From Candidatus Micrarchaeota archaeon (GTDB taxonomy: Archaea > Micrarchaeota > Micrarchaeia > Anstonellales > Bilamarchaeaceae): a stretch of DNA of 61,191 nt. Positions 1 to 61,191 of the stretch are shown here, in pieces. The stretch lies in contig JBGFRX010000008.1 in NCBI GenBank assembly GCA_041694885.1, positions 1 to 61,191 on the forward strand. The letters are read 5' to 3'. Below the pieces are notes generated by a model that saw only the letters and a list, made by a program, of their open reading frames with translations, searched no databases and had not been told where the DNA came from. The position numbers and the translations under genes were made by a program. How positions within the stretch are numbered: the first letter of the stretch is position 1; every line of letters begins with the position of its first letter.

Positions 1-6
1 AACCGC

Positions 7-705
7 CTAAATTTTCTCCAATACCTTGGTCTCGTTCTGGCCCGCGGTAAGCTTGTTTATCTTATCATAGAATTCGCCCTGCGCTCCTGCGGGGATCTCT
101 ACAACTACAATGAGGGAGCCGTCGTTCGCCCAGTGCTCCTTCTGCATTCCCCACGACTTGAAGGTTCCGTAGGAGCGGTGTGCGTATTCTGGAGGAATCT
201 TCACTGCTATTCTTAATTTCTCGAATTTCAAAGGAATTATCGCTCTTATTTCCTTCAGAATGTCGGAAAGCTGATCGCGCGCGTCTCTGAACGGATCGAT
301 GCGGATTCTCGCCTTTTCGAGTGCCTCCTCTATCCTCGTCTGCGTGTGCGGCGCATTCGTCCTTGGGTCTATCGTCTCCTTCATGAGAATTGCTACTATT
401 TGCCTGTATTTCTCCTCTGTTTTTTTCCTTTTCTGCTCAGTAGTGAGCTGGAGGTTTCCCTTCTTTAGGATCGTCTCGAGTACCTTCATCAAATCTGTGG
501 TGCCAAACGCCTTCTGCACGTCCTGTGATTTCGCCTTCTCGGCTTTCTTCGCGTCCGAGTATATCTCCTCCACAACAAAGATGTTTTTCGTATCCGGCTT
601 CCTACCCTCCTTGTACATGTTGGCCATTTCCGGATCAACATAAACCTCGAACACCTTACCTTCTATCGTAATGTCGGCTATTATTGCCTTGTCGAGAGTA
701 GTCAT
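7..705 (-). CDS. sdo1: Ribosome maturation protein SBDS/Sdo1
   Basis: Typical SBDS motifs (FEVYVDP, LQLTTEQKR, IDPRTNAPH, IEEALEKA, IPLKFE). Start set at the internal ATG (MTTLDKA); the ORF track starts at 729. Confidence 0.95.
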   Translation of the reverse strand: MTTLDKAIIADITIEGKVFEVYVDPEMANMYKEGRKPDTKNIFVVEEIYSDAKKAEKAKSQDVQKAFGTTDLMKVLETILKKGNLQLTTEQKRKKTEEKYRQIVAILMKETIDPRTNAPHTQTRIEEALEKARIRIDPFRDARDQLSDILKEIRAIIPLKFEKLRIAVKIPPEYAHRSYGTFKSWGMQKEHWANDGSLIVVVEIPAGAQGEFYDKINKLTAGQNETKVLEKI

Positions 706-831
706 CCCATCATCCACTCGTTTTTTCACGTATTAGCCCTTTAAATTTTTCCAAACCACCAAAAAACCGGAAGCAGTTATTATTTATAAAATTGCGTGTG
801 TAAATATATCCAAAAAGAGGAGATGTTTTGC

Positions 832-2559
832 ATGATTACAGAAAAGCAGCTTGAGCCATTAAAGCAGGGCATTTATAAGGTGAAGGAGCGGAGGGCAGGC
901 CCGCTCATGGAAAATTACACCTCTGCTTCACTCGAGTATTTTTCCGGCATGCTGATGAACCGTATGTACAAGGTGCGCGAATCCGCGTTTTCAGCAATCG
1001 CGAGGCGGCTTAACAATGGAAGCAATGATATGGAGAGGAGAGCAGCGCTCTTTGCAGTGGAAAATGCGTTTTCAAAAGGAATAGACCCTTCACTTCTGCT
1101 GCCTGTAATAGAAACTCTTATCTCTTCCGGCGACCAGGAAACGAGTAAGGCAGCTGCTTCCTTGCTGCGGAATTACGCGCTCAAAACGTATGGAGTGGAT
1201 ATCACATCGAATTGGAAGGAGCTCGGGAATGCGATTTCCGGAAAATATACGGAGAAGGAAATTCCAGCCGGAGTTCCTGCGTTGTTCCAAAAAACATTCT
1301 GCGAACTTGCTCCGAATTCGCTAAAACCGTTTTTGGAACTGAATGAAAGCGAATTTCTGGAAAGGGTGCAGGAAGGAAGAAAAATAATACGGTTGCAGTT
1401 CCAGGGAAGCGAAGAAGTGATTGTTCCTGAATATAAACCGGTTCTCCAATTGGGATATGTTGCGCTTGGAGAAAATGCCCCGAACGTTTCCATATATGCC
1501 CAAGCGGCAGGGGTGCCTGCGACAATTGGTTGCAAAGCGAATGAAATAGCGCCTCTGGAATATGCTCCGCGAACCTTTTCTGCAGAGGCGATAGGCAAAA
1601 CGCTGGAAAAAACAAGGAAAGGGAGGAAGGTGCTGAGAACGCCTTACGAAAAAGGCAGGGGAATTATATGGATTGGTTGCGGACTGCAACCCTCCCTTCT
1701 TGGTCATTCTCCGTCTGCTGCGAATATCATTCCGGTTGCGAAAGCAGAATACCTTCCGATTTGGGCGGGAAAGAATGTGGAGGCGAATGAGGTTGGGGAA
1801 AGATGCGAACGCGGAATTGGTATGATGCCCCATTATCCACGGCTGCGGCTCGTTTACGATGCGCGTGGAAAAGAAATGGAGGATAAAGGGACGAATACGA
1901 AAATAAAAATGCCATGCAAGTTCAGGGAAATAGGAAAAAAGATTGCGATTGGGATTGCCGCGTGCTTCTTGCTCACATTTTCCATAATTATGGCTACTGC
2001 AAGGCAGACGTCTTCTTCGAAGGCAGAGGACTTCTCGCAGTTCAGTCAAAAGTCTGCGTATTTTGCACGAGTGAAGGCGCCTGAACCTGCTCCTGTTACA
2101 GATGCGAACAAAAATGCTGAAGAGAACCAAAAGGAAACTCAGCGCACAGCAGAGACAAAAGTGCCGACTTATGCTCCAAGGGAATACGTGCAATATGCTG
2201 AAGACAGCGCAAAGCAGCACGGTGTCGACCCTGAGCTCGTAAAGGCGATAATAAAGGCCGAATCGAACTGGGACAGTTCCGCGATTTCAAAAAAGGGCGC
2301 AGAGGGCCTTATGCAGCTCATGCCAAACACTGCAGATGAGCTTGGCGTTGAGAACCCGCGCAAGCCGAAGGAAAGCATAGACGGGGGGACGAGATACATG
2401 CGCAAGTTGCTGGACCGTTTTGACGACGACGTGGAACTTGCGCTTGTTGCCTACAATTGGGGGCTGGAAAATGCAAAGAAATATGCGAAAGGTGAAACCG
2501 GGCTTCCGGCCGAAACGAAACAATATCTGGGAAAAATCAGGAAGGATTACGATTTTTAG
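832..2559 (+). CDS. Membrane-anchored protein with C-terminal lytic transglycosylase (SLT) domain
   Basis: C-terminal AIIKAESNW..AISKKGAEGLMQLMP..GGTRYM..ALVAYNWG is the SLT signature. It is preceded by one hydrophobic segment (IAIGIAACFLLTFSIIMATA). The long N-terminal region is unassigned. Start uncertain (796/823/832). Confidence 0.85.
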   Translation: MITEKQLEPLKQGIYKVKERRAGPLMENYTSASLEYFSGMLMNRMYKVRESAFSAIARRLNNGSNDMERRAALFAVENAFSKGIDPSLLLPVIETLISSGDQETSKAAASLLRNYALKTYGVDITSNWKELGNAISGKYTEKEIPAGVPALFQKTFCELAPNSLKPFLELNESEFLERVQEGRKIIRLQFQGSEEVIVPEYKPVLQLGYVALGENAPNVSIYAQAAGVPATIGCKANEIAPLEYAPRTFSAEAIGKTLEKTRKGRKVLRTPYEKGRGIIWIGCGLQPSLLGHSPSAANIIPVAKAEYLPIWAGKNVEANEVGERCERGIGMMPHYPRLRLVYDARGKEMEDKGTNTKIKMPCKFREIGKKIAIGIAACFLLTFSIIMATARQTSSSKAEDFSQFSQKSAYFARVKAPEPAPVTDANKNAEENQKETQRTAETKVPTYAPREYVQYAEDSAKQHGVDPELVKAIIKAESNWDSSAISKKGAEGLMQLMPNTADELGVENPRKPKESIDGGTRYMRKLLDRFDDDVELALVAYNWGLENAKKYAKGETGLPAETKQYLGKIRKDYDF

Positions 2560-2609
2560 CCTGGAAATTGGGTTTAAAAACATTTGTTAGTATTATCTTC
2601 TAATTTAAT

Positions 2610-2650
2610 CCGCCAGGACTACTCATCGCGAACGCGAACAGAGTAGGAGG
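2610..2650 (+). promoter_or_regulatory. Putative L1-binding autoregulatory hairpin in the rpl1 leader
   Basis: CC-GCCAGGA-CUACUC...GAGUAG-GA-GG: a 6-bp stem plus asymmetric loop that contains the GGAGG SD just upstream of the rpl1 ATG. Confidence 0.55.
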
Positions 2651-2660
2651 AACGATTTAT

Positions 2661-3293
2661 ATGGACAAAAAAAAGATATCAGATGCACTGGGCAAGGCGC
2701 TCGAAGACAAGGGAAAGAGGAAATTCAGGCAGAGTGTCGAATTAATATTCAACTTCAGGAGCGTTGATTTCTCGAAAACGGAGAATCGCCTCAATTTGGA
2801 CATAGTGCTACCGAAAGGAAAGGGAGAGAAGGCGCCGAAGATTGCGGTAGTGGGCGATGAAGGGATTGCGAATGAGGCGAAAAAGGCGGGAGCTGACCTC
2901 ATAATTCTTCCTGCGGAAATTCCGGCGTACGCTGTGAAGGAGAAGCTTTCGATGCTTGCGAAAGACTATTCTCTGCTCGCACAGCCCAACCAGATGGCTA
3001 CGATAGCCAAAAATCTCGGGCAGTATCTTGGTCCGAGGGGAAAGCTCCCTAAACCCATTGTAGAGAATGTACGCGAGGCAGTTGAAAAGGCAAAGAAAAG
3101 CGTACGCATAGCATCCAAGGGAAAATACCTCCCCACTGCGCAGGCGTTCATAGGAACAGAGGACATGTCCCAGGAGGACCTTGTGGAAAACGCGGAAGCG
3201 GTCTACGAGGCTGTGAAGGTGAAAATCCCGGAAGGAAACATAAAGTCGCTGTACACTAAAACGACTATGGGTAAGGCGATAAAAATCGGATGA
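2661..3293 (+). CDS. rpl1: 50S ribosomal protein L1 (uL1)
   Basis: RKFRQSVELIFN, LGPRGKLP and TTMGKAIKI motifs; first gene of the L1-P0-L12 cluster. Confidence 0.96.
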   Translation: MDKKKISDALGKALEDKGKRKFRQSVELIFNFRSVDFSKTENRLNLDIVLPKGKGEKAPKIAVVGDEGIANEAKKAGADLIILPAEIPAYAVKEKLSMLAKDYSLLAQPNQMATIAKNLGQYLGPRGKLPKPIVENVREAVEKAKKSVRIASKGKYLPTAQAFIGTEDMSQEDLVENAEAVYEAVKVKIPEGNIKSLYTKTTMGKAIKIG

Positions 3294-4115
3294 GTGATGA
3301 TTATGAAAGCGAATGAAACGAAAGGTTCTGGAACCAGAATGAAAAAAGGGAAGGAAAGGGCTGCGATTGCAAGGAAAAAGCAGGAGGTGAGCGAACTCTC
3401 CGCGAAGATAAGGGAATACTCCACTGTTGCGCTCCTCAACCTCCACAACCTCCCTGACAACCTGCTCCAGGCATCGAAGAAGCGGCTTAGGGAGGCGGAT
3501 GGAACTTTTGTAAAGGTGTCCAAGTTAACTGTGCTCAGGAAAGTGCTGGAGAATGCAGGGCTCAGTGTGCAAGCAGGAAAGATAACGAACCCTTCTGCGT
3601 TGCTGCTCACGAATCAGAGCCCCTATGCGCTCACTTCATTTTTCATGAAGAACAGGAAGAAAGTCGCTGCCAAGGCAGGGCATGCAGCACCGTTCGAGAT
3701 AATGGTGCCTGCAGGAGACACTGACCTTCCTCCGGGGCCTGCGCTTTCCGAGCTGAAGAACGCGGGGTTCAATGTAATGATAAAAGCGGGAAAGATAGCG
3801 ATAAACAAGGATTCCATAGTGGTGAAGGAGGGCGAGACTATAACTGCCGGAAAAGCAAAGGCACTTCAGATGCTCGGAATACTTCCATTCGAAGTTGGAG
3901 CAAAGATGGTTTTCGCATACGACGGCAAATACACATATGGGCCGGAGCTACTCTCTTTTGACGACGAAAAGTTCAGGCAGGAGCTCGCACAGTCCGCGAG
4001 GGATGCGATGAACGTTTCAATAAATGCCAGCTATTACTCTTCCAGCTCGATATGGCAGCTTCTCACCTCTGCGATAAGGCAGGGGATGGCCATATCAGGC
4101 TTGAACAGGCAATGA
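3294..4115 (+). CDS. rplP0: 50S ribosomal protein L10/P0 (uL10)
   Basis: VPAGDTDLPPGPALSELK, GKIAINKDSIVVKEGE; position between rpl1 and rpl12. No acidic C-terminal tail. Confidence 0.95.
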   Translation: MMIMKANETKGSGTRMKKGKERAAIARKKQEVSELSAKIREYSTVALLNLHNLPDNLLQASKKRLREADGTFVKVSKLTVLRKVLENAGLSVQAGKITNPSALLLTNQSPYALTSFFMKNRKKVAAKAGHAAPFEIMVPAGDTDLPPGPALSELKNAGFNVMIKAGKIAINKDSIVVKEGETITAGKAKALQMLGILPFEVGAKMVFAYDGKYTYGPELLSFDDEKFRQELAQSARDAMNVSINASYYSSSSIWQLLTSAIRQGMAISGLNRQ

Positions 4116-4150
4116 AACTGGGACAGAAAACCACAATATACGGTGATGAA

Positions 4151-4453
4151 ATGACGAAAGTGGATCCATATTTGCATGCGGTGCTGCTCCTCCATGGAGC
4201 AGGAAAAGAAGTGAGCGAGGACTCTATCGTCTTAGTGCTCAAATCAGTAGGCGCTGAGGCGGACGGAGCGAAGGCGAAAATGCTTGCAGAGGCAGTGAAG
4301 GGAGTGAACTTCGAGGACCTCCTCAAGAACGCCATGGCTGCTGCACCTGCGGCAGGGGCTCCTGCAGAGGCAAAGAAAGAGGAGAAGAAAGAGGAGGACA
4401 TTGTGAAGAAAGAGGAGCAGGCTGCGGAAGGCCTTGCGAATCTCTTCGGTTAG
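4151..4453 (+). CDS. rpl12: 50S ribosomal protein L12 (P1/P2)
   Basis: YLHAVLLLH..GKE, Ala-rich hinge, acidic tail ending EGLANLFG; GGTGA SD before ATG 4151. Confidence 0.95.
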   Translation: MTKVDPYLHAVLLLHGAGKEVSEDSIVLVLKSVGAEADGAKAKMLAEAVKGVNFEDLLKNAMAAAPAAGAPAEAKKEEKKEEDIVKKEEQAAEGLANLFG

Positions 4454-4501
4454 TTTTTCTTTTTTCCTTTATTCTATTATTTAAAAGTCATTGCGAATCG
4501 G

Positions 4502-5656
4502 CTAAGCGCGGATGAGCAGCGCGAATGTCGGAACTATTATTGCCGCCATCATTATCGTCCTTTCTACATTCAGCCGTATGGTGATATAGCCAATAAGCGA
4601 AGCAATGACGAAGACTACGACTCCTGCGAAGTCGTTGAGAAGGAAAACGATTAGGAGAAGGTAGGCGGCAAGCACCTTGTTGAATTCGGAAAAGTCGATT
4701 TTCGCGAGTAGGGAAATTTTTTTTCTGAAGAAATAGACCATGAGCCCGGAAATCCCTATTCCGAGAAGGAAATAGAGCAGGAGCGCCTGCATGTTCGCCC
4801 CTATGTCCAGCACCTGGCCCAAGTTCACTATCACTCCATGTCTCGCCTTTTCTATGCTCGCGCTGCTCGCGAAAGCGAAAATGAACTGGCCCACGTTTAT
4901 CGCAGCTATTGTCGCGAGGTAATTCTTGCTCTCAAACGCGATGAATATTGAGACGAGTGCAGCGACCTGTCCAGCAGAGCTTATTGCAGGAATGAGGTTC
5001 GCAAGCCCTCCAAGAAGCGTTCCGAGAAGGGCGTATTTCAAAATTTCGAAATCCGGATTCATCTCCCTCTGCTTCAGAATATCCGATTTCCTGTAATGGA
5101 GTATCGCGCCCATCGCGAAGAAGCCGGAGAATAGGGGGAGAAAAACGTCCGGCATGTCCACGTTCAGCGCAAAAATTCCGAGAACACCGGCAAGAAGGAA
5201 AATCAATGCGGAGCGCAGCGGATTTATGGTTCTCAGCACGAGGAGCGCTGAGGCGAGGATAAGAAGATGGGCGAGCCAGGGCCTGATGGAAGAATAAGCA
5301 AACGGATAGAACCACATTGCGAAAGGAATGAGAAACACGGCGACAACCGATGCGACGAGCGCGGAGACGACCATTGTCTTCAGCGCAAGTATACCTTCGC
5401 CTTCCCTGACCATCCGTTGCCCGGGAAGAACGGAAACCGTTGTCCTTTCGTCAGGTATCCCAAAAAAAATCGAAGGGATGTAGGAAAAGACGGTGTGGCC
5501 CGCATAGATGGAAACGAGCAGCACCGCTTTTTTTTCGTATCCGATGTCCTGGAGAATCATGATCGCTGAAATCATGTTCGGGTGTATGCCTGGAATGAGG
5601 CCACTCAGCGCACCTATGCATACCCCCAGGACGAAGAACAGGATGAGATCAAACAT
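4502..5656 (-). CDS. TctA/DUF112-family integral membrane protein (tripartite tricarboxylate transporter permease-like)
   Basis: GALSGLIPGIHPN, IPSIFFGIPD, VLPGQRMV..GEG motifs; many TM segments. Confidence 0.85.
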   Translation of the reverse strand: MFDLILFFVLGVCIGALSGLIPGIHPNMISAIMILQDIGYEKKAVLLVSIYAGHTVFSYIPSIFFGIPDERTTVSVLPGQRMVREGEGILALKTMVVSALVASVVAVFLIPFAMWFYPFAYSSIRPWLAHLLILASALLVLRTINPLRSALIFLLAGVLGIFALNVDMPDVFLPLFSGFFAMGAILHYRKSDILKQREMNPDFEILKYALLGTLLGGLANLIPAISSAGQVAALVSIFIAFESKNYLATIAAINVGQFIFAFASSASIEKARHGVIVNLGQVLDIGANMQALLLYFLLGIGISGLMVYFFRKKISLLAKIDFSEFNKVLAAYLLLIVFLLNDFAGVVVFVIASLIGYITIRLNVERTIMMAAIIVPTFALLIRA

Positions 5657-5749
5657 AAATGTGAATGATTCGACTTAGGTACATCTTAAGTAAGGAGGTT
5701 TTAAATCGTTTATTCGATAGTAAGTAACACTGCTTATCAGGTGGTTTTC

Positions 5750-8701
5750 ATGAAAATGAAACAGGTAAGTGAAGCAATCTGGGAAATAGAAAAAGAGGGG
5801 ACGATGAAGGTTCCTGCATGGATATTCGGGACGCAGAAAGTGATGGAAAAGATGAAGAGAGACAGGACGCTCATGCAGCTGCAAAACGTGGCCTCGCTGG
5901 AAGGGATAGTGGAGCGCGCGATGGTGATGCCGGATGGGCATGAAGGATATGGATTTCCAATAGGGGGGGTTGCGGCTTTTGATGCTGAAGAGGGGATTGT
6001 TTCGCCCGGCGGAATTGGTTATGACATCAACTGCACCGACGGTGAAACAAAAGTATTGCTTGAACATGGTGCATACGTAAAAATAAAAGAAATGGAAAAT
6101 GATGTTGGCGCAAGCCGCACGAAATTTGCCGACTTAAATGATTTTTCATTATCTAATGCAAATGTAATGCTTTTCATGAAGCGCCCTGAAAAGCAATGCA
6201 TTTACGAGATAACGACAAAAACCGGAAAATTGCTGCGAGTTACAGGCGACCACCCCGTTTATTCGAAAGCCGGCATGATAAAAACAGAAAAAATCAGCGT
6301 TGGCGATTCCATAGCCGTCTCAGCATATGAAGGCGTCCAATACAGGAAACCGGATGACGAGGTTATCCTGGATGAAACAACTATGGGGAATGCCATCATG
6401 TCGAAGAGAAAATCTGCGGGCGGCAATGCGTTGCCCCAAATATTGAATGATCTCAGGAAGCGCGTTTTCTTCCCCCTCAGGTATTCCAGCGTCCAGCTGC
6501 CCTACTTAGCAAAAATTCTGGGTTACGTCTTCGGAGATGGTTCTATTTCGTTCATAAAAGGCAAAAAAGGCATCGTATGGTTCTATGGCAGGGAAAACGA
6601 CCTTGAAAAGATACGCGCCGATATAGAAAAAACCGGGTTCAAACCTTCTAAAATTTACAAACGCCTGCGGGCCCATAAGGTCGCAACCCACTATAAAAAT
6701 TATGAGTTTATGCACGTAGAATGCAGCTTTAATGTAAAGTCATCAGCATTTGCGCATCTTCTTGTTGCTCTCGGGGCTCCATCAGGCCTCAAGACGACCC
6801 AGAAATATGGATTGCCACAATGGTTGTTCAAGGCGCCATTGTGGATAAAACGATTATTTCTGGCAGCTTTCTTCGGCGCCGAGTTGTCAGCGCCAGCCAC
6901 GCCCAACAAATACAATTTTTATTCTCCGGCCCTCGGAATGAACAAACTTGAGGTGCTGGAGCCTAATGCAGTTGCTTTCCTGGAGCAGATCAAACGGCTT
7001 CTGAAAGAGTTTGATATCGCGACGGGCCCAATCGCAAAGGTCACAGGCTATGGATTAAATGGAAAAAATGGAACGACTTGCGGTTATAGAATCCAAATAT
7101 CGTCAAACCCTGAGAATCTCCTGAAGTTCTTTGAAAATGTCTCGTATGAGTATCATTCGGAAAAGTTCCGGAATGCATGCCTGGCAGCTAACTATATCCG
7201 GCTGAAAGAAAGGGTGAACGCAGAACGTGCGCGTGTTCGCGAATTAGCGGTTGCGATGTATTCTGATGGAAAAAGCGCCAGCGAAATAAGGTTCGAACCT
7301 GAAGGCATTCATACTTCTGCGCAGCTCATAAAACACTCTCTTTGGTCAGATTTCAGGGAAACTCCGAGGGTTGCATTTAATTTCATGTCGTTTGCAGAAT
7401 ACCGGGACAAATTCGCATTAGGGAACGGAGGACTCGCTTGGGACGAAGTTGAAGATGTACACCAGGTACCTTTTGACGATTTCGTTTATGACATCACGAT
7501 TGAAGATAACAATCACAACTTCATCGCGAACGGAATCGTGGTTTCAAATTGCGGCGTCCGCCTCGTTCGCACCGGTCTGACTGTCGAGCAGGTCAAGCCA
7601 AAAATAAAGCAACTGGCGGACAAATTGTTCGTGAATGTTCCTTCAGGAGTAGGTAGCGAGGGCAAATTACGGCTTTCGCACGAGGAACTGGACAAGGTAG
7701 CGCGCGAAGGAACGGAATGGGCCATTGAAAAGAGCTACGGGTGGAAGGAAGATCTCGAAAGAACGGAAGAATATGGAAGGATGGAAGGCGCAGATCCCTC
7801 GAAAGTGACTCCTACTGCAAAAGCCAGAGGGAAATCCCAACTCGGGACTTTAGGAGCAGGAAATCACTTTTTGGAAATACAGAAAATGGAGAAAGTGATG
7901 CACGAAAGCGCTGCGAAGGCGTTCGGGCTCGTGGAAAATGAAGTAGTGGTGATGATACACTGTGGCTCCCGCGGCTATGGGCACCAGATTTGCACGGATA
8001 ATCTGGGCACGATGCTCAACCTTGCGAACAAGATGAATTTGTGGCTTCCGGACAGGGAACTCGTTTATTCGCCGATAAAGACCCAGGAGGCGCAGAATTA
8101 CCTCGCAGGGATGAAGTGCGCCGTGAACTTCGCGTTTGCGAACAGGCAGATGATAATGCACTGGGTGAGGCAAACGTTCGATGAAGTGATGGGTAAAGGC
8201 ACGAGCGACAACATGCATCTGGTTTATGATGTTGCGCACAACATTGCAAAGGTGGAGGAGCACGAGGTTGAGGGAAAAAGAAGGAAACTGATGGTGCACA
8301 GAAAGGGGGCGACGCGCGCATTTCCTGCTGGAAGGCCTGAGCTTCCGCCAATATATAGAAACATTGGTCAGCCGGTAATAATTCCGGGTTCGATGGGAAC
8401 CGCGAGTTACGTACTTGTGGGAAATCCGAAAGGGCTCAAGGTCGCGTGGGGGACCACATGCCACGGCTCTGGAAGAGTAATGAGCAGGGGGGAGGCGATA
8501 AGGACGCACGACCCGAACAAAATCGTCAAGGAACTCGCGGACAAGGAAGGGATTTACATACGCGCTACTGACAAGAAAGTGATTTCAGAAGAGGCGCCGG
8601 ACGCGTACAAGAACGTTGATGACGTGGTACAGAGCATCGCGCTTGCGGGTATTTCGGATATTGTCGCGAGGATGAAGCCGTTGGCAGTTGTGAAGGGTTA
8701 G
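5750..8701 (+). CDS. rtcB: RNA-splicing ligase RtcB, intein-containing
   Basis: MPDGHEGYGFPIGGV, GYDIN/CGVR, LGTLGAGNHFLE, HCGSRG, HRKGATRAF, IIPGSMG, TCHGSGR. About 480 aa after intein removal. Confidence 0.97.
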   Translation: MKMKQVSEAIWEIEKEGTMKVPAWIFGTQKVMEKMKRDRTLMQLQNVASLEGIVERAMVMPDGHEGYGFPIGGVAAFDAEEGIVSPGGIGYDINCTDGETKVLLEHGAYVKIKEMENDVGASRTKFADLNDFSLSNANVMLFMKRPEKQCIYEITTKTGKLLRVTGDHPVYSKAGMIKTEKISVGDSIAVSAYEGVQYRKPDDEVILDETTMGNAIMSKRKSAGGNALPQILNDLRKRVFFPLRYSSVQLPYLAKILGYVFGDGSISFIKGKKGIVWFYGRENDLEKIRADIEKTGFKPSKIYKRLRAHKVATHYKNYEFMHVECSFNVKSSAFAHLLVALGAPSGLKTTQKYGLPQWLFKAPLWIKRLFLAAFFGAELSAPATPNKYNFYSPALGMNKLEVLEPNAVAFLEQIKRLLKEFDIATGPIAKVTGYGLNGKNGTTCGYRIQISSNPENLLKFFENVSYEYHSEKFRNACLAANYIRLKERVNAERARVRELAVAMYSDGKSASEIRFEPEGIHTSAQLIKHSLWSDFRETPRVAFNFMSFAEYRDKFALGNGGLAWDEVEDVHQVPFDDFVYDITIEDNNHNFIANGIVVSNCGVRLVRTGLTVEQVKPKIKQLADKLFVNVPSGVGSEGKLRLSHEELDKVAREGTEWAIEKSYGWKEDLERTEEYGRMEGADPSKVTPTAKARGKSQLGTLGAGNHFLEIQKMEKVMHESAAKAFGLVENEVVVMIHCGSRGYGHQICTDNLGTMLNLANKMNLWLPDRELVYSPIKTQEAQNYLAGMKCAVNFAFANRQMIMHWVRQTFDEVMGKGTSDNMHLVYDVAHNIAKVEEHEVEGKRRKLMVHRKGATRAFPAGRPELPPIYRNIGQPVIIPGSMGTASYVLVGNPKGLKVAWGTTCHGSGRVMSRGEAIRTHDPNKIVKELADKEGIYIRATDKKVISEEAPDAYKNVDDVVQSIALAGISDIVARMKPLAVVKG
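6032..7549 (+). mobile_element. RtcB intein (506 aa) with LAGLIDADG-type domain
   Basis: Interrupts DIN|CGVR. Starts CTDGET, ends NFIANGIVVSN, +1 Cys. Endonuclease blocks LGYVFGDGS and a degenerate FLAAFFGAELS. Confidence 0.95.
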
Positions 8702-8732
8702 TTTTTATTTTTTCTTCTTCAAGCATAAATGC

Positions 8733-10004
8733 ATGAACGAGTACTGGTCCTCCCGCCTCATGTTCATCCTTGCAGCGATCGGCTCGGCTGTGGGGCTGGG
8801 GAACATATGGAGATTCTCCTACATGGCAGGGGAGTACGGCGGTGGCTCTTTCATAATTTTGTATATCCTGTCCGTGTTTTTGATCGGCCTTCCGATAATG
8901 GTTCTTGAGTTCACTGCAGGAAGGCATTTCGCAGCCCCGCTTTCCAGGGTCTTCGAAAAAATAGGAAAGAAATTCCATTACGCATCAATAATCCCGCACG
9001 CGCTTAACTTCATAGTCCTTTCCTACTACGTAGTGGTGACCAGCTGGACGCTCGCTTATTTATTCTCTTCGCTCACCGGCTTCTACAAACCGCTTGGAGA
9101 GTTCTCCCAGATGCCAATGTTTGTCATCTTCGCCCCTCTCACGCTCATCGCAATATACCTGATAACTCGCTCCAACCTGAGGGAAGGGATAGAGAAAACG
9201 AACAAAGTCCTGATGCCGCTCTTTTTCGCAATACTTGCTTTTCTTGTGGCCAACTCCCTTTCCCTACCCGGACTTGAAGATGCGATTTTCTTCTATACGT
9301 ACTTCGGCAATGTTACGATTGAGACGATGGTAGCGGCTGTAACCCAGGCGCTGTTTTCGCTCAGCGTTGGGGCAGGGATAATGCTCACTTACGCATCCTA
9401 CCTCAGAAAAAAGGAGAATATCGCATCTTCTGCAGCAATCGTATCATTCATGGACACAATGGTCGCTTTGTTCGCGGGAATCGCATTGTTTCCAATCGTC
9501 TTCACCTACGGTCTTAATCCTGCAGGAGGTGCGGCGCTCGCGTTTGACACCCTTCCCTTGGCTTTCATGCAGATGCCTTTCGGAAATCTGCTTATGCCGC
9601 TCTTCTTCCTGCTGCTTTTCTCAGTTGCAATTACTTCAGCGATAAGCATGGCTGAGATGATAGTCGCGGACATTTCAGCAAGAATCGGGAGAAAAAAAGC
9701 GGCGTTTTGTGTTGCCGCGTTTGTTGCGCTCGCAGCTTTGCCTTCGTGGCTCAGCTATTCTTTTCTTAATTTGAAAATCGCGGAAATGCCGGTTTTGGAT
9801 TATCTGGATGGGACAATTGTGGTGACAGCCGCGCCTGCGGTTGCACTTATCATGGTCCTCGTCCTTGGATGGGGCTGGAAAAATTTCGAAGGGGAATCGG
9901 TAAAGGTGATCCCGGGAATTTTGCTGAAACCATATATCATTTTGATAAAATTCGTCATCCCGCTGGTCCTGCTCGCGCTTTCACTGGTGAAAATACTGTC
10001 GTGA
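8733..10004 (+). CDS. Sodium-dependent transporter (NSS/SNF family)
   Basis: SRLMFILAAIGSAVGLGNIWRFSY..GGGSF, QALFSLSVGAG, GGAALAF motifs. Confidence 0.95.
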   Translation: MNEYWSSRLMFILAAIGSAVGLGNIWRFSYMAGEYGGGSFIILYILSVFLIGLPIMVLEFTAGRHFAAPLSRVFEKIGKKFHYASIIPHALNFIVLSYYVVVTSWTLAYLFSSLTGFYKPLGEFSQMPMFVIFAPLTLIAIYLITRSNLREGIEKTNKVLMPLFFAILAFLVANSLSLPGLEDAIFFYTYFGNVTIETMVAAVTQALFSLSVGAGIMLTYASYLRKKENIASSAAIVSFMDTMVALFAGIALFPIVFTYGLNPAGGAALAFDTLPLAFMQMPFGNLLMPLFFLLLFSVAITSAISMAEMIVADISARIGRKKAAFCVAAFVALAALPSWLSYSFLNLKIAEMPVLDYLDGTIVVTAAPAVALIMVLVLGWGWKNFEGESVKVIPGILLKPYIILIKFVIPLVLLALSLVKILS

Positions 10005-10022
10005 AGTACAAAAAAGTTATAA

Positions 10023-10251
10023 ATGTTCGGAGTAAAACGATTTCACGTTTGCTGCATTTCTGATAATCGGCCTTACGATAATAGTCGGCTACTTCGCGCT
10101 TTTCATAGCTGACAAATACAAGATTTCGCAGGTGCTCCTGCTGATGCTTTTCGGGTTCATCCTTGGCCCGGTGCTCAATGTAGTCCTGATGTTGGCTGGG
10201 GGAAAGGTGCTGAAAACAGCTGATTTTCGCCGTTTTTGCACAAAGGTATAA
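10023..10251 (+). pseudogene. Frameshifted, truncated cation/H+ antiporter (CPA1/NhaP-like) N-terminus
   Basis: Removing one A from the AAAA run at 10034-10037 gives MFGVNDFTFAAFLIIGLTIIVGYFALFIADKYKISQVLLLMLFGFILGPVLNVV, resembling the first two TMs of CPA1 antiporters. Similarity then stops; stop codon at 10249-10251. Confidence 0.6.
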
Positions 10252-10286
10252 ATAGTTTGGCACATTTAATTGCGCGGTGAGTAGAA

Positions 10287-10328
10287 ATGGCAAAAAAGAA
10301 AGCCAAGAAAAAAGGAAAGAACAGGTAA
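10287..10328 (+). CDS. Putative 13-aa basic micropeptide MAKKKAKKKGKNR
   Basis: TATA-like GGTATAAATA at about 10245, GGTGAG SD, then a downstream GC hairpin (GCTGCGC/GCGCAGC) and T-tract. Confidence 0.45.
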   Translation: MAKKKAKKKGKNR

Positions 10329-10583
10329 TTGGAGTTTTTTGCTGCGCTGGGCGCAGCTTTGTTTTTTTTGAAAAATATTCAGGGATGTGTTCGGCTCAGG
10401 AGCGATAAAGGCGGCGAAATGAATTGCAAAAAAGCAGAATGAGCTTTATTTTATGGAGGACGTGCTCGGGCTCAAAACCATAAACCTCAGATGATAGCGC
10501 CTACGTTCGCGCCTGTAATTATGCCCAAAATTTCCAATATCCTCCACCCGTTCCAGAGCAGTAAAAATAGAATTCGACTCATA

Positions 10584-10599
10584 CTTCAAGAGTTTCCAA
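10584..10599 (-). other. 3' arm of pre-16S processing BHB stem
   Basis: Trailer UUGG-AAA-CUCUUGAAG pairs with leader CUUCAAGAG-CCAA-AGA (12773-12788): 4-bp central helix with two 3-nt bulges. Confidence 0.75.
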
Positions 10600-10811
10600 G
10601 GAATTCCTTGCAACTACCAGACTTTATCGGTGAACGATAAAGTTTTGGAGGTGATCTATCCGCAGGTTCCCCTACGGATACCTTGTTACGACTTAGCCCT
10701 CCTCACGCATCTTCAATTCGAACCAGGCAAGAACCTGGGCCTCATCGAAAACGCATTTGGATGACTTGACGGGCGGTGTGTGCAAGGAGCGGGGACGTAT
10801 TCACCGCGGTA

Positions 10812-10854
10812 GTTCACCGGCGCTAACCATCCTCGAAAGGCGTGTTAAGACCGT
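10812..10854 (-). other. 16S intron, 43 nt (about E. coli position 1363)
   Basis: BHB: UCAU/GUGA helix, bulges CA|A and AC|U; excision restores the loop UCAUCAU of h43. Confidence 0.85.
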
Positions 10855-11020
10855 TGATGAACCGCGATTACTAGGGATTCCACGTTCACGAGGGTGAGTT
10901 TCAACCCTCGATCCCAACCAAGACCGGATTTGAGAGATTAGCTTCGCCTTTCGGCGTTGCGACCCGTTGTTCCGGCCAATGTATGCCGCGTGTAGCCCAC
11001 AGGATTCGGGCCATACTGAC

Positions 11021-11133
11021 TTCGGTTAACTATGCTGCCCAGAATAACATTTGCGGTTTCCAGTTTTCCGTTCCCAGTTCTGAAACAGGAAACCAACTCT
11101 AAAAAACCATGCGTACCCATTCAGCATATCTAT
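11021..11133 (-). other. 16S intron, 113 nt (about E. coli position 1197)
   Basis: BHB: CGGU/ACCG helix, bulges AG|A and AA|G; excision restores GACGGUAG|GUCAGUAUG. Confidence 0.9.
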
Positions 11134-11257
11134 CTACCGTCGCCCACTCCTTCCTCCCATTTAACACGGGCAGTCCCTTTAGAGTGCACCCCGTCCTGAG
11201 ACAGAGTTGGCAACTAAAGGCATGGGTCTCGCTCGTTGCTGGACTTAACCAGACAGT

Positions 11258-11281
11258 TTGTGCTCCCGCTTGGTACGGGAT
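11258..11281 (-). other. 16S intron, 24 nt (about E. coli position 1080)
   Basis: GUGU/GCAC helix, bulges GA|A and AA|A, upper stem UCCCG/CGGGA; restores GUGA-AC-UGUC. Confidence 0.8.
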
Positions 11282-11407
11282 TCACACCACGAGCTGACGA
11301 TGGCCATGCAGCACCTCTCGGCTTGTCAGGCAAGATCTTCAGTCTGGCCTTCATACTGCCGTCGCCTGTGGTGAGGTTCCTGGCGTTGTATCCAATTGAA
11401 CCGTAGC

Positions 11408-11627
11408 TTGTGGAGTAATAAGGAATCTGATTTTCTCAATTTCGTTTTCGAAAATAATAAATCAAATACTTCTGCTTTGGTTTTGTTCGCTGCAATCGCG
11501 CATTCGATAACATATTTATTGTCGATAATAAAATCGAAATTTCATGCCTTTTGTCAAACCGCCTTTTGTTTTATCCGCGAAAATCCCAAAATTTTCGAGC
11601 CGGTTGTGTTTGAATTCCTTCTTACCT
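11408..11627 (-). other. 16S intron, 220 nt (about E. coli position 947), with nuclease-like ORF remnant
   Basis: GUGG/CCAC helix, bulges AU|A and AA|G. The spliced AUGCU is complementary to GGCAU at about 1231-1235, supporting the junction. Confidence 0.88.
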
Positions 11628-11628
11628 A

Positions 11629-11671
<43 letters not shown>

Positions 11672-11786
11672 AGCTTGCGCTCGTACTCCCCAGGCGGCTG
11701 ACTTAACAACTACTCTACAGCACTTCTGCAGCTTACGCTGGAGAAACACCGAAGTCAGCATCATTTACAGCTGGGACTACTCGGGT

Positions 11787-11894
11787 TTTTAGTGTCCGGA
11801 GAAATTTCACTAAACGTTTTTTCTTTGACGGATGTCCAAAATGAATTATATCGTTAAATTTTCGCAACCATTCTTTAGTGTTTCTCTGGAACAA
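11787..11894 (-). other. 16S intron, 108 nt (about E. coli position 793)
   Basis: UUAG/CUAA helix, bulges AU|U and AA|A; restores the universal GGAUUAGAU|ACCC. Confidence 0.9.
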
Positions 11895-11958
11895 ATCTAA
11901 TCCGATTTGCTCCCCCAGCTTTCGTTCCTCACCGTCGGACGCGTTTTGGGAAGACGCC

Positions 11959-12004
11959 TTAGCAAAACTTTTTGGGCACGCACCTGAAAATCTCCAAAAA
12001 GTTT
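11959..12004 (-). other. 16S intron, 46 nt (about E. coli position 729)
   Basis: GGCG/UGCU helix, bulges AA|A and AA|G, long stem AACUUUUUGG/CCAAAAAGUU; restores GGCGAA|GGCG. Confidence 0.85.
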
Positions 12005-12251
12005 TTCGCCACTGGAAGTCCTTCTAGGCTCAACGCATTTTACCGCTACCCCAGAAGTACTTCTTCCCTCCCCCGCTCCCAAGTCCCGCAGTATCCACTG
12101 CACGCGTTAGGGTTAAGCCCCAACATTTCACAGCGGACTTACAGGACCGGCTACGAACGCTTTAGGCCCAATATTCGTGGGTACCACTCGAGGCGCTGGT
12201 ATTACCGCGGCGGCTGCCACCAGTCTTGCCCACACCCTTATTCTCCTAGCT

Positions 12252-12276
12252 CTATAACCAGCCGTGTGACAGCTGT
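12252..12276 (-). other. 16S intron, 25 nt (helix 17 region)
   Basis: GUAA/UUAU helix, bulges AA|A and AG|A; restores CUAGUGUAAAAAGCUAG. Confidence 0.72.
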
Positions 12277-12772
12277 TTTTACACTAGGCAAAAGGCATTG
12301 GCAAAGCCAATACCACTCAGAGTTCCCTCGTCACGCTTACGCGCATTGCGAAGGTTTCGCGCCTGCTGCATCCCGTAGGACTATGGCCCTTGTCTCAGTG
12401 CCATTCTGGGGGCCACCACTCCCATGGCCCCTACGGATTATCGGCTTGGTAAGCCGTTACCTTACCAACTACCATGATCCGCCGCAGTCCCATCCTGGGG
12501 CCGTTTGCTCCGATTCACAAACGGTTTCGCCCGTCAGGCATTCCAGCGTAGACGGACTATCGCGGGTTGTCCTCAGTTTCCCAAGGTTGTCCGCGTCCCG
12601 AGGTTAGGTTGACTACGTGTTACTCAGCCGTCTGCCGCGCATCCAAGTGAATGCGCTAACTTGCATGGCTTAATCGAACTCTGATAGCAGTACCCTCCAG
12701 CAGGATCAACTGGAGTTACGAATTCAGGAAGTTATCTTTGGAATTGACAAGAGAGTTTGAATAATTCCCCTC

Positions 12773-12788
12773 TCTTTGGCTCTTGAAG
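12773..12788 (-). other. 5' arm of pre-16S processing BHB stem
   Basis: Complementary to 10584-10599 (see above). Confidence 0.75.
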
Positions 12789-12940
12789 CATGCGTCGAAC
12801 CAACAAGCATTTTGGTTTCTAACCGTTCGTCCCAGTTATTCGCAGGAGCATTTCGAGATGAATCGCTTTGAAGGTTGAAAAACCATCATGATTCGATTCA
12901 GGCCGAAAAATTCGGTAAACGAGATATATGGTTATACGGA

Positions 12941-12948
12941 TTTATAAA
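12941..12948 (-). promoter_or_regulatory. Probable TATA box of the 16S transcript
   Basis: TTTATAAA about 225 nt upstream of the mature 5' end and upstream of the processing-stem arm. Confidence 0.5.
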
Positions 12949-13253
12949 TGTTCGTACGAGTTCAAGATTTCTCTATCTCAGTAATTTCGCGTTTAAGACG
13001 TTCCTCAACAAATCCATGTAACTTTCGCCTTTTTCGCGTGATGTCGCGAATAGCGAGACCTGCATGATATAACTCGTAATTTAGTTGAAGTATAGGATAA
13101 TGACAAGGTCGTAGCCGACTATCCTAAAAAAGACGGGATAGCTGATAACGAGCGTAGATGACGTTACCAGCAGTATGCCTTCGCAAAAGCAAGTTTTTAA
13201 TATCCTTTTATCGTCTATTTGTTTGTATTTTCCCGCAACTTAGAGGAACTAAA

Positions 13254-13382
13254 CCCACCATAGCTCAAAATCCCTTTCGGAAACGAAACGGATGAGTAAT
13301 GGCAGAGCGATCGGCTGTAGTTCGCTTGACCGCGATTTTTGCGGATACCGATAGGCTGCTGGTTCAACCCCGGCTGGTGGGA
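13254..13382 (+). tRNA. tRNA-Tyr(GUA) with two introns: D-loop 16/17 (13270-13298) and canonical 37/38 (13321-13346)
   Basis: CCCACCA/UGGUGGG acceptor (C1-G72, A73), GCUC/GAGC D-stem, AUCGG/CCGAU anticodon stem, GCUGG-UUCAACC-CCGGC T-arm. Both inserts have BHB geometry. Confidence 0.9.
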
Positions 13383-13467
13383 AACATTTTAACATATTTG
13401 GTTAAAATAGTAAGAAGAAGGCGGCCTCCTGTTTTCGGTTTTGAGTAGGCAAAATCCTGGTAATCCT

Positions 13468-13578
13468 GCCTCGGTGGTGTAGTGGTCAGCATTACGGCCT
13501 GTCACACGCCGCGAAATCCATTCTGAATTTTCGCTGCGGGCGATGTCGTCGACTCGGGTTCGAATCCCGACCGGGGCG
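13468..13578 (+). tRNA. tRNA-Asp(GUC) with 39-nt intron, best placed at 38/39 (13506-13544)
   Basis: GCCUCGG/CCGGGGC acceptor, G73, ACGGC-CUGUCAC-GUCGU after splicing, UCGGG-UUCGAAU-CCCGA T-arm. Helix UGUC/GGCG with bulges AC|A and AU|G. Confidence 0.88.
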
Positions 13579-13615
13579 AATTATGTTTTCATTTGTCATT
13601 ACCGGCTCTTACGCT

Positions 13616-13686
13616 AATACGCGTATGAACTTATCCTCTGTTCCGGTTCGCAAAAACAGACGTGTTTCGGATTATTGGCTGAAGCC
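13616..13686 (+). repeat. 71-bp dispersed repeat, copy A
   Basis: Reverse complement of 51203-51273 with 3 mismatches by manual alignment. Confidence 0.9.
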
Positions 13687-13730
13687 CGATGTTGAACAAC
13701 ATTTATATACTCAAATTACGAGAACAAATC

Positions 13731-13832
13731 ATGCGCAGCACTGAGACCTCGTATGCGGTGATAAGGATCACAGCAGCGGCACTGATAGCGCTCATAGTGA
13801 TAGTCGTAATTGCGAGCTTTGTACTCAAATAA
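13731..13832 (+). CDS. 33-aa hydrophobic peptide, possible pilin-like/class III signal peptide
   Basis: MRSTETSYAVIRITAAALIALIVIVVIASFVLK; TTTATATA about 25 nt upstream (leaderless geometry); adjacent to a pilin-like gene. Confidence 0.4.
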   Translation: MRSTETSYAVIRITAAALIALIVIVVIASFVLK

Positions 13833-13876
13833 TTTCGAAAGTTAGATATATAAATTTCCATTTTGAAGGTAGAAGC

Positions 13877-14128
13877 ATGGCAAAGGAAACAAAACCGGCG
13901 AAACGCAAAACGCTAAACGCGAAACCCGTAAAGAAAGGCCAAGGCGCATCCGAATACTTGATGGCGCTCGTCGTTGTGCTTGTGATTGCGGTGATAGTGA
14001 TCGCGCTCCTCGGCGGCTTCACCCCTTTCGGCACGATGTCGCTGATGCAGCAGAGCGAGGTGTACTGGCAGAGCGCGAGCCCGTTTTCTATAGAAAACGC
14101 GCATGTAGTGAGCCAGAATTCGAGCTGA
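13877..14128 (+). CDS. Class III signal peptide-containing (type IV pilin-like) protein
   Basis: KKGQ|GASEY motif followed by hydrophobic LMALVVVLVIAVIVIALLGG. Confidence 0.85.
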   Translation: MAKETKPAKRKTLNAKPVKKGQGASEYLMALVVVLVIAVIVIALLGGFTPFGTMSLMQQSEVYWQSASPFSIENAHVVSQNSS

Positions 14129-14145
14129 TTTTCTTAGTTGATTAA

Positions 14146-15108
14146 ATGACGGAAAGCGAACTGCTCCCCTGGACCGAGAAATACCGCCCTAAAAAACTTG
14201 ACGAGGTGGCTGGCCAGGAGGAGATAATAAAATCCCTGAAGGCATTTGTGAAGGCGGGAAACATGCCGAACATGCTGTTCGCAGGGCCCCCTGGTGTGGG
14301 AAAGACCACGGCGACAATAGCGCTTGCGCACGAATTATACGGAGAGGAGATAAAGGGCAATCTTCTCGAGCTCAACGCGAGTGATGAAAGGGGGATAGAT
14401 GTGGTGCGCGGGAAAATAAAGGACTTCGCGCGCAGCATCGCGATGGGTGGAGTGCAGTTCAAATTGATATTCTTAGACGAGGCGGACGCGCTCACCCCTG
14501 ATGCACAGCACGCGATGAGAAGGACGATGGAGCTCTATTCGAACGTCACGAGGTTCATACTTAGCTGCAACTACTCCTCGAAGATAATAGAGCCCATACA
14601 GAGCAGGACTGCTGTCTTTAGGTTTCTCAAATTGAACGAGAAGGACGTGAGGAAGACGCTCGAGCACATAGCGAAGCGCGAAGGGCTCAGATTAGATGAA
14701 GAAGCATATTCTTCCATTTTTTACATTTCCGAAGGGGATATGAGAAGGGCTATAAACGCGCTCCAGGGCGCGGCAATCCACTCCAAGCACATAACCAATG
14801 AGCTGGTTTACAAGATTTCCTCGCGCGCTGAGCCCAAAGAGGTGCGCGAGATGATGGAATTCGCCCTCGGGGGAAAATTCATGGACGCGAGGAAGAAACT
14901 GGATTCACTAATCGTGGGCTACGGGCTTTCCGGAGAGGACATAATCCTGCAGATGTACAAGGAAGTGGACAACTTGAAGATAGAGGAAAAAAAGAAAGTC
15001 GAGCTCGTGGACAGGATAGGAGAATACAATTTCCGGCTCGTGGAAGGCGCGAACGAAAGGATACAGGTCGAAGCCCTGCTTGCCCAGCTCATGCTTTTGG
15101 GCAAATAA
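14146..15108 (+). CDS. rfcS: Replication factor C small subunit
   Basis: [38 protein letters not shown]; no intein. Confidence 0.97.
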
Positions 15109-15209
15109 AACTACGGAATACCATTTTATGAGCTGTTTAGTGAATTACCAGGGGCTGAAGCCGCGTCTAGAGGAAAAAATAAGGATGGATTTCCCGCTCG
15201 CAACTCATT

Positions 15210-17108
15210 TTAAACGAGCAGCCGCCCGCTTACATTCTTCCCAAAAGAAATCGGCTCGAACGGCTTCCCATCTGTTTTTTTTTCTATTTCTGAAAGCAAA
15301 TCATTGAATTTCATCTCCTTCTTCTCACTCTCACGTACCGTAACCGCGAGTTTTCCACCTTCCATCTCCTTATCCCCTATGACCGCGACGTAGGGACACC
15401 ACTCCAGTTCAGCATTCCTTATTTTTTTTCCCAGCGTCTCTCCTGTGTCGTCCACATCAACACGCACCTTTCTTCCTTCTTTTTCCGCATTTTCGAGCAG
15501 TCCTTTCGCGAACGCGAGGTGCTTCTCCCCAATGGGAACGAGGCGCAGCTGCGTTGGAGAAAGCCAGAGCGGGAGCATCCCCTTCTTTCCTTCTCTTATG
15601 CGCATCGCCTCCTTTTCCAATAATGCGTATACTGTGCGTTCGAGGCTTCCGGAAAACGAGGTATGAAGAATGTAAGGCCGCTGCTTCTGCCCCTTTTCAT
15701 CCACGTAATTTATATCGTATGTATCCGCATTCTCAACGTCTATCTGTACGGTCCCGAGCGTGCTTGCTTTGTCCATCGCGTCTATGAAATTGAACTCGAA
15801 CTTCGTTATGAAGTAGGCGTAGCGCTCCTGGAACAATTCCATAAATATCGGCTTCCCTATCCTCTTCACGAGCTCAATATACCAGTCCTTGTTTTCGTTG
15901 AAGAAGTCGGTCTGCGCCCTGAACGCCACCTCTATCTCCCCGAAGCCCAAATCCCTGTTCCATTCCAATCCTTTTCCGAGCTGGTTCATGAATTCGTCCT
16001 TTGCCTGTGCTATGTTCGCAGCCATAGTGTGCATGTCAGGCATCGTGAATGCGCGCAACCGCTTGAGTCCTGCCAGTTCCCCGCCCTGCTCCCTCCTGAA
16101 CGAATAGCGCGTCAGTTCGTACATCTTGAGTGGAAGCTGCTTATAGCTCATCACGGAATCATGGGAAATCAGGAACTGGCCGAAACAGGCAGCGAATCTC
16201 AGGAAGAATTTCTTCTCATCAGAGATTATTACATACTGCCTCGCAGGGAACCTATTCAGGTATTTTTTGAGCGTGGGATGCTCGAAATCGTACATTATCG
16301 GCGTCTCCACTTCGTGGGCGCCATAATTTATGCAAAAATCAGATACGGCGCGCTCCAGTATTTTTTTCATCAACCGGCCTTTGGGGTGCCATCTGAAGTT
16401 TCCGGAATCACTTCCAGGTTCGTAGCCTACGAGCCCGTGCTCTTTCATTAGTTTTATGTGCGGCGGCTCGGACTCGTAGCCCCTCACTTTTTTCGTTTCG
16501 TAGGTCGCCATCTTCTTGAGCCAGGGATAGTTGGAATAGTCGAATTTTCCCACATCGTGCAGTTCCCCTTTCAAATCCATTATGTAAAATTCGCTTTTCA
16601 TCTTCTCCTCTGACTTGAGCGATGCGGAAACCACCTCTTGCACTGCTGTGGGCTGAGGGGAAACAGGAGCACCCCCTGTCTCGGATTCGGGTGCAATGTG
16701 CAATTCGCGCGATAGTTCGGAAAGCGGATGTCCCTTGCATTTGAGCGTGTATCCTTTGTACCAACCAAAAGGGGAATGGTCCGCGTTATAACCCATGGAT
16801 TTGAGCTTCGCTTCGGTTTCGCGCACCACTTCGAGTGCAACAGAAGGCGAGGAGGGTTTGGAAGTGAGATGAACAAGCGGATAGACCAATACGTTCTGCA
16901 CCTTCATCTCCTTCGCGACCCTGTCCACCTCCCCGGCCGCCTTTTTGGCAATCGCGTTTATGTCTTCGTCGCCTTGCTCCACTGAAGTGAAGACCACGAG
17001 CACCTCCTCGTAGCGTTTCTTCTCCAGCTTTACCTCCTCTGCGGATTTTATCGCCTTCTGCTTCGGCTCAACTTCTATATAGTCCGCGTGTATCGTTAAT
17101 ATTCGCAC
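15210..17108 (-). CDS. thrS: Threonyl-tRNA synthetase (archaeal type with N-terminal editing domain)
   Basis: MRILTIHAD..., VYPLVHL, PFGWYKGY..CKGHPLSELSR, RFAACFG, RREQ.GEL.GLKRLRAFTMPDMH, LHTSFSGSLER. GTG start with AGGTG SD. Confidence 0.97.
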   Translation of the reverse strand: MRILTIHADYIEVEPKQKAIKSAEEVKLEKKRYEEVLVVFTSVEQGDEDINAIAKKAAGEVDRVAKEMKVQNVLVYPLVHLTSKPSSPSVALEVVRETEAKLKSMGYNADHSPFGWYKGYTLKCKGHPLSELSRELHIAPESETGGAPVSPQPTAVQEVVSASLKSEEKMKSEFYIMDLKGELHDVGKFDYSNYPWLKKMATYETKKVRGYESEPPHIKLMKEHGLVGYEPGSDSGNFRWHPKGRLMKKILERAVSDFCINYGAHEVETPIMYDFEHPTLKKYLNRFPARQYVIISDEKKFFLRFAACFGQFLISHDSVMSYKQLPLKMYELTRYSFRREQGGELAGLKRLRAFTMPDMHTMAANIAQAKDEFMNQLGKGLEWNRDLGFGEIEVAFRAQTDFFNENKDWYIELVKRIGKPIFMELFQERYAYFITKFEFNFIDAMDKASTLGTVQIDVENADTYDINYVDEKGQKQRPYILHTSFSGSLERTVYALLEKEAMRIREGKKGMLPLWLSPTQLRLVPIGEKHLAFAKGLLENAEKEGRKVRVDVDDTGETLGKKIRNAELEWCPYVAVIGDKEMEGGKLAVTVRESEKKEMKFNDLLSEIEKKTDGKPFEPISFGKNVSGRLLV

Positions 17109-17165
17109 GAATTCCACCTTTTTTTGTTTTTTTCGAAAAGAACAGATTATTCTTTTGCTTCAGAA

Positions 17166-17194
17166 TCAGCGCCGACTTGCCGGGCGGGCGCTGA
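17166..17194 (-). promoter_or_regulatory. GC-rich hairpin in the thrS leader (candidate attenuator stem)
   Basis: 8-bp inverted repeat TCAGCGCC/GGCGCTGA, preceded in the thrS sense by UAUUUUU just after the uORF stop. Confidence 0.6.
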
Positions 17195-17203
17195 AAAATA
17201 GGA

Positions 17204-17263
17204 TTAACAAGTAGTCGCAGTTGTCGCCGCAACGGCTTCTGGCAGCACTTGCCTGCAATTCAT
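17204..17263 (-). CDS. Putative Thr-rich leader peptide (uORF) MNCRQVLPEAVAATTATTC upstream of thrS
   Basis: ATG 17263 to TAA 17204; 4 of the last 6 sense codons are Thr (ACA ACT GCG ACT ACT TGT). TTAAAAAT at 17285-17292 places the start site at about the ATG. Confidence 0.65.
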   Translation of the reverse strand: MNCRQVLPEAVAATTATTC

Positions 17264-17313
17264 GCTGCTATCATCGAAAACAAGATTTTTAATTAGGACT
17301 GCGAACGTTTTTC

Positions 17314-18225
17314 ATGATAAGATTCGGCCCTGCCGGAGTTCCCATTCAGTGCGAAGGAAACAGCACAGTCGGGGGAATAGAATGCTGCAAAGTCCTCGGA
17401 TTAGGCGCGATGGAAATAGAGTTCGTGTATGGAGTGAAGATGAAGGACGAAAGCGCAAGAGAAGCAGGAGAGAAAGCGAAAGAGTTGGACATTTCCATCT
17501 CCTCGCATGCGCCTTATTACGTGAACTTGTGTACTACGGATAAAGTGAAGGCGGAAAACAGCAAAAGGCACATTTTTTTGGCTGCAAAAGCAGCATTTCT
17601 CGCGAACGGGAAAATAACCGTTTTCCATCCTGGCTTTTACCAGAAATCGAATAAAGAAGAAGCGTTTCAGGCAGCGAAAAAGCGGCTTTTGGAAATAAAG
17701 GAGAAGATGGATTCAGAGAAGGTTAAATGCACCCTTGGAATGGAAACAGTGGGAAAGAAGAGCGCATTCGGAGGGTTTGAGGAGAACATGAGGATGGCGC
17801 AGGAACTGGTTTTCGTGAAGCCGGTGCTGGATTTCGCGCACTTGCACGCAAGGGGAGATTTTACAATAAAAGGTGAGGACGATTACAGAAAAATGTTCTC
17901 AATTTTGGACAAGGAGCTGCCGGGCTACACCAAAAACATCCATTGCCACTTTTCTGAGATAAATTATGGTGAAAAAGGGGAGCTGAACCACCTTGCTTTA
18001 GCCACGAACAACGAGCCGCCTTACAAGCCGCTGATGAAGGTACTGGCTGAAAATGGGATCAGGGGGACAATAATATGCGAAAGTCCGAAGCTGGATATCG
18101 ATGCGCTGGTTATGCAAAAAGAATATGAAAAGAATGTGAAGAAGAAAGGCTGGAAAATCCGCTCAAACCAGAGCCAGTCGAAATCGGAATTGAACGAGAC
18201 CATCTTTTTCCTCAGAGGGAACTAA
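17314..18225 (+). CDS. Endonuclease IV / AP endonuclease 2 family TIM-barrel protein
   Basis: MIRFGPAG, MEIEFV, HAPYYVNL, FHPG, ETVGK, DFAHLHAR, HCHFS..GEKGELNH, ICESP. Confidence 0.92.
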   Translation: MIRFGPAGVPIQCEGNSTVGGIECCKVLGLGAMEIEFVYGVKMKDESAREAGEKAKELDISISSHAPYYVNLCTTDKVKAENSKRHIFLAAKAAFLANGKITVFHPGFYQKSNKEEAFQAAKKRLLEIKEKMDSEKVKCTLGMETVGKKSAFGGFEENMRMAQELVFVKPVLDFAHLHARGDFTIKGEDDYRKMFSILDKELPGYTKNIHCHFSEINYGEKGELNHLALATNNEPPYKPLMKVLAENGIRGTIICESPKLDIDALVMQKEYEKNVKKKGWKIRSNQSQSKSELNETIFFLRGN

Positions 18226-18265
18226 AAATCAGGGGATTGACGGCAAAGCAGGTTGACCGGAGAAA

Positions 18266-18469
18266 TCAAGCTGACTTGAATTTGCTCCTGCGAACCATGT
18301 TGCTCCAGCAGTCTTTGCAAATGAAGAGCTTTTTGGTCTTTTCGGACCTTTTCGAACTCTTTGTGCACGACTCGCACACCAGACGGTTGCAATAGTCGCA
18401 CTTTTCCATCTTTGGATTCAGTTTCTTGCACCTTTCGCACGCATAAAGCATATTTATGACCTTAACCAT
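18266..18469 (-). CDS. Small Cys-rich zinc-finger protein
   Basis: Four CxxC pairs (CERC, CDYC, CESC, CKDC) in 67 aa. Confidence 0.75.
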   Translation of the reverse strand: MVKVINMLYACERCKKLNPKMEKCDYCNRLVCESCTKSSKRSEKTKKLFICKDCWSNMVRRSKFKSA

Positions 18470-18507
18470 TTGTTTTGGTTTGTTAGTTGTGCGGAACGGT
18501 TTTTAAC

Positions 18508-21432
18508 CTAATCTTTCTTTGCCCTTAGTTTAACTCGCCTGCCATCAACCTCGAATATTTTCGAGTCCTCGTCCTTCAGGTTCTTGTACAAAACAGACGC
18601 GGCGTTCGTCTCCTTCGCAAGTGCGGAATCAAATTTCTTCACTATTGCTTCTATCTCCTTTTCCGCATCCACTTCGAGCAGGATTTTGTCCTTTTCCACG
18701 AGCGCAAGCTCCTTGCGCAATTGCTGCACCCTTCTTTTCACCTCGTTGTAAACACCTTCCTCGTAAAGCTCCTCATCCAATTTCTTATTCACGAAGACCT
18801 TTCCGCCTTCGAATTCCTCCGGCTCGTATTCGCCTTCGGGTTCGCGTTCCACTATAAGGATTTCCTTTGCATTAAGAAGCCGCCTCACTATTCCAGAGAG
18901 TTCGTTGATGGTATTCTTCACTTCATCCGAAGGTGCCTTCACGCGCACCTCCCTTATTGGCCAGCGCAGCTTTATCCCGCTGCGCTGCCTCGCCTCGAGC
19001 GCATGTGTGACTATTTCCGAAGCAAGCGTCATCCTTTTCTCCAGCGCGGTGTTTATCTCCGCCTCCCTGAACACCTCGAGCCCGAGGAACGCAACGCTCT
19101 CCTCCTTCTCGTGCTTCCTGAAGAACTGCTGGTATGCGTGCTCGCTTATGAACGGCGAAACCACGGAAAACATCTTGAGCAATGCAAGCGTTGAAGAGTA
19201 TATCGCGAAAAAAGCTCCCTCAGCATTCTCGCCTTTTCCTATCCTGTCCTTGGCTATCTTCATGTAGAACCGGCTCAAATCCTCAACAAGGAACCTCCTG
19301 AGTGCCCTTACCCCAAGGTTCGGCACGTACGATTCGAACGCCTTGTGGTATTCCTTGAGTGTGCTGTTCAGCCGCGAAAGCAGCCACTTGTCCTCGATCT
19401 CCAGTTCCGCCTTCTCTATCTTTATTTTGGGATAGAATCTTTCGAGGAAAAGCCCCATGTTGAACAAAATCCCAAGGTCGCCGTTCGCCTCCCTGAGTTC
19501 GTTCCAGTTGAACTTCAGTTCATCCCACGGCATATTGCTTATGCCCCAGAGCCGGAATCCGTCAGCGCCGTATTTCCCTACGATCTCCTCTATGGGGACA
19601 AAATTCCCAAGCGACTTGCTCATCTTCTCCCCTTTCTCGTCCACGAAAAATCCGTGCATCATCAGGCGTTTGTATGGTATTTTGTCGTAGCGCAGCAGCC
19701 CTGAACCCAAAAGGGAATAGAACCAGCCCCTTACCTGGTCCTGTCCTTCCAGAATGAAGTCCGCGCGCTCCCCATATTTTTCCTTTTCCTTCTCACTCGT
19801 GCTCGCCCATACCGCGTTCCCGGAGTCAAACCATACGTCCAATACATCCTTGACTCTTTCCATTTTCCCTCCGCATTTGCATTCGAAAATAATCTCGTCC
19901 ACATACGGCCGGTGGAGCTCCTTAAAGCCATTACGCTGCTTCTTTCCAGCTTCATTCACTGCTTTCCGGTTTCCAGCAGTAGATGTTTCGACCATGTCCT
20001 CGGCATTCGCCGGGGAAAACAGATCCTCCTTTGAGCCAATTACCTTTATTTCCGCGCACTTCGCACACTTCCATATAGGAAGCGGGATGCCCCAGTACCT
20101 TTGCCTGCTTATGCACCAGTCAGGCGCCTGGGAAACGAATTCCCTGAACCTTTCCTTTGCGAATTCCGGGTGCCACTCCACGGTCTCTATCTCAGAAAGC
20201 ATCTTTTCCTTCAATTTAGAAACAGAAATGAACCACTGATCAGTTGCGCGGAATATCAAAGGGGTTTTGCACCTCCAGCAGTGCGGGTAGCGGTGCTTTA
20301 TCCGCTCCTCATGCACCAGCATCCCCCTTTCCCTGAGCAGCGCGATTATGTCCTTGTTCGCTGCGCGCACGTTCTTCCCTTCCAGTTCGCCTGCTTCCGA
20401 AGTGTAAACTCCTGCTTCGTCCACAGGGTTGAAGACCTCAAGTTCGTTTTTCTTTCCCACGAGAAAATCTTCCTGTCCATGGCCCGGAGCGCAGTGCACT
20501 ATTCCGGTTCCGTTCTCCAATGAAACATATTCGTCGCTCAGTACTACCTTCCTTTCCGCCTTCTTTTTCACCAAGTCCTGAAAAGGGTGCTCATAGTGCA
20601 CCCCATCCATTTTCTTCCCTGAAAATTCCTCGAGTATTGCAGCGCTTTTCCCCACGAGCGCGAGCACATGGTCCAGCCGCTCCTTCGCAGTTATCCATAC
20701 GTCATCGTCGATCTTCGCCTTAACATAGGAGAACTTCGGGTTGACCATCGCAGCCATGTTAGCAGCGAGCGTCCACGGAGTGGTAGTCCAAATAACAAAA
20801 TACTCGTTTTCTTTCCCCTTCACCCTGAATTTCACATATATGCTCGGGTCCGTCTCTTCCCCGTACTCGAGCTCATAATTCGCCATGGTGGTTTCGCACC
20901 TGTAGCAGCAGGGGAGCACGTAGATGCCTTCGTGCATGAGCCCTTTTTCGTGCGCCATCCTGATGGTCTTCCAACTCGCTTCTATGTAATCGTCTTTATA
21001 GGTTATGTAAGGCGTCTCCCAATCCATCCACACTCCCAGTTGCTTGAACTGGCCGGTCATGATTTCCATATATCGATCTGCGAACGCCTTGCATTTTTCC
21101 ACGAATTCCCCTATTCCTTTCTCCTCGATCTCCTGCTTCTTTTTTATCCCGAGCTCCTGCTCCACCTTCACCTCTATGGGAAGCCCGTGCGTATCGTATC
21201 CAGGCTGGCAGCGCACGTCGAACCCACGCATGCGCCAATACCTGCACACTACGTCCTTGAGCGTCTTGTTCCATGCGGTTCCAGGATGGATGTGTCCTGT
21301 TGCATAAGGGGGCCCGTCGCAAAAGTAATACGGTTCGTTCTTCGCGTTCCTCTCCTTTGCCTTCTCGTATATCCTGTGCTTTTCGAAGAATTCGAGCATC
21401 TCCTTCTCTATCTTCCTGTGATCGTATATCAT
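18508..21432 (-). CDS. ileS: Isoleucyl-tRNA synthetase
   Basis: DGPPYATG.IH.G, GYDTHGLPIE, WTTTPWTL, GTGIVHCAPGHG, WCISRQRYWG, EGQDQVRGWF, KMSKS. Confidence 0.97.
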   Translation of the reverse strand: MIYDHRKIEKEMLEFFEKHRIYEKAKERNAKNEPYYFCDGPPYATGHIHPGTAWNKTLKDVVCRYWRMRGFDVRCQPGYDTHGLPIEVKVEQELGIKKKQEIEEKGIGEFVEKCKAFADRYMEIMTGQFKQLGVWMDWETPYITYKDDYIEASWKTIRMAHEKGLMHEGIYVLPCCYRCETTMANYELEYGEETDPSIYVKFRVKGKENEYFVIWTTTPWTLAANMAAMVNPKFSYVKAKIDDDVWITAKERLDHVLALVGKSAAILEEFSGKKMDGVHYEHPFQDLVKKKAERKVVLSDEYVSLENGTGIVHCAPGHGQEDFLVGKKNELEVFNPVDEAGVYTSEAGELEGKNVRAANKDIIALLRERGMLVHEERIKHRYPHCWRCKTPLIFRATDQWFISVSKLKEKMLSEIETVEWHPEFAKERFREFVSQAPDWCISRQRYWGIPLPIWKCAKCAEIKVIGSKEDLFSPANAEDMVETSTAGNRKAVNEAGKKQRNGFKELHRPYVDEIIFECKCGGKMERVKDVLDVWFDSGNAVWASTSEKEKEKYGERADFILEGQDQVRGWFYSLLGSGLLRYDKIPYKRLMMHGFFVDEKGEKMSKSLGNFVPIEEIVGKYGADGFRLWGISNMPWDELKFNWNELREANGDLGILFNMGLFLERFYPKIKIEKAELEIEDKWLLSRLNSTLKEYHKAFESYVPNLGVRALRRFLVEDLSRFYMKIAKDRIGKGENAEGAFFAIYSSTLALLKMFSVVSPFISEHAYQQFFRKHEKEESVAFLGLEVFREAEINTALEKRMTLASEIVTHALEARQRSGIKLRWPIREVRVKAPSDEVKNTINELSGIVRRLLNAKEILIVEREPEGEYEPEEFEGGKVFVNKKLDEELYEEGVYNEVKRRVQQLRKELALVEKDKILLEVDAEKEIEAIVKKFDSALAKETNAASVLYKNLKDEDSKIFEVDGRRVKLRAKKD

Positions 21433-21449
21433 GCCTGCACCTGACTTGT

Positions 21450-21782
21450 TTATTTTTTCGCTGCCTCAGTTCCTACTGTTCCCTTGTTTTTGGACAGCGC
21501 CTTCCTTATCCCGAGCAGAATGAACGGAAGCAGCATCATGAGCAACGCAGCTGCGAAGATCCCGGTTGCGAAGAGGAGCGTCTTTCCGAAATACACCGCG
21601 AACGCGAAAGCAAGAAACACTGCACCTGCTGCATGCACCCCTCCCATCTTTTCAGCGAATGCAGTTCCGGCTAATGAAAGGAAAAAAAGGAAAAACGCTC
21701 CGTTCCCGAAGCCAGTGAAGAAAAGCCCGAGCGCCACTGTTGCTGACCAGAACAAAACGTAAAGCAGTTCCTTTCCTTCCAT
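21450..21782 (-). CDS. Hypothetical membrane protein
   Basis: 110 aa, about 3-4 hydrophobic segments, co-oriented between kaiC-like and ileS. Confidence 0.7.
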   Translation of the reverse strand: MEGKELLYVLFWSATVALGLFFTGFGNGAFFLFFLSLAGTAFAEKMGGVHAAGAVFLAFAFAVYFGKTLLFATGIFAAALLMMLLPFILLGIRKALSKNKGTVGTEAAKK

Positions 21783-21791
21783 CGCAAGTCC

Positions 21792-22487
21792 TCAGAAAAC
21801 CTTCTCTCCTGCGTACACCTTTATGCCATCTGGCAGCACCTTGAACGGCACGAGCTCGCGCGAATGGTCGGTTCCGCGCATCTTGAAAATCTCGAGCGTC
21901 CTTATGCGCCGGTCGCCCTGTTCGTGGTTGTAGAGGTTGATTATCCCGTCCATCACATAATGCTCTATGTCGAAAGTCAATTGCTCCTTCCTGGCATGGC
22001 TGGCTTCCAGCGTCATCATCACAGTGCAGTCCAGATTCCTGAGCAGGGAGAAGAACTCGAACAGCGTCTGCCTGTACTCGAGCTCGTTCGCGAACGAGAG
22101 CTTTATCATGGTCGCAGAATCAATCACTACTCTTGCAACGTCGTGGTCCGAAATCTCATCTTCAATCACTTCGGCAATCTCCTCGAGCTCGAGTTTGTCC
22201 GGCTTGGTTATGAGCAGTTTTTTCGCCTTGAGCATTTGCGCCATGTCCGAGAACTGGGAAAACGTGCTTTCCATGTTCTCCTTCATTTCGTCCTCGGTCT
22301 CCTCAAGAGTCACGTAGAGCCCGTTCTCGCCCTGCTGCGCGCCCCTGTAGAGGAACTCGAACCCGAGCGAGGACTTCCCAGTTCCAGGTCCGCCATATAT
22401 CGCTATGTGTTTGTTCTTCGGCATTCCGCCGTTCAGCATCTGGTCCAGCCCGGCTATTCCACTCTTTATCCGCCGTATTGCCATCAT
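21792..22487 (-). CDS. KaiC/RAD55-family RecA-superfamily ATPase
   Basis: RIKSGIAGLD, GGPGTGKS, YVTLEE, VVIDS, DGIINL, IFKMRGT.HS. Confidence 0.93.
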   Translation of the reverse strand: MMAIRRIKSGIAGLDQMLNGGMPKNKHIAIYGGPGTGKSSLGFEFLYRGAQQGENGLYVTLEETEDEMKENMESTFSQFSDMAQMLKAKKLLITKPDKLELEEIAEVIEDEISDHDVARVVIDSATMIKLSFANELEYRQTLFEFFSLLRNLDCTVMMTLEASHARKEQLTFDIEHYVMDGIINLYNHEQGDRRIRTLEIFKMRGTDHSRELVPFKVLPDGIKVYAGEKVF

Positions 22488-22633
22488 ATTCACCGCTTTC
22501 CCTAAAATTATCCTCGTAAGAGTTTATTTATCCTCGTGAACTTATTTAAACCTGCTTTCCCCATTCGCACCAAACAGCAGGAGTAGCATACCTTTAAATA
22601 TGTGTTCGTTTAAGTATAAACAGGTGATTAAAT

Positions 22634-22900
22634 ATGAAAACAATCGCGACTGAGCATATCAAAGGGCATATAACCGCAATAAAGCGCGGCAACCCGATCA
22701 AAGAAGCCGGTTCAGGTTTATGCGTATTGAGCAAAGACCAGTTTGCAAAGATTACCGGAATGAAAAATCTTACCATGTACAAGAACAAGGGTGAGAGCAT
22801 CTTCGTAGCCGGTCCGGAAGTGAAGGTGCCCAATACGGATACCCCATATGAGATCGTCTATTTCATAGAAAAAGACAGAAAGAAAGGCAACGAACAGTAA
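22634..22900 (+). CDS. Hypothetical protein
   Basis: 88-aa ORF with a GGTGA SD, filling a gap between genes. Confidence 0.65.
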   Translation: MKTIATEHIKGHITAIKRGNPIKEAGSGLCVLSKDQFAKITGMKNLTMYKNKGESIFVAGPEVKVPNTDTPYEIVYFIEKDRKKGNEQ

Positions 22901-22932
22901 CCTATTTATTCCGATTTTTTTCTAATCTTTTC

Positions 22933-23301
22933 ATGAAAACCACATCAAGCAAAGCACAAATTCTGGACAAGCTGCGCGAGATAATAGACCCGGAACTGGG
23001 GATAAACATTGTGGATTTGGGGCTCATTTACGAGGTTAAAATAGAAAAGGTGGCGCAGGAAAAAAAGGTTCCCGGTTTATGGTCGCGGGTTTTGAAAACT
23101 GCAGGAGTAAAGCATGTGGAGATAAAGATGACCCTGACTTCCATTGGCTGCCCGCTCGCCGGGTTTTTCGCGATGCAGGTCGAGGAGAAGATAAAGGAAA
23201 TGAAAGGAGTGAAGGACGTGCACGTTCATATAATCTGGGATCCTCCCTGGACTCCGGAGAGAATGAGCGAAAAAGCGCGGAAAACATTAGGCATGGCTTA
23301 A
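22933..23301 (+). CDS. DUF59/SufT metal-sulfur cluster biosynthesis protein
   Basis: LREIIDPELGINIVDLGLIY, MTLTSIGCP, WDPPWTPERMS. Confidence 0.93.
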   Translation: MKTTSSKAQILDKLREIIDPELGINIVDLGLIYEVKIEKVAQEKKVPGLWSRVLKTAGVKHVEIKMTLTSIGCPLAGFFAMQVEEKIKEMKGVKDVHVHIIWDPPWTPERMSEKARKTLGMA

Positions 23302-23807
23302 GGCCTCATAAAAGACCAAACCATTGATCCGTTGCCGATGTCAGTAAATTTTTTTACTTTCCTCATCTCCTGCTCCAACATAGCAAGGAACCGGAGCGAG
23401 GGATGGGCAACAGAACTTATCTCGTCCAGAATTTTCAGAGCCGTATGATTTATCCTTTTGACCTTTTTGAGCGTGAATGCGTCGCTATCGCACTTATTAG
23501 CGATGCTCACGATCACCCCAATGTTCTCAAGCAAACGCGAGCGACTCAGGCGCCTGCTTTTTCTGATCGGATCCACAATGTACGATGAGCTGATGCTGAC
23601 ACTGCACGTTTTGAGCTGGCGTTTGAACATGGAAATCGTGCGCTCTTTTTCTATTTCAGAAATCTCAATTTCTGGCATGCCAATCTTGCCCTTGAATCTA
23701 GGGAGAGTTTGGGAAAGTCGATTGCCCGAGCGAGCAGATGGGTAGCACGTCTTGGCCTGCATAAATTTTATGGAATACTCGCGGGATTTGTGGGGATATA
23801 GTGCCAT
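23298..23807 (-). CDS. Hypothetical protein
   Basis: 169-aa ORF filling the gap; start uncertain; no recognised motif. Confidence 0.5.
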   Translation of the reverse strand: MALYPHKSREYSIKFMQAKTCYPSARSGNRLSQTLPRFKGKIGMPEIEISEIEKERTISMFKRQLKTCSVSISSSYIVDPIRKSRRLSRSRLLENIGVIVSIANKCDSDAFTLKKVKRINHTALKILDEISSVAHPSLRFLAMLEQEMRKVKKFTDIGNGSMVWSFMRP

Positions 23808-23926
23808 ATTGCTGTAATATCCATAACCTTTTTAAAATAAACACATAGACTCAAAATTCCGAACGGAATAATTTTTACACCGGTTATTTTAAACGCTTTC
23901 TGCGGAGCGGGTATGGGGTTGATTAC

Positions 23927-25081
23927 ATGGCGAAAAGATACATCACATCAGAATCCGTAACCGAAGGCCATCCGGACAAGATTTGCGACCAGGTCAGCGA
24001 CGCGATTTTGGACGAACTTCTCAGGCAGGATGCAAACTCTCGCGTTGCAGTGGAGACGATGACCACGACAGGAGTTATGATATGTGCAGGCGAAGTCACC
24101 ACCAAGGGTTATGCGGATGTGCAGAAAATCGCGCGGAACACTTTGAAGGAAATCGGCTATACAGACCCGGAATACGGGATCGACTGGCAGGATGCAGCTG
24201 TGCTTGTTTCCATACACGAGCAAAGCCCGGACATAGCGATGGGTGTGGACGAAGAGAAAGGAAAAGAGCAGGGTGCAGGCGACCAGGGGATGATGTACGG
24301 ATACGCGTGCACCGAGACACCCGAACTCATGCCCCTCCCAATAGTCCTTGCGCACAAATTGACGATGAAACTTGCAGAGGTGAGAAAAAACGGAACGCTC
24401 CCTTATTTGGGTCCGGACGGCAAATCGCAGATCTCTGTGGAATACGAGAACGGGAAGCCGCTCAGGGCAAGCGATATCGTGATTGCTGCTCAGCACAGGG
24501 AAAAAGTCGGCGAGGAAACAGTGAGGAAGGACGTGCTTGAGCAAGTGATAAAGCCGGTGTGCAGGAAATGGTTCGATTCGGAAACAATGGTGCACATAAA
24601 CGCCACCGGAAAATTCGTAATCGGAGGTCCGCAGGGCGACACAGGAGTTACTGGGAGGAAGATAATGGTAGACACCTATGGAGGCGTGGGAAGGCATGGG
24701 GGAGGCGCTTTTTCCGGAAAAGACGCGAGCAAAGTTGACAGGAGCGGCGCCTATGCGGTGCGCTGGGTCGCCAAAAACATAGTCGCAGCAGGGCTTGCCG
24801 AGAAGTGCGAGGTCGAGGTTTCATATTGCATAGGCATTGCACAGCCCACTTCGATAAACGTGGATACATTTGGAACAGGAAAAATCCCAGACGAGAAAAT
24901 AGCGGAAATAGTGAAAAAGAATTTCAAATTAACTCCGAAATGGATAATAAATGCACTGAAACTCAAAAGACCCATTTACAAAAAAACTGCTGCTTACGGC
25001 CATTTCGGAAGGGACGACCCGGACTTCACATGGGAAAGAACAGATATGGCCACTTTGCTGAAAAAGGAGGCAAACGAATAA
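23927..25081 (+). CDS. metK: S-adenosylmethionine synthetase, bacterial/eukaryotic type
   Basis: [66 protein letters not shown]. Confidence 0.97.
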
Positions 25082-25139
25082 TTTATGATTTTGCGTATGC
25101 TATTTTGGTATTACCACATTTGACAACATAGTTAGGGCA

Positions 25140-25790
25140 TTACACATCCGAAAACAATGCAGGATAGTCGCTCCTGAATTTCCTCAGAATCATTTCCGCA
25201 ACCTCCCTTATTTGCGGATGCGCCTTTATCTCTGTCCTCAATTTGAAGAAATGCCTCCACTCCCGGATATTCATGGTGATGCATATTTCCGTCTTGAGGG
25301 AATTCGGCAGCACTGCTCTCGCTTCTTCCGCTTTCCAGCCCTTTCTTATCATTTCCTTGTAGGTTGCTGCTGCCGTTTCCATGCTTTTCTTCCACCATAA
25401 GTAATTTTCAGAGTCCTTTTGGAGGAAATTCGGCTTCACTACCCACACCTTGCTTTTGAACTTCTCGGTCGCGTAATTGCAGTACCGCGTTGATTCCTGA
25501 GTGTAGGACGCAATGCGGTGCCTCACGATTTCGTGCGAAACTCCACGATCGCAGACAACCTTCACAGTTATGGAGCCGTGCTCGACCACGCTTTCGTGCC
25601 CAAGCTGGATTATTTTTTTTACAAATGCCTCTGCAGAGCCCTCTCTTATGTTTCCTTCTGCCTTGTAAGCGGTTTTGCCGCACAACTCTATCTTCTTCAG
25701 AAGTTCCTCGTAAGCAGGAGGGAAAACAAGCTCTATAGAAGACCTTACAATGACAAGATTGTCCGTTTCTTCCGCAATTTTGCATTCCAT
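25140..25790 (-). CDS. thyX: FAD-dependent thymidylate synthase
   Basis: GHESVVEH, SHEIVRHRIASYTQESTRY (RHR-x7-S motif), ARAVLP, REWRHF. Confidence 0.95.
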   Translation of the reverse strand: MECKIAEETDNLVIVRSSIELVFPPAYEELLKKIELCGKTAYKAEGNIREGSAEAFVKKIIQLGHESVVEHGSITVKVVCDRGVSHEIVRHRIASYTQESTRYCNYATEKFKSKVWVVKPNFLQKDSENYLWWKKSMETAAATYKEMIRKGWKAEEARAVLPNSLKTEICITMNIREWRHFFKLRTEIKAHPQIREVAEMILRKFRSDYPALFSDV

Positions 25791-25853
25791 AAAAAGCACA
25801 AGAAGAAAATTGCGAGAAAAAAATTAAAAATGAATCGGGGAGAAGAACACAGT

Positions 25854-27023
25854 ATGCTTGAATTGTGCAACTTCTGCAAAAAAAGGAGCAATCCGGAATT
25901 TCTTGTCTGCGAAAATGAAAGATGCTTCATCTGCAGGGGCGCATCCGCAAGACTTGAAAAAATGATTGAGGAAGCGGCTGCGAAAATGCCCAAACAGTGG
26001 AAATCGTTCGCAATAAGCACCGAAATTCCGCGCGAAATTCCGGCTCGCGAAGAGATGGTTTGGGACTATGGATTGGGCGAGTCAGTGAAGAACGCTTTCA
26101 ACAAAAGAGCCGTGAATGCCCTCGTGGAAAAAACAGGGATGGATTACGACGTTATAAAAGGCGATGGAAAGGTGATTTTTGACTTTGCTAAAAATGAAGT
26201 GAGGGTTGAAAACGCGGACCTGTTCATTTTCGGGAGATACAAAAAATTCCGCACGGATTTGGCGCAGACGAAATGGACATGCAAAAAATGCGATGGAAAA
26301 GGTTGCGAGGAATGCGATTTCGAAGGAGTGAAATACCAATCAGTGGAGGCGATAATCGGGAAATGCGCGAAGGAAATTTACCGTGCGAAGGACGCCGAGC
26401 TGCACTCTTCAGGAAGGGAGGATGTGGATGCGCTCAACTTAGCCGGCAGACCGTTCATTTTGGAACTGAGGAAACCGGCAAAAGGGAAAATGGATTTGAA
26501 ATTGCTCGGGGAAAAGGTGAACGGGACGAATGAGGGCGTGGAAATAAGCGATTTGAAATACGTTTCGAATTCCGAAGTTGCTTTAATTTCTGATTCGCAT
26601 TTCGATAAGGCGTACGAGGCAGACATCGAAGTGGAAAGCGGGATGCAAAACACCGAACCGGAAGCGTCAGAGCACGTGCCGGAAAACCCTCTGCCGCTTT
26701 CACTTGAAATCGCGATAAACAAACTTCGGGGCGCTGTGCTCCATCAGCGCACCCCTCACAGGGTGAAGCACAGGAGGAGCGACATTGTGAGGAAAAGGAA
26801 AATTCTGGATTTGAAAATTGTTCAGGGTGAGGAGAGAGCTGAAATGCGGAATGCGAAACTGTACATTTTAGCAGAAGCAGGAACGTACATAAAAGAATTC
26901 ATAAGCGGAGACGAGGGAAGAACCAGACCAAGCGTTTCGGAAGTTCTGGGAAGAAAAGCAAAGTGTATAAAGCTCTCCGTTGTTGAAATACACGACGACT
27001 TCCTTATGGATATGTTAAGATAG
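25854..27023 (+). CDS. pus10: tRNA pseudouridine(54/55) synthase Pus10
   Basis: GRYKK..TDLAQT.W, HSSGREDVDA, GRPFILE, QRTPHRV.HRRSD, AGTYIKEFISGDEGRT.PS. Confidence 0.95.
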   Translation: MLELCNFCKKRSNPEFLVCENERCFICRGASARLEKMIEEAAAKMPKQWKSFAISTEIPREIPAREEMVWDYGLGESVKNAFNKRAVNALVEKTGMDYDVIKGDGKVIFDFAKNEVRVENADLFIFGRYKKFRTDLAQTKWTCKKCDGKGCEECDFEGVKYQSVEAIIGKCAKEIYRAKDAELHSSGREDVDALNLAGRPFILELRKPAKGKMDLKLLGEKVNGTNEGVEISDLKYVSNSEVALISDSHFDKAYEADIEVESGMQNTEPEASEHVPENPLPLSLEIAINKLRGAVLHQRTPHRVKHRRSDIVRKRKILDLKIVQGEERAEMRNAKLYILAEAGTYIKEFISGDEGRTRPSVSEVLGRKAKCIKLSVVEIHDDFLMDMLR

Positions 27024-27051
27024 GGCAGCAAAGACAATGAAAGGATAAACG

Positions 27052-27906
27052 ATGTTCGAGAATTTCCTTCTGGAAAGGCCTGCCATTGCAGGCGAGGCAG
27101 TACGCATTGCAGTTGCGATAATAGGTACTGCAATAGCCTCGTGGTACGATGTGAGGAACAATAGAAACGTGCCCAACAATCTTCTTTATGCGTTCCTCGG
27201 GCTGGCGTTCCTCTCAAACATAATATTCTACCAGGAAAACATAACAGTATACTCACTTTCCGTAGCAGCAATCGTATTCGCATTAGGCTATTTATTTTAC
27301 AAAGTTGGATACATAGGGGGTGCTGATGTGTATGTGCTCGCCTCAATTGCACTGCTCATTCCAGCAGTCCCATCGTACATCCCAACGCTGCTCAATTTCC
27401 CACCAGTGCTTTCAGTAATAATCACCTCAGGCGTCTTCTTTGCATTGTATTTCCTCTGGTTCATAATAACCACGATAGCTCTCAAGAACATAAAAGGAAA
27501 GTTCGAGTACCTCCTTCTGATTCCCATATATGCAGTACTTCTGTATTTCCTCCTATCGAGCGGTGTCTTCGGATTCGCATACATAATCGCGGTGAGCACC
27601 CTCCTTCTCGCCTCGATAATTTTCATGGTTTACAAAGAGAAGGTCGTTGCAGCGATGGCGCGCAAAGTACCGCTCTCAAAAGTGGACGAGGAGGATGTTG
27701 CTGTGCCCGAACTAATGCCCGCACTCGCGAAAAAATACAAAATAAAACGGCTGCTCGAAGAAAACGAGCTCAAGCGGCTCAAAAAGGAAGGAGTGAAGGA
27801 GATTTACGTTTACAAAGAGCTCCCTCCATTCCTTCCATTCGTGCTCGCAGGGCTGCTGATAACCGTCGTAGTAGGAGACATCCTCACCTATTCGCTGCGG
27901 ATGTAG
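27052..27906 (+). CDS. A24-family prepilin/preflagellin peptidase
   Basis: ASWYDVR (first Asp), IGGADV (second Asp), C-terminal PFLPFV; multiple TMs. Confidence 0.88.
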   Translation: MFENFLLERPAIAGEAVRIAVAIIGTAIASWYDVRNNRNVPNNLLYAFLGLAFLSNIIFYQENITVYSLSVAAIVFALGYLFYKVGYIGGADVYVLASIALLIPAVPSYIPTLLNFPPVLSVIITSGVFFALYFLWFIITTIALKNIKGKFEYLLLIPIYAVLLYFLLSSGVFGFAYIIAVSTLLLASIIFMVYKEKVVAAMARKVPLSKVDEEDVAVPELMPALAKKYKIKRLLEENELKRLKKEGVKEIYVYKELPPFLPFVLAGLLITVVVGDILTYSLRM

Positions 27907-27946
27907 GAAACGGGACGTTGGGATCATATGGTAATGGGGCGATAGA

Positions 27947-28483
27947 ATGAAAATCTATACACATATGGGGGACAATGGAGAAACAACCGTAATAGGCGGA
28001 AAGCGGCTCGCAAAGGACGATGCAATGATAGAGGCGTGCGGCCAGATAGACGAGCTGAATTCGGTAATCGGGATCGTAATCGCATTTTCAGACGATGCCG
28101 AACTTAGGGAGATGCTTAGCGGGATACAGCGCACCCTTTTCGTGATTGGTGCAGATATAGCGACTCCCATGGGTGAGAAGATAGCGATTCCGCGGTTTTC
28201 GCCGAGCAAGGTCTCGGACATGGAAGCACTGATAGACAAGATGGAGCAGGACCTGCCAAAAATAGAGAGCTTCGTACTTCCCGGAGGAAGCAGGACCGCT
28301 TCGCTCATGCATCTTGCGCGCACCGTATGCAGGAAAGCAGAAAGAAGGATGGTTGCGCTGAACAGGCACGAAAAAGTGAACGAAGCCATTCTCAGTTATT
28401 TGAACCGTCTGGGCGACCTCCTTTTCGTGCTTGCGAGAACGATAAACTACAGGAAAAAAGTTCCTGAAACGCTTTGGAGATAG
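27947..28483 (+). CDS. Cob(I)alamin adenosyltransferase (PduO type)
   Basis: KIYT..GD.GET, K.D..IEA.G.IDELNS, FVLPGG, ARTVCRKAER, YLNRLGDLLF. Confidence 0.93.
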   Translation: MKIYTHMGDNGETTVIGGKRLAKDDAMIEACGQIDELNSVIGIVIAFSDDAELREMLSGIQRTLFVIGADIATPMGEKIAIPRFSPSKVSDMEALIDKMEQDLPKIESFVLPGGSRTASLMHLARTVCRKAERRMVALNRHEKVNEAILSYLNRLGDLLFVLARTINYRKKVPETLWR

Positions 28484-28497
28484 GGCGTGGGATTTGG

Positions 28498-29688
28498 ATG
28501 CAACTGTGGATGATAGAGTACCCCGTAGCGTTCATAGGCCTTTTCATGGCAGTGCTTGTCACGCTCATTTACCTGCGCAACTTAGGCGCAATCTCATTGC
28601 AGAAGAAGCGGAAATCCAGTTGGGAGCCGGAAGTTAGCGTGCTCATACCTGCGTTCAACGAATCAGAATACATCGCGAAATGCATCGAGTCGGCGCTCGC
28701 ACTTGATTACCCAAGGAAAAAACTGGAGATAATAGTGCTCGACGACGGTTCAACCGATAACACAGGAGAAATCGCGGAAAGATATGCGAAAGAAAACGTG
28801 AAGGTGATCAGGAAGAAGAACAGCGGAAAAGCCGACTCCCTCAACCAGGGCATAAGGATCGCGAAAGGCGAGCTCATTGCAACCCTTGACGCTGATTCCT
28901 ACGTGCAGCAGTACAGCTTGAGGAAGATGCTTGCGTATTTCGATTCGAAGCGTGTTGCAGCAGTTGCATCTGCGGTGAAAATAAGAGAGGCCAGGAACAT
29001 AATAGAGGAAGTGCAGCGTATAGAATACCTTTATGCACTCTTTTCAAGGAAAATAATCAATTTCATAAACTCAGTACAGGTCACTCCTGGTCCGTTCAGC
29101 ATCTTCAGGAAAGAAGCACTGGTCTTGGTGGGCGGCTTCGACACCAAGAGTTTGGTGGAGGACCAGGAGATAGCGCTCCGGCTGCAGAAAAGCGGATATG
29201 TAATAAACAGCTCCACGGATAGCGATGTTTACACGGAAATACCGCACAATTTTTTCGAACTCATGAAGCAGAGGACAAGATGGCAGCGCGGCGGGTTCTG
29301 GAATTCCGTGAAGTACTTGGACATGATAGGGCCGAAATACGGGGATCTGGGCATGGTGGTGCTTCCATTCAGCATTTTTGGGTACGTGATACTGGTCACA
29401 GGAGTGCTGCTCTTCACCTATTACCTTGTAAAGAGGTCTCCGTACGAGGAATTTTTAGGCGCCGAAACCCTGCTCCTCAATCTGGGGCCGCTCCATATCC
29501 TCGTGTTCGTATGGATCCTTATTGCGATGTTCTGGTTCTTTTTCGGTATCAGGAACATGTTCGAGCGCGAGAAGCTCGGTCCTGGTTCGGTAGTTATTTA
29601 TCTTTTGCTCTACCCAATACTAACAACGATATTCTGGTTCTCCGCTGCCTATGTTGAAATAAAGAACGGCGGACGATTTGACTGGTGA
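28498..29688 (+). CDS. Glycosyltransferase family 2, processive-type membrane enzyme
   Basis: VSVLIPAFNE, DDGSTD, GKA..LN, DAD, EDQE, QRTRW (QxxRW-like); flanking TMs. Confidence 0.92.
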   Translation: MQLWMIEYPVAFIGLFMAVLVTLIYLRNLGAISLQKKRKSSWEPEVSVLIPAFNESEYIAKCIESALALDYPRKKLEIIVLDDGSTDNTGEIAERYAKENVKVIRKKNSGKADSLNQGIRIAKGELIATLDADSYVQQYSLRKMLAYFDSKRVAAVASAVKIREARNIIEEVQRIEYLYALFSRKIINFINSVQVTPGPFSIFRKEALVLVGGFDTKSLVEDQEIALRLQKSGYVINSSTDSDVYTEIPHNFFELMKQRTRWQRGGFWNSVKYLDMIGPKYGDLGMVVLPFSIFGYVILVTGVLLFTYYLVKRSPYEEFLGAETLLLNLGPLHILVFVWILIAMFWFFFGIRNMFEREKLGPGSVVIYLLLYPILTTIFWFSAAYVEIKNGGRFDW

Positions 29689-29692
29689 CAGC

Positions 29693-30340
29693 ATGCCTGA
29701 TAATAGTCAGAGGAAAGTAAGCGTTTTGCTTTATCTCACAGCGCTCCTGATAAGTGCGATAATCTTCTCCGCAGGGATATTTCTCGGCAAGGTGCTCGAG
29801 CGCGGAAACCTCGACTCTCTTTCTTCTACTGCTGATTCGACAATACTGCAGACCAGTTCGCTCAAAGTGCTCTACCTTGTAGGAGATGCGGTGGAATTTT
29901 GCCCAGTTTTTTTGGACGAACTTTCAATAATAGACAAGGAGACGGAGGAGCTGGGCTACAAGCTCACCTATCTGGAGGAAACAAAAGGGATAACTGATCT
30001 CGAGCTGAAAAAGAAGTATTTCATGCTCGAGGCGAACGCATACCTTCTCTCGCAGAAGGTGATAGGAAAATGCGGGGCATCGTATTCTACAGTTCTCTTC
30101 ATGTATTCCAATTCGAACTGCACAGGATGCAAGGAGCAGGGGGCAGAGCTTCTTGCGGTGAAAAAGCAGCTCGGGGAAAAAGTGAGGATTTATTCGTTTG
30201 ACGGGGATATAGGAAGCCCCATCGCGGATGCGTTCAAGAAAAAATATGGAATTACAGTTTATCCTTCGATAGTAATAAACGGGAACAGCACTTTGTCCGG
30301 ATTCAGGAGCAAAGACGAAATACTCAACATCTTTGGCTAA
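29693..30340 (+). CDS. Membrane-anchored protein with thioredoxin-like C-terminus
   Basis: N-terminal TM; CTGC motif; YGITVYPSIVING. Confidence 0.7.
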   Translation: MPDNSQRKVSVLLYLTALLISAIIFSAGIFLGKVLERGNLDSLSSTADSTILQTSSLKVLYLVGDAVEFCPVFLDELSIIDKETEELGYKLTYLEETKGITDLELKKKYFMLEANAYLLSQKVIGKCGASYSTVLFMYSNSNCTGCKEQGAELLAVKKQLGEKVRIYSFDGDIGSPIADAFKKKYGITVYPSIVINGNSTLSGFRSKDEILNIFG

Positions 30341-30951
30341 TCCTTTTTCTTCTTTCTCTTCTCCCATTCCTCCCTTATTTTTCTTTTCAGAAACCGTAGA
30401 AAGCTGGTGAAAAAGCCCGGATTCTCCTTAATTCTGAACTTCATGTGCGGAGGCGGCTTTATTCCTTCATCGCTCCACTGCCTCCTCTCCTGCTGGAAGC
30501 ACAGTTCACAGAACTTATAGTCAGCAACGATATAGACAACATCGAGGTCTTCCCTGCACCTGTCACACGCATAATCATGATTTTTCTGCCCTACTCCTCC
30601 ACCTGCGCCACTATCCGGAGGGGTTCCGCCTTCCACATATGAGCTTCCCCTGCTTTCACCAGATCCTCCGCTCCCCTGTGAATCGTCCTCTTCTGCACCT
30701 GGTTGCCTCTTTTCCCCAGCAGCGCCTTTCTCCCGTTCGCGCTCTCCCATTTTTTCTTCCACATCTTTCTCCTCATCTCTCAGGTCCTGTATGCAGTATG
30801 GACAATAGGTCTGACCTCTCCACTGTTGGAGCTCGACTTTCGGGAGGTACATGCGGCAGCGCCAGCACTGCTCGTTGTAGATGTAGAAATGGCACGACTC
30901 ACAATACATTCCAGTGCTTATCTCTCTTCCGCAGCGCGAGCAGTTGGGCAT
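30337..30951 (-). CDS. Multi-CxxC zinc-binding hypothetical protein
   Basis: Six CxxC pairs in two clusters separated by a charged, Gly-rich linker. Confidence 0.7.
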   Translation of the reverse strand: MPNCSRCGREISTGMYCESCHFYIYNEQCWRCRMYLPKVELQQWRGQTYCPYCIQDLRDEEKDVEEKMGEREREKGAAGEKRQPGAEEDDSQGSGGSGESRGSSYVEGGTPPDSGAGGGVGQKNHDYACDRCREDLDVVYIVADYKFCELCFQQERRQWSDEGIKPPPHMKFRIKENPGFFTSFLRFLKRKIREEWEKRKKKKD

Positions 30952-31052
30952 GCATTAACTTATTCCAAAGTGGGTTTTAAACCTCGCTTTTTTATTTTTT
31001 CATGCACATGTTCGAGCACGAGAAGCAAGCCCCAAAACGCAAAAACGCCGGA

Positions 31053-34000
31053 TTACATAAAATCGGTTATTCCCATCTGCTTTATCTTATCGTCCTCGAA
31101 AATGTTCGCAATCTCCTTCTCAATCAGATCGAGACGCTGCTTGAGGTAGGGCGGAAGCTCGTACTCGATAGCCATTTTTCTCGAAATCTCCAGATATTTC
31201 TCTATTCCGCTCTTGTTTATGGTTAGCAAAAGGTTCCCTCCGCACTTGAGGCATTTGCCCACGAGCGGAGGTCTTCTATATATCTCATTACATCCGGTGC
31301 ACCTGAACGTCTGCTTCGAGAACGAGCGCAGATTTCCATAAAGATCAGGAATGAAATGGCTCAGTATGAGTCGTTCTGCACTATCCTTCACGTCCACTGC
31401 CGAAAGTCGTTTCTCCAAGTTGAACTGCAAGTTTACCTTTTCAGGGATGGATTTGAGCGACAGGTATGCAGTTCGCAGGGGTCCATCATCCACTCTCGCG
31501 GTATCGTGAGTAAGACCGAGCTGGTCGTACTGCTCCGGAGTTCCGAGCGTATCCTTCACTATCTTTATTTTCACATCACCTGCAGGAGCGAATTTTTCCG
31601 CTGCGTGATAGAGCTCGAGCGGATAGGAAAAGACCATCTCCACGTTGTGCGCCTCGTCATCTACTTCTTTCGGGTCTATAATGGTGGAAACGGTTATGGG
31701 CGCATCCATGGTCCCTCCACGCATCTCAGAAAGATAGTGCTTGGAGAAGTTGAGCAGCGCATCCAGCAGAAGCATTATCGCGTCTTCGTCGCCATCGCAG
31801 TTCCTTCGGCGCGCCGTATGCAGGTAGGGATGACCGAAACCCACATTTGCCTTCGTGAACCCTACAAGGCGTACGAGAACCCCGCTGCTCGTGTGCGGGG
31901 AAAGCCCTATGAAGAGCTGGCCAAGAAGATCCTCTTTCTTTTCGATTTTATAGAATGGGGGAAGGCCGTAGAGCCCCACGAGCATGTCGTCTATGAATTT
32001 CGTCGCGCGCATAAAATATTCTGCCCCATAATCAGAGATTATCAGATCCTGGGGCTTGAGCGGGACTATCTGCTTTTCGCTTTCGAGCAATCTGCCCAAA
32101 TAATCGTTTTTATATCCGAACTCCCGGAGCTTTTCCACGCTCACTTCTATTTCCTCCGGCTTGAAATGGCTGAGCGGCATGTTCGTTGCGTCGAACCTGC
32201 ACGTTCCGTCCCTAAACACATACACATTGTGCTTTGCGCGGAAGAGCCCCTTTTCGAGCCTCTCAGGGATTTTCCCAGCTCCTGCAAGCCCCTTAACCCC
32301 CTTTATGTCTTCAGGGAGGAAGCCGAACTGCTTCTTAAGCCCTTCCACCAAATTCACCAGGTTAATTGCGCGCTTGTCGTAGGGAAGCGCAGGCGCGCAG
32401 TGCTCTATCTGGCCCGGCGCAAGGAATTTTCCGCATTTTGGACACACGTTCTGCACAACTGTTTTTGCATTGCATATCTCGCATTTCCTGTACTGCGTGA
32501 TGTTGCGGCAGTTTGGGCACACCAACCGCGCAAGTTCCAAATACACCATCCTTTCCCCTTCCTTTCCACGCACTGTCCTGTAGAGTTTGAGGAGCGAGCG
32601 GTTCTTGGGCGAGCCGGTTGGAAAGAGCACATTCACGTTCCCCTCCATCGCCCTTTCCTTCGCCTTTTCCGGTCTTCCCATCCTTGCACCTATGTACGTG
32701 GGCGCCTTGGGTTTTATCTCCACTCCGGAAATTTCATTCACCAACTCGAGTGCCTTTTTCCCCTCTCCATAAACCGCTTCCAATTTTTGCGCTGAAATTC
32801 CCTTTTCGGAAATCTCGAGGCCGAGCGAGACAAAAAGCGAATAAGCATCATTTCCATTAAGGAATATTTTTCCATCAGCAGCAGTGTGTTCCACCCCCAA
32901 TTCCTCAAGAATTTCCTTTTCAGAAGAGGAAGGAAGGGCGAGCATGCGGATTTCCCCTCCGTCGAAGGAAGGCACGCCCTGCGCAAGCCATTGCGCAAGT
33001 GAACGCACCTGCTGCGCATTCACGTCGTGCCAGAAATAAACGTAATCCGGATGGAGCGGAATGGAACAATTCCTGGAAAAACTGAACGCATCCTTTGCAC
33101 CATCGAATTTCCTGGGCTGGACATTTTTCGCCTTGCATTCCTCCACCCACCATTCCTCGCACCATGCTGAAGGCACAAGGGGATGGCCAGATTTGAGGAA
33201 ATCCCCGTAGGTTACGAGCATGTCTCCGAGAAAAAGTATTTTTCCGACTTGAGACCGGAGTCCCTTTGCCTGCTCCGAGCTGCGCACCTTGATCACACTT
33301 CCGTTTTTAAGCCGAACGAGTGGCGGCTCCAGAGAGTCGCAACCGGAAAGCACAGCGCCTTTCCCAGGCCGCTCTATCTTCACGTGCGTCCCAACTGCAG
33401 TGAAATCGTCCAGAAGGATCATCGCTGCCGGATGGATGTTCTTAGCCATTATCCCATTTGTCCTGCTTTTCCCGTACCTCAACCGGAAGCCGCCTTTCAG
33501 CGAAGGATAAGCGAAAACAGGTCTGCCTGCAACAAGCCCCTCAAGGTAAGTAAAATCCGGCTTTATTTCAACAGTCGCCTCCTTCCTCTTTATTTTGATA
33601 AGTTTTTCGAGCCAGTCCCACCCGAGCCCGAATTTCCTGGAGATTTTGTACACCTTGGCCGCTTTCTGCGCTATGCCCTCGCACATCACCAATGGAATTC
33701 CTCCGCGCACGCGGTTGGTCTCCACTCTTGGCAAATCCCGGTATACAGATACCTCTGCATCTTCAGTAGGATCCCCATCTATGCACACCGGGCAGTTCTT
33801 TGCTATCCATTTCACGTCTTCGTCAGGCGGCTTGTACTGAAGATGGGAGGCGCGCGCCTCGTACACGTTCACTTCTTCCGCATATCGCTCTATTTCGCCG
33901 TCAGTAGCTCTGTAATCCCCTATTTTCGCGACCTTTCTCGCGTAATCCGCGAGCGCAACTGCAAGAGCTGCAACAGTACCTCCTGCGCTCCTTATCGGCC

Positions 34001-34433
34001 CTGTGAAATAGACCGCCACATAGTTTGTACTGTCAGGATTGATTCTTATTTTTATCCTGGAAATACCTTCTGTGGGAGCAACAAGCATCCCTTCCGTTAG
34101 TACGCCTACGCCTGTGCGCACCGCCTGTTCTATCTTCTTTTCAGTCGCACCAGCTATTATCCCGCCTCCTGCGATTTTCGCCGCAAGCTGGAAAGCAATT
34201 TCCTCGCGGGTAATTCCTTGCGCTTCCATTTCCCAGATTTTCTTCGCGATTCCGGGCGGACCTACGAGTGCCTCAACCCTCGATGCAACGTCCTTTGCAA
34301 TCTTTATTTCCACTTCGTCAGCAGGATCAAACCCCTGTTTCCTTGCTTCGCTCGCAAACGCAAACGCCCTCTCCAACCCTGACTTGAGGGAGTCGAGGTA
34401 TTGCTGGTATTCGTCGCTCGCCGCATTAGTCAT
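31053..34433 (-). CDS. polC: DNA polymerase D large subunit DP2
   Basis: GPIRSAGGT, GGFRLRYG, YIGARMGRPEKA, FRDGT.RFD, RRNCDGDED, C-terminal Zn ribbons; no intein. Confidence 0.98.
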   Translation of the reverse strand: MTNAASDEYQQYLDSLKSGLERAFAFASEARKQGFDPADEVEIKIAKDVASRVEALVGPPGIAKKIWEMEAQGITREEIAFQLAAKIAGGGIIAGATEKKIEQAVRTGVGVLTEGMLVAPTEGISRIKIRINPDSTNYVAVYFTGPIRSAGGTVAALAVALADYARKVAKIGDYRATDGEIERYAEEVNVYEARASHLQYKPPDEDVKWIAKNCPVCIDGDPTEDAEVSVYRDLPRVETNRVRGGIPLVMCEGIAQKAAKVYKISRKFGLGWDWLEKLIKIKRKEATVEIKPDFTYLEGLVAGRPVFAYPSLKGGFRLRYGKSRTNGIMAKNIHPAAMILLDDFTAVGTHVKIERPGKGAVLSGCDSLEPPLVRLKNGSVIKVRSSEQAKGLRSQVGKILFLGDMLVTYGDFLKSGHPLVPSAWCEEWWVEECKAKNVQPRKFDGAKDAFSFSRNCSIPLHPDYVYFWHDVNAQQVRSLAQWLAQGVPSFDGGEIRMLALPSSSEKEILEELGVEHTAADGKIFLNGNDAYSLFVSLGLEISEKGISAQKLEAVYGEGKKALELVNEISGVEIKPKAPTYIGARMGRPEKAKERAMEGNVNVLFPTGSPKNRSLLKLYRTVRGKEGERMVYLELARLVCPNCRNITQYRKCEICNAKTVVQNVCPKCGKFLAPGQIEHCAPALPYDKRAINLVNLVEGLKKQFGFLPEDIKGVKGLAGAGKIPERLEKGLFRAKHNVYVFRDGTCRFDATNMPLSHFKPEEIEVSVEKLREFGYKNDYLGRLLESEKQIVPLKPQDLIISDYGAEYFMRATKFIDDMLVGLYGLPPFYKIEKKEDLLGQLFIGLSPHTSSGVLVRLVGFTKANVGFGHPYLHTARRRNCDGDEDAIMLLLDALLNFSKHYLSEMRGGTMDAPITVSTIIDPKEVDDEAHNVEMVFSYPLELYHAAEKFAPAGDVKIKIVKDTLGTPEQYDQLGLTHDTARVDDGPLRTAYLSLKSIPEKVNLQFNLEKRLSAVDVKDSAERLILSHFIPDLYGNLRSFSKQTFRCTGCNEIYRRPPLVGKCLKCGGNLLLTINKSGIEKYLEISRKMAIEYELPPYLKQRLDLIEKEIANIFEDDKIKQMGITDFM

Positions 34434-34460
34434 GTTTTCACTTCATTTTCTCAATGGCTA

Positions 34461-35888
34461 TCAGCTGCCTTTGCTGAAATCCACAGTCCTGTACGTGCTC
34501 GTCTTCATTTCCAATATACCCACAATCCCAGGAGTTGGTACGTGACCCTGCTCTGCCTGATAGTCGGTCCTGTCCTGGAAGGTGCTGGAATTTATCAGAT
34601 GGGTTTTCCTGTATTCCATGTACCCGTGCTTGTGCACATGGCCCACGTGCAACACGTCCGGCTCCTCCTCTATAAGAAGGTAGTCCACACGTTCAGGGAC
34701 TATGAGGTTTCCACCATAAATCGGCGAGAGGTGCCTTCTTTTCAGGTATTCGCGCGAGACCTTCTCAGGAGTATTGTAGGAAAGCCCAGGAACTCCGGAA
34801 ATCATGGAATCCATCGAAGTGCCATGGTAAACTACGTGCCTTATTCCCTCTATGGCGAGCACAGAAGGGTTGCCCACCTTTATTACGTCGCTTTTTACCA
34901 GCGTATCGTCCAGTGCTGGCATTGGTTCTGCCCTTCTCACTGCGTCGTGGTTTCCGGGCGCGACTATAATTTCAATATAATCAGGAAGCATCTCCGCGAA
35001 ATTGTCGAAAATCTCGTACTGCTTGTATACATCCTTTATCATGAGGTCCTTTTCCTGGTTCGGGTAAATCCCTATGCCATCCACTATGTCGCCAGCGATG
35101 ATGACGTATTTCACCTTTCCCGCGAGCGCGTTTTCCCCTCCCTTCAGGTTGAGCCAGTCCACGAACCGCTCGAACTGTTTGTTGAGGAAATGCCGCGAAC
35201 CAAAATGCGTGTCTGAAATGTACGCGCATGCAATATCCTTTTCGCTCGTCTTCCTGTCGCGCGCAACAGCCATCTCAGGCCATTCCAGATCATCCACAAT
35301 TATGAATGGCTCGAGCACTTTGCCTGTGATGGAAATAATGTCATCCTTCATTATGTGCTTCGCTTTTTCGTACACCTTCTCGCTTTTCCGCGAGACCACT
35401 GCCTTGAACTGTCCTTCAAGGTCTTCGATTTCGAGAAGTATGCTTCCCGCCTTCGTGTCGCGTTTCCCAAACACCATCGCTATTACGCGCACATTCCTGT
35501 TCATCTCCCTCTTTATGTCCGAAAGCCGCGAAGTCGGGTATCTGGAAGGCGCTGAAAGGAGCCGGCTCATGCGCTGGAACCTGTTGCGGAAGAACGCGAT
35601 AAAATCATCCACGCTTCCGGTTGTGCGCGACTTTCCAGTAACGTCAAACTGGTGAATGAGCTTCACATCAGGGGCGTATTCTGCAGCAGGAGGCCTTTCT
35701 CTGCTTCGTATTACTTCGACTTTTTGCTCAGAAGAAATCCGTTTCACAGCATCCTCGACATCCCCCTTAGAGATGAAGGGCTTTTGGAGGGAGAGTAATT
35801 CGCAGATAAGTTCTTCGCCCGCGTTCTGAAGCAATGGCTCGGCTTCAAGTGCAATGCGCACTCCTTTTTCCCGGAATTTTTCGAGCAC
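34461..35888 (-). CDS. polB: DNA polymerase D small subunit DP1
   Basis: YISDTHFGS, AGDIVDGIGIYPNQ, PGNHD, HGTS, RRHLSP.YG, GHVH. Confidence 0.97.
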   Translation of the reverse strand: MLEKFREKGVRIALEAEPLLQNAGEELICELLSLQKPFISKGDVEDAVKRISSEQKVEVIRSRERPPAAEYAPDVKLIHQFDVTGKSRTTGSVDDFIAFFRNRFQRMSRLLSAPSRYPTSRLSDIKREMNRNVRVIAMVFGKRDTKAGSILLEIEDLEGQFKAVVSRKSEKVYEKAKHIMKDDIISITGKVLEPFIIVDDLEWPEMAVARDRKTSEKDIACAYISDTHFGSRHFLNKQFERFVDWLNLKGGENALAGKVKYVIIAGDIVDGIGIYPNQEKDLMIKDVYKQYEIFDNFAEMLPDYIEIIVAPGNHDAVRRAEPMPALDDTLVKSDVIKVGNPSVLAIEGIRHVVYHGTSMDSMISGVPGLSYNTPEKVSREYLKRRHLSPIYGGNLIVPERVDYLLIEEEPDVLHVGHVHKHGYMEYRKTHLINSSTFQDRTDYQAEQGHVPTPGIVGILEMKTSTYRTVDFSKGS

Positions 35889-35906
35889 ACGAACCCCACT
35901 CCAAAA

Positions 35907-36155
35907 TCAGTGCTTTACTGCCTCAAGCGCGCTTATTATGGCCCATATCTGGGTTCTCGCGTGCGCGGGCATGTTAACGTCTTCGCTCACCGGCTCTATT
36001 AGGTAAATCGCAGCTCCGACCCTCACTATCACGTCCTCATTTCCGCGCAGCCGCATCTTCGCGTCAGCCAACGCTTTCCTTATGTTTTTCGGAACCGAGC
36101 TGTCCTCAAGAACCGCGTCAATCATTTCAATTACTGGCTGGATTTTGCTTTCCAC
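35907..36155 (-). CDS. UPF0147 family protein
   Basis: D.SVPKNIR...A, D.NMP.HART.IW. Confidence 0.9.
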   Translation of the reverse strand: MESKIQPVIEMIDAVLEDSSVPKNIRKALADAKMRLRGNEDVIVRVGAAIYLIEPVSEDVNMPAHARTQIWAIISALEAVKH

Positions 36156-36367
36156 CGCACCACCTTTGCAAGAATTTGAATCGTGCTGAAGATATTTTGC
36201 AGGGAAAGTATATAAAAAGGTCGCATCTAAAATGTTGTATTATCCCGAAATAAGGGTTTTTTTGAACGCGCGGACTTCCCGAAGGCAGATACGGGCGTGC
36301 AGCAAAACTTTCCGCGCACCTCGTAATGTTTTAAAACCGCGCCTGCTTAATCAATTCGGTGATGTTT

Positions 36368-36778
36368 ATGGCTCCGAAGAAAAAGGCGAAAAAGGAAACG
36401 CCAGCAGCTGCGAAAAAGGCAGCTTTGGCTTCACTCCCTTCGTCTGCGAAAGCGATAGAGAGCGACAGCAACCTCATGGCAGCTGTTGCAGAGTTCTTTT
36501 CACTCACAGTAGTTGTGCCCATTCTTCTTTACCTGATAAAGAAAGAGGATAAGCACGTGAAGTTCCACTCGCTCCAATCCACGATTCTGGGCGTCGCGTG
36601 CCACATAATCGCTACGCCGTTCTGGTTATTTGGGTTCGTAATCTGGTTCCCGATACTGTGCGTGCTCTTCATCTACTTGCTGTTTGCAGTTATTGCGCTC
36701 TACACGGCCTACAAGGCGTATCAGGGAAAGACGTACGAACTGCCATTCATCGGGGGCTTTGCAATGAAGTACATATAG
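36368..36778 (+). CDS. DUF4870-family membrane protein
   Basis: SNLMAAVA, VKFHSLQS, AYKAYQGK.YELPFIG. Confidence 0.85.
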   Translation: MAPKKKAKKETPAAAKKAALASLPSSAKAIESDSNLMAAVAEFFSLTVVVPILLYLIKKEDKHVKFHSLQSTILGVACHIIATPFWLFGFVIWFPILCVLFIYLLFAVIALYTAYKAYQGKTYELPFIGGFAMKYI

Positions 36779-36853
36779 GTTTTCCCTTCTTTTCAATTTT
36801 TCCTTTTTCGATTTCATTTTATTCCTTTTCCTTCTTACCCATATCTGATACAA

Positions 36854-38257
36854 ATGCAGTTTTACAATTCGCTCAGCAGGAAAGTTGAGAAGTTCGAGCC
36901 ACTGGAGCAGGGAAAAGTAAAGATGTACGTGTGCGGCCTCACGCCCTACGATCACACACACCTCGGTCATGCGCGCACCTATGTTGCGTTCGATATGATA
37001 AAGAGATTCCTCCTCCTGAATAATTACGAAATTTTCCATATCCAGAACATAACCGACGTGGACGACAAGATAATAAGGAAGGCTAAAGAAAGCAATACAA
37101 ATCCCCGCGAACTCGCTGAAAAATTCCATTCCGAGGCAATGGAATTGTTCAGGAAACTGCACATTCTCAACGCGGACGTTTACCCCAAAGTGACTGAGCA
37201 CATACCGGACATAGTCGCGTTGATAAAAAAGATAATGGAAAACGAATGCGCTTACGAAACGGAAACAGGCGTATATTTCGAAGTGAAAAAATTCAACAAC
37301 TACGGATTCCTCTCAGGCCAGAAATTGGATGAGATAATAGCCGGTTCGAGGAAGGAAGTGGACGAGACCAAGAAGAGTCCTGAGGACTTCGCGCTCTGGA
37401 AGAAGACGAAAGGGGAGATAATGGAATTCGGGAGCCCCTGGGGAACCGGAAGGCCTGGCTGGCACATAGAATGCTCGGCAATGGCAGGAAAATATGCAAA
37501 AACAATAGACATCCACGGCGGGGCAAGGGACCTGATTTTTCCCCACCATGAAAACGAGATTGCGCAGAGCGAGGCAGCGAGCCGCATGCCTTTCGTGAAG
37601 TGCTGGCTGCACACCGGCTTCCTCACAGTGAAAGGGGAAAAGATGAGCAAGTCACTGGGCAACTTTGTGACTTTGGGTGACGTCCTTGCTGAACACAGCC
37701 CCAATGCCGTGCGCATGTTCTTCGCGATGGCGCACTACCGCTCCCCCATTGACTACAATCCGGAGCAGATAAGGCAGGCGGAATCCATCGTGGAGCGTAT
37801 ATTCAACTTCATGGGCAACTTGGACGAATCGCTAATGAAAAAAGGGAAGAAAGAAGCAAAAGACGAATCGCTGTCCAATGAAATGAAGAACAAGTTCCGC
37901 AATTTCCACACATTCCTCGCAAACGACTTCAACATACCAGACGCTATCACCTACGTCTTTTCAGTGATGAAGTCAGTGAACGCCCATCTTGAAGGGGGCG
38001 GGTGCGATTACGACGCGCTCGAACTGGTGAAGAAGGAGATGGAAAAGGCCCTTTACATATTAGGGCTTGAGCGCGAAACGAAAGAATTGGACGAAAAAAC
38101 AAAGGAGGAAGTGGAGCGCCTTGTTGCTCTCAGGGACGAAGCAAGAAAAAAGAAGGATTTCGCGACCTCCGATGCGATAAGGGAGCAGCTCAGGCAGCTC
38201 GGCGTGCTCCTTGAGGACGACGAGAAGACGAAGAAAACCAAGTGGAAAATCCGGTAA
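36854..38257 (+). CDS. cysS: Cysteinyl-tRNA synthetase
   Basis: YVCGLTPYD.THLGHAR, NITDVDDKII, DFALWK, GRPGWHIECS, HGGARDLIFPHHENE, KMSKSLGN. Confidence 0.98.
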   Translation: MQFYNSLSRKVEKFEPLEQGKVKMYVCGLTPYDHTHLGHARTYVAFDMIKRFLLLNNYEIFHIQNITDVDDKIIRKAKESNTNPRELAEKFHSEAMELFRKLHILNADVYPKVTEHIPDIVALIKKIMENECAYETETGVYFEVKKFNNYGFLSGQKLDEIIAGSRKEVDETKKSPEDFALWKKTKGEIMEFGSPWGTGRPGWHIECSAMAGKYAKTIDIHGGARDLIFPHHENEIAQSEAASRMPFVKCWLHTGFLTVKGEKMSKSLGNFVTLGDVLAEHSPNAVRMFFAMAHYRSPIDYNPEQIRQAESIVERIFNFMGNLDESLMKKGKKEAKDESLSNEMKNKFRNFHTFLANDFNIPDAITYVFSVMKSVNAHLEGGGCDYDALELVKKEMEKALYILGLERETKELDEKTKEEVERLVALRDEARKKKDFATSDAIREQLRQLGVLLEDDEKTKKTKWKIR

Positions 38258-40169
38258 TTCTCCCTGGTTTTTCCAATTGCTTTTTGGCGTCGAATGGAGA
38301 GTACATAAGCTTAATCAGCTGCGGCAATTCCCCCATTAGCCGCTTTTCCGTTGTCGCAGTTTGGGATGTTGTCCTTGCCCTTAGTCCCCTTCCGCCACTC
38401 TTTTTATTCCTTTTCGTGGGAAATATTACATCGCTTTTCTTGCACTTAGATAAGTCAGCAGTGGTTTTCTTTCGGGCCCCTAGCTCAGCTTGGCCAGAGC
38501 GGCGGACTCTTATTGTTTCGGGTTTCGGGTTTTGGGTTTTGAAGCCCTTTCCGGACCTGGGATATCCGTAGGTCACGAGTTCAAATCTCGTGGGGCCCGT
38601 TTCTTTTATGTTTTTCTTCCTTTCGCTTGTTTTTGGCACTGGTTTCGAGTTTTGTATCTTAGCTTTCGCCTTAGTACTTTTGGCGCATGCACAATTTCCC
38701 TTCCTTACTTTGGGGCTCATAATGCCCCCATCTGTTTTGGGCACCCGCACGTCTTTTTTAGGCAAATTCAGTTTCCTGGCGTCTTTTTCGCGTCCCATCT
38801 TTTCATCTGCCTTCTTCTTTCTTTTATTTATTTCAGGAACACATCCCGCACTCAGTCCACCCTCTCCGGTTCTGCTGCGCACATTTTGCCCAACCTTGTC
38901 GCGCCTTTTTTTCTTCCTTTTATTTAAGGGAGGCGCGCCTTTCGGGGCATTCATCCCCTTATCTTCATCAGGAGCCATTTTTTTCTCCCAAGCCCGCTTA
39001 GATTTCCCGAGCAAATCAAAATTTGTAATACCCTTGCCTTCTTTCTGCTGTTCGCAACCCCTCTTCTTTTTAGTTAATCCCGCAGCTCCGCCTCCAGAGG
39101 AATCATGCCTTCGCTCACCTGAGTCATTATTTCCAGTTCCATCCGTTTCCAAGCTCTTTCCGTGCCGGATATTGTTTTTTCCTGCGTTTCCATTACCATC
39201 ATATTTTTTGGAAGGAATTTGCGAAATTTCCTTGGCTGTTTCGGCTCGGCTTGTTTTTTGGTCCGCAGTGAGCAGTGCGTCAAACGCAACAACTGCGTTG
39301 TCCCCTTCAATTCCCAAAACTCTCATTCCAAGAAGCCGGCTTATTTTTTTGTTTGCAAGCCATGCAGCCCTATTGTATTTCCTGAATTCGGGCCTCTCCT
39401 CCTCCCATTCGAAACAGTCCCCACCTACTTTTTGCTTTAATAGCGCCAGACCAGTGGCTATTTCGCTTGCTTCCCTTACATTTGGTCCACTTTCACTATC
39501 TATCATAGCAGCAGGAGCCCGGAGCTCATTCACTATCTGATCCATCGCCCTCATCGCCTCAAGATAAGCGCCGATGAACTGGAATTCGGAAAGTTCGGGC
39601 TCCCTTATCAATGCTGCAGTACTTAGTACCTTCAACTCCTCTTCTCTTGCGGTTTTGCATAGCGTAATTTTCAAGTCGAGCGCTTTCTGCTCGGAAACAG
39701 GGCAGGAGCCGCCCCCAGGTAATCGCATAAAAGAAGGAAGGTCCGACGTCCCGAATTTCGTATCATCCTGTATCTTTATTCCCTTTAAGTTTTCCGTAAC
39801 TATTATTTCGTTAACGCCGAGAAAATACGCCTTTCCGCCAACCATTACGTATGGAAGACCGCTCTTCCCATGCCCAAAGTCCGTGTAAAACTGTATGTTG
39901 TCAAATTCCCTGCCTTTGAAGATTATCTTGTATACGAATTCACCTATCTGCGATTCCTTTGTCATACATTTCCCGCGTTCGTCCTCGCCAAATGCCCTTT
40001 TCACTTCGCTTTGGACAGTGCTGCCGTTTTTCGCATAAATCCAGTACACTTCCTTGTTTCCCCACCTGTCCACGAGCGGAAGCGCTATTCTGACGTAATT
40101 CCGGTCGCCGCTTCTGTCCTTTCCGATGACGTTGTTTTCCTTGTATAATTTAGCAAAAGAAAAAGACAT
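38190..40169 (-). CDS. Large hypothetical protein; Lys-rich low-complexity C-terminal half; frame runs antisense through tRNA-Lys
   Basis: The N-terminal half reads like a globular protein. The true 3' end is uncertain because the frame overlaps tRNA-Lys and the cysS end. Confidence 0.5.
   Translation of the reverse strand: MSFSFAKLYKENNVIGKDRSGDRNYVRIALPLVDRWGNKEVYWIYAKNGSTVQSEVKRAFGEDERGKCMTKESQIGEFVYKIIFKGREFDNIQFYTDFGHGKSGLPYVMVGGKAYFLGVNEIIVTENLKGIKIQDDTKFGTSDLPSFMRLPGGGSCPVSEQKALDLKITLCKTAREEELKVLSTAALIREPELSEFQFIGAYLEAMRAMDQIVNELRAPAAMIDSESGPNVREASEIATGLALLKQKVGGDCFEWEEERPEFRKYNRAAWLANKKISRLLGMRVLGIEGDNAVVAFDALLTADQKTSRAETAKEISQIPSKKYDGNGNAGKNNIRHGKSLETDGTGNNDSGERRHDSSGGGAAGLTKKKRGCEQQKEGKGITNFDLLGKSKRAWEKKMAPDEDKGMNAPKGAPPLNKRKKKRRDKVGQNVRSRTGEGGLSAGCVPEINKRKKKADEKMGREKDARKLNLPKKDVRVPKTDGGIMSPKVRKGNCACAKSTKAKAKIQNSKPVPKTSERKKNIKETGPTRFELVTYGYPRSGKGFKTQNPKPETIRVRRSGQAELGARKKTTADLSKCKKSDVIFPTKRNKKSGGRGLRARTTSQTATTEKRLMGELPQLIKLMYSPFDAKKQLEKPGRITGFSTWFSSSSRRPQGARRAA
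38474..38599 (+). tRNA. tRNA-Lys(CUU) with 51-nt 37/38 intron (38513-38563)
   Basis: GGGCCCC/GGGGCCC acceptor, GCGGA-CU-CUU-A|A-UCCGU, ACGAG-UUCAAAU-CUCGU. Confidence 0.92.
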
Positions 40170-40254
40170 GCGCGCTATTTTTCCGCCAAGCATTATAAAT
40201 GCTCGCGCGAATTTTTCACAAAGCTTTTATTTTTTCAGTGCGCAGCGCAAAGAT

Positions 40255-40506
40255 ATGCTCTTCCTGAAGGAAAAACAAGTCGCTGCGCTCACTGTGCTCA
40301 GGGACCAGAACGCCTTGTGGCATCTCTCGAAAATAGCGAGGCAGTCTGGCACGACCTACGTGTACATAACGAAGCTGATGACCATATTGGAGAAAAAGGG
40401 GCTCGTCACGCTGGAAACAAAAGGGAAAAGGCGCATAGTGAAATTAACCGAGAAAGGGCTCAAACTCGCGGCAATGCTGGATGAATCAAAAGCCCAAATT
40501 GTCTAA
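40255..40506 (+). CDS. Winged-helix (MarR-like) DNA-binding protein
   Basis: SKIARQSGTTYVYITKLMTILEKKGLV...KGKRRIVKLTEKG. Confidence 0.85.
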   Translation: MLFLKEKQVAALTVLRDQNALWHLSKIARQSGTTYVYITKLMTILEKKGLVTLETKGKRRIVKLTEKGLKLAAMLDESKAQIV

Positions 40507-40958
40507 ATGACCCTGAGCGAGACCTTTCTTTTCACGTAATTTATCACTTTGTTGTAATTAATATAATGGACATAGGCGATTACGTCAATAGTGTAATTCC
40601 CGGGCTTTGTCTGCATGGTTCCATAGATGGTCGCGGCGAATTCTGCGCTCGCCTTCGGCTCAAGATAGCCGAGCTTTTTCTCGTAGTGTTTGCTCATGAT
40701 AGTGGTATCGAAGCCCACCATGTCCCTTTTCGGCGCAAGTGCCTCAAAGGAAACAAGCTGCTTTTCTCCAGTCTCGTTCGTCAGCCGCACAATCATGTCC
40801 ACTTTGTTATCCTTTTTCGCAGCAAGCCGCAGTGGAAGGAACCTTACAGACAAGCTTATCGGCCTTTCAATTTCCTTGGGCGCAGGTGCAAGCTGCGCAG
40901 GCGTCTTTTCCCTATATGTTTTGCTTTCTGTACCTAAAATTTCGTCCAATATCCCCAT
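40503..40958 (-). CDS. Hypothetical protein (beta-sandwich-like C-terminus)
   Basis: 151-aa ORF with a GGTGA SD. Confidence 0.7.
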   Translation of the reverse strand: MGILDEILGTESKTYREKTPAQLAPAPKEIERPISLSVRFLPLRLAAKKDNKVDMIVRLTNETGEKQLVSFEALAPKRDMVGFDTTIMSKHYEKKLGYLEPKASAEFAATIYGTMQTKPGNYTIDVIAYVHYINYNKVINYVKRKVSLRVI

Positions 40959-41128
40959 TTTTTCACCTTTCTCAGAATCACGTTTTCATAATATCTCAAT
41001 AGCAAAAAAAGATTAAAAATACTGATTTTCAAAGTATTATTCACGGATTTATACGAAAAATGACCATATACGAAAGGTTTAAATAATAGCTCAGCCCCAT
41101 CCATACCATACTCAGGCTTCTTTTGTAT

Positions 41129-41195
41129 CTGGGGAGGAAAAACTGGTCGCCTTGCCAGCACCGAAGGGTGCTGGCCTAATTTTCCACGCCCCCAG
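41129..41195. ncRNA. Candidate structured RNA hairpin of unknown family
   Basis: Nested pairings CUGGGG/CCCCAG, GGAAAA/UUUUCC, UGG/CUA, GCCAGCACC-GAAG-GGUGCUGGC; TTTAAATA about 45 nt upstream. Confidence 0.45.
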
Positions 41196-41206
41196 TTTCA
41201 CTTCTA

Positions 41207-41656
41207 TCAATGCCCGTAGCTTTCCACCGCATTGAATGCCTCTTCCACGTTTTTAAAGGTGCGCTCGAACTTCTCCTGATAAATTTTGCGGATTATCAGA
41301 GACAGCTGGTTGTCCTCCCCACCTCCGAAAAAGTACTTTCCGTTCTTCCTGTCTATAAGCCCTGCTTCCTTCATCTTGAGAAGATGGTAATAGACAGATT
41401 TTTCATCCGCCTGCACATTCATCTTCGCCAGTTCGTCAATGATATCCTTTGTGCTCGGCTGCAATTTCCGTATCTGGAAATTTATCAGGCACTCGAGCAC
41501 ATCCAGGGAAATAGTTCTGCTCTCATTAGGGGAAATAAGGCCCAAGGAGAGCGCAATCCACCTTACGAGCGATTTTTTCGTGAGTTTCACGTCATCCGGC
41601 AGGTTCATCTCCCTGATTAAAAGTTCGCCCTTTATCAATTTGCCTTCTGGAAGCAT
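41207..41656 (-). CDS. Hypothetical winged-helix protein
   Basis: EKSVYYHLLKMKEAGLIDRKNGKYF HTH-wing pattern. Confidence 0.75.
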   Translation of the reverse strand: MLPEGKLIKGELLIREMNLPDDVKLTKKSLVRWIALSLGLISPNESRTISLDVLECLINFQIRKLQPSTKDIIDELAKMNVQADEKSVYYHLLKMKEAGLIDRKNGKYFFGGGEDNQLSLIIRKIYQEKFERTFKNVEEAFNAVESYGH

Positions 41657-41735
41657 AGCCGTATTTTTTCAGGAATTTTTATAAAGATATTTGGGCAGAC
41701 ACACTTTTTTAAAGATATTTACACATAGTAAGACC

Positions 41736-42782
41736 ATGCAAAACATCCAAAAGGCCCGCATCCAAATTCCAGAAGGGAAGTGCACGTTCGGCCGCCTGCT
41801 TATGGAGCCGCACACGAATGCGAAGGCACAAACGCTCAAGTCCTTCATTCACTGCGCCCACGAATACGATCCGCAGAAATTGGCTGATGCTCTGCGCAGT
41901 GTTTTGCGTTACCCCAGTGAATACGTGCACGACGAAGTACAATCTGTGAAAGGCAACGTGGAGAGCATACTCTTCAACCACCAGAGGCAATTTTCGGGCC
42001 TCGAAGAGCTCAATGAGGCGGCGAATGAATTCATAATGGGGAGAAATTCGCTCATTGCCGACTTCGCCAACCGTAAAACGCTATCCAATTTCCTTTTTGT
42101 CCCATACCAGGATGTCTGCACGCAGATTTTGCTCTGCGAAAGAAAGGAGGTGAAGCTCGGCTATCTGAATACACTTGGAGTGCTCGGCAACATCCTTCCG
42201 CAGGCGGAGAAAACCAAACTCGGTGCATTCCTGATAGGCCTGATAGAGGCAGAGGAAGACTTAGTAGCAAAAGCATACGTAATAAAGGCGCTTTCGCTGC
42301 TCCTCCTTCCGGAGAGCGTTGGACCAATGATGCAGAGCGCAGAGGGCAAGATGAACTTCTGTTTCGAAAACATCGTATCCAAGGCATCGGTTCTGACAAC
42401 GCTTTTCTCTGATGCGCGCGCTTTTGCGCGTATAATGCCGCATTTCCTTTTCGGCGCATTCACGTCTGAAACGAAAGTGAACGCCGCACTGCTGATGGAT
42501 TCCTTTGGCATCCCCCAATTTACGAGCCAGGTATACATTTATCTCGAAGACGTGGAGAAGACAATGGATGAAATAAAGATTGCTGCAGCCACTGCTGCAG
42601 GCGAGGCAATAAAAAGAAGAGGTTACCCACGCGGGAAAGATCCGGATCAGCACCGTTGGAAGGAGATAAACAAGGCGATAAAGGATTTCAAGGCGGGTAC
42701 GCACTTTGACGAGGATATTGATGCGCGGAACCAGATAATCTCGATTATAGAAGCCCGCTCCGGTTGCAAAGATGAGTGCTGA
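41736..42782 (+). CDS. Hypothetical helical-repeat (HEAT-like) protein
   Basis: Long ORF with amphipathic helical pattern; no family recognised. Confidence 0.65.
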   Translation: MQNIQKARIQIPEGKCTFGRLLMEPHTNAKAQTLKSFIHCAHEYDPQKLADALRSVLRYPSEYVHDEVQSVKGNVESILFNHQRQFSGLEELNEAANEFIMGRNSLIADFANRKTLSNFLFVPYQDVCTQILLCERKEVKLGYLNTLGVLGNILPQAEKTKLGAFLIGLIEAEEDLVAKAYVIKALSLLLLPESVGPMMQSAEGKMNFCFENIVSKASVLTTLFSDARAFARIMPHFLFGAFTSETKVNAALLMDSFGIPQFTSQVYIYLEDVEKTMDEIKIAAATAAGEAIKRRGYPRGKDPDQHRWKEINKAIKDFKAGTHFDEDIDARNQIISIIEARSGCKDEC

Positions 42783-42828
42783 CTGGAAAACCCCTATTTT
42801 TATATTTCCAATGATAATCATTATTGTT

Positions 42829-43073
42829 GGGCCCGTAGCGCAGCCTGGATAGCGCGGCACTCTCCTATCCATATTCCCCTTTTCTTTCAAAAAGAAAAAG
42901 GGTTGAGGGTTTCACCCCAAAAAGAAACATTTTCAAAAAATCCGTTTCCTTTTGGCAGGCGCCTGATCCGCACAATTCCCATAGAAGGGGTTGCTGGGGG
43001 TTAAGCACCTTAGGGGAATAGTTCCCTCTGAGGGGCTAGGTGAAGGTCATGAGTTCAAATCTCATCGGGCCCG
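42829..43073 (+). tRNA. tRNA-Arg(CCU) with 170-nt 37/38 intron (42868-43037)
   Basis: GGGCCCG/CGGGCCC acceptor, G73, GCGC D-stem, CUCC/GGGG BHB helix with bulges UA|U and CU|A, AUGAG-UUCAAAU-CUCAU. G27-A43 mismatch. Confidence 0.85.
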
Positions 43074-43099
43074 TATTCTCTTACGTTTCGGGTTTTGAA

Positions 43100-43864
43100 A
43101 TGATAACCGACCTTGCGAAGGCGCTTGAACGCAGCACTGAGGAATGTCTTGAGGACAAGATAGGAATCGCGTTTTCAGGAGGCCTGGACAGCACCACCCT
43201 TGCAACGATTGCGAAAAAAACTTCCTATGTTTTTCTGTTTTCAGCAGGAACTGAAAAATCCGAAGATCTTGAGTATGCTGAAAAAATAGCCAAAGAGCTT
43301 TCGCTGCCGCTCGAAAAAATAATTCTGGATGAGGAAAAAATACTCGGATTTTACAAAAAAATATATTCTTTTTATCCTGCATCTCTCCTAAAAATAGAGA
43401 TAGGAATTCCCATCTATGCGGTGTGCGAAGCAGCGAAAAGGAAGGGATCGGAAGCGATACTCTTCGGCTCCGGCTCAGAAGAATTGTTCGTGGGCTACGA
43501 CCGCTATTACCGATATCTGGAAGAAGGGAAGGACCTGGATTCGATACTCAGAAAAGAATTCGAAACCCTGAAGAACAACGACATCTCGATGGTAAAAAAA
43601 ATAGCGTATAAATGTGGGCTCGAGGCGAGATTTCCATTCTACAGCAAAAAATTGGCTGAGCTGGTTTTCCAGATTCCGTTGGAGGAACGCATTCACGAGA
43701 AAGAATTGAAAAAGGGGATTCTGCGCGAAATGGGAAAACTATTCGGAGTTCCTAAAATAGCTCTCGAAAGGAAGAAGAGAGCGGCCCAATACGGAAGCGG
43801 AGTTCATAAAATAGTGCTGAAAAACAGCGAAGCCATCAACAGTTTCTTCCCCAAAAAGCACTAA
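43100..43864 (+). CDS. Asparagine synthase C-terminal-domain protein (PP-loop)
   Basis: IAFSGGLDS, GSGSEELF.GY, EARFPF, K.ILR, KRAAQYGSG; lacks the glutaminase domain. Confidence 0.88.
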   Translation: MITDLAKALERSTEECLEDKIGIAFSGGLDSTTLATIAKKTSYVFLFSAGTEKSEDLEYAEKIAKELSLPLEKIILDEEKILGFYKKIYSFYPASLLKIEIGIPIYAVCEAAKRKGSEAILFGSGSEELFVGYDRYYRYLEEGKDLDSILRKEFETLKNNDISMVKKIAYKCGLEARFPFYSKKLAELVFQIPLEERIHEKELKKGILREMGKLFGVPKIALERKKRAAQYGSGVHKIVLKNSEAINSFFPKKH

Positions 43865-43867
43865 GCC

Positions 43868-46144
43868 CTATTTCCTTGCAGTGGCTTCCCGCGCTTCGGT
43901 TTTCATGAGTTTCGCAAATTCCGCAGCCCACTTCTCCTGCGCTGTTTTGAAATCCACCTCCCCATTCTCGTTCTCGAGGAACTGGAGGAGGCGGTTCGCA
44001 GCATTGTTTGCATTGAACACGAAGTCCATCTCGAGCAGGTGTCTGTTCCCAGTCTCTCCAGCTGCATTGTATATGTCGCTGTATACCTTGCCTTTGAAAA
44101 ATGACTGGAGCAGATACTGCTCCGGCTTCACCCCGCTATTCTCAGCTCTTCTCTTCAGGGCAGGAGGCATGAAATCCAGGTCAAGGTCCTTTTCCATTTT
44201 AGCCATATCCAGAGAGCTCAAATCCCACAAGACCGATTCAGGATTCTTTATGAATTTGGGCTTGAGAGTGCATGCATCTATGCTGTTTCCTCTCGCGTGC
44301 GCGAACACTTCCTCGAAGCTTTTCTCCCTCTGATCCGTTTCGTAGGAGAAGCCCAGCACCCTATATATTCTTCCTTTCCTGCCGAAGCGTATCTTGGAAA
44401 GGAAGTTGTAGCGGTCAGTAGTGAGCATGCTCACCGAAGGGATTCCGAAGACGAGTTCGAGCCGGTCCTGAATGTCCTTGAGCGACTCTGCATGGAGGTT
44501 GTAGAGCAGGAACACACCTGGCTGGGTGTTCAGGAGATTGATTATTCCCTGTACAGCCACTCTGCTCCTTACCTCGTTTATTATTATCGCAGCGTCTCCC
44601 ATCCTAAGCAGCGCATTTGCCATGCTCACCAGGTCAAGCCCCTTGCTCGCAGAAGATCCACCTTCTATGTCTGAGCTTTGCACCCTCGCAGCACCTATGT
44701 GGAAGCCGCGCTTGCGGAACGCGCGTACGGGTATTTCCTCTATGTCCTGTATAGGGATTATCCTCTTCTTCGTACCTATGGAGAGTATTTTCGCAGCAGT
44801 GAACGCGGTCTTTCCACATCCCTTGAGCCCGAGCACTGCCTCGCTTGCGCCCAGAGTAACCATTACGTCGTCATAGCCAGCGAAGAACGGAGTCAGGGTC
44901 CTGAACTTGAAGTACTGCGGATAAGTGAAGGGCGCATCCTGCATTATGCGCAGCGCACCCTGCAATTCGTCGAAAGTCGCAGGGGGCCTCTGGAGATGGC
45001 AGCGCATGTTCATGCGCTTCAGCACCACATCCACTATCGGATTATTTTCATCGAACTTCCTGACCCCCTTTTCCGAAAGCACGATATGCTTGAACGCGTT
45101 TTCCAATAATTCGCGGTTGTACCTGAACAGCGTGTGGCATATGCCGAACTTGCGATGCTCTATATAGAGCGGAGAATTTTCGCTGTCTATGAATATATCA
45201 GTTACGTTGTCCTTGTCGAGCGCAAGGTTTTCGAGCGGCGCACCCAGGCCCACAACCCATGCAGCTGCTTCCCTACCCATTGCAATCGCATCCTTCGGTG
45301 TTATCTGCACCCCGTCCAGCACCGCCTGATCCAGGAAATACTGCCTGTATTCCTTGCTCTTGAGCTCGAAAAGCACACGGTAATCCGCACTTTCGAAATT
45401 CTCCTTTCCCTGCTCCAGAATCACGCGCTTGAGCATTTTCTCCAGCTCAGGGCTGAGGTTTGCTATGTACGGATTCTTTTGCACATATAGGTTCGAGTCG
45501 CTTCCCGGGATTTCGTACAACTGCACTTCTATCCCGTAATTTAGTTTGTAGTTCGCGTCCGGTTCCTGCAAAGGAACCGCACTTGCAGGTATGTCCAACA
45601 CTATGGAATTTACGAAATAGAGCGTCTTTAGGCCTGTGAGCGAGAGGAACGCGAGCCGCATGTCCCCGGTCTTTTTCGTGAGCGCATGGAGTTTTGTTTC
45701 CCCGAACCTCTTCAGTATTCCGTTCACCCATGCCCTGAACGTCTGGTAACCCTTCATATACACCTGCTTCTCCGGAGTCGGTTCGTTGTACCCGGCAAGC
45801 GTCCTTTCAGCCATTATCGGGTTCATGAATATGTATTCGTAGAACTGCCTCAGGGTCTGTTTCCTCAGATCGTAATGGTCGTCTTGCTTCATCCCATAAA
45901 TGTCGTCGCGGAGCATTATCGCCTCTACCTGCTTTATCACTCCCGCGTATTCCATGAGTACCGATGTCTTCTCCTCGTCCAGTTCTATTACGAGTTCTTC
46001 CTCGTACCTTATGCGCGCTATGTTCCCCTCTATGGTTGCAAGGTCCTTGAGGTGGAGATTCAAAAATTCAGGGGAGCCGAATTCGTACGGGCACTTGCTC
46101 AGATCCACTATCGCCCGCGTTCCTTCGATATATGCGTTGCACAT
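43868..46144 (-). CDS. Type II/IV secretion system ATPase (VirB11/TadA/FlaI-like)
   Basis: Walker A GLKGCGKT, IQDIEEI, LRMGDAAIIINEVR, LHAES; long N-terminal extension. Start set at MCNAY. Confidence 0.85.
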   Translation of the reverse strand: MCNAYIEGTRAIVDLSKCPYEFGSPEFLNLHLKDLATIEGNIARIRYEEELVIELDEEKTSVLMEYAGVIKQVEAIMLRDDIYGMKQDDHYDLRKQTLRQFYEYIFMNPIMAERTLAGYNEPTPEKQVYMKGYQTFRAWVNGILKRFGETKLHALTKKTGDMRLAFLSLTGLKTLYFVNSIVLDIPASAVPLQEPDANYKLNYGIEVQLYEIPGSDSNLYVQKNPYIANLSPELEKMLKRVILEQGKENFESADYRVLFELKSKEYRQYFLDQAVLDGVQITPKDAIAMGREAAAWVVGLGAPLENLALDKDNVTDIFIDSENSPLYIEHRKFGICHTLFRYNRELLENAFKHIVLSEKGVRKFDENNPIVDVVLKRMNMRCHLQRPPATFDELQGALRIMQDAPFTYPQYFKFRTLTPFFAGYDDVMVTLGASEAVLGLKGCGKTAFTAAKILSIGTKKRIIPIQDIEEIPVRAFRKRGFHIGAARVQSSDIEGGSSASKGLDLVSMANALLRMGDAAIIINEVRSRVAVQGIINLLNTQPGVFLLYNLHAESLKDIQDRLELVFGIPSVSMLTTDRYNFLSKIRFGRKGRIYRVLGFSYETDQREKSFEEVFAHARGNSIDACTLKPKFIKNPESVLWDLSSLDMAKMEKDLDLDFMPPALKRRAENSGVKPEQYLLQSFFKGKVYSDIYNAAGETGNRHLLEMDFVFNANNAANRLLQFLENENGEVDFKTAQEKWAAEFAKLMKTEAREATARK

Positions 46145-46344
46145 GTCTTGAGCACCTGATAGTTTCCAACATTCGACGTTTCGACCATTCGACCGAATGT
46201 TGGCCGAAAGTTCGTGAATTTTTGCGGAAGTTCCAGATCTCTCCTTCCGGTTTCGCGTACTGTTTCGTTTGCCCTCCTTCGGGATTAGCAAATGAAGTTA
46301 AAAAAACAATCGTTTTTTATTCGCCTTGTGATTTACTAATCAAT

Positions 46345-47268
46345 ATGGACGAACTTCAGTTCCGCGACTACCTTTCCTCATTTACCGATGCAGACAGGGT
46401 GCTTTCAGCGAAGCTAAAGGACACTGTACGCATAAACACGCTGAAAATTTCGAAAAAGGAATTTTTCGAAACGACAAAAATGAAATTAGAGCCAACGTTC
46501 TACGAATTTGGCTTTTATACGGAATCGGAGTCAGCGGAAGAGCCAGTGGCAGAAGATGGTGCAAAACGCAAAATTGAAAATGCGAAACCGAAAGCCCCTC
46601 TGGGCGCCACGTGGGAATATTTTTTGGGATATGTGCACACGCAATCCCTTTCATCAATGCTTCCTTCCCTCATCCTGAATCCCTGTGTGCGCGATCTCGT
46701 CCTGGATATTGCCGCCTCTCCCGGCTCCAAAACCTCGCACATGGCAGCTCTGATGCAGAACGGAGGCGCTATACTTGCAAATGACGTGAACTGGGAGCGC
46801 GGTTCAGCTCTTTTTTCCAACATTGCGCGCCTCGGAGTGCTGAATGCGAAAGTGACTGTGAGAGATGGCACGCGGCTCGGTATAAATAATTATTTTGCAA
46901 AGGCGCTCGTGGATGTGCCCTGCTCCTCCCTTTCCCAGCCATTCGCGTTCAAGAAATTCACCCCAAATCTTTCATATGAAATTTCCAAAATCCAGATAAG
47001 GATGCTTTTTTCGGCATACGATTCGCTCTCAGAAGAGGGAGAGCTGGTGTACTCCACCTGCACCTACGAGAAAAGGGAAAACGAGGAAGTTGTCAAGCTC
47101 CTCCTGGAAAAAAGGCCCGGGGCGAAAATTGCTGATTTGGGGTTCGATTTTCCCCGCGATTCCGGGCTTTCCGAATACGGAAAGGAATTCAGGAAAATCG
47201 CGCGCATTTATCCCCATCATTTCAGCAGCGAGGGCTTCTTCATAGCCAAAATAAGGAAAGGCGATTAA
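46345..47268 (+). CDS. RsmB/NOP2-family RNA m5C methyltransferase
   Basis: QSLSSMLP, LDIAASPGSKT, LVDVPCS, LVYSTCT...ENE.VV, EGFFIAK. Confidence 0.93.
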   Translation: MDELQFRDYLSSFTDADRVLSAKLKDTVRINTLKISKKEFFETTKMKLEPTFYEFGFYTESESAEEPVAEDGAKRKIENAKPKAPLGATWEYFLGYVHTQSLSSMLPSLILNPCVRDLVLDIAASPGSKTSHMAALMQNGGAILANDVNWERGSALFSNIARLGVLNAKVTVRDGTRLGINNYFAKALVDVPCSSLSQPFAFKKFTPNLSYEISKIQIRMLFSAYDSLSEEGELVYSTCTYEKRENEEVVKLLLEKRPGAKIADLGFDFPRDSGLSEYGKEFRKIARIYPHHFSSEGFFIAKIRKGD

Positions 47269-47269
47269 T

Positions 47270-47698
47270 ATGAGCCATGTTTCAACATTCAGGGAGTATT
47301 TGCAAACGCAATTCGGAATCCAAATCCCGAAAGATGTCGTGCTCAACGAACAGGAGGGCGTGATCCGCGCTTATTCAAAAAGCGTGATGATGATGAGGTA
47401 TACTGGCTACATGGGCTTTGTTGGCGGAAAGATTAGCACAAGGGGAATAGAGGTGAAGAGCGAGTTCGTCCAGTTATTCGGAAAAAATGCCAGCAAGAAT
47501 ATCCTTGAACTGGATGAAAAACAGGCAAGGGACTTTGTCCATGTGGAATTCATAAGCATAGGAACAGATGGAGAGGGCTACAAGATAGCGAAATTCGGGA
47601 GGCACGTTTTGGGAGTCGGAAAATTAAAGGATGGAAAACTCTATTCTGAATTCATAGGCAAGGGAAGGAAAAGGGCTGAGAACGAAATAAGAGAATAA
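47270..47698 (+). CDS. NIP7/PUA-like RsmF-accessory protein
   Basis: Operonic with the m5C MTase; ILELDEKQARDF..., GY.IAKF..HVLGVGK pattern. Confidence 0.65.
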   Translation: MSHVSTFREYLQTQFGIQIPKDVVLNEQEGVIRAYSKSVMMMRYTGYMGFVGGKISTRGIEVKSEFVQLFGKNASKNILELDEKQARDFVHVEFISIGTDGEGYKIAKFGRHVLGVGKLKDGKLYSEFIGKGRKRAENEIRE

Positions 47699-47805
47699 AC
47701 CAGACAAAATTATTTATGCTGCTGCAGATACATCTGCTGCACTTGCCAGTATACTTGCGAAAATTATATTTAAAATCTCATCTGAGCATCAATCCTTTGA
47801 TGTAA

Positions 47806-48699
47806 ATGCTATCCGAACAGGATAAAAGCGACTTTATCGAAAGCGGCAAAATCACCTCGAAAGTGCGCGAAGAGTCCAAAAAACTCATAATGGTCGAGGA
47901 ATCCCTGCTCGACATCGCGGAGACGACGGAGCAGATGATACGCGAGGAAGGCGCGAAATGCGCGTTTCCCCCCAACATCTCCGTGAACGAGCAGGCAGCG
48001 CACTTCACCCCTGAAACCGGATGCAAACGGGTTCTTGGAGAGAATGACGTAGTGAAAGTGGACTTGGGTGTTTCGCTTAATGATGCGCTCACGGACACCG
48101 CCTACACTATGGATCTTTCCGGAAAATATGGAAAGTTAGTGGAAGCGAGCGAAAAGGCACTCGAGGAAGCGATAGGGTTGATGGTTCCAGGCACTAAAAT
48201 CCCGGAAATCTCCTCAAAGATAGAGGAAACAATAAAATCATTCGGCTTCCTTCCCATTTCAAACCTGACTGGGCACATGATAAGGAAAGGGCTTCTTCAC
48301 ACTGGAGTGGAAGTTCCAAACGTAAGGACCAGCGTTCCCTACACGCTGGAGCAAGGGGACATATTCGCGATAGAGCCGTTCGCGAGCACTGGAAGCGGCT
48401 TCGTACAGGACACTGACCAGATCGAGATTTTTTCTCTCATAAACCCCAAGCCGTTGCGCATGCCGCAGGCACGGAAAATCCAGGAATTCATAATGGAAGA
48501 ATATCGTTTGCTTCCTTTTGCCCAGAGGTGGCTCGACGCAGGGCACTCGCGGCTCATGGTGAATTCCGCACTGAAGGAGATGATCGCACAGAAAATAGTT
48601 ATTTCCTATCCTGTACTCAAGGATTCGGGAGACGGAATCGTAAGTCAAGCGGAGCATACGATACTGGTGGAAGAAGAGCCAGTGGTGCTTACAAGATGA
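47806..48699 (+). CDS. map: Methionine aminopeptidase type II
   Basis: AFPPNISVNE.AAHFTP, KVDLG....DALTDTA, NLTGH, AIEPFA, SQAEHT. Confidence 0.96.
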   Translation: MLSEQDKSDFIESGKITSKVREESKKLIMVEESLLDIAETTEQMIREEGAKCAFPPNISVNEQAAHFTPETGCKRVLGENDVVKVDLGVSLNDALTDTAYTMDLSGKYGKLVEASEKALEEAIGLMVPGTKIPEISSKIEETIKSFGFLPISNLTGHMIRKGLLHTGVEVPNVRTSVPYTLEQGDIFAIEPFASTGSGFVQDTDQIEIFSLINPKPLRMPQARKIQEFIMEEYRLLPFAQRWLDAGHSRLMVNSALKEMIAQKIVISYPVLKDSGDGIVSQAEHTILVEEEPVVLTR

Positions 48700-48760
48700 G
48701 GTTTTGGGTTTCGTGTCCAGTGTTTTGCGTTTTCCATTTCCTGTTCCATATGTGATAAAA

Positions 48761-49504
48761 ATGACCAACACGAAGCGCAAATACTATTCGCAGCTCGTTG
48801 AATTGCTCAGAAAGGCGGACGTTGCGATAGAGGTTGTGGATTCCCGCTTCGTAAAGGAAACGAGAATGGAGAAACTCGAGAAAAGATTTGGGAAAAAAAT
48901 CATAATAGCGGCATCCAAATCTGATTTGATTCAGAAGGGGCGTCGTGAGCCCGGCTACTTCTATTTCAGTTCGAGGACGCGCGAAGGCATAAAGGAAATA
49001 ATGAAGAAAGCATCTGAAATAGGGCGAAACAATCCATACAGGAGAACGAAGGACGTGAAAATCGTCATCTTCGGAATCCCAAACGTCGGAAAATCATCCC
49101 TCATAAACGCGATAAGGAAAAAATACGCAGCGGTAACTGGTTTTCGCGCAGGGCTCACGCATGGCCCGCAGTGGATACGCCTTTCCGAGGACACGATGCT
49201 CTGCGACACCGCCGGAGTGGTGCATCTGGGCGAAACCGAGGAGGAGATGGCGCTGAAGAGCGCCTTGGACGTAACGGAACTGAAGCGTCCGGAACAGGTT
49301 GCAGCCAGGCTGATTGCAAATGCAGGGCCTGCGCCAAATCCAATGTTCGATTACTACGGAATAGCGAAGGCGGAGGATGCCGAGGACGTTCTCACTCAGA
49401 TAGCGGGAAAAAGAGGAATGGTGCTGAAGGGCGGAGAGCCGAACATTTCAGAGGCAGCGAAGGTCCTCGTGCGCGACTATCAGAAGGGAAAATTTGTTTT
49501 ATAG
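48761..49504 (+). CDS. Circularly permuted GTPase (RbgA/YlqF family)
   Basis: SKSD (G4) precedes GIPNVGKSSLIN (G1), GLTHGPQW, DTAG. Confidence 0.92.
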   Translation: MTNTKRKYYSQLVELLRKADVAIEVVDSRFVKETRMEKLEKRFGKKIIIAASKSDLIQKGRREPGYFYFSSRTREGIKEIMKKASEIGRNNPYRRTKDVKIVIFGIPNVGKSSLINAIRKKYAAVTGFRAGLTHGPQWIRLSEDTMLCDTAGVVHLGETEEEMALKSALDVTELKRPEQVAARLIANAGPAPNPMFDYYGIAKAEDAEDVLTQIAGKRGMVLKGGEPNISEAAKVLVRDYQKGKFVL

Positions 49505-49517
49505 AAAATAAAAAATT

Positions 49518-49747
49518 CGGGCTCGGCAGGAAGACCGGTTTCCCATTCCGAAACACAGAGCGCTGAACTGGAAACTTTCGAACCCACAACCGCCCGGTTC
49601 CCACCAGAAACCAGTTTTCCGTTTCCAGTTTCGCGTTTCGGCGAAACTGAAAGTTCGGGACTGGAAACTGTCTTGAGAACTACCAGGCCACGATTGACCT
49701 GGAGCTGTCCGAAGCCGGGCGCGCTATCCGTGTTGCGCCACGAGCCC
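49518..49747 (-). tRNA. tRNA-Arg(UCG) with 110-nt 37/38 intron (49599-49708) and 45-nt T-loop 59/60 intron (49532-49576)
   Basis: GGGCUCG/CGAGCCC acceptor, G73, GCGC D-stem, CCCGG-CU-UCG-G|A-CCGGG, GUGGG-UUCGAA|U-CCUGC; both inserts have relaxed BHB geometry. Confidence 0.88.
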
Positions 49748-49837
49748 AAAAATATTCTTATTTATGCCCTGCATGTTTTATTAAGGTGGTTTCCCGTCCC
49801 AGTTTTGTTTATATTCCAAGCCCCCATAGTTGGTTTT

Positions 49838-50098
49838 ATGGACGAAAAAGAGAGATCGGAAAAGGACCTTGAGAAGCTGAAGGCGATAATTTCCTATTTC
49901 CGTGCGCAGCAGTTCGCGAAAAAATACCGTGCGCAGCTCGATTTTTCTGAGACGTATTGGAAGGATGCGGAGCACTACTACGAAAAAGACGACTATTTCG
50001 CATCCTTCGGGTGCGCCAATTACGCGTATGGCATCCTCGAAGGCATACTCCTGAAGGAAAAAGGGAAGACATTTCACGAACTAGAGGCGGAAGAATAA
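49838..50098 (+). CDS. DUF357-family protein
   Basis: YWKDAEHYYEKDDY..SFGCANYAYG.LE. Confidence 0.85.
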   Translation: MDEKERSEKDLEKLKAIISYFRAQQFAKKYRAQLDFSETYWKDAEHYYEKDDYFASFGCANYAYGILEGILLKEKGKTFHELEAEE

Positions 50099-50838
50099 TG
50101 CAACTGAAGAAATCCCTTGGCCAGCATTTCCTCAAGGACAAAAACATCCTTGCAAAGGAAGCGCGACTTCTCGACGTGAAGGGAAAAACCGTGCTCGAAA
50201 TAGGCCCGGGCGATGGACGGCTTACGGAGCAGCTTCTTCTCGAAGGCGCGAAAAAAATCATTGCTGTAGAAAAGGACTCGCGGCTGAGTGCGCTGCTGGA
50301 GCAAAAACTCCGGGGCAAGCCGGTCCAGGTAATAAATGGCGACTTTCTCGAACTGGAGCCGCAAAAATTCAAAATAGACAGGATAGCAGGCAACATCCCC
50401 TATTACATCTCGGGTCCCATTCTCTTCAAACTGAAGGAATACGAATTCGAAACCGCAGTTCTGATGGTGCAGGAGGAATTCGCGAGAAAGATGGTGGCGA
50501 AGCCGGGAAGCAGCACCTATAGCCGGCTTAGCGTTACCTCGCAATTGTTTTACGAAATAAAGTACGTGCAGAAAGTGCCTGCGCGCCTTTTCACCCCAGC
50601 TCCAAAAGTGGATTCCGCAATAATTATTCTCAAAAAGACGCATCGACAGATGAGCCCGAAAGCCGAGGAGATAATCCGCGCCCTTTTCCAGCACAAGAAC
50701 AAGACAGTGAGGAACGCACTGTTTGACGCCAGCTTCGGAAAGGCTGATGTGGAGAAGCTCAGTGGATTCCTGAAATTGCGTCCGAGGGAGCTCGGGCTCG
50801 CGCTCATAGTTGAAATATGCGAAAAGTTGGAAAGATAA
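50098..50838 (+). CDS. rsmA: 16S rRNA m62A dimethyltransferase KsgA/Dim1
   Basis: KKSLGQHFL, VLEIGPG.G, VEKD, GNIPYYIS, MVQEEFA, F.PAPKVDS. Confidence 0.96.
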   Translation: MQLKKSLGQHFLKDKNILAKEARLLDVKGKTVLEIGPGDGRLTEQLLLEGAKKIIAVEKDSRLSALLEQKLRGKPVQVINGDFLELEPQKFKIDRIAGNIPYYISGPILFKLKEYEFETAVLMVQEEFARKMVAKPGSSTYSRLSVTSQLFYEIKYVQKVPARLFTPAPKVDSAIIILKKTHRQMSPKAEEIIRALFQHKNKTVRNALFDASFGKADVEKLSGFLKLRPRELGLALIVEICEKLER

Positions 50839-50885
50839 AAAACAAAATAAAAAAGGAAACACGCCGTTAGTTCGAATCAGGAATT

Positions 50886-51041
50886 TTAGAACCTGCTCGG
50901 CTTGTGTTTCTTGTAGCATTCCCTGCAGTAAACAGGTCTGCCTTCCTTCGGCTGGAAAGGAACCTCACACGCAGCTCCGCAATCAGAGCACGTTGCCGGA
51001 TACATCGGCCTGTCCCCACCAGGGCCACTTCCATATGCCAT
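50886..51041 (-). CDS. CxxC-x17-CxxC zinc-ribbon protein (51 aa; not in the ORF track)
   Basis: MAYGSGPGGDRPMYPATCSDCGAACEVPFQPKEGRPVYCRECYKKHKPSRF; AGGTGA SD. Confidence 0.92.
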   Translation of the reverse strand: MAYGSGPGGDRPMYPATCSDCGAACEVPFQPKEGRPVYCRECYKKHKPSRF

Positions 51042-51202
51042 TTTTTCACCTATGTCGTTTAGAAAACCTGCTTCAGAAGAATTAGATCGCTACGTTTTTG
51101 ACGTTTCTTTCTACCACTCTGCTCTCGGCGCACCCGCTTGGGGCGCTTCTCTAAACCAAATTATATGGGGCTTAGCCCATATATAAACTTATGTTTTCGT
51201 CC

Positions 51203-51273
51203 GGCTTCATCCAGTAATCCGAAACACGTCTGTTTTTGCGAACCGGAACAGAGGATAAGTTCATGCGCGTATT
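51203..51273 (-). repeat. 71-bp dispersed repeat, copy B
   Basis: Reverse complement matches 13616-13686 with 3 mismatches. Confidence 0.9.
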
Positions 51274-51397
51274 CTGCATTATCCGGGCATGGGAAACCTC
51301 AGGAATTTTCGGGAAGTCCGCACGTTCAAAGCGAAGATTTCATAGGATGTCGCCACGCGCTAACTAATATTTAAATTTAATAGTGCAAACCGTGTAC

Positions 51398-53959
51398 ATG
51401 TTTCATGCGAAGAGCGCAGAGGAGGTGCTGCGGGAGCTGCGGAGTGCAGAAAGCGGGCTGAACGAAAGGGAGGCTGAATTACGGCTTGGCGCCTACGGAC
51501 CCAACGAATTCGGTAAAGGGAAGCCGAGGACGCTGCTTGACCTGCTCGCGAACCAGTTCAGGAACTACCTGCTCGTCCTTCTCATAATTGCCTCGCTGGT
51601 CGCATACTCCATAGGCCATTACCACGATGCTGCTGCGATAGGGGTTGTAGTGGTGCTCAACGTGATTTTCGGCATGGCGCTTGAATATAAGGCGGACAGG
51701 AGCATGGAGGAATTGAAAAAACTGGCGGAAACAAAAGCAGTGGTGAAACGGAATGGGGAAAGGAAGTACGTGGATTCGCGGCTCATAGTTCCGGGGGACA
51801 TAACATACTTGGAGGAGGGCGCGAAAGTTCCTGCTGATGCGCGGCTGCTCGAGGCGCACGACCTGGAGATGAACGAGGCGTCGCTTACAGGCGAATCCAT
51901 GCCCGTCGGAAAGAACGTGGGCAAGGTCGCTGGGGAAACGCCACTCGCGGAAAGGAGCTGCATGCTTTTCGCAGGAACGTTCGTCGCGCGGGGAAGCGCG
52001 AAAGCGGTTGTTGTTGCAACAGGAACAAATACAGAATTCGGGCAGATAGAAAAAACCCTCGGAAAAGTGAAAGAAGAGGCAACAACGCTGGAAAAGACGC
52101 TCGCAGAGCTCGGAAAAACAATAACCCTCGCATCGTTCATTATAGTTGGAGTGCTTTTTGCAGCTGGAATCGCATTCGGGAAATGGAATGTGGAGGACCT
52201 GTTTGTGTATTCGGTTTCAGTTATAGTCGCAGCTGTGCCCGAGGGAATGCTCACAATACTCACACTCGTACTCGCAATAGGAGTGAAGAACATGGCTAAC
52301 GAGAAAGCGTTAGTTCGCCGGCTCCAGTCAGTGGAAACGCTCGGGAACATAACCTTCATCGCAACGGACAAGACGGGAACGATCACTGAGGGAAGGATGG
52401 CGCTCGTGAAAATTTATGACGCGGCGCGCAAAGAACTTGCGGACTTTTCCGAATTGAACGGGACAGAGCGACTGCTTTCCTATTCCTACTTGTGCAACAA
52501 CGCGCACCTCACTGACGAAGGGGTTGTGGGCGACGAGACGGACAGGGCATTCCTCATTGCGGGAATCGTGAAAGGGATAAATGTGAGGCATTTCAAGCAG
52601 ATATCCCCTGCGCTCGCGTTCAGCCCATTCGATTCGGTGAAAAAGACGATGTCCGGGGTGTATGAAGTAGGAGGAAAGAAAATTGCGATAGTGAAGGGTG
52701 CTCCTGAATCGGTGCTCGGGATGTGCAGCGCGGTTGAGAGGAAGGGGAAAGCGAATAGACTGGATGAAAGGAAGAAAAAGGAAATACTCCGGAATATGGA
52801 GGTGCTTGCGAACGAAGGAATGCGCGTGATTGCAATTGCGTACAGAAAGCCGAATAGAAATAAGGTACCTGAGGAAGGATTTACGTTTTTGGGGCTGCTC
52901 GCACTCCACGACCCTGTAAGGGCAGAGGTAAAGGAAACGGTAAGGGTGTGCAGGAAAGCAGGAATACGCGTGCTCATGATGACAGGGGACAATCTGTCCA
53001 CTGCTGAAAAAATAGCTGTCCAGGCAGGCCTGAAGAACGGAGAGGGGATTATGAACTGGAGCGAGCTCGAGCGCATGAACGATGCGGAACTGGACGGGGC
53101 GCTGAAGCATATAAGTGTAATCGCAAGAGCAACTCCTGCGTCCAAGCTGAGGATAGTGGAGCGGCTTGTGAAGCAGGGCGAGATAGTTGCTGTGAGCGGA
53201 GACGGGGTCAATGATGCGCTTGCGCTCAAGAAGGCGCATGTAGCAGTTGTGATGGGAAAGACAGGTACTGATGTGAGCAAGGAAGTGGCTGACCTCGTAC
53301 TCATGGACGACAATTTCGCCACGCTCGAGAAGGCAGTGGAGTACGGGAGGGGAATCGCGAACAATATCACGAATTTCCTCAGGTTCCAGATAACCACTAA
53401 TTTGGCACTCGTGCTGCTTTCTATTCCATATGTGCTGGGGATAAAGCTCCTCGAGCCGGCGCACATATTATGGATAAATCTCATAATAGACGGCCCGCCG
53501 GCGCTCACGCTCGGGCTCGAGAAACCGGGCGCGGAAATAATGGAGCAGAAGCCTAAGAGGAAGGCGGTCATGATAGACAGGGAATTCGCGTTCGGCGTGC
53601 TCAACATGGCACTGTACATGACTGCGGTGTCCATCCTTATCTATTTCTACTATTTGAAAGCACAGCCGGAAAAGGCGATCACGATGGTATTCAGCACGTT
53701 CGCGTTCATGCAGGCGTTCAACGCGCTCAATTCCCGCTCCGTAAAAGAGCATTTCTATTCCTCCCTGTTTTCGAACAAGTGGCTTCTGCTCGCTGTTTTC
53801 GCAGTGGCGCTCGCGCAGCTCACAATGATTTTCTTCGCTCCGCTCGGCGAACTTTTCGGCACCGTGCGCCTGTCGGTTTCAGACATCCTTGTCATGTTCG
53901 TCGCCTCTGCATCGGTGCTTGTGGTCGGGGAAGTGAGGAAGATGCTCGCAAAGAATTAG
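51398..53959 (+). CDS. P-type ATPase, P2A (Ca2+-transporting) type
   Basis: LTGES, AAVPEG, DKTGT, DPVR, MTGD, GDGVND, INL..DGPPA. Confidence 0.96.
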   Translation: MFHAKSAEEVLRELRSAESGLNEREAELRLGAYGPNEFGKGKPRTLLDLLANQFRNYLLVLLIIASLVAYSIGHYHDAAAIGVVVVLNVIFGMALEYKADRSMEELKKLAETKAVVKRNGERKYVDSRLIVPGDITYLEEGAKVPADARLLEAHDLEMNEASLTGESMPVGKNVGKVAGETPLAERSCMLFAGTFVARGSAKAVVVATGTNTEFGQIEKTLGKVKEEATTLEKTLAELGKTITLASFIIVGVLFAAGIAFGKWNVEDLFVYSVSVIVAAVPEGMLTILTLVLAIGVKNMANEKALVRRLQSVETLGNITFIATDKTGTITEGRMALVKIYDAARKELADFSELNGTERLLSYSYLCNNAHLTDEGVVGDETDRAFLIAGIVKGINVRHFKQISPALAFSPFDSVKKTMSGVYEVGGKKIAIVKGAPESVLGMCSAVERKGKANRLDERKKKEILRNMEVLANEGMRVIAIAYRKPNRNKVPEEGFTFLGLLALHDPVRAEVKETVRVCRKAGIRVLMMTGDNLSTAEKIAVQAGLKNGEGIMNWSELERMNDAELDGALKHISVIARATPASKLRIVERLVKQGEIVAVSGDGVNDALALKKAHVAVVMGKTGTDVSKEVADLVLMDDNFATLEKAVEYGRGIANNITNFLRFQITTNLALVLLSIPYVLGIKLLEPAHILWINLIIDGPPALTLGLEKPGAEIMEQKPKRKAVMIDREFAFGVLNMALYMTAVSILIYFYYLKAQPEKAITMVFSTFAFMQAFNALNSRSVKEHFYSSLFSNKWLLLAVFAVALAQLTMIFFAPLGELFGTVRLSVSDILVMFVASASVLVVGEVRKMLAKN

Positions 53960-54001
53960 TTTTCGGGAAAATAGCGGTAATCGAAAGAAAATAAGAGAAA
54001 T

Positions 54002-55180
54002 TTATAGGACTACGTAAACATTTCCTTTTTTACCTATCGTGATTGCTGTCTCTCCTGAAAACGCGAATGTCTTAACCTGGCCCTTCACCACCTTTATCTT
54101 CATTCCGGACCTTACTTCGCTTCCTCTTCCCTCGAAAAGGTAGATTATACCCTCGCTTCCGTCGCTATCGTTCATAATTATGCGCGCATAACTATCTTTT
54201 TTCGTCTTCGTCCTCGGATACTCACCTCTTTCCGCGGATTTCACAACAAGGAGATCAGTATTGACGTTCCTCATTCCGTTCCTGAGCTCAGTGAGGTGGG
54301 TTATGTTCTCCGCTCTGAAGCGCTGCTTCGCCAGCCGGAATGCAAGGTTCACATCATCCTGAAGCTGCTTCACGAGCCGTTGGCTCTGCTGGTACATCAT
54401 TTCCTCGTCTCCTTCCGAAGCCATCATTATATCGTACGCTTTGCGGAAAACGCTCCTGTCTGCGCTTCCTGACCCGGATGGAATTTCCCTGCTTATCTCT
54501 TCTTCCTCTTCCTCCAGACCGGAAAGATCGCGTGCTATTTTGGATGTGTCTGCCCTTGTCCCCACTTCCTCAAGTACAGCTGAGGGCTCTTCTGCATGCT
54601 TTGCGGGCGTTTCCCGTATTGCCCGCACCTCGGCCATTTCCGCTGCTCTCACATGCCTGTCCTCGAACATCAATTTGTCCAGCCCTGAAAGAACGTCCGC
54701 ATAGGAAGTTAACATCCTCTGTATGCTTCTCTCACGCTTCTGCGAATCATCCGGCTTTGAGCCCACTGCGTTCATGTATATCTTCTCTATCGTGGGCATC
54801 ATCCTGTCTTTCACGAGCGCTGCCTTCGCCTTCCCAAGCTTCTTCTCGAATATCTGCTCCACTGGCGAGAGGAGCTTTCTCTTCTTCAAATCATCCGCGG
54901 GCATGGGCTGCGCCACTGCCTCTTTTTCCGCAGCAGCGCCGAATATTTCCGCGAAAGAAATTACATCCTTGTCCGTGCTCGGCTTCTTGGAGAGGATTTC
55001 CCTTGCAGCTGCCTTCACGGATTCATCCTTGTCGTAGGAGAGCTCGAGTAGGGCGAAAAGCGCTGCGGGCTCATCGCTTTCCGCGAGCTTTAGCGCCGCC
55101 TCCTTCCTCACCTTGGGACTCTCATCGAATGTAAGAGATACGATTTTCTGGAGCTCTTTCTCCTTCTCCTTTTTGTCCAT
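54002..55180 (-). CDS. HEAT-repeat / coiled-coil protein with C-terminal SSB-like OB fold
   Basis: N-terminal DESPKVRKEAALKLA / DKDESVKAAA HEAT repeats. C-terminal NITHLTELRNGMRNVN..MNDSDGS..IYLF..GMKIKVVKG..F resembles single-OB archaeal SSB. Confidence 0.7.
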   Translation of the reverse strand: MDKKEKEKELQKIVSLTFDESPKVRKEAALKLAESDEPAALFALLELSYDKDESVKAAAREILSKKPSTDKDVISFAEIFGAAAEKEAVAQPMPADDLKKRKLLSPVEQIFEKKLGKAKAALVKDRMMPTIEKIYMNAVGSKPDDSQKRERSIQRMLTSYADVLSGLDKLMFEDRHVRAAEMAEVRAIRETPAKHAEEPSAVLEEVGTRADTSKIARDLSGLEEEEEEISREIPSGSGSADRSVFRKAYDIMMASEGDEEMMYQQSQRLVKQLQDDVNLAFRLAKQRFRAENITHLTELRNGMRNVNTDLLVVKSAERGEYPRTKTKKDSYARIIMNDSDGSEGIIYLFEGRGSEVRSGMKIKVVKGQVKTFAFSGETAITIGKKGNVYVVL

Positions 55181-55270
55181 GCTATGCACCTTGAGCTCTA
55201 ATCCCAGGGGCTTTGCGTCAAAATTGTTATAAGCTGCAGGTTATAAAAATGCGCGCCCGGAAAGTATGGC

Positions 55271-55603
55271 ATGGCGATCGATGCAGTTCATGCAATCGGG
55301 CATATTTCCGTGTTCCTTATCCTTCTTATCCCTCTTTATATCATCTTTGGAATACTCAGGTGCTATAAAGGGAAGTTCGCGAAGGTGTTTGTGCTTCTCG
55401 TTCTTAGTCTTATTCCCATGGCGCTTTTCCATTTCCTCGAGTCGCTGGCTTATTTCGGAATTGAAGTCGTACCAATGGAATATGGGGAATGGCTCGAGCA
55501 CGCTGTTGCCGCGATCGCGGTGCTCGCGGTTGGAGGCTTCCTTTATTGGTTCGATTCGCACTATATCAGGCCGTTGTACGCATTCGGCAGAAAAAAGAAA
55601 TAA
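55271..55603 (+). CDS. Hypothetical membrane protein
   Basis: 110 aa, 3 TM segments. Confidence 0.7.
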   Translation: MAIDAVHAIGHISVFLILLIPLYIIFGILRCYKGKFAKVFVLLVLSLIPMALFHFLESLAYFGIEVVPMEYGEWLEHAVAAIAVLAVGGFLYWFDSHYIRPLYAFGRKKK

Positions 55604-55604
55604 A

Positions 55605-56288
55605 TTACAATCTTTCCCCTATGAGCCGGAAAAGGTTGAGCAGAGCCTTTGCCTCGTGTTCGTTTATCTGCGCACGTGAGATTATTCTCCTGAATGCGAC
55701 TGATGCGCGCATGTTCCTCCTTTTGAATCTGCCCGAGATTTCGGAAAAATATCTTTTCAATGCGACTATTTCGCTTTCGTGCGCAGGTCGTTCGACCGAC
55801 TCGGACTTGAATTTTGAAATTGAATAAAGGATTACTGCTGCTGCGTGGGAAATATTCAGTACCGGGTATTGCGGCGCGGCTTCTATGTGCAGAAGAATAT
55901 CGCACCTGTCCAATTCGTCTTTGTTGAGCCCTGTGCCTTCCCTTCCGAATACGAGTGCGACCTTTTTGCCTTCGTAATAGTTGATTTTTCTTAGAAATTC
56001 GCGCAGGAAAACCGCGCTGCGTATCGTGCCCCTGTTCCTCATTTTTATACCGGTGGTACCGATTACAAAATCGCAGCCCTTTGCTGCATCTTCAAACGAA
56101 TTTGCTATTTTCGCATTTTCCAGAACGTCCTTCGCGTGCTTCGCTCCTTTGTACGCATCTATGCCTCGCACTTCGCAGCGGGGATTGACTAAAGTTAGTT
56201 CAGAAAAGCCGAAATTCTTCATAACGCGGCATAATGCACCTGTATTGGCGGAGTATCCAGGCTCGACAAATACAACGCGAACGTTCAT
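55605..56288 (-). CDS. SPOUT tRNA methyltransferase (TrmJ/LasT-like)
   Basis: VVFVEP....NTGALCRVMKNFG, GAKHA.DVLE, FGRE.TGL...EL..CD, YPVLNISHA. Confidence 0.93.
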   Translation of the reverse strand: MNVRVVFVEPGYSANTGALCRVMKNFGFSELTLVNPRCEVRGIDAYKGAKHAKDVLENAKIANSFEDAAKGCDFVIGTTGIKMRNRGTIRSAVFLREFLRKINYYEGKKVALVFGREGTGLNKDELDRCDILLHIEAAPQYPVLNISHAAAVILYSISKFKSESVERPAHESEIVALKRYFSEISGRFKRRNMRASVAFRRIISRAQINEHEAKALLNLFRLIGERL

Positions 56289-56373
56289 GGTATAAGGCAA
56301 CTGCAACTCATTTTAAAACATTCCGCTGCAAGAATTATTTGCCAATTTTTCCCTTTTAACAAATATAAGTGAT

Positions 56374-56901
56374 ATGATGGCTAAAGAAAGGATGAACTCG
56401 AAGGAATATGTGGAGAATTCCATAAAGGAGCTCAAGGCAAGGAAGGCAGGGTTCCTGGAAAAGATAGGTAAACTCAACGGCAGGCTCAGGTACAAGGAGT
56501 ACGAGAAAAAGGCGCTCGAGCCGTTCCTCGAACAGACCAAGAACGTGAGGGTAGGCCCTCTCAGGAAGGCGCTCAGGGATCTCGAAACGAGGATAGCGAC
56601 GCAGGCGTATACCCCTAAAATAGAGAAGGAACTCGTAAAGGAGGTTAAGAAGATCGAGGTGGAACTCGCGAAGGTCTCTGAAGTGGAGTGGGCGAGGAGG
56701 AAGAAGATGCTTGTGGATGGGGACATAGAGCGGGCGAGAAAGGAAATTGCTGCTATAGAGCCGGAGCTCAGGAAGATACGGAAGGAACTGGATGATTTTT
56801 ACGAGGACATGCGCTCTTCGCGGAAGGAGGCGAAGGTAATGAAGACGAAGGGCGACCACACACTTACGCTCGAAGAGATTGCGGTTTTCGAAAAAAAGTA
56901 G
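56374..56901 (+). CDS. Coiled-coil protein
   Basis: Heptad-rich Glu/Lys sequence; C-terminal LTLEEI. Confidence 0.75.
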   Translation: MMAKERMNSKEYVENSIKELKARKAGFLEKIGKLNGRLRYKEYEKKALEPFLEQTKNVRVGPLRKALRDLETRIATQAYTPKIEKELVKEVKKIEVELAKVSEVEWARRKKMLVDGDIERARKEIAAIEPELRKIRKELDDFYEDMRSSRKEAKVMKTKGDHTLTLEEIAVFEKK

Positions 56902-57043
56902 ATGTTCCGTTTCACCAGAAGAATTTTCCCGTTTTGGATTATCACCGCGTCTGCTGCGATTTGGCGCATGCATCGTATTCGAACTTAATGTATTTTAATT
57001 GGCTTCCAATCAAATTAAAATTTCATTAATCGGTGAAAAATTC

Positions 57044-60000
57044 ATGGATTTGGGAAAGAAGCTGCGGGATGCGCTTGCGAAAATCGCGAATCTCCCTGTT
57101 GTGGATGAAGCAGCAGTGAAAGGGCTGATAAAGGAGCTCCAGCGCACACTCATCTCGAGCGACGTGAACGTGAAATTGGTATTCGAATTGTCGAAGCGAA
57201 TAGAGCGGCGAGCCCTGCATGCTGAAAAAATGGAGGCGCTCACGCTCAGAGAGCACGTCCTGAAGGTTGTTTACGACGAATTGATTGGATTGATGGGAGA
57301 AAGTTATGAGCCGCGTGTGGACAGGCACAAGGTTTTATTGCTCGGGCTTTATGGATCGGGGAAATGCGTGCATGGGGACTCGCTTATTCCCCTAGGAGAT
57401 GGAAATGTACGTAGGATTCAGGAAATATATGAGGATTACGCAGCAAGGTTTAAGGCAGAGGAAACCGATGGCGGACAAATCATAAAATGCGGTTCCGAGG
57501 GGCCAATCGTCTATTCTATGAACCAAAAAACCCTTAAAATGGAAAAGAAAGCTGCAACAATTCTATGGAAACTCAAAAAAGATTCCAGACTCATCAGAAT
57601 AAGGTTGAATAATGGAAACAACCAGGATATAATAGTCACTCCGGAGCATCCTTTTTTCGTATTGAAAGGTGGAAATGTTGAAAAAATCAGGGCAGATGAA
57701 CTGACTGTACAAGCAACTGTAGCAGCCCCTGCTTATTTGCCTTATGGGGAAACCACTAAGCGATCTTTCCTGGATGACATTCTGGAAAAATTCAGCAGCG
57801 CATATTACGTGGCTGATAAACCCTTGGCCGAGGCGGTGAAAACGGATTTGCTTACGAAACATGGCACACTTGTCTCAGCGTTTAAGCAATTGCACTTGCC
57901 AATCGCATACTGCACGTTTACCGCTAACATAAAGCGGGGCATAGTGCCTTTGAGTTTGGTAACGCTTTTGGACAAACAAGAATTCCTAACAGCAAGGAAA
58001 AGAATCGTTGTGGCTGGTTCCAGAGGCTCGGTTGTGCAGCGCAAACTTACAATGCTGCCACATGAGGTCGATGAAGAATTGGCAGAATTTTTAGGATATG
58101 TTTTTGGAGACGGATACACCTACAAGGGTTATGTCGAAGTGACGAACAACGATTCCGAGATTCTGGAAAGGTTGGCATATTTGGGGAAACTATTGTTCAA
58201 CATAGAAGGCAGGATAAGGATTGACAAAAGGAATGATGTAAGAAAGATTACGTTCGCCTCCGTTGCTCTTGTCAAACTTGTCCATGACGTGTTCGGTCTG
58301 CCAATCGGCAAGAAAAGCAGGACATTGCGTATGCCGGACATTCTTCTGAAAAGTCCGGATTTTGTACTGAAGTTCTTCTTGCGAGGCTGTTTTGACACAG
58401 ATGGTTTTGTGGACATTACTCGTCGCCACATAGAATATTGCTCGGCAAGCCGGGAATTCATAGAGCAGTTGAGAGTCGTACTTCTCAGATTCGGCATTTT
58501 CTCGGCATTTTCCAAGAAGAGCGTGACTGCCGGAACTTACTATCGCCTATTCCTGCGAAGCGATGATGTCAATACGTTCGCAGAAAAAATTTCCACAGTA
58601 CTTCCAAGGAAACGAAAACGCATGGACGTGCTTTTGGGGATTTCCGGCCAAGGCCAGGGAAGACATCAGATGATTGATGTCGGCAAGCTGCTAAAGTCAG
58701 CGAGGCAATTAAATGGCATTTCGATAGGGGAACTGCAGCACAGCGTGAATTCGTACGGCATTTACGAGCATAGGGGTGAGATATCAAGGGTGGCTCTGAA
58801 AGGTTTCCTCAATGCGATTGAAAGGCCACATAAGAACTGGCTGGCGGTTCTCAAGAACATCAAGAATAGCCACTTTGGAGGTTCCGGCTCAAAAGGTTGG
58901 ATGAATGCCACGATAAGCCGTCTCCAACAGCAGAATTTCGTGGCCAGAGCGCATGGAGAATATAGTATAACCCCCCAAGGCGAGGAATTTTTGGATGATC
59001 TGGAAAAAGCAGACAATTCTGTTGTTGAACAGCTGCGCTTGCTTGCGTTATCAGATGTCTGCTGGATGAAGGTAAAGGATGTTGAAACTGCAGATGGTGG
59101 TGATTATGTATATGATCTAACTGTCGAGGAAAATCACAGCTTTATTGCAAATGGGATTGTGGTCCATAACACAACGTCCGCGAGCAAAGTTGCTTACTTC
59201 TATAAGTCCAGAGGGCTCTCGGTAGCGCTGGTGGGCGCTGATGTGGAAAGGCCTGCTGCACAGGAGCAGCTCAGGCAGCTTGCGAAAAAAATAGGGGTAA
59301 GGTATTACACCACAATGGGCGAGAAGGATGCTGCGAAAGTGGTGGAGAAGGCGCTGAAGGAGTCAAAGGAGGATGTGATAATAGTGGATTCCGCAGGAAG
59401 GAGTGCTTTCGATTCCGAATTAGAATGGGAGCTGCGAGGGATAGCGGATGCGCTCAGGCCTGATGAGAATTACCTTGTGCTGAATGCAGACATAGGCCAA
59501 ATCGCAGGAAAGCAGGCAGGGCAATTCTCCACCATCGTACCGCTTACTGGAGTGATCGTAACGAAAATGGATGGGAGCGGAAAGGGAGGGGGTGCGCTTT
59601 CAGCAGTTGCAGCAACCAAGACGAAAATCGCGTTCATCGGGGTGGGGGAAAAGACCGAAGACTTGGAGATTTACGATGCAAAAAGGTTCGTTTCCCGCTT
59701 GCTCGGAATGCCGGACATAAAGGGGCTCGTGGAAAAAGTGGAGAAGATACATAAGGAAGAGGAACTGGAGGAAATCGAGGGCGAAGAACTAACGATTGGG
59801 AATTTCTACAAGCAGCTCAAGGCAGCCAAGAAGATGGGTCCTTTGGGGAACGTTTTGGGGATGATGGGCATGAGCGATCTTCCAAAGGAGGTGCTCGCGA
59901 CAGGGGAAGAAAAGATGAAGAAATACGAGGCGATGATAAACTCTATGACAAAGGCGGAAAGGAAAGAAGCGTCGCTTTTGCGGAAGAGCAATGCGCGAAT

Positions 60001-60169
60001 AGAAAGAGTGGCGAAAGGCGCTGGCTGCTCGCCCCAAGACGTAAAATCTTTTTTAAATGAATTCGAGAAGATGGAGAAGATGATGAACATGTTCAGGAAG
60101 AACCGCGGATTCAGGAAGCAGATGGAGAAGTTCATGAAGGGAGGAAACTTAAAGGGGCTGGGAATTTAA
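57044..60169 (+). CDS. srp54: Signal recognition particle protein SRP54, intein-containing
   Basis: DVNVKLV, GLYGSGK|TT, DVERPAAQEQL, DSAGR, TKMDGSGKGGGALS, GVGEK, M-domain MINSMT..ER, RIERVAKGAG. About 439 aa after intein removal. Confidence 0.97.
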   Translation: MDLGKKLRDALAKIANLPVVDEAAVKGLIKELQRTLISSDVNVKLVFELSKRIERRALHAEKMEALTLREHVLKVVYDELIGLMGESYEPRVDRHKVLLLGLYGSGKCVHGDSLIPLGDGNVRRIQEIYEDYAARFKAEETDGGQIIKCGSEGPIVYSMNQKTLKMEKKAATILWKLKKDSRLIRIRLNNGNNQDIIVTPEHPFFVLKGGNVEKIRADELTVQATVAAPAYLPYGETTKRSFLDDILEKFSSAYYVADKPLAEAVKTDLLTKHGTLVSAFKQLHLPIAYCTFTANIKRGIVPLSLVTLLDKQEFLTARKRIVVAGSRGSVVQRKLTMLPHEVDEELAEFLGYVFGDGYTYKGYVEVTNNDSEILERLAYLGKLLFNIEGRIRIDKRNDVRKITFASVALVKLVHDVFGLPIGKKSRTLRMPDILLKSPDFVLKFFLRGCFDTDGFVDITRRHIEYCSASREFIEQLRVVLLRFGIFSAFSKKSVTAGTYYRLFLRSDDVNTFAEKISTVLPRKRKRMDVLLGISGQGQGRHQMIDVGKLLKSARQLNGISIGELQHSVNSYGIYEHRGEISRVALKGFLNAIERPHKNWLAVLKNIKNSHFGGSGSKGWMNATISRLQQQNFVARAHGEYSITPQGEEFLDDLEKADNSVVEQLRLLALSDVCWMKVKDVETADGGDYVYDLTVEENHSFIANGIVVHNTTSASKVAYFYKSRGLSVALVGADVERPAAQEQLRQLAKKIGVRYYTTMGEKDAAKVVEKALKESKEDVIIVDSAGRSAFDSELEWELRGIADALRPDENYLVLNADIGQIAGKQAGQFSTIVPLTGVIVTKMDGSGKGGGALSAVAATKTKIAFIGVGEKTEDLEIYDAKRFVSRLLGMPDIKGLVEKVEKIHKEEELEEIEGEELTIGNFYKQLKAAKKMGPLGNVLGMMGMSDLPKEVLATGEEKMKKYEAMINSMTKAERKEASLLRKSNARIERVAKGAGCSPQDVKSFLNEFEKMEKMMNMFRKNRGFRKQMEKFMKGGNLKGLGI
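57365..59170 (+). mobile_element. SRP54 intein (602 aa) with intact-looking LAGLIDADG endonuclease
   Basis: Starts CVHGDS right after the P-loop Lys; block B TPEHPFF; LGYVFGDG and FLRGCFDTDG; ends VYDLTVEENHSFIANGIVVHN; +1 Thr. Confidence 0.95.
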
Positions 60170-60201
60170 ACTTTTTTGGATAATTTTATGTGAGTGTTTT
60201 T

Positions 60202-60423
60202 ATGATTACCATAGACCATTCCGGATGCATATTGTGCGCTGGCTGCGCTGCGGTGTGCCCGTTTAGGGCAATAGAATGGGTTGGGACGAGGATGAAGGTG
60301 TATCCGGAAAAATGCACCGACTGTGGAATTTGCATTAAGGGATGTCCTGCTAATGTTATTGAATTGCACAAAGGAATAAAGGATGTAAAGGATCTTCCTC
60401 CGGAAACGAGGAAGAAGTTATAG
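60202..60423 (+). CDS. 2x[4Fe-4S] ferredoxin
   Basis: CILCAGCAAVCP and CTDCGICIKGCP. Confidence 0.93.
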   Translation: MITIDHSGCILCAGCAAVCPFRAIEWVGTRMKVYPEKCTDCGICIKGCPANVIELHKGIKDVKDLPPETRKKL

Positions 60424-60458
60424 GCGAAACGGGAGACCAAAAACCGCAAAGTGTTGGT

Positions 60459-61191
60459 ATGAAACACGATTACGACGCGATAATTATAGGTGCAGGACCT
60501 GCTGGAAGCACAATGGCGCGAATCCTTGCGCAGGAAGGCCACGATGTGCTTGTCATAGACAAAAGAAAGGATATTGGAAATCCGGTAAGGTGCGGCGAAG
60601 GGCTCGGGCAGAGGGAAGTTGTTGCGCAGGGCCTGGATTTGCCGAAGCAGGTCATTTCCAGCGAGATTCACGGCGCTAAAGTCGTTGCTCCTAATGGAAA
60701 AAGCATCTTTTGGAAAAGCAAGGACACCACTGGCTGGGTTCTGGAAAGGAAGATGTTCGACAAGTGGCTCGCTGAGCTTGCTGTACACAAAGGCGCAGAA
60801 ATTCATGCTTATACGAGGGCAGTTGATTTGGTGAAGAAGGACGGGAAGATAGGCGGCGTGCGGATTGAGAAATACGGAAAGGATGCATACGATGTCAGCG
60901 CTCCTCTTGTGGTGAGCGCTGAAGGGATGGAAGCGCACATCGCAGGGAAGGTGGGGTTCAGAACCGTACATAATCTTTATGATGTGGATACGTGCTACCA
61001 GTACGAGATGCAGCCCTACGAACACGAAAACCTTATTGAACTGTATTTCGGAAACGAAATCGCAGAACGCGGATACTGCTGGATCTTCCCGAAGAAAGAC
61101 AAGAAAGCGAATGTTGGCATTGGAATCGGCGCGCATTTAACGAAGTGGAATAAGAAAAGTGGCATAATGGGCGCTGACCCGAAAATTTTAC
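60459..61191 (+). CDS. Geranylgeranyl reductase family flavoprotein (5' part; runs off the window; not in the ORF track)
   Basis: MKHDYDAIIIGAGPAGS, IGNPVRCGEG, LERKMFDKWL, GYCWIFPK, ANVGIG. Confidence 0.92.
   Translation, partial: MKHDYDAIIIGAGPAGSTMARILAQEGHDVLVIDKRKDIGNPVRCGEGLGQREVVAQGLDLPKQVISSEIHGAKVVAPNGKSIFWKSKDTTGWVLERKMFDKWLAELAVHKGAEIHAYTRAVDLVKKDGKIGGVRIEKYGKDAYDVSAPLVVSAEGMEAHIAGKVGFRTVHNLYDVDTCYQYEMQPYEHENLIELYFGNEIAERGYCWIFPKKDKKANVGIGIGAHLTKWNKKSGIMGADPKIL

Follow-up and report, generated by a model that had tools for sequence, protein, structure and literature searches.

We find that a Candidatus Micrarchaeota archaeon encodes a 575-aa protein with a canonical SLT domain of the GH23 lytic transglycosylases, which looks catalytically intact by its motifs. 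The gene is located close to the left end of the analysed window, i.e., of the whole stretch of 61,191 nt. The genome shows no genes for building murein, such that the substrate should be foreign or not murein at all. Our preferred reading, held with moderate confidence, is that of a laterally acquired SLT enzyme, tethered to the membrane of a murein-less archaeon, that most likely cuts bacterial murein at the cell surface. The features discussed in the following are listed in Table 1.

Table 1. Features of the SLT gene and its protein (positions refer to the window)
Feature	Position	Strand	Remark
TATA-like box TTTATAAA	783..790	+	candidate archaeal promoter, read from sequence
Shine-Dalgarno-like GAGGAG	817..822	+	9 nt before ATG 832
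Whole gene	832..2559	+	ATG 832 start, 575 codons plus stop
N-terminal orphan region, residues 1-370	832..1941	+	predicted cytoplasmic
Weak HEAT/Armadillo-like helical repeat stretch, residues 51-116	982..1179	+	sub-threshold Pfam
Transmembrane helix IAIGIAACFLLTFSIIMAT, residues 371-389	1942..1998	+	Kyte-Doolittle 2.35 over 19 residues
Linker, residues 390-445 (56 residues)	1999..2166	+	rich in Pro, Ala, Glu, Lys, Thr
SLT/GH23 lytic transglycosylase domain, residues 455-555	2194..2496	+	Pfam PF01464
Catalytic Glu477-Ser478 of the ES motif	2260..2265	+	GAA TCG; E477 at 2260-2262

Gene model and genomic context

The frame without stop spans positions 796-2559 of the forward strand. That is, besides ATG 832 two further starts are possible, namely ATG 823 (used by the public gene call, 578 aa) and GTG 796. 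With 575 codons, the open frame is far beyond chance. The TATA-like box about 40 nt before ATG 832 is compatible with a predicted archaeal promoter followed by a short leader. Shine-Dalgarno-like sites seem to be in use in this genome, since in the same window a GGAGG (2646-2650) precedes the rpl1 start (ATG 2661) at comparable spacing. A scan for bacterial-type promoters and terminators, which is inapplicable to archaea, gave nothing above the shuffled expectation.

Given the genome's own codon usage, the coding score of frame 0 is positive in 5/5 gene segments and exceeds the remaining frames in each of them. Within the N-terminal region, the lowest value is observed for residues 241-360 (0.12 compared to a genome mean of 0.42, sd 0.18). 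Both GC content and codon usage of the gene agree with the genome. An antisense ORF of 299 aa (1321-2220) was rejected as a gene based on its coding score of -0.05.

The original prediction placed the gene between SBDS and rpl1 with no phage genes nearby, and our reading of the neighbours agrees: SBDS (7-729, reverse strand) is found on one side, while rpl1, rpl10/P0, P1, a TctA-family transporter and an intein-bearing RtcB follow on the other, with no phage gene among them. The arrangement of SBDS and rpl1-rpl10-P1 is common to all readable genomes of the same genus, and the relatives' records are titled Candidatus Micrarchaeota. The contig also carries an archaeal 16S (SSU) rRNA gene as well as intron-bearing tRNAs. 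Furthermore, an independent assembly (GCA_041695005.1) shows the same SBDS-gene-rpl1 junctions and differs at 2 positions over 5122 nt (99.96% identity), only one of which falls within the gene and is synonymous, i.e., the encoded protein is identical. The organism is an archaeon, and the segment is not contamination.

The SLT domain and its probable source

The intact SLT domain with AESN, GLMQ and AYNWG motifs that was originally proposed is borne out by profile and motif positions. The Pfam SLT profile scores 94.1 bits (E 5.4e-27), above its gathering cut-off of 21.3 bits, and 97.6 bits in the genome-level search. All three motifs are intact and are found at residues 476-479 (AESN), 492-495 (GLMQ) and 540-544 (AYNWG). 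Within an alignment of 22 SLT sequences, ES is invariant, and Y541, N542, G544 and the C-terminal Y565 occupy invariant or nearly invariant columns. In the PDB sequence search, E477 is aligned with the ES of both MltF and the SLT domain of phage gp41. The AF2 model of the domain, based on the 22-sequence alignment, reaches a pLDDT of 94.4 and a pTM of 0.86 and shows a lysozyme-like all-alpha fold. The fold continues up to about residue 573. Foldseek ranks LtgA (5o1j), MltF (4oxv/5aa1) and Slt (5ohu) on top at a probability of 1.00, with TM values of 0.76-0.80 (TMq 0.68-0.80).

With regard to more specific families, the MltF equivalog (NCBIfam NF008112) yields 69.1 bits compared to a cut-off of 354; here, the catalytic part alone matches, and SBP_bac_3 is absent from the protein according to Pfam. 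The profile of the flagellar assembly lytic transglycosylase BB0259 (NF047373) yields 83.3 vs. 234 bits, with the match confined to profile positions 532-663 of 705. The top PHROG is phrog_2013, a lytic tail protein, which covers residues 414-571 with 121 bits (profile positions 435-587 of 657). Unlike what would be expected for a phage lytic tail or tape-measure lysin, the protein has no virion protein part and the gene lies in no viral cluster. The PDB sequence matches comprise the phage tape-measure protein gp41 (9b45, E 2e-14) and MltF. Pfam reports neither a murein-binding module (LysM, SPOR, PG_binding) nor a chitin-binding module for the protein.

The nearest SLT domains from the database search show 47-56% identity and belong to phage tail/virion lysins and bacterial MltF-like proteins, and the nearest database proteins (P0004, P0011) are located on phage-like contigs. 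We also computed the phylogeny that had been suggested along with the original prediction. Within the resulting tree of 38 SLT domains, the gene is part of a polytomy of phage, bacterial and archaeal sequences and falls into no supported clade, such that a donor cannot be named. Judged by its sequence relatives, the SLT module appears to have been acquired laterally, with bacterial or phage genes as its source.

Membrane topology and the N-terminal region

The overall layout, i.e., about 370 aa followed by one transmembrane helix, a linker and the SLT domain, was described correctly beforehand (Table 1). According to hydropathy, IAIGIAACFLLTFSIIMAT is the single hydrophobic helix of the protein. 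It is preceded by six K/R within 15 residues and followed by two within 15 residues, and the 575-aa protein has no N-terminal signal sequence. Taken together, the positive-inside rule thus predicts an N-in/C-out orientation, that is, a type II bitopic protein with a cytoplasmic N-terminal region and an SLT domain that is predicted to be located outside. The linker is modelled as low-confidence coil in both AF2 models and is probably disordered.

The large orphan N-terminal half is the only unusual part of the protein. Structure prediction, as recommended for this region, was run but no fold could be predicted: the AF2 single-sequence model of the full protein has a pLDDT of 36.5, is unusable and thus offers no fold to search with. 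Residues ~1-180 are predicted to be helical at low confidence, while the remainder is without confident prediction. The sole N-terminal stretch with a pLDDT above 50 in the single-sequence model comprises residues 51-116. Pfam matches of the N-terminal part (E up to 10) are all below threshold, namely DNA_alkylation (0.0017), HEAT (0.022) and Arm (0.12), where DNA_alkylation is itself a HEAT-like repeat fold.

A word-indexed search of 5.8 billion clustered proteins returned no N-terminal homologues but matches to the SLT part only. Within 1.84 billion representatives, an exhaustive phmmer search listed P0009 as the sole N-terminal match. We rejected P0009 as a homologue, since its sequence is that of a translated tandem repeat, where 10 stretches add up to an inflated score, i.e., the match is an artefact. 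The region has no paralogue in its own genome or in the compared loci of relatives and no internal repeats, and the N-terminal 372 aa match neither PHROGs nor PDB entries. The N-terminal half may serve as a module for protein interaction or localisation, but may just as well be without any role.

Distribution and the SBDS-rpl1 slot

No close relatives of the whole protein were found in GTDB genomes. The distribution of SLT domains, which was proposed to be surveyed in DPANN, was assessed for the phylum: 47/301 sampled genomes carry SLT domains in a patchy manner. In related archaea, SLT proteins mostly have a length of 190-380 aa and an N-terminal anchor.

The gene is accessory, and the slot that it occupies between SBDS and rpl1 varies in content. 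Two species of the same genus (G004, G006) show an empty gap of ~150 nt, and in a third genome (G007) a different gene is found between SBDS and rpl1. For three further genomes (G001, G002, G003), other genes adjoin rpl1, with SBDS outside the stretch examined. Other cargo genes occupy the slot in at least one species, probably in four. Finally, a sister species (G005) features a relic at the same site that comprises only the last ~110 codons, split over two frames, on a contig with ~1x coverage. A 5' end shared by this relic and the long form (MFC vs. MMYC) was considered and dropped, given an unconvincing DNA alignment.

As a singleton that is lost or decaying in sister species, the gene may be of little use. 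We consider it rather unlikely, however, that it is a neutral or decaying leftover of a transfer, i.e., an SLT module fused to a lineage-specific frame that is heading for loss and whose N-terminal part is functionless. The absolute orphan status of the N-terminal region, the weak coding score of its residues 241-360, the two-frame relic and the two species with an empty site would fit such a scenario. On the other hand, 575 codons are without stop, a TATA-like box and a well-spaced Shine-Dalgarno-like site accompany the long-form start, frame 0 is best in every segment and all catalytic motifs are intact. That the sole within-gene difference between the two assemblies is synonymous points in the same direction, although one site carries little weight. 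In a variant of this scenario, only a short form starting from Met360 is made. The resulting product of 216 aa would resemble the anchored archaeal SLT proteins of 190-380 aa, but the only GGAGG before Met360 (1878-1882) ends 26 nt from the ATG and is thus too far away to act as Shine-Dalgarno site.

Murein genes and a second SLT-like protein

The genome, which is 93.6% complete, contains neither a Mur ligase nor a SEDS gene, and AnmK was not found in it either. That is, the genome does not encode the canonical way to utilise anhydro-muropeptides. For the surface enzyme of the original prediction, the canonical SLT domain, the archaeal host and the missing murein genes are all in favour, while its scavenging variant is left without support from AnmK.

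A second SLT-like protein is encoded on another contig (C38) beside a 1761-aa ORF. It belongs to a Cys-rich surface lipoprotein family, also of the lysozyme fold, in which ES is invariant and a GLxQ motif is found. Within the order, this family represents a core gene that is inherited vertically and very divergent, whereas the gene between SBDS and rpl1 is canonical, accessory and apparently laterally acquired; the two are not recent paralogues.

Within a genome that lacks own murein genes and AnmK, the SLT fold might have been repurposed to cut a non-murein beta-1,4-linked HexNAc polymer. We judge this to be unlikely, and the same applies to the respective substrate candidates, i.e., chitin (also in the form of chito-oligosaccharides), an exopolysaccharide, or a glycan from either an archaeal partner or the cell's own envelope. 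GH23 sites do accept chito-oligosaccharides in crystals, as seen for MltE with chitopentaose (4hjy) and MltD with chitotetraose (8rhi), and the divergent Cys-rich core gene hints at a lineage-specific role for which bacteria are not required. Such catalytic domains may act on other substrates, as cautioned in PMC12352652. Nevertheless, the domain studied here is not divergent but shows 47-56% identity to murein-cutting domains of phages and bacteria, and every family-1 motif is kept. Furthermore, no chitin-binding module accompanies it (Pfam), and the gene is accessory and recently exchanged, i.e., not a conserved tool of the lineage.

Proposed function

We regard attack on or utilisation of bacterial murein, in agreement with the original prediction, as the best reading and propose the following scenario for the tethered enzyme. 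The SLT module would have been transferred laterally from bacterial or phage genes and would now be kept as an accessory gene in the variable SBDS-rpl1 slot. The orphan half of 370 aa would remain inside the cell, followed by one helix and a flexible tether of ~56 residues that would display the SLT domain outside. There, the enzyme would most likely cut MurNAc-GlcNAc bonds of bacterial peptidoglycan within reach of the surface. It could target a bacterial cell in contact with the archaeon, either in antagonism or by opening the wall locally in order to attach or to take something up, or else sacculus debris that lies exposed. As the architecture is tethered and poor in modules, the action would probably be contact-dependent and not diffusible.

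Some observations may count against this explanation, i.e., the missing murein-binding module, the absence of AnmK and the loss or decay of the singleton gene in sister species. In addition, the outer membrane of diderm bacteria would shield their murein from a tethered enzyme. The known partners of cultured Micrarchaeota are wall-less Thermoplasmatales archaea, not bacteria. A physical interaction of Micrarchaeota and Thermoplasmatales is stated in PMC5864196.

A more far-reaching option is that the orphan cytoplasmic half couples the murein cutter at the surface to intracellular machinery or to a contact site, thereby forming a contact-dependent device. We regard this as quite improbable. 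If true, a non-acidophilic micrarchaeon would break through the cell wall of a bacterium that serves as its partner or prey, which would be direct genetic evidence of episymbiosis or predation of an archaeon on a bacterium in a phylum whose known hosts are wall-less archaea only.

Finally, one might suspect that the segment is a bacterial or viral contaminant or was joined chimerically during assembly at the end of the contig, since the gene lies at most 2.6 kb from the contig's left end and its best relatives are of phage and bacterial type. This is effectively refuted by the flanking SBDS and rpl1-rpl10-P1 genes, the same-site relic in another species, the junctions shared with the second assembly, the genome-like composition and the archaeal 16S rRNA gene on the contig.

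Should the tethered enzyme cut bacterial murein, it would constitute a further case of physical or antagonistic interaction between DPANN archaea and bacteria, i.e., beyond archaeal partners.

Comparison with known systems

The protein has the fold and the motifs ES, GLMQ and AYNxG in common with bacterial family-1 enzymes (MltF and Slt of P. aeruginosa, LtgA of Neisseria, Slt70, MltC and MltE of E. coli), with an identity of 30-37% to the catalytic module of MltF. These enzymes act on the outer face of the cytoplasmic membrane, and the same is predicted here. In contrast to them, the host is a murein-less archaeon, and the anchor is an internal transmembrane helix after an orphan region of 370 aa. 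Neither SBP_bac_3 (a feature of MltF) nor the superhelical U/L domains of Slt70 nor a lipobox is present.

Top profile and structure-sequence matches are obtained for SLT lysins of phages, i.e., phrog_2013, phrog_342 (an internal virion protein with endolysin domain) and gp41 (9b45). Yet, the match covers the SLT module only; there is no tape-measure or virion part, and no viral genes are near. Different from the phage lysins, the gene is chromosomal, accessory and equipped with its own candidate promoter.

An archaeal SLT enzyme is less of a surprise than the original prediction assumed. Murein-like lytic transglycosylases were already described for DPANN (Rinke 2013 and Castelle 2015, both cited by PMC8204110), including large extracellular SLT proteins that reach 3,000 aa and are described as specific to Pace- and Woesearchaeota (fam00969, PMC8204110). 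Lytic transglycosylases were also found in Woesearchaeota by PMC9723730 and in three Micrarchaeota genomes by PMC5864196, and the 47/301 genomes of our own survey are in line with that. Attack on or attachment to bacterial walls has likewise been inferred for DPANN and for the SLT of Micrarchaeota (PMC8204110, PMC9723730, PMC5864196). That is, the concept is already in the literature, and the value of the gene is that of a clean, well-documented example with a testable catalytic residue and not of a new principle.

The published DPANN proteins share the domain and the superphylum with our example, and those from PMC5864196 also the phylum. By their description, they are up to 3,000 aa long or Sec-secreted, whereas the protein studied here is, by prediction, a bitopic singleton of 575 aa whose long orphan half is cytoplasmic. 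Since the searched databases contain no full-length homologue, membership in fam00969 beyond the shared domain is unlikely.

Peptidoglycan hydrolases of other catalytic classes are known from archaea, too, namely the M23 enzymes of Halogranum salarium, two of which proved able to kill a bacterium (PMC12352652), and the GH25 muramidase of Aciduliprofundum boonei (PMC4241558). They are also laterally acquired murein degraders of murein-less archaea with patchy gain and loss. In contrast to our protein, which is probably tethered and has no binding module, they are secreted, mostly modular with wall-binding domains, and their killing of bacteria was shown. The patchy distribution of archaeal peptidoglycan hydrolases was read as arms-race dynamics (PMC12352652). 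The states observed within one genus for the defined SBDS-rpl1 slot, i.e., empty, other cargo, intact gene and relic, fit this published picture.

Domain content and predicted topology

The studied protein carries a single Pfam domain above threshold, i.e., the catalytic domain of GH23 lytic transglycosylases (SLT, PF01464; 94.1 bits, E 5.4e-27, residues 455-555), with the three motifs AESN, GLMQ and AYNWG already named in the original prediction (see table). Within an alignment of 22 related SLT domains, no variation is seen in the E-S pair or in the Tyr and Gly of AYNxG, while the Gly and Gln of GLMQ, the Asn of AYNxG and the C-terminal Tyr Y565 are nearly invariant. A structure of residues 437-575 predicted with this alignment reaches a mean pLDDT of 94.4; LtgA, MltF and Slt match it in their catalytic domains with TM-scores of 0.76-0.80. 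That is, profile score, motifs and fold all agree with family-1 SLT/GH23. As a whole, the protein does not belong to the MltF, BB0259 or phage lytic tail families.

The expected single membrane helix and linker were found as well. Six Lys/Arg lie in the 15 residues ahead of the only strongly hydrophobic helix (residues 371-389) and two follow it, and the protein lacks a signal sequence at its N-terminus. An N-in/C-out topology is thus predicted, such that a 56-residue linker rich in Pro, Ala, Glu, Lys and Thr would hold the SLT domain outside. With SBDS and rpl1 seen on either side of the gene, the original observation is borne out in every particular.

Coordinates of the features in the window and on C38, another contig of the same genome
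Feature	Position	Strand	Basis or remark
Open frame with studied gene	796-2559	+	frame scan
Studied gene, 575 residues	from ATG 832	+	translation
TTTATAAA TATA-like box	783-790	+	sequence
GAGGAG, 9 nt 5' of ATG 832	817-822	+	sequence
AESN	residues 476-479 (E477 = GAA at 2260-2262)	+	sequence
GLMQ	residues 492-495	+	sequence
AYNWG	residues 540-544	+	sequence
SSU rRNA gene	10646-12716	-	~2.07 kb
Over-long tRNA gene	13468-13578		111 nt
Over-long tRNA gene	38474-38599		126 nt
Cys-rich SLT-like surface protein, 857 aa	C38:13929-16499 (locus L002:514-3084)	-	lipobox-like N-terminus
Partner ORF, 1761 aa	C38:16588-21870	-	SLT-like gene directly downstream

The N-terminal region

The unusual part of the protein is solely its N-terminal region, for which a word-indexed search of 5.8 billion proteins returned no homologues outside the SLT part. 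The only match of an exhaustive phmmer search (1.84 billion representatives) was discarded, being a translated tandem repeat in which a short motif is matched ten times. Neither a paralogue elsewhere in the genome nor a match in the fetched loci was found for the region, which also lacks internal repeats and is absent from the same-genus genomes; searches of PHROGs and the PDB were empty. In the structure prediction proposed earlier, run as a single-sequence model, only residues 51-116 of the region, which also show sub-threshold HEAT/Arm-like matches, exceed a pLDDT of 50. Among 30 SLT-bearing open frames of related genomes, most of 190-380 aa, about half have a hydrophobic segment before the SLT domain, mostly near the N-terminus, and none has a long region preceding the membrane helix.

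Distribution and affinity of SLT proteins

Within the phylum, the SLT domain is patchy and far from unique: it is found above the Pfam cut-off in 23 of 61 close relatives and, at E <= 1e-8, in 47 of the 301 sampled genomes (34/129 genera). The suggested phylogeny, computed for 38 sequences, leaves the studied domain in an unresolved polytomy, outside any supported archaeal clade. The domain comes closest, at 47-56% identity, to a bacterial SBP-SLT (MltF-like) protein and to two proteins encoded on phage-like contigs; among profiles, a PHROG lytic tail protein scores highest (121 bits), and the top PDB sequence match is a phage tape-measure protein.

Some SLT proteins of related Micrarchaeota assemblies look virus-derived. 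On a 2.8-kb contig (G051:C191, L025), a tape-measure-like protein of 532 aa bears its SLT domain at the C-terminus. Two further contigs (G051:C18, L003; G043:C1, L004) have in common a 390-530-aa SLT protein without signal sequence, whose conserved N-terminal domain is unrelated.

The genome encodes a second lysozyme-fold protein on C38, with full-length orthologues throughout genus, family and order and family members in 125/301 phylum genomes (E <= 1e-10). E519-S520, the GLxQ motif (here GLAQ) and about 20 cysteines are invariant. Pfam SLT is weakly matched by 12/12 family members, hhalign relates the family to the SLT alignment (96.9% probability, E 1.7e-10), and the top four PDB matches of its profile are lytic transglycosylases, the fifth being an uncharacterised protein. 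The SLT-like core is strongly diverged, and the gene is a core gene of the order. It follows that lysozyme-fold proteins are a core feature of the order, to which the studied gene adds one more copy, canonical in type and gained laterally.

Gene model and genomic slot

The public gene call starts at ATG 823 (578 aa). Since a similarly spaced GGAGG precedes the adjacent rpl1, the start at ATG 832 is reasonable. The internal Met360 could give rise to a short form like the 190-380-aa SLT proteins of relatives. Upstream of Met360, the sole GGAGG stops 26 nt short of the ATG, which is too far for a ribosome-binding site and disfavours the short form compared to the long form with its TATA box and well-spaced ribosome-binding site. 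A codon log-odds score trained on long ORFs of the genome is positive in frame 0 for all five segments (0.34, 0.21, 0.12, 0.11, 0.47; genome mean 0.42, sd 0.18) and negative in the other two frames.

We compared the SBDS-rpl1 interval (window 730-831 and 2560-2660) with loci L026-L032 from seven same-genus genomes (G001-G007). It is empty (~150 nt) in G004 and G006, whereas in G007 it encodes a PD40-repeat protein whose N-terminal segment is hydrophobic. For G001, G002 and G003, SBDS is not in the fetched stretch and the interval thus not fully delimited; here, rpl1 is accompanied by unrelated genes, i.e., another membrane protein (G001), a CarboxypepD_reg-domain protein and a 287-aa orphan (G002), and a different gene (G003). 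G005 retains a 494-nt remnant in which just the last ~110 codons of the studied gene are left, in two frames (57-59% identical). Given the ~1x coverage of its contig, the frameshift may be an error; the ~1.45-kb deletion is real. Based on the variable interval and this remnant, the studied gene is accessory; an ancestor shared by at least two species had it, and it was lost or eroded elsewhere. Neither integrase nor flanking repeat was seen at the slot.

The G005 remnant and the two empty intervals would also fit a neutral or decaying transfer remnant in the window itself; given the signals of the long form, we regard this reading, or a gene of which only the short form is made, as unlikely.

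A leader AATCCGCYAGGACCACTCATC...GAGTGGGAGGAACGATTTAT with inverted-repeat character is conserved 5' of rpl1 in all genus members (window 2600-2660 compared with matching stretches in G004, G005 and G006). It may serve archaeal L1 autoregulation as an mRNA site mimicking the L1 binding site of 23S rRNA.

Proposed substrate and role

Neither a Mur ligase nor a SEDS polymerase was found in the genome, while both searches match in control genomes. The archaeon thus makes neither murein nor pseudomurein, such that the substrate must be foreign or non-murein. Given a canonical, intact SLT domain with recent affinity to bacteria or phages, bacterial peptidoglycan would be the most economical substrate, and repurposing to another HexNAc glycan appears quite improbable. 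Both the tether of helix and linker and the lack of wall-binding modules (Pfam) favour action at the archaeal surface over a diffusible bacteriocin. The tethered enzyme would cut the peptidoglycan of bacterial cells or wall fragments in contact with the archaeal surface, which we consider, with moderate confidence, the best explanation of the sequence data. Of the originally proposed attack, scavenging or attachment, murein as substrate gains support, while pure scavenging is weakened: AnmK is absent from the genome, i.e., canonical anhydro-muropeptide recycling is not encoded.

The same inference has been drawn for this domain in DPANN generally (PMC8204110, citing Rinke 2013, Castelle 2015) and in Woesearchaeota (PMC9723730). 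Novelty is confined to three points: a bitopic architecture whose cytoplasmic half is an orphan, the fact that the protein is a singleton, and the variable slot, with its relic in G005. The patchy distribution and the gain/loss pattern match those reported for archaeal peptidoglycan hydrolases; two of these enzymes killed a bacterium in experiments (PMC12352652).

Archaeal origin of the contig

That the segment is contamination, the objection raised by the original prediction itself, is extremely improbable given the archaeal SSU rRNA gene on the contig, the even GC content across the window, the in-frame codon score and an independent public assembly (GCA_041695005.1) with the same SBDS-gene-rpl1-rpl10-P1 order and 2 differences in 5122 nt, one of them within the studied gene and synonymous. 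Contamination and chimerism are thus effectively excluded. The neighbourhood comprises SBDS, rpl1, rpl10/P0, P1, a TctA-family transporter and an intein-bearing RtcB; all relatives of the SBDS protein are titled Candidatus Micrarchaeota, and the 0.92-Mb genome is 93.6% complete with 0.07% contamination. Compared to the 1,478-position model, the length of the SSU rRNA gene implies ~600 nt of insertions, and the two over-long tRNA genes probably bear introns.

Follow-up and report, generated by a model that had tools for sequence, protein, structure and literature searches.

The threonyl-tRNA synthetase gene (thrS) of the window, the whole 61,191-nt stretch of Candidatus Micrarchaeota DNA analysed here, (from an uncultured organism) is preceded by a mini-gene rich in threonine codons and by a hairpin, and judging from the sequences the two probably constitute a ribosome-based threonine sensor. 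On balance, the best explanation overall, favoured with some reserve, is that the element acts in cis as a leader-peptide sensor of threonyl-tRNA supply for thrS. Short ORFs with a Thr run at or close to the end were found upstream of thrS in 16 Micrarchaeota genomes belonging to about 12 genera and two families, and sequence comparison shows that the combination of leader and hairpin upstream of thrS is not a product of chance.

The presumed regulated gene, thrS (15210..17108, minus strand), encodes an archaeal-type threonyl-tRNA synthetase with matches to Pfam PF08915 (3.4e-43), PF00587 and PF03129, the first of which is the editing domain of archaeal ThrRS. Its GUG start codon at 17108 lines up with the motif MRI(L/M)T(I/V)HADY of the relatives, and the ribosome-binding site AGGUGG at 17119-17114 is identified from the sequence and the relatives' alignment. 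Upstream, a TATA box (TTAAAAAT, 17292-17285 read on the minus strand) lies 21 nt, rather than the "about 26 nt" of the first-pass annotation, from the leader ATG at 17263. Because the ATG (17314, plus strand) of a divergent gene is likewise at a distance of exactly 21 nt, the box is regarded as a shared bidirectional promoter. This divergent gene (17314..18225, plus strand), a member of the AP_endonuc_2 or xylose-isomerase-like TIM barrel family, is outside the regulator. A conserved, purine-rich, BRE-like block adjoins the TATA box and is oriented toward the divergent gene, suggesting that leader transcription may be the weaker direction. The promoter layout of 21, 8 and 21-22 nt is repeated in the relatives L002, L003, L005 and L006, and the spacing from TATA box to ATG is 20-30 nt in most other leaders. 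A start codon at this distance past the TATA box implies a leaderless transcript, of which the leader ORF would probably be the first ORF as predicted from the sequence.

The leader ORF (MNCRQVLPEAVAATTATTC, 17204..17263, minus strand) comprises 19 codons and a TAA stop codon (17206-17204). Four of its final six residues are Thr, encoded at 17224-17219 and 17215-17210, and the cluster ACA ACU GCG ACU ACU (17210..17224), which presumably contains the sensing codons, is followed by a UGU codon for Cys (17209-17207) and then by the stop. A U-rich spacer (UCCUAUUUUU, 17194..17203) with a U5 tract (17198-17194) leads from the stop codon to hairpin 1, which is predicted by folding (17167..17193) and consists of the arms CAGCGCCC (17193-17186) and CGGCGCUG (17174-17167) and an 11-nt loop, GCCCGGCAAGU (17185-17175); with a flanking U-A pair it extends over 17166-17194. 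The 3' half of the loop, GCAAGU (17175..17180), can base-pair with ACUUGU (17212-17207), the final Thr codon plus the Cys codon, which would give a pseudoknot. Further downstream, an AU-rich hairpin (AAAAGAA-UAAUCUG-UUCUUUU, 17136..17156) ends in a U-tract and is a candidate site of attenuation by termination. The TATA box, the leader ATG, the four Thr among the last six residues, the U tract, the 8-bp hairpin, the AU-rich hairpin and the Shine-Dalgarno sequence and GUG of thrS, all noted in the first-pass annotation, were thus confirmed, with all leader features on the minus strand at the coordinates originally assigned.

The whole-leader fold energy of the window is ordinary (z = -1.5; 13 of 200 shuffles fold equally well); the case for more than chance rests on the relatives and not on the single sequence. 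In the window genus, leaders ending in TTT(T)C directly before the stop codon occur in six of eight species; the other two species are without a leader, which implies that it is dispensable. The same ending is found in seven genomes from six sister genera, and in three genera of another family the leaders end in TTTTTRSF, TTTTRFQ or TTTT. All 16 leaders have an in-frame ATG; over the remaining two frames, the count is 3 of 32. Runs of three to five consecutive ACN codons are carried by 14 leaders, the exceptions being the window (TTATT) and L207 (TT). The third bases of the Thr codons vary (T in 27, A in 18, C in 14 and G in 11), the A and C at positions 1 and 2 are invariant, and the leader peptide is conserved solely in its Thr run. 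The cluster of cognate codons typical of classical attenuators is therefore present, including conservation at the codon level across relatives. Among 127 thrS upstream regions, small ORFs containing TTT numbered 15 in sense and 3 in antisense orientation, and in the window genome the background is four such cases in 1182 intergenic small ORFs. A search of metagenome contigs yielded no further members of the window genus, only a duplicate of the relative L084.

The survey of relatives suggested in the first-pass annotation thus brought out a conserved ORF, Thr enrichment and, as described below, a covarying stem. The linkage of the leader to thrS and to Thr metabolism genes persists across differing neighbour genes; in one genome (G400) the leader stands first in a same-strand series of HTH_7, orf106, tdh, kbl and thrS. 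The distance from leader to thrS is 77-226 nt in the relatives, and more than 370 nt in those with the second of the two RNA architectures described below (architecture B). An internal thrS promoter is possible, notably in those relatives whose spacer is about 200 nt long.

Architecture A, found in the window genus and in three genera of another family (nine leaders), consists of the ORF and, downstream of it, a hairpin whose stem covaries and whose 11-nt loop is conserved. In the hairpin-1 stem, five of eight pairs show compensatory changes and 92.7% of the cells are paired (8 sequences). The loop, with the consensus GCYYGGMRRGU, is much more conserved than the stem; its NGU tail is anticodon-like. 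The covariance model of the hairpin (R1) gave one match per genome, invariably upstream of thrS. Weak model matches located within coding regions (L208, L209, L211 and L212) were discarded. In all nine leaders the loop begins 22-24 nt past the last Thr codon; meanwhile, the number of codons after the Thr run is 0, 1 or 3 and the distance from stop codon to loop ranges from 10 to 19 nt. The U-rich spacer after the stop codon is kept within the window genus, and all members of the genus have an A-tract and then a U4-U6 tract downstream of hairpin 1. In L002, the sequence block of the AU-rich hairpin is near-identical to that of the window despite a diverged hairpin-1 stem.

The pairing of ACUUGU with GCAAGU, proposed at the first pass, holds at six of six positions in the window, one of them a G-U pair. 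Across the leaders, the codon-loop pairing is 87.5% paired with two covarying pairs, and according to the ThrRS tree the last Thr and Cys codons and the loop changed together from ACU with AA to ACC with GG in two separate lineages. Since the helix is short, these covariations lend the codon-loop pseudoknot moderate support. The sister genera retain the Thr leader without hairpin 1 and show architecture B, in which two mutually exclusive helices flank the Thr codons. RNAalifold predicted both the seg1:seg2 and the seg2:seg3 helix in these genera, with seg2 common to the two and three compensatory pairs in each. Since seg1 ends 2 nt upstream of the Thr run, a stalled ribosome would cover it. 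Mutually exclusive helices are thus seen in the sister genera; in the window, the contact that finds support is the 6-bp codon-loop pairing alone.

Ribosome states were simulated as equilibrium folds with a ribosome mask. The first-pass annotation had tied alternative folds of the window to the position of the ribosome on the Thr codons; in the masked folds, however, hairpin 1 persists with the ribosome on the Thr codons or at the stop codon, so the simple switch drawn there does not emerge from them. Hairpin 1 and the AU-rich hairpin, the latter present in all predicted folding states, form in every simulated ribosome state of the window, and no clear pair of terminator and antiterminator emerged. 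A second pairing from the same source, of the ORF segment GCGGCGAC with the hairpin 3' arm GUCGGCGC, does exist at seven of eight positions, but its duplex energies are no better than those of shuffled ORFs (z from -1.5 to +0.9 in nine leaders), and it was rejected. The intrinsic terminator of bacteria, a stable hairpin with a U-run immediately after it, placed ahead of the structural gene, was likewise not found, the window having only the weak AU-rich hairpin with UUCUUUU; this hairpin was not flagged by a consensus scan and is weak and non-canonical as an intrinsic terminator. Archaeal termination needs only U-tracts and aCPSF1 (PMC10450193), so the bacterial form of terminator may not apply here.

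For the transcription start site, leader translation, stalling, the termination step and polarity, we infer the following course. Transcription would start about 22 nt past the shared TATA box, at the leader AUG or right beside it, so that ribosomes would begin translating the leader with no 5' UTR ahead of it. Under a shortage of charged tRNA-Thr, the ribosome would stall on the Thr codons (17224-17210), cover the last Thr and Cys codons and block their pairing with the hairpin-1 loop 22-24 nt downstream. When Thr-tRNA is plentiful, the ribosome would finish and depart, the codon-loop pseudoknot would form and the leader would adopt its resting fold, for which the equivalent in the sister genera would be the helix enclosing the Thr codons. 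The two states would set the passage of polymerase over the U-tracts at 17198-17194 and 17142-17136 into thrS. The favoured output is premature termination at these U-tracts, which stalling would relieve to give more thrS, as in the classical direction. That the output runs through regulated termination is conceivable, at a little below even chances; given a sensor role, the direction in which starvation switches thrS on is somewhat to be preferred. Archaeal termination depends on poly-U and aCPSF1, also called FttA (PMC10450193, PMC11616081). In the window genome, T-runs mark gene ends, T5 runs being enriched directly after stop codons (26% versus 8% inside genes), and there is a 640-aa beta-CASP ORF of the size of aCPSF1.

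The opposite polarity, in which smooth translation of the Thr codons keeps coupling or melts the hairpin, stalling leads to aCPSF1/FttA termination and plentiful threonine switches the operon on, is unlikely but has several observations in its favour. In masked folds of L082 and L084, two of the three leaders from the other family, a ribosome that has reached the stop codon opens the entire 5' arm, and a stalled ribosome gives an extended hairpin with UUUU directly after it; in the window genus and in L199, by contrast, the terminating ribosome barely touches the hairpin. From the geometry of the window, when polymerase is at the U5 tract (17198-17194) the nearest possible ribosome would be decoding the Thr codons, and an FttA-based quality control of coupling has been proposed for archaea (PMC11616081). 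Nevertheless, all characterised synthetase attenuators raise expression upon starvation (PMC1262725), and negative feedback through charged tRNA requires that starvation switch the gene on. That the leader of G400 also precedes tdh and kbl, which degrade threonine, would fit a switch turned on by plenty; however, tdh-kbl can also operate toward threonine synthesis. A different output, translational attenuation, would have the stalled ribosome free the thrS ribosome-binding site, like mycobacterial poly-Cys ORFs or ermC. Among bacteria, the nearest analogue whose sensory ORF is leaderless acts in this way (10.1101/834739), the hairpin 3' arm of L082 can pair with the Shine-Dalgarno region of thrS once the hairpin is open, and a stalled ribosome makes the next ribosome-binding site slightly more accessible in six of the seven architecture-B sequences. 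Yet the control of thrS translation envisaged in the first-pass annotation found no support: accessibility of the site did not change consistently over the nine architecture-A leaders in equilibrium folds, and its value in the window is 0.49 whether the ribosome is stalled or at the stop codon, so that relief of sequestration by stalling was rejected. Pairing of the leader 5' end with the thrS start region, as in the minimum-energy fold of the window, is not conserved and no better than in shuffles, and the long distances from leader to thrS given above also speak against this output, which we hold to be very improbable.

An improbable reading is that hairpin 1 mimics the anticodon arm of tRNA-Thr as an operator for ThrRS in the style of E. 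coli thrS, with the ORF secondary or incidental. The hairpin top can close by G-U and C-G pairs to leave a 7-nt loop, YYGGMRR, one base off the anticodon loop YU-GGU-AA of tRNA-Thr(GGU), and the loop is far better conserved than the stem. U36 is a ThrRS identity element in E. coli, but the equivalent base here is never U (C in eight leaders, A in one), and loop positions 34-36 read GGC or GGA and never GGU, so that an NGU anticodon is not found there. With Aragorn, only tRNA-Thr(CGU) was found in the intron-rich window genome, and no tRNA-Thr(GGU) to compare with the hairpin loop. The operator reading also leaves unexplained the conserved in-frame ATG, Thr run, stop codon and fixed codon-to-loop distance, as well as the Thr leader kept in sister genera without hairpin 1. 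It is highly improbable that the leader is instead a short transcript in its own right, ending at its own U-tract and arising either as a by-product of the bidirectional promoter or from a gene for a micro-peptide or small RNA, with thrS having its own promoter. The TATA box is indeed shared, with its purine-rich block favouring the divergent gene, the U5 tract lies 6-10 nt past the leader stop, the usual place of gene terminators in the window genome, and AT-rich stretches between leader and thrS could serve as promoters; against this stand the linkage to thrS and Thr metabolism genes over about 12 genera and two families with varied neighbours, the lack of peptide conservation beyond the Thr run and the positioning of the RNA features relative to the Thr codons.

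The leader has no Rfam family match, including to RF00506; two hits to unrelated families (E 0.25 and 1.6) were at chance level. A T-box, with a specifier loop and a UGGN bulge, was not found: the Rfam search gave no match, and the loop has UGGC, UGGA or CGGC, which is at odds with U73, the discriminator base of tRNA-Thr in this genome. A crude search of the window genome for cognate leaders found no other gene with a matching leader, and candidates before ArgRS, GatD, topoisomerase VI B, glutamine synthetase and others were discarded because their runs are non-cognate. Nor was a leader found at the adjacent class-I synthetase gene (18508-21432), taken to encode isoleucyl-tRNA synthetase solely on its pattern of Pfam domains.

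Leader-peptide attenuation is a bacterial mechanism relying on coupled transcription and translation, and archaea couple both too. In agreement with the view of the first-pass annotation that such attenuation had not been characterised for archaeal aminoacyl-tRNA synthetases, our literature search found amino-acid-sensing leader peptides described only for bacteria and no archaeal precedent. Structured 5' leaders that give feedback from threonine or tRNA-Thr include the E. coli thrS translational operator and the Bacillus thrS T-box; unlike the leader described here, these lack a leader peptide and sense through protein-RNA or tRNA-RNA contacts. Attenuators of synthetase genes in bacteria include pheST and, as predicted, Streptomyces trpS and leuS (PMC1262725). 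The Micrarchaeota leader resembles E. coli pheM-pheST and the Streptomyces cases in having a short ORF rich in cognate codons directly before the synthetase gene, with helices that would depend on ribosome position. However, pheM is a bacterial leader led by a Shine-Dalgarno sequence and systems of its type set a GC-rich terminator hairpin with a U-run against an antiterminator, whereas the thrS leader has an archaeal promoter, a predicted leaderless start and a conserved hairpin without a direct U-run. With thrL (RF00506) it shares runs of Thr codons as the sensing element, but thrL controls thrABC and senses Ile too; here the presumed target is the synthetase gene, or tdh-kbl-thrS in G400. 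Like the mycobacterial poly-Cys leaderless ORFs (10.1101/834739), it would place the sensory ORF at the 5' end of the transcript, and the codons of the run, located at the ORF's 3' end, can pair with downstream RNA when free of ribosomes. The poly-Cys run pairs with the Shine-Dalgarno sequence of the next gene in a purely translational mechanism (10.1101/834739), whereas in the thrS leaders the codons can pair with the loop of a hairpin (architecture A) or sit within a helix (architecture B), and the tests of ribosome-binding-site access were negative or weak.

If the sensor reading is correct, archaea gauge charged-tRNA levels by means of the ribosome, leaderless mRNAs are able to carry sensory ORFs, and U-tracts with aCPSF1 can serve as a basis for regulated termination. 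We suggest, tentatively, that DPANN archaea may have a ribosome-mediated amino-acid sensing of their own, in which the Thr codons would be held by a pseudoknot with an NGU-tailed loop or by an enclosing helix, and stalling would break this contact and govern termination by U-tracts and aCPSF1 rather than by a bacterial hairpin terminator, with at least two interchangeable output modules; attenuation would then have been rebuilt upon the archaeal transcription machinery. At about 130 nt, the thrS leader itself is a short and defined element from which clear predictions for mutants follow.

Candidatus Micrarchaeota is a DPANN lineage, and the assembly of the window's own genome (G000) is 0.92 Mb in size and 94% complete. 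In the window, thrS (15210-17108, minus strand) encodes an archaeal-type threonyl-tRNA synthetase in which an editing domain (PF08915, E 3.4e-43) is joined by a class II core and an anticodon-binding domain. The N-termini of the relatives, MRI(L/M)T(I/V)HADY, line up with the thrS GUG start at 17108. On the plus strand, a divergent gene of the AP_endonuc_2/xylose-isomerase-like family begins at 17314. All of the features listed by the first-pass annotation were found in place by sequence inspection, within the 196-nt intergenic region between the two genes: the TATA box TTAAAAAT (17292-17285), the leader ORF MNCRQVLPEAVAATTATTC (ATG 17263, stop 17206-17204, minus strand), a U-rich spacer after the leader stop, a GC-rich hairpin with an 11-nt loop (hairpin 1, 17193-17167, minus strand), an AU-rich hairpin with the 3' end UUCUUUU (17156-17136, minus strand), and AGGUGG followed by the GUG at the upstream end of thrS (minus strand). 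Taken alone, the sequence proves little, as the leader as a whole folds with unremarkable energy (z = -1.5).

The thrS upstream regions of relatives were oriented and then compared with the window. A Thr-run mini-ORF occupies the equivalent place in six of the eight species of the genus, ending in AATTATTC in the window and reading MDPSVVIVATGGTTTTTC, MENRPATYFAAARTTTTC, MYTGSFGSIGSTGNTTTC, MYGGSFGSIGSTGNTTTC and MPKAKSTKRITETTTY at loci L002, L003, L005, L006 and L007, respectively. The Thr run and its adjacency to the stop codon are kept, and the N-terminal parts are unrelated. When 127 distinct regions upstream of thrS were scanned and two covariance-model searches were run, one over 401 genomes of the class and the other over 99 of the family, further leaders were recovered from three genera of another family (MPIATTTTTRSF at L082, MSNRWIACTTTTRFQ at L084 and MVMKTVSSTTTT at L199) and from sister genera of the window's family, where they end in GITTTTTC, GITTTC, VTETTTC, LETTTTC, LTKTTTC, TRTTTC and IGTTC, each followed by the stop. 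No Thr-run leader was found at the thrS loci of Thermococci, Archaeoglobi and other non-Micrarchaeota in the 127-region set. An ATG is present in the Thr frame of 16 of 16 leaders versus 3 of 32 for the other two frames, and the third bases of the Thr codons vary (T27, A18, C14, G11) with the A and C of the codon invariant. In the 127 regions, 15 small ORFs with TTT lie on the sense strand versus three on the antisense strand, and the sense-strand run counts for other four-codon amino acids are seven for Ala, three each for Gly and Val, and two for Pro. Only 4 of the 1182 intergenic small ORFs of G000 contain TTT. A conserved uORF enriched in Thr codons, set beforehand as a test, was found in these 16 leaders with a coding signature, and the sequence comparison is evidence for a coding, threonine-specific signal. 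Within the genus, the leader was lost twice (L004 and L008), so it is useful but dispensable.

In the window's genus and the three genera of the other family (architecture A), a short spacer separates the leader stop from hairpin 1. The hairpin stem is paired in 92.7% of cells across eight aligned leaders, with shuffles and slid registers all far below. The covarying stem looked for in relatives is found here, with compensatory changes on both sides in five of the eight pairs (e.g. GCGCC/GGCGC, GGAAUCC/GGAUUCC and GCAUC/GGUGC). The 11-nt loop is conserved (consensus GCYYGGMRRGU), and a model built from the architecture A sequences gave one match per genome, each just upstream of thrS. The loop starts 22-24 nt past the last Thr codon in all nine architecture A leaders, whereas the distance from stop to loop varies from 10 to 19 nt, with 0, 1 or 3 sense codons after the Thr run, so the Thr codons, rather than the stop codon, fix the place of the RNA element. 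The last three loop bases are always NGU, as in a Thr anticodon, and each run includes an ACN codon that matches. The pairing previously proposed between a segment of the ORF and the 3' arm of the hairpin performed no better than shuffled controls. The other proposed pairing, of ACUUGU (the last Thr codon and the Cys codon) with GCAAGU in the loop, holds: ACU-UGY leaders carry GCAAGU and ACC-UGC leaders carry GCGGGU, and the ThrRS tree places this double change on two separate lineages (L002 and L005/L006). Since the helix is short, the putative codon-loop pseudoknot is considered moderately supported.

In the sister genera (architecture B), the leader and the thrS downstream of it are 370-1020 nt apart, with a small HTH_7 gene between them. 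Segment 1 (e.g. AAGGAUUUAG) ends 2 nt before the Thr run and pairs with segment 2 (CUAAAUCCUU), about 13-17 nt past the leader stop, so that the Thr codons sit in the loop. Segment 3, further downstream, repeats segment 1 and pairs with segment 2; at least one U4-U7 tract lies between segments 2 and 3 in six of the seven sequences, the longest being U5-U7 in five. RNAalifold predicts both helices (1:2 and 2:3), with three compensatory pairs each. Two sequences, L201 and L202, have the free fold 1:2, and in both a ribosome mask on the Thr codons shifted it to 2:3; the remaining five favour 2:3 even when free. The hallmark of attenuators is a pair of mutually exclusive helices of which a stalled ribosome covers one, as these models predict here.

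The TATA box is 21 nt from the leader ATG in the genus (22-23 nt in L003, depending on the box limits), and in the window the same box (17285-17292) is exactly 21 nt from the ATG of the divergent gene. This symmetric 21-8-21 layout is kept in L002, L003, L005 and L006. Archaeal transcription starts about 22-23 nt past the TATA box; therefore, both the leader and the divergent ORF would be leaderless. The segment 17263-17314 looks like a symmetric bidirectional promoter of two leaderless transcripts. A TATA-like box is found 20-30 nt upstream of most other leaders, L199, L202 and L206 being the three exceptions. A conserved purine-rich block adjoins the TATA box on the side expected for the BRE of the divergent gene, so transcription towards the leader may be the weaker of the two.

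Three points are shown, namely a conserved, translatable-looking Thr-run ORF, RNA elements positioned relative to its Thr codons, and pairings that a ribosome on those codons would prevent. The leader is thus probably a sensor of threonyl-tRNA supply. When charged tRNA-Thr is scarce, a ribosome would stall on the leader and keep the codon-loop pseudoknot of architecture A, or the enclosing helix of architecture B, from forming, which would alter downstream expression. The attenuator suggested by the first-pass annotation is thus upheld in part: the case for its sensor is strong, whereas its expression platform and control direction are inferred.

As for the output, sequestration of the ribosome-binding site was rejected, since equilibrium folding gave no consistent change in access to that of thrS. 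Regulated termination is favoured, tentatively, on several grounds. Downstream of the leader there are U-tracts at 17198-17194 and 17142-17136, and every member of the genus has U4-U6 tracts. In G000, the first 20 nt past stop codons show a strong excess of T-runs (T5 in 26% of 60-nt stretches past stops versus 8% inside genes; T6 in 11% versus 2%), consistent with oligo-U terminators. Among the three beta-CASP ORFs of G000 (640, 435 and 465 aa), the 640-aa one has the size of aCPSF1/FttA, and archaeal termination uses poly-U tracts with aCPSF1 (PMC10450193, PMC11616081). Meanwhile, the block of AU hairpin and U-tract is almost identical between the window and L002, whereas the hairpin 1 stems differ. 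A weak point is that both hairpins of the window form whichever ribosome state is simulated. Given a sensor, starvation would, on a modest balance of probability, switch thrS on, as the precedent of synthetase attenuators (PMC1262725) and feedback logic favour. The opposite direction is left room by the folds of L082 and L084, in which a terminating ribosome would melt a hairpin with UUUU behind it, and by genome G400, where catabolic genes lie under the leader. There, the leader MNKVHGLETRTTTC is the first element of a tightly packed, operon-like row (L213, contig C95, 1415-6727, minus strand) of HTH_7, orf106, tdh (L-threonine 3-dehydrogenase; NF003808, 411.8 bits, cut-off 380), kbl (glycine C-acetyltransferase; NF005394, 485.6 bits, cut-off 460) and thrS. 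This row ties the leader to threonine; both tdh and kbl are absent from G000.

The Thr leader resembles the bacterial synthetase attenuators pheM-pheST and those predicted for Streptomyces trpS and leuS (PMC1262725), and, in its leaderless sensory ORF, the mycobacterial poly-Cys attenuators (10.1101/834739). Membership of the Rfam Thr_leader family was rejected because the leader region matched no Rfam family, and a ThrRS operator mimic is unlikely because the loop lacks the Thr anticodon in the position required. A consensus scan of the leader found no canonical intrinsic terminator. uORFs are stated in general terms to regulate in archaea too (PMC10219788), and ribosome profiling of Haloferax saw uORFs and left them uncharacterised (PMC7261190); our literature search found no archaeal amino-acid-sensing leader peptide described. 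New here are the division into two architectures, the constant spacing between codons and loop, the codon-loop co-variation that arose twice independently, the apparent bidirectional promoter of two leaderless transcripts and the operon-like tdh-kbl-thrS row.

Several minor observations were also made. With intron search included, Aragorn found only 17 tRNA genes in G000, among them a single tRNA-Thr (CGU anticodon); the low count fits many non-canonical tRNA introns. The thrS open frame of G400 (798 aa) aligns to the query as two blocks and carries additional sequence past about residue 150, possibly an insertion or an intein. That of G017 (784 aa) has the same arrangement, and that of G296 (936 aa) is also split into two blocks. 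In L003 and L005, where the spacer is about 200 nt long, another small ORF (MNISPAFRRKFMFSAKLTG and MRTIWSTLRPKVPHFEEHKG, respectively) lies between hairpin 1 and thrS, and its TGA falls inside the thrS Shine-Dalgarno sequence GGGUGA; that of L003 begins with AGGTGGAATTC(A/G)TG, as forms the thrS start in the window. The HTH_7 ORF between leader and thrS in L201-L207 (resolvase-type helix-turn-helix, PF02796; 50-65 aa) lacks a start codon (ATG, GTG or TTG) in most of these genomes. Its 5' end is overlapped in another frame by a short conserved ORF, M..(K/A/Q)G(C/W)(L/Y)ET.. before the stop, with the nucleotide motif GGGTGTTTAGAAACAC, and the HTH frame carries UAG at a position occupied by AUG in L206 and by UGG in L207; a programmed frameshift, read-through or an unusual start may be involved.

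Follow-up and report, generated by a model that had tools for sequence, protein, structure and literature searches.

The window analysed here comprises 61,191 nucleotides of contig JBGFRX010000008.1 from a Candidatus Micrarchaeota archaeon (assembly GCA_041694885.1), and it carries an open reading frame at 56999..60169 on the plus strand, to which all features below belong, that contains the gene for the targeting GTPase SRP54. The true start is placed at the ATG at 57044, since the sequence MDLGKKLR that follows from it also opens the homologs, and from this point the frame remains fully open for 1041 codons. The first 107 residues form the SRP54 N-extein (57044..57364), which consists of the N-domain helical bundle (Pfam SRP54_N, 1.2e-14) and the first half of the P-loop, or G1 motif, ending in GLYGSGK. 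These are followed by an intein of 602 codons (57365..59170, 1806 nt) and by the C-extein of 332 residues plus stop (59171..60169), which begins with Thr+1 and supplies the remainder of the G domain and the M (signal-peptide-binding) domain. The Pfam SRP54 GTPase profile matches the precursor at 1.3e-53, with profile positions 14-196 resuming directly after the intein, and the C-extein additionally matches SRP_SPB (4.2e-25), TIGR01425 and TIGR00959; the whole-protein TIGR01425 score lies under its cut-off solely because the match is interrupted by the intein. With SRP54_N, SRP54 and SRP_SPB all over cut-off, the exteins represent an SRP54 of the archaeal/eukaryotic type with N bundle, G and M domains. 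Read across the junction (...LLLGLYGSGK/TTSASKVAYF..., the slash marking the insertion point here and below), they join to a 439-residue SRP54, GLYGSGKTTSASK, in which the conserved host motif is uninterrupted and which is 79-87% identical to SRP54 of congeners. The genome (G000), a MAG of 41 contigs from a tiny DPANN-type archaeon, holds this one SRP54 copy only, and its FtsY is free of inteins.

The original prediction of a canonical 602-residue intein splitting the G1 motif GLYGSGK/TT, directly after the Walker-A lysine, proved exact to the base. Codons checked by hand place Cys1 at TGC (57365-57367), the terminal His-Asn at CAT AAC (59165-59170) and Thr+1 at ACA (59171-59173), in agreement with the profile matches and the structure model. 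Pfam Intein_splicing covers residues 115-709 of the precursor (7e-29), and the NCBIfam intein_Nterm and intein_Cterm models both score over their cut-offs. The N-terminal HINT half (residues 1-122, 57365..57730; TIGR01445 intein_Nterm, 1.3e-13) is all-beta in the model and includes block A with Cys1 and block B, T92-P-E-H95 (TPEH, 57638-57649). The C-terminal HINT half (residues 562-602, 59048..59170; TIGR01443 intein_Cterm, 1.4e-10) includes block F, with D584 and H591, and block G (VVHN). We compared 120 homologs, assembled independently of one another and drawn from NCBI, JGI, ENA and Logan, in all of which Cys1 and H95 are kept; T92 is present in 119, while D584, H601, N602 and a threonine at +1 are invariant. 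The profile scores, together with identical junctions in 120 independent homologs, exclude a chance origin. Judged by its Cys1, blocks B and F, His-Asn end and Thr+1, the element is a class-1 intein, and it is predicted to splice.

Enclosed by the two HINT halves is a putative homing endonuclease with several accessory parts. The LAGLIDADG core (residues 231-420, 58055..58624) is matched by Pfam LAGLIDADG_3 in two stretches (4.5e-22), and both of the motifs that had been predicted to be intact do retain the catalytic aspartate: motif 1, LAEFLGYVFGDG (LAEFLGYVFGD249G, 58079-58114), carries Asp249 and motif 2, KFFLRGCFDTDG (KFFLRGCFDTD346G, 58370-58405), carries Asp346. Among the 120 homologs D249 is conserved in 115, D346 in 116 and K317 in all, and Asp or Glu occupies the catalytic positions in 117-118. 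The AlphaFold2 model of the intein, with a pLDDT of 94.8 and a pTM of 0.92, predicts the alpha-beta-beta-alpha-beta-beta-alpha core twice, with helices at 237-249 and 264-278 and beta segments at 250-253, 256-260 and 283-298 in the first half, and helices at 332-346 and 363-374 and beta segments at 347-360 and 380-398 in the second; Foldseek matches I-DmoI and I-Tsp061I with a TM-score on target of ~0.7. These features point to a two-motif monomeric LAGLIDADG nuclease with both aspartates intact, for which cleavage activity is predicted.

The HTH and winged-helix-like segments suspected from the sequence are also borne out, as residues ~421-561 are predicted with high confidence. This putative DNA-binding region (residues 421-561, 58625..59047), delimited by the secondary structure of the model and by a conserved motif, comprises an HTH-like module (~421-488) with the motif G.SIGE.Q..V.SYG.YE..G.ISR, and a winged helix (~489-561) of the order helix-helix-helix-beta-beta. 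Pfam HTH_45 matches the region weakly and under its cut-off (E = 4e-4), and HTH_3 and HTH_19 match the equivalent position of FtsY, MCM and T2SSE inteins. A helical insert (residues ~123-230, 57731..58054; modelled helices 136-209) separates the N-terminal HINT half from the endonuclease; it is the most variable part of the intein, with a mean pairwise identity of 0.29 and 24% gaps, is partly deleted in some relatives, and gave no match in a Pfam scan as an isolated segment (residues 121-230). Across the 120 homologs, mean pairwise identity reaches 0.45 in the endonuclease core and 0.52 in the HTH module, compared with 0.50-0.55 in the HINT halves and 0.48 in the extein, values that suggest a nuclease under purifying selection and an HTH module as conserved as the splicing blocks.

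The closest structural relatives are endonuclease-bearing archaeal inteins, namely PI-TkoII (2cw7), TliVMA (7qss/7qsu) and PI-PfuI (1dq3), which were the top Foldseek folds with E-values of 1e-26 to 6e-21 and TM-scores on target of 0.65-0.85. The HINT fold itself overlays with the mini-inteins PhoCDC21-1, TvoVMA and Pho RadA with an rmsd of 1.9-2.4 Å over ~125 columns, and the best PDB sequence match is to the VMA-b inteins 7qsu/7qss (5e-24, residues 226-398). TliVMA, PhoVMA (7qss, 7qsu, 7qst), PI-TkoII and PI-PfuI share the combination of HINT domain, LAGLIDADG endonuclease and accessory domain, and the VMA-b site is likewise a P-loop. The accessory region described here occupies the position of the accessory domains of TliVMA and PI-TkoII, between the endonuclease and the C-terminal HINT half, and is HTH-like as they are (PMC8966425). 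However, the VMA-b, PI-TkoII and PI-PfuI inteins reside in V-ATPase subunit A, DNA polymerase and RNR rather than in SRP54, and the present intein is only 16-19% identical to them overall, is 65-240 residues longer and alone possesses the helical insert before the endonuclease and a second, winged-helix accessory module.

At least 219 clusters of public protein sequences contain the SRP54 intein allele; they come from Micrarchaeota, Iainarchaeota, Woese-, Pace- and Nanoarchaeia and some entries labelled Thermoplasmatota. In all of the 120 clusters examined, which were split into extein and intein by alignment-based cutting, the site is identical (GxxGxGK/C...HN/TT) and the splicing and nuclease residues are conserved; the intein measures 537-613 residues, and shorter members of 536-549 residues, such as G026 and P0010, exist. 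Within the lineage occupancy is sparse: the intein has 4 carriers among 61 genomes of the order and 5 among 301 of the phylum. In four congeners with an extein identity of 79-87% the site is cleanly empty and lies among the same neighbouring genes, and a contiguous GxxGxGKT stands at the insertion spot in 29 relatives. Against the empty congener G001 the DNA is 76% identical up to base 57364, the alignment breaks exactly at 57364 and 59168-59171, and the flanking genes are conserved; alignment to the empty congener alleles picks up from base 59168. The comparison of occupied and empty SRP54 alleles called for at the outset thus finds both, interleaved down to the level of the genus.

Several lines of evidence bear on how this distribution arose. 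On the extein tree the four empty congeners enclose the interrupted SRP54 (support 99), and the tree requires no fewer than 8-10 intein gains or losses. Intein identity exceeds extein identity by more than 5 points in 246 sequence pairs, the maximum being 70% versus 51%, and each tree, when imposed on the data of the other, is rejected by AU tests (p = 7e-56 and 1e-8) for clades that were named after the trees were seen. At the level of the family, these sequence comparisons clearly indicate horizontal movement that spans DPANN lineages as well as some labelled Thermoplasmatota. The interleaving of occupied and empty alleles is the pattern of a homing cycle, and the family also shows transfer across deeply separated archaeal groups. 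For the individual intein, an empty site in all sampled congeners implies either gain from an unsampled donor or repeated loss in the relatives.

We propose, with a probability of about 0.88, that a canonical class-1 intein interrupts the only SRP54 of the genome behind its Walker-A lysine, and that it combines a LAGLIDADG homing endonuclease with accessory modules for DNA binding. Following established intein chemistry and the conserved residues, the 1041-residue precursor would be translated first and would be inactive before splicing, with the halves of its P-loop 602 residues apart. An N-S acyl shift at Cys1, helped by Thr92 and His95 of block B, would be followed by attack of Thr+1 to give a branched intermediate, by cyclisation of Asn602 with the help of His601 and block F, and by extein ligation, restoring GLYGSGK-TT in an active 439-residue SRP54. 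Once freed, the intein would recognise a target of ~30-40 bp across the P-loop codons of SRP54 alleles that lack it and cut there, and repair of the cut allele would copy the intein in. A P-loop split by an intein cannot bind GTP and this SRP54 copy is the sole one, so targeting depends on splicing; the suggestion that membrane targeting hinges on splicing thus stands on established knowledge.

It is possible, if doubtful, that splicing remains intact in this lineage while mobility has been lost, the nuclease being inactive or without a target and the intein persisting since its imprecise loss would kill an essential P-loop. The closest known intein relative is 52% identical whereas its extein is 68% identical, which fits long residence, and the GC content of the intein (44.9%) is close to that of the exteins (50.5%) and the genome (48.9%), a difference so slight that it speaks against a very recent foreign arrival. 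There is also a precedent in PhoVMA, whose endonuclease is inactive despite a normal fold (PMC8966425). Against such a loss, the intein keeps D249, D346 and K317 as well as the conserved HTH motif, the empty congeners show that targets exist in the genus, and the horizontal movement of the family is clear. The initial suggestion of a mobile, possibly homing intein therefore holds for the family, given its patchy occupancy, empty congeners, retained aspartates and conflicting trees; among known inteins, where the closest is the 52% identical one, no recent donor was found, and the evidence for mobility is that of the family.

The proposed phylogeny against other P-loop inteins yielded relatives, though not this donor. 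In an exhaustive search with representatives, FtsY inteins rank next after the SRP54 inteins. A careful maximum-likelihood tree, whose out-group inteins were drawn from the 150 best matches to the query and hence are a sample biased toward its relatives, supports an SRP54 clade (100/99), an FtsY clade (100/99) and their union (96/92), with the SRP54, FtsY and IF2 inteins all on one side of a branch supported at 97/91, and a quick tree is concordant. The SRP54 inteins form one clade of single origin, sister to the P-loop inteins of FtsY and then to those of aIF5B, which provides a clean archaeal case of one intein lineage at the homologous P-loops of the paralogous GTPases SRP54 and FtsY, and next of aIF5B. 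The archaeal FtsY inteins are known from databases alone (e.g. MCD6476668.1 and MBI2076519.1), in MAGs labelled Aenigmarchaeota, Hadesarchaea and Nanohaloarchaea. They too are inserted behind the Walker-A lysine of the homologous P-loop (GxNGxGK/C...HN/TTxIAK), combine HINT, LAGLIDADG and HTH parts and are 32-38% identical to the query, but they interrupt the paralogous GTPase that partners SRP54, belong to archaea of other phyla and, at ~520-546 residues, are roughly 60-80 residues shorter.

The best NCBIfam match of the query is the intein-containing IF-2 model NF011418 (2.8e-45, residues 49-602). The aIF5B/IF-2 P-loop inteins (NF011418/PRK14845) have been described under 'aIF2', with 15 inteins (Novikova et al. 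2016, PMC4760082). They too follow the P-loop lysine of a translational GTPase (GHVDHGK/C...HN/T, with Thr+1), although in another host protein and in a separate clade (100/100). The query is related to this allele without belonging to it, since its host is SRP54, it lies in a separate clade and its 154.5 bits fall far below the 756-bit cut-off of a model that also spans the IF-2 exteins. The best match within the genome is its own aIF5B intein, at 31% identity, which was rejected as a direct donor as the two fall into separate, fully supported clades.

A comparable host is known from eukaryotes: the SRP receptor of a fungus, Rhizophagus, has been reported to contain an intein (Gallot-Lavallee et al. 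2023, PMC10710043). The same study, which treats P-loop-to-P-loop transfers in Anaeramoeba, infers a transfer between SRP receptor and IF-2P as well as homing between the P-loops of non-homologous proteins. These cases share with the SRP54/FtsY/aIF5B clade an SRP-family GTPase as host and a P-loop-to-P-loop pattern; the Rhizophagus intein differs in residing in a eukaryote and in the receptor instead of SRP54, and the likeness drawn here is one of host and transfer pattern. A joint reading, which we regard as improbable, is that a single intein lineage, specialised for SRP-type GTPases, crossed once between the paralogous targeting partners SRP54 and FtsY and, as its boldest extension, that splicing conditionally gates co-translational membrane-protein targeting in some DPANN lineages. 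Such a crossing would exploit the near-identical coding sequence of the GxGK/TT P-loop. The FtsY and SRP54 clades are reciprocally monophyletic, so ongoing exchange between them is not evident, and the SRP54 site shares with the P-loops of the genome's own ftsY and aIF5B no long exact stretch of DNA, only scattered codon-level matches, so that present-day cross-homing is unsupported there. To our knowledge, Anaeramoeba, a eukaryote, is the one organism for which inter-paralog intein transfer has been formally described; were the SRP54/FtsY crossing true, it would add an archaeal example.

Less probable still is co-option of the intein as a conditional switch, through which redox, temperature or metal would gate SRP54 and hence co-translational membrane targeting. 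The intein does interrupt a catalytic loop, that of an essential GTPase, several cysteines other than Cys1 occur in the precursor, and conditional splicing is documented for other P-loop inteins, among them those of Pho RadA and mycobacterial DnaB. Yet the sequence has no feature specific to regulation, ~2% of the genomes of the phylum are occupied and close relatives manage without the intein, which argues that host need is absent, and the retained nuclease and horizontal transfer suit a selfish element. That a mis-assembly placed the intein of another gene into SRP54, or that the gene is a pseudogene with a non-splicing insertion, is extremely unlikely: the source is a MAG of 41 contigs, but the 1041 codons are open, the exact K/C and N/T junctions restore the motif and recur identically in 120 independently assembled sequences, the intein falls in an SRP54-specific clade unlike any other intein of the genome, and no second SRP54 copy is present.

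In kind, the canonical intein that we favour is an ordinary P-loop intein and selfish element, and it is as a host protein that SRP54 appears in no paper we found. Known intein hosts are mostly replication and repair proteins, and SRP54, a universal targeting GTPase, now joins them together with its receptor FtsY. The impression that SRP54/Ffh was undocumented as a host agrees with full-text searches of the literature, which turned up no paper describing a natural intein in SRP54, Ffh or archaeal FtsY, the nearest mention being the Rhizophagus SRP-receptor intein, and in which the pairing of intein with FtsY, Ffh or SRP54 concerns engineered intein tags or is unrelated. For protein engineering, the family offers a new source of Thr+1 inteins and, as predicted, of meganucleases that recognise long targets and carry HTH and winged-helix accessory domains as modules. 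The allele was already present, mislabelled, in the public clusters, where databases call occupied genes 'LAGLIDADG family homing endonuclease' or 'SRP receptor subunit alpha', so that hundreds of SRP54 genes in DPANN MAGs carry wrong labels. SRP54 is a common single-copy marker in phylogenomics and completeness estimates, both of which an unrecognised insert of 600 residues can distort.

The sole SRP54 gene of the source genome (0.92 Mb in 41 contigs, 93.6% complete) carries an intein in its P-loop; the FtsY gene of the same genome is intein-free. In the six-frame ORF list of the window, SRP54 forms a single 1056-codon frame at 56999-60169 (+), from which the ATG at 57044 yields a 1041-aa precursor; this is taken as the real start because homologues begin MDLGKKLR. 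The mechanical ORF opens at a TTG 45 nt 5' of this conserved ATG (window 56999-57043), and gene callers may add 15 residues too many at the N terminus. Read directly from the DNA, the Cys1 codon (TGC, 57365-57367, +) lies immediately 3' of GGA TCG GGG AAA (G-S-G-K), and the terminal His-Asn (CAT AAC, 59165-59170, +) is followed by ACA ACG TCC (T-T-S), with a stop-free intein of 1806 nt, i.e., 602 codons, between the junctions. Once joined, the exteins form a 439-aa protein whose G1 motif, GLYGSGKTTSASK, is intact. The precursor matches the Pfam families SRP54_N, Intein_splicing (residues 115-709), LAGLIDADG_3 (twice), SRP54 GTPase, which picks up at profile position 14 directly behind the intein, and SRP_SPB (the M domain), and both intein_Nterm and intein_Cterm exceed their NCBIfam cut-offs. 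The original prediction of a canonical intein at 57365-59170 was correct in its coordinates and in all the motifs that it named.

An AlphaFold2 model built with 73 homologues (mean pLDDT 94.8, pTM 0.92) was combined with part-wise conservation across 120 homologues, expressed below as mean pairwise identity. HINT-N (residues 1-122, 0.50) has an invariant Cys1 and T92xxH95, and HINT-C (residues 562-602, 0.55) has essentially invariant D584, H591, H601 and N602. Between them lie a helical insert (residues about 123-230, 0.29 with 24% gaps), which is part-deleted in a few homologues and gave no match in a Pfam scan, and the LAGLIDADG core (residues 231-420, 0.45), in which Lys317 is invariant and Asp249 and Asp346 are retained in 115-116 of the 120, with Glu in two further homologues each. 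The full sets of residues for the four-step class-1 splicing pathway and for two-metal LAGLIDADG catalysis are found. The extra HTH/winged-helix-like segments noticed earlier are also present: an HTH-like module (residues 421-488, 0.52; motif G.SIGE.Q..V.SYG.YE..G.ISR), which equals the splicing blocks in conservation, and a winged helix (residues 489-561, 0.23) weakly matching Pfam HTH_45 (E 4e-4). The top Foldseek matches in the PDB are PI-TkoII (2cw7, E 1e-26), TliVMA (7qss/7qsu), PI-PfuI (1dq3) and PhoVMA (7qst), followed by PI-SceI, mini-inteins and the free LAGLIDADG enzymes I-DmoI and I-Tsp061I. For HEN-inteins, Beyer et al. describe an ‘accessory domain’, HTH-like in both TliVMA and PI-TkoII, at the position taken here by the HTH and winged-helix region (PMC8966425); the extra segments are therefore an enlarged version of this known module.

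From established biochemistry, the precursor would be unable to bind GTP, as 602 residues separate the P-loop lysine from the Thr/Thr that follows it, and SRP-dependent targeting would therefore depend on splicing. The excised intein would recognise the empty P-loop coding sequence, assisted by its HTH and winged-helix modules, and so lead to gene conversion.

The same allele is widespread in public databases, where a word-indexed search with the full precursor matched at least 219 protein clusters (clustered at 90% identity). The 120 clusters among the matches listed are all 983-1059 aa long with the same five Pfam domains, and alignment places the insert at the identical site in every one (GxxGxGK|C...HN|TT; inteins of 537-613 aa). 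Where names are present, these are ‘LAGLIDADG family homing endonuclease’, ‘SRP receptor subunit alpha’ or ‘SRP54’. By depositors' taxon labels, named records come from Micrarchaeota, Iainarchaeum, Woesearchaeota, Pacearchaeota and Nanoarchaeia, and also from MAGs labelled Thermoplasmatales or Thermoplasmatota. In the full-text literature searched, neither SRP54, Ffh nor archaeal FtsY is named as naturally hosting an intein. In its main text, the largest survey of prokaryotes names aIF2, VirB11, MCM, RadA and others, with no SRP protein among the hosts there (PMC4760082). As a HEN-intein in a P-loop, the SRP54 element is a textbook case; the chief added value lies in the relationship of the SRP54, FtsY and aIF5B inteins and in the annotation problem within DPANN MAGs.

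Comparison of occupied and empty alleles, suggested with the original prediction, revealed both kinds. SRP54 was found in all 61 genomes of the order and the intein in four, which represent one family and four genera (the source genome, G010, G022 and G026); an even sample of the phylum gave 5 of 301. In the four congeners whose SRP54 is complete or almost so (79-87% extein identity), GLYGSGKTT or GLFGSGKTT is uninterrupted. Alignment with the DNA of congener G001 matches 57044-57364, 59168-60168 and the flanking genes, with exactly 1806 bp additional in the window. On a 54-sequence extein tree the query falls within a clade (starred, 99) holding four empty congeners, and intein presence and absence require at least 8-10 changes.

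The top family-level match is the NCBIfam model of intein-containing archaeal IF-2 (aIF5B), NF011418 (2.8e-45 over residues 49-602). Exhaustive phmmer searching of 1.84 billion representatives gave 6541 matches at E <=0.001, 142 of them at E <=1e-30. Ranking directly below the SRP54 entries are 750-1025-aa proteins comprising SRP54_N, intein and SRP54 GTPase but lacking the M domain; the host here is FtsY, split at GxNGxGK|C...HN|TTxIAK. FtsY appears equally undescribed as an intein host in the literature searched. Intein-bearing FtsY proteins in public MAGs include P0127, P0128, P0133, P0137, P0138, P0145, P0150, P0155 and P0188, those named being Aenigmarchaeota, Hadesarchaea and Nanohaloarchaea. 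P-loop inteins were also matched in VirB11/T2SSE-type ATPases, SMC, aIF5B, MCM (site a) and an AAA ATPase. In a maximum-likelihood tree of 45 inteins (LG+C20+F+G4; out-groups being the query's best-matching sequences), all on starred branches (ultrafast bootstrap/SH-aLRT), the SRP54 and FtsY inteins each form a clade (100/99 for both), as do those of IF2, SMC and MCM-a (100/100 each); SRP54 groups with FtsY (96/92), and these two plus IF2 separate from the ATPase inteins (97/91). A quick tree with more inteins gave the same picture. This topology shows a single colonisation of the SRP54 site, with the sister lineage occupying the homologous site of the partner receptor FtsY. Host-wise clustering could be inflated by host-specific co-adaptation near the junctions. 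The intein trees give no sign of continuing SRP54/FtsY exchange, and the FtsY and aIF5B P-loop DNA of the source genome resembles the SRP54 site in no more than scattered codons. The resident aIF5B intein, at 31% identity, was rejected as donor. The pattern mirrors P-loop-to-P-loop transfers in the eukaryote Anaeramoeba and an SRP-receptor/IF-2P transfer in Rhizophagus reported by Gallot-Lavallee et al. (PMC10710043).

Intein and extein histories differ. Their pairwise identities correlate only moderately (Spearman 0.60), with 246 pairs having intein identity more than 5 points above that of the extein (70% vs 51% at the extreme). Trees built separately for 32 exteins and for the inteins that they carry conflict across starred branches: the database proteins P0034, P0032, P0053 and P0030 swap sides of the deepest split, and P0011 lies in the query's extein clade but outside its intein clade. 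Each deep split, forced on the other data set, was rejected by AU tests (p 7e-56 and 1e-8) with groups set post hoc from the trees. Such conflict, alongside conservation of the nuclease, is the signature of a homing element still moving, at least at the family level, where the predicted mobility is supported. The inteins of these five SRP54 genes have their nearest relatives in the other deep extein group; the genes are good candidates for dating inter-phylum transfers among DPANN archaea. The closest sampled intein is only 52% identical to the query (extein 68%), so none of those sampled stands out as a recent donor. The intein has a GC content of 44.9%, slightly below the genome's 48.9%.

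The source genome holds about 10 inteins, about 1 per 92 kb, a density comparable with that of Methanocaldococcus jannaschii, whose genome has long been cited as the richest in inteins. Hosts are SufB (two), GyrB (a mini-intein), aIF5B and RadA (both P-loop), class II RNR, RpoA'' (first residue apparently Ser), a polyprenyl synthase, RtcB and SRP54, with loci at C31:8911-12540, C12:68490-71108, C15:26761-30561, C15:32473-35757, C5:3113-5605, C2:13395-15893 and C32:25158-27539 (contig:positions) plus two in the window. The second of these, a 506-aa RtcB intein (6032-7549 within ORF 5705-8698, +), has the site GYDIN|C...VVSN|CGVR and ends in Ser-Asn, not His-Asn. The trans-polyprenyl diphosphate synthase (IdsA/GGPPS-like) intein (C32:25158-27539, -) lies just N-terminal to the first Asp-rich motif (ELFHNF|C...VVHN|SLIHDDIEDD); among the papers listed by a literature search on this host none mentioned inteins, and this host too may be undescribed. 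The aIF5B intein (C15:26761-30561, -) has, between HINT-N and the endonuclease, an unusual segment of ~80 aa rich in Pro, Gly, Arg, His and Ser, which probably explains its long branch in the trees.
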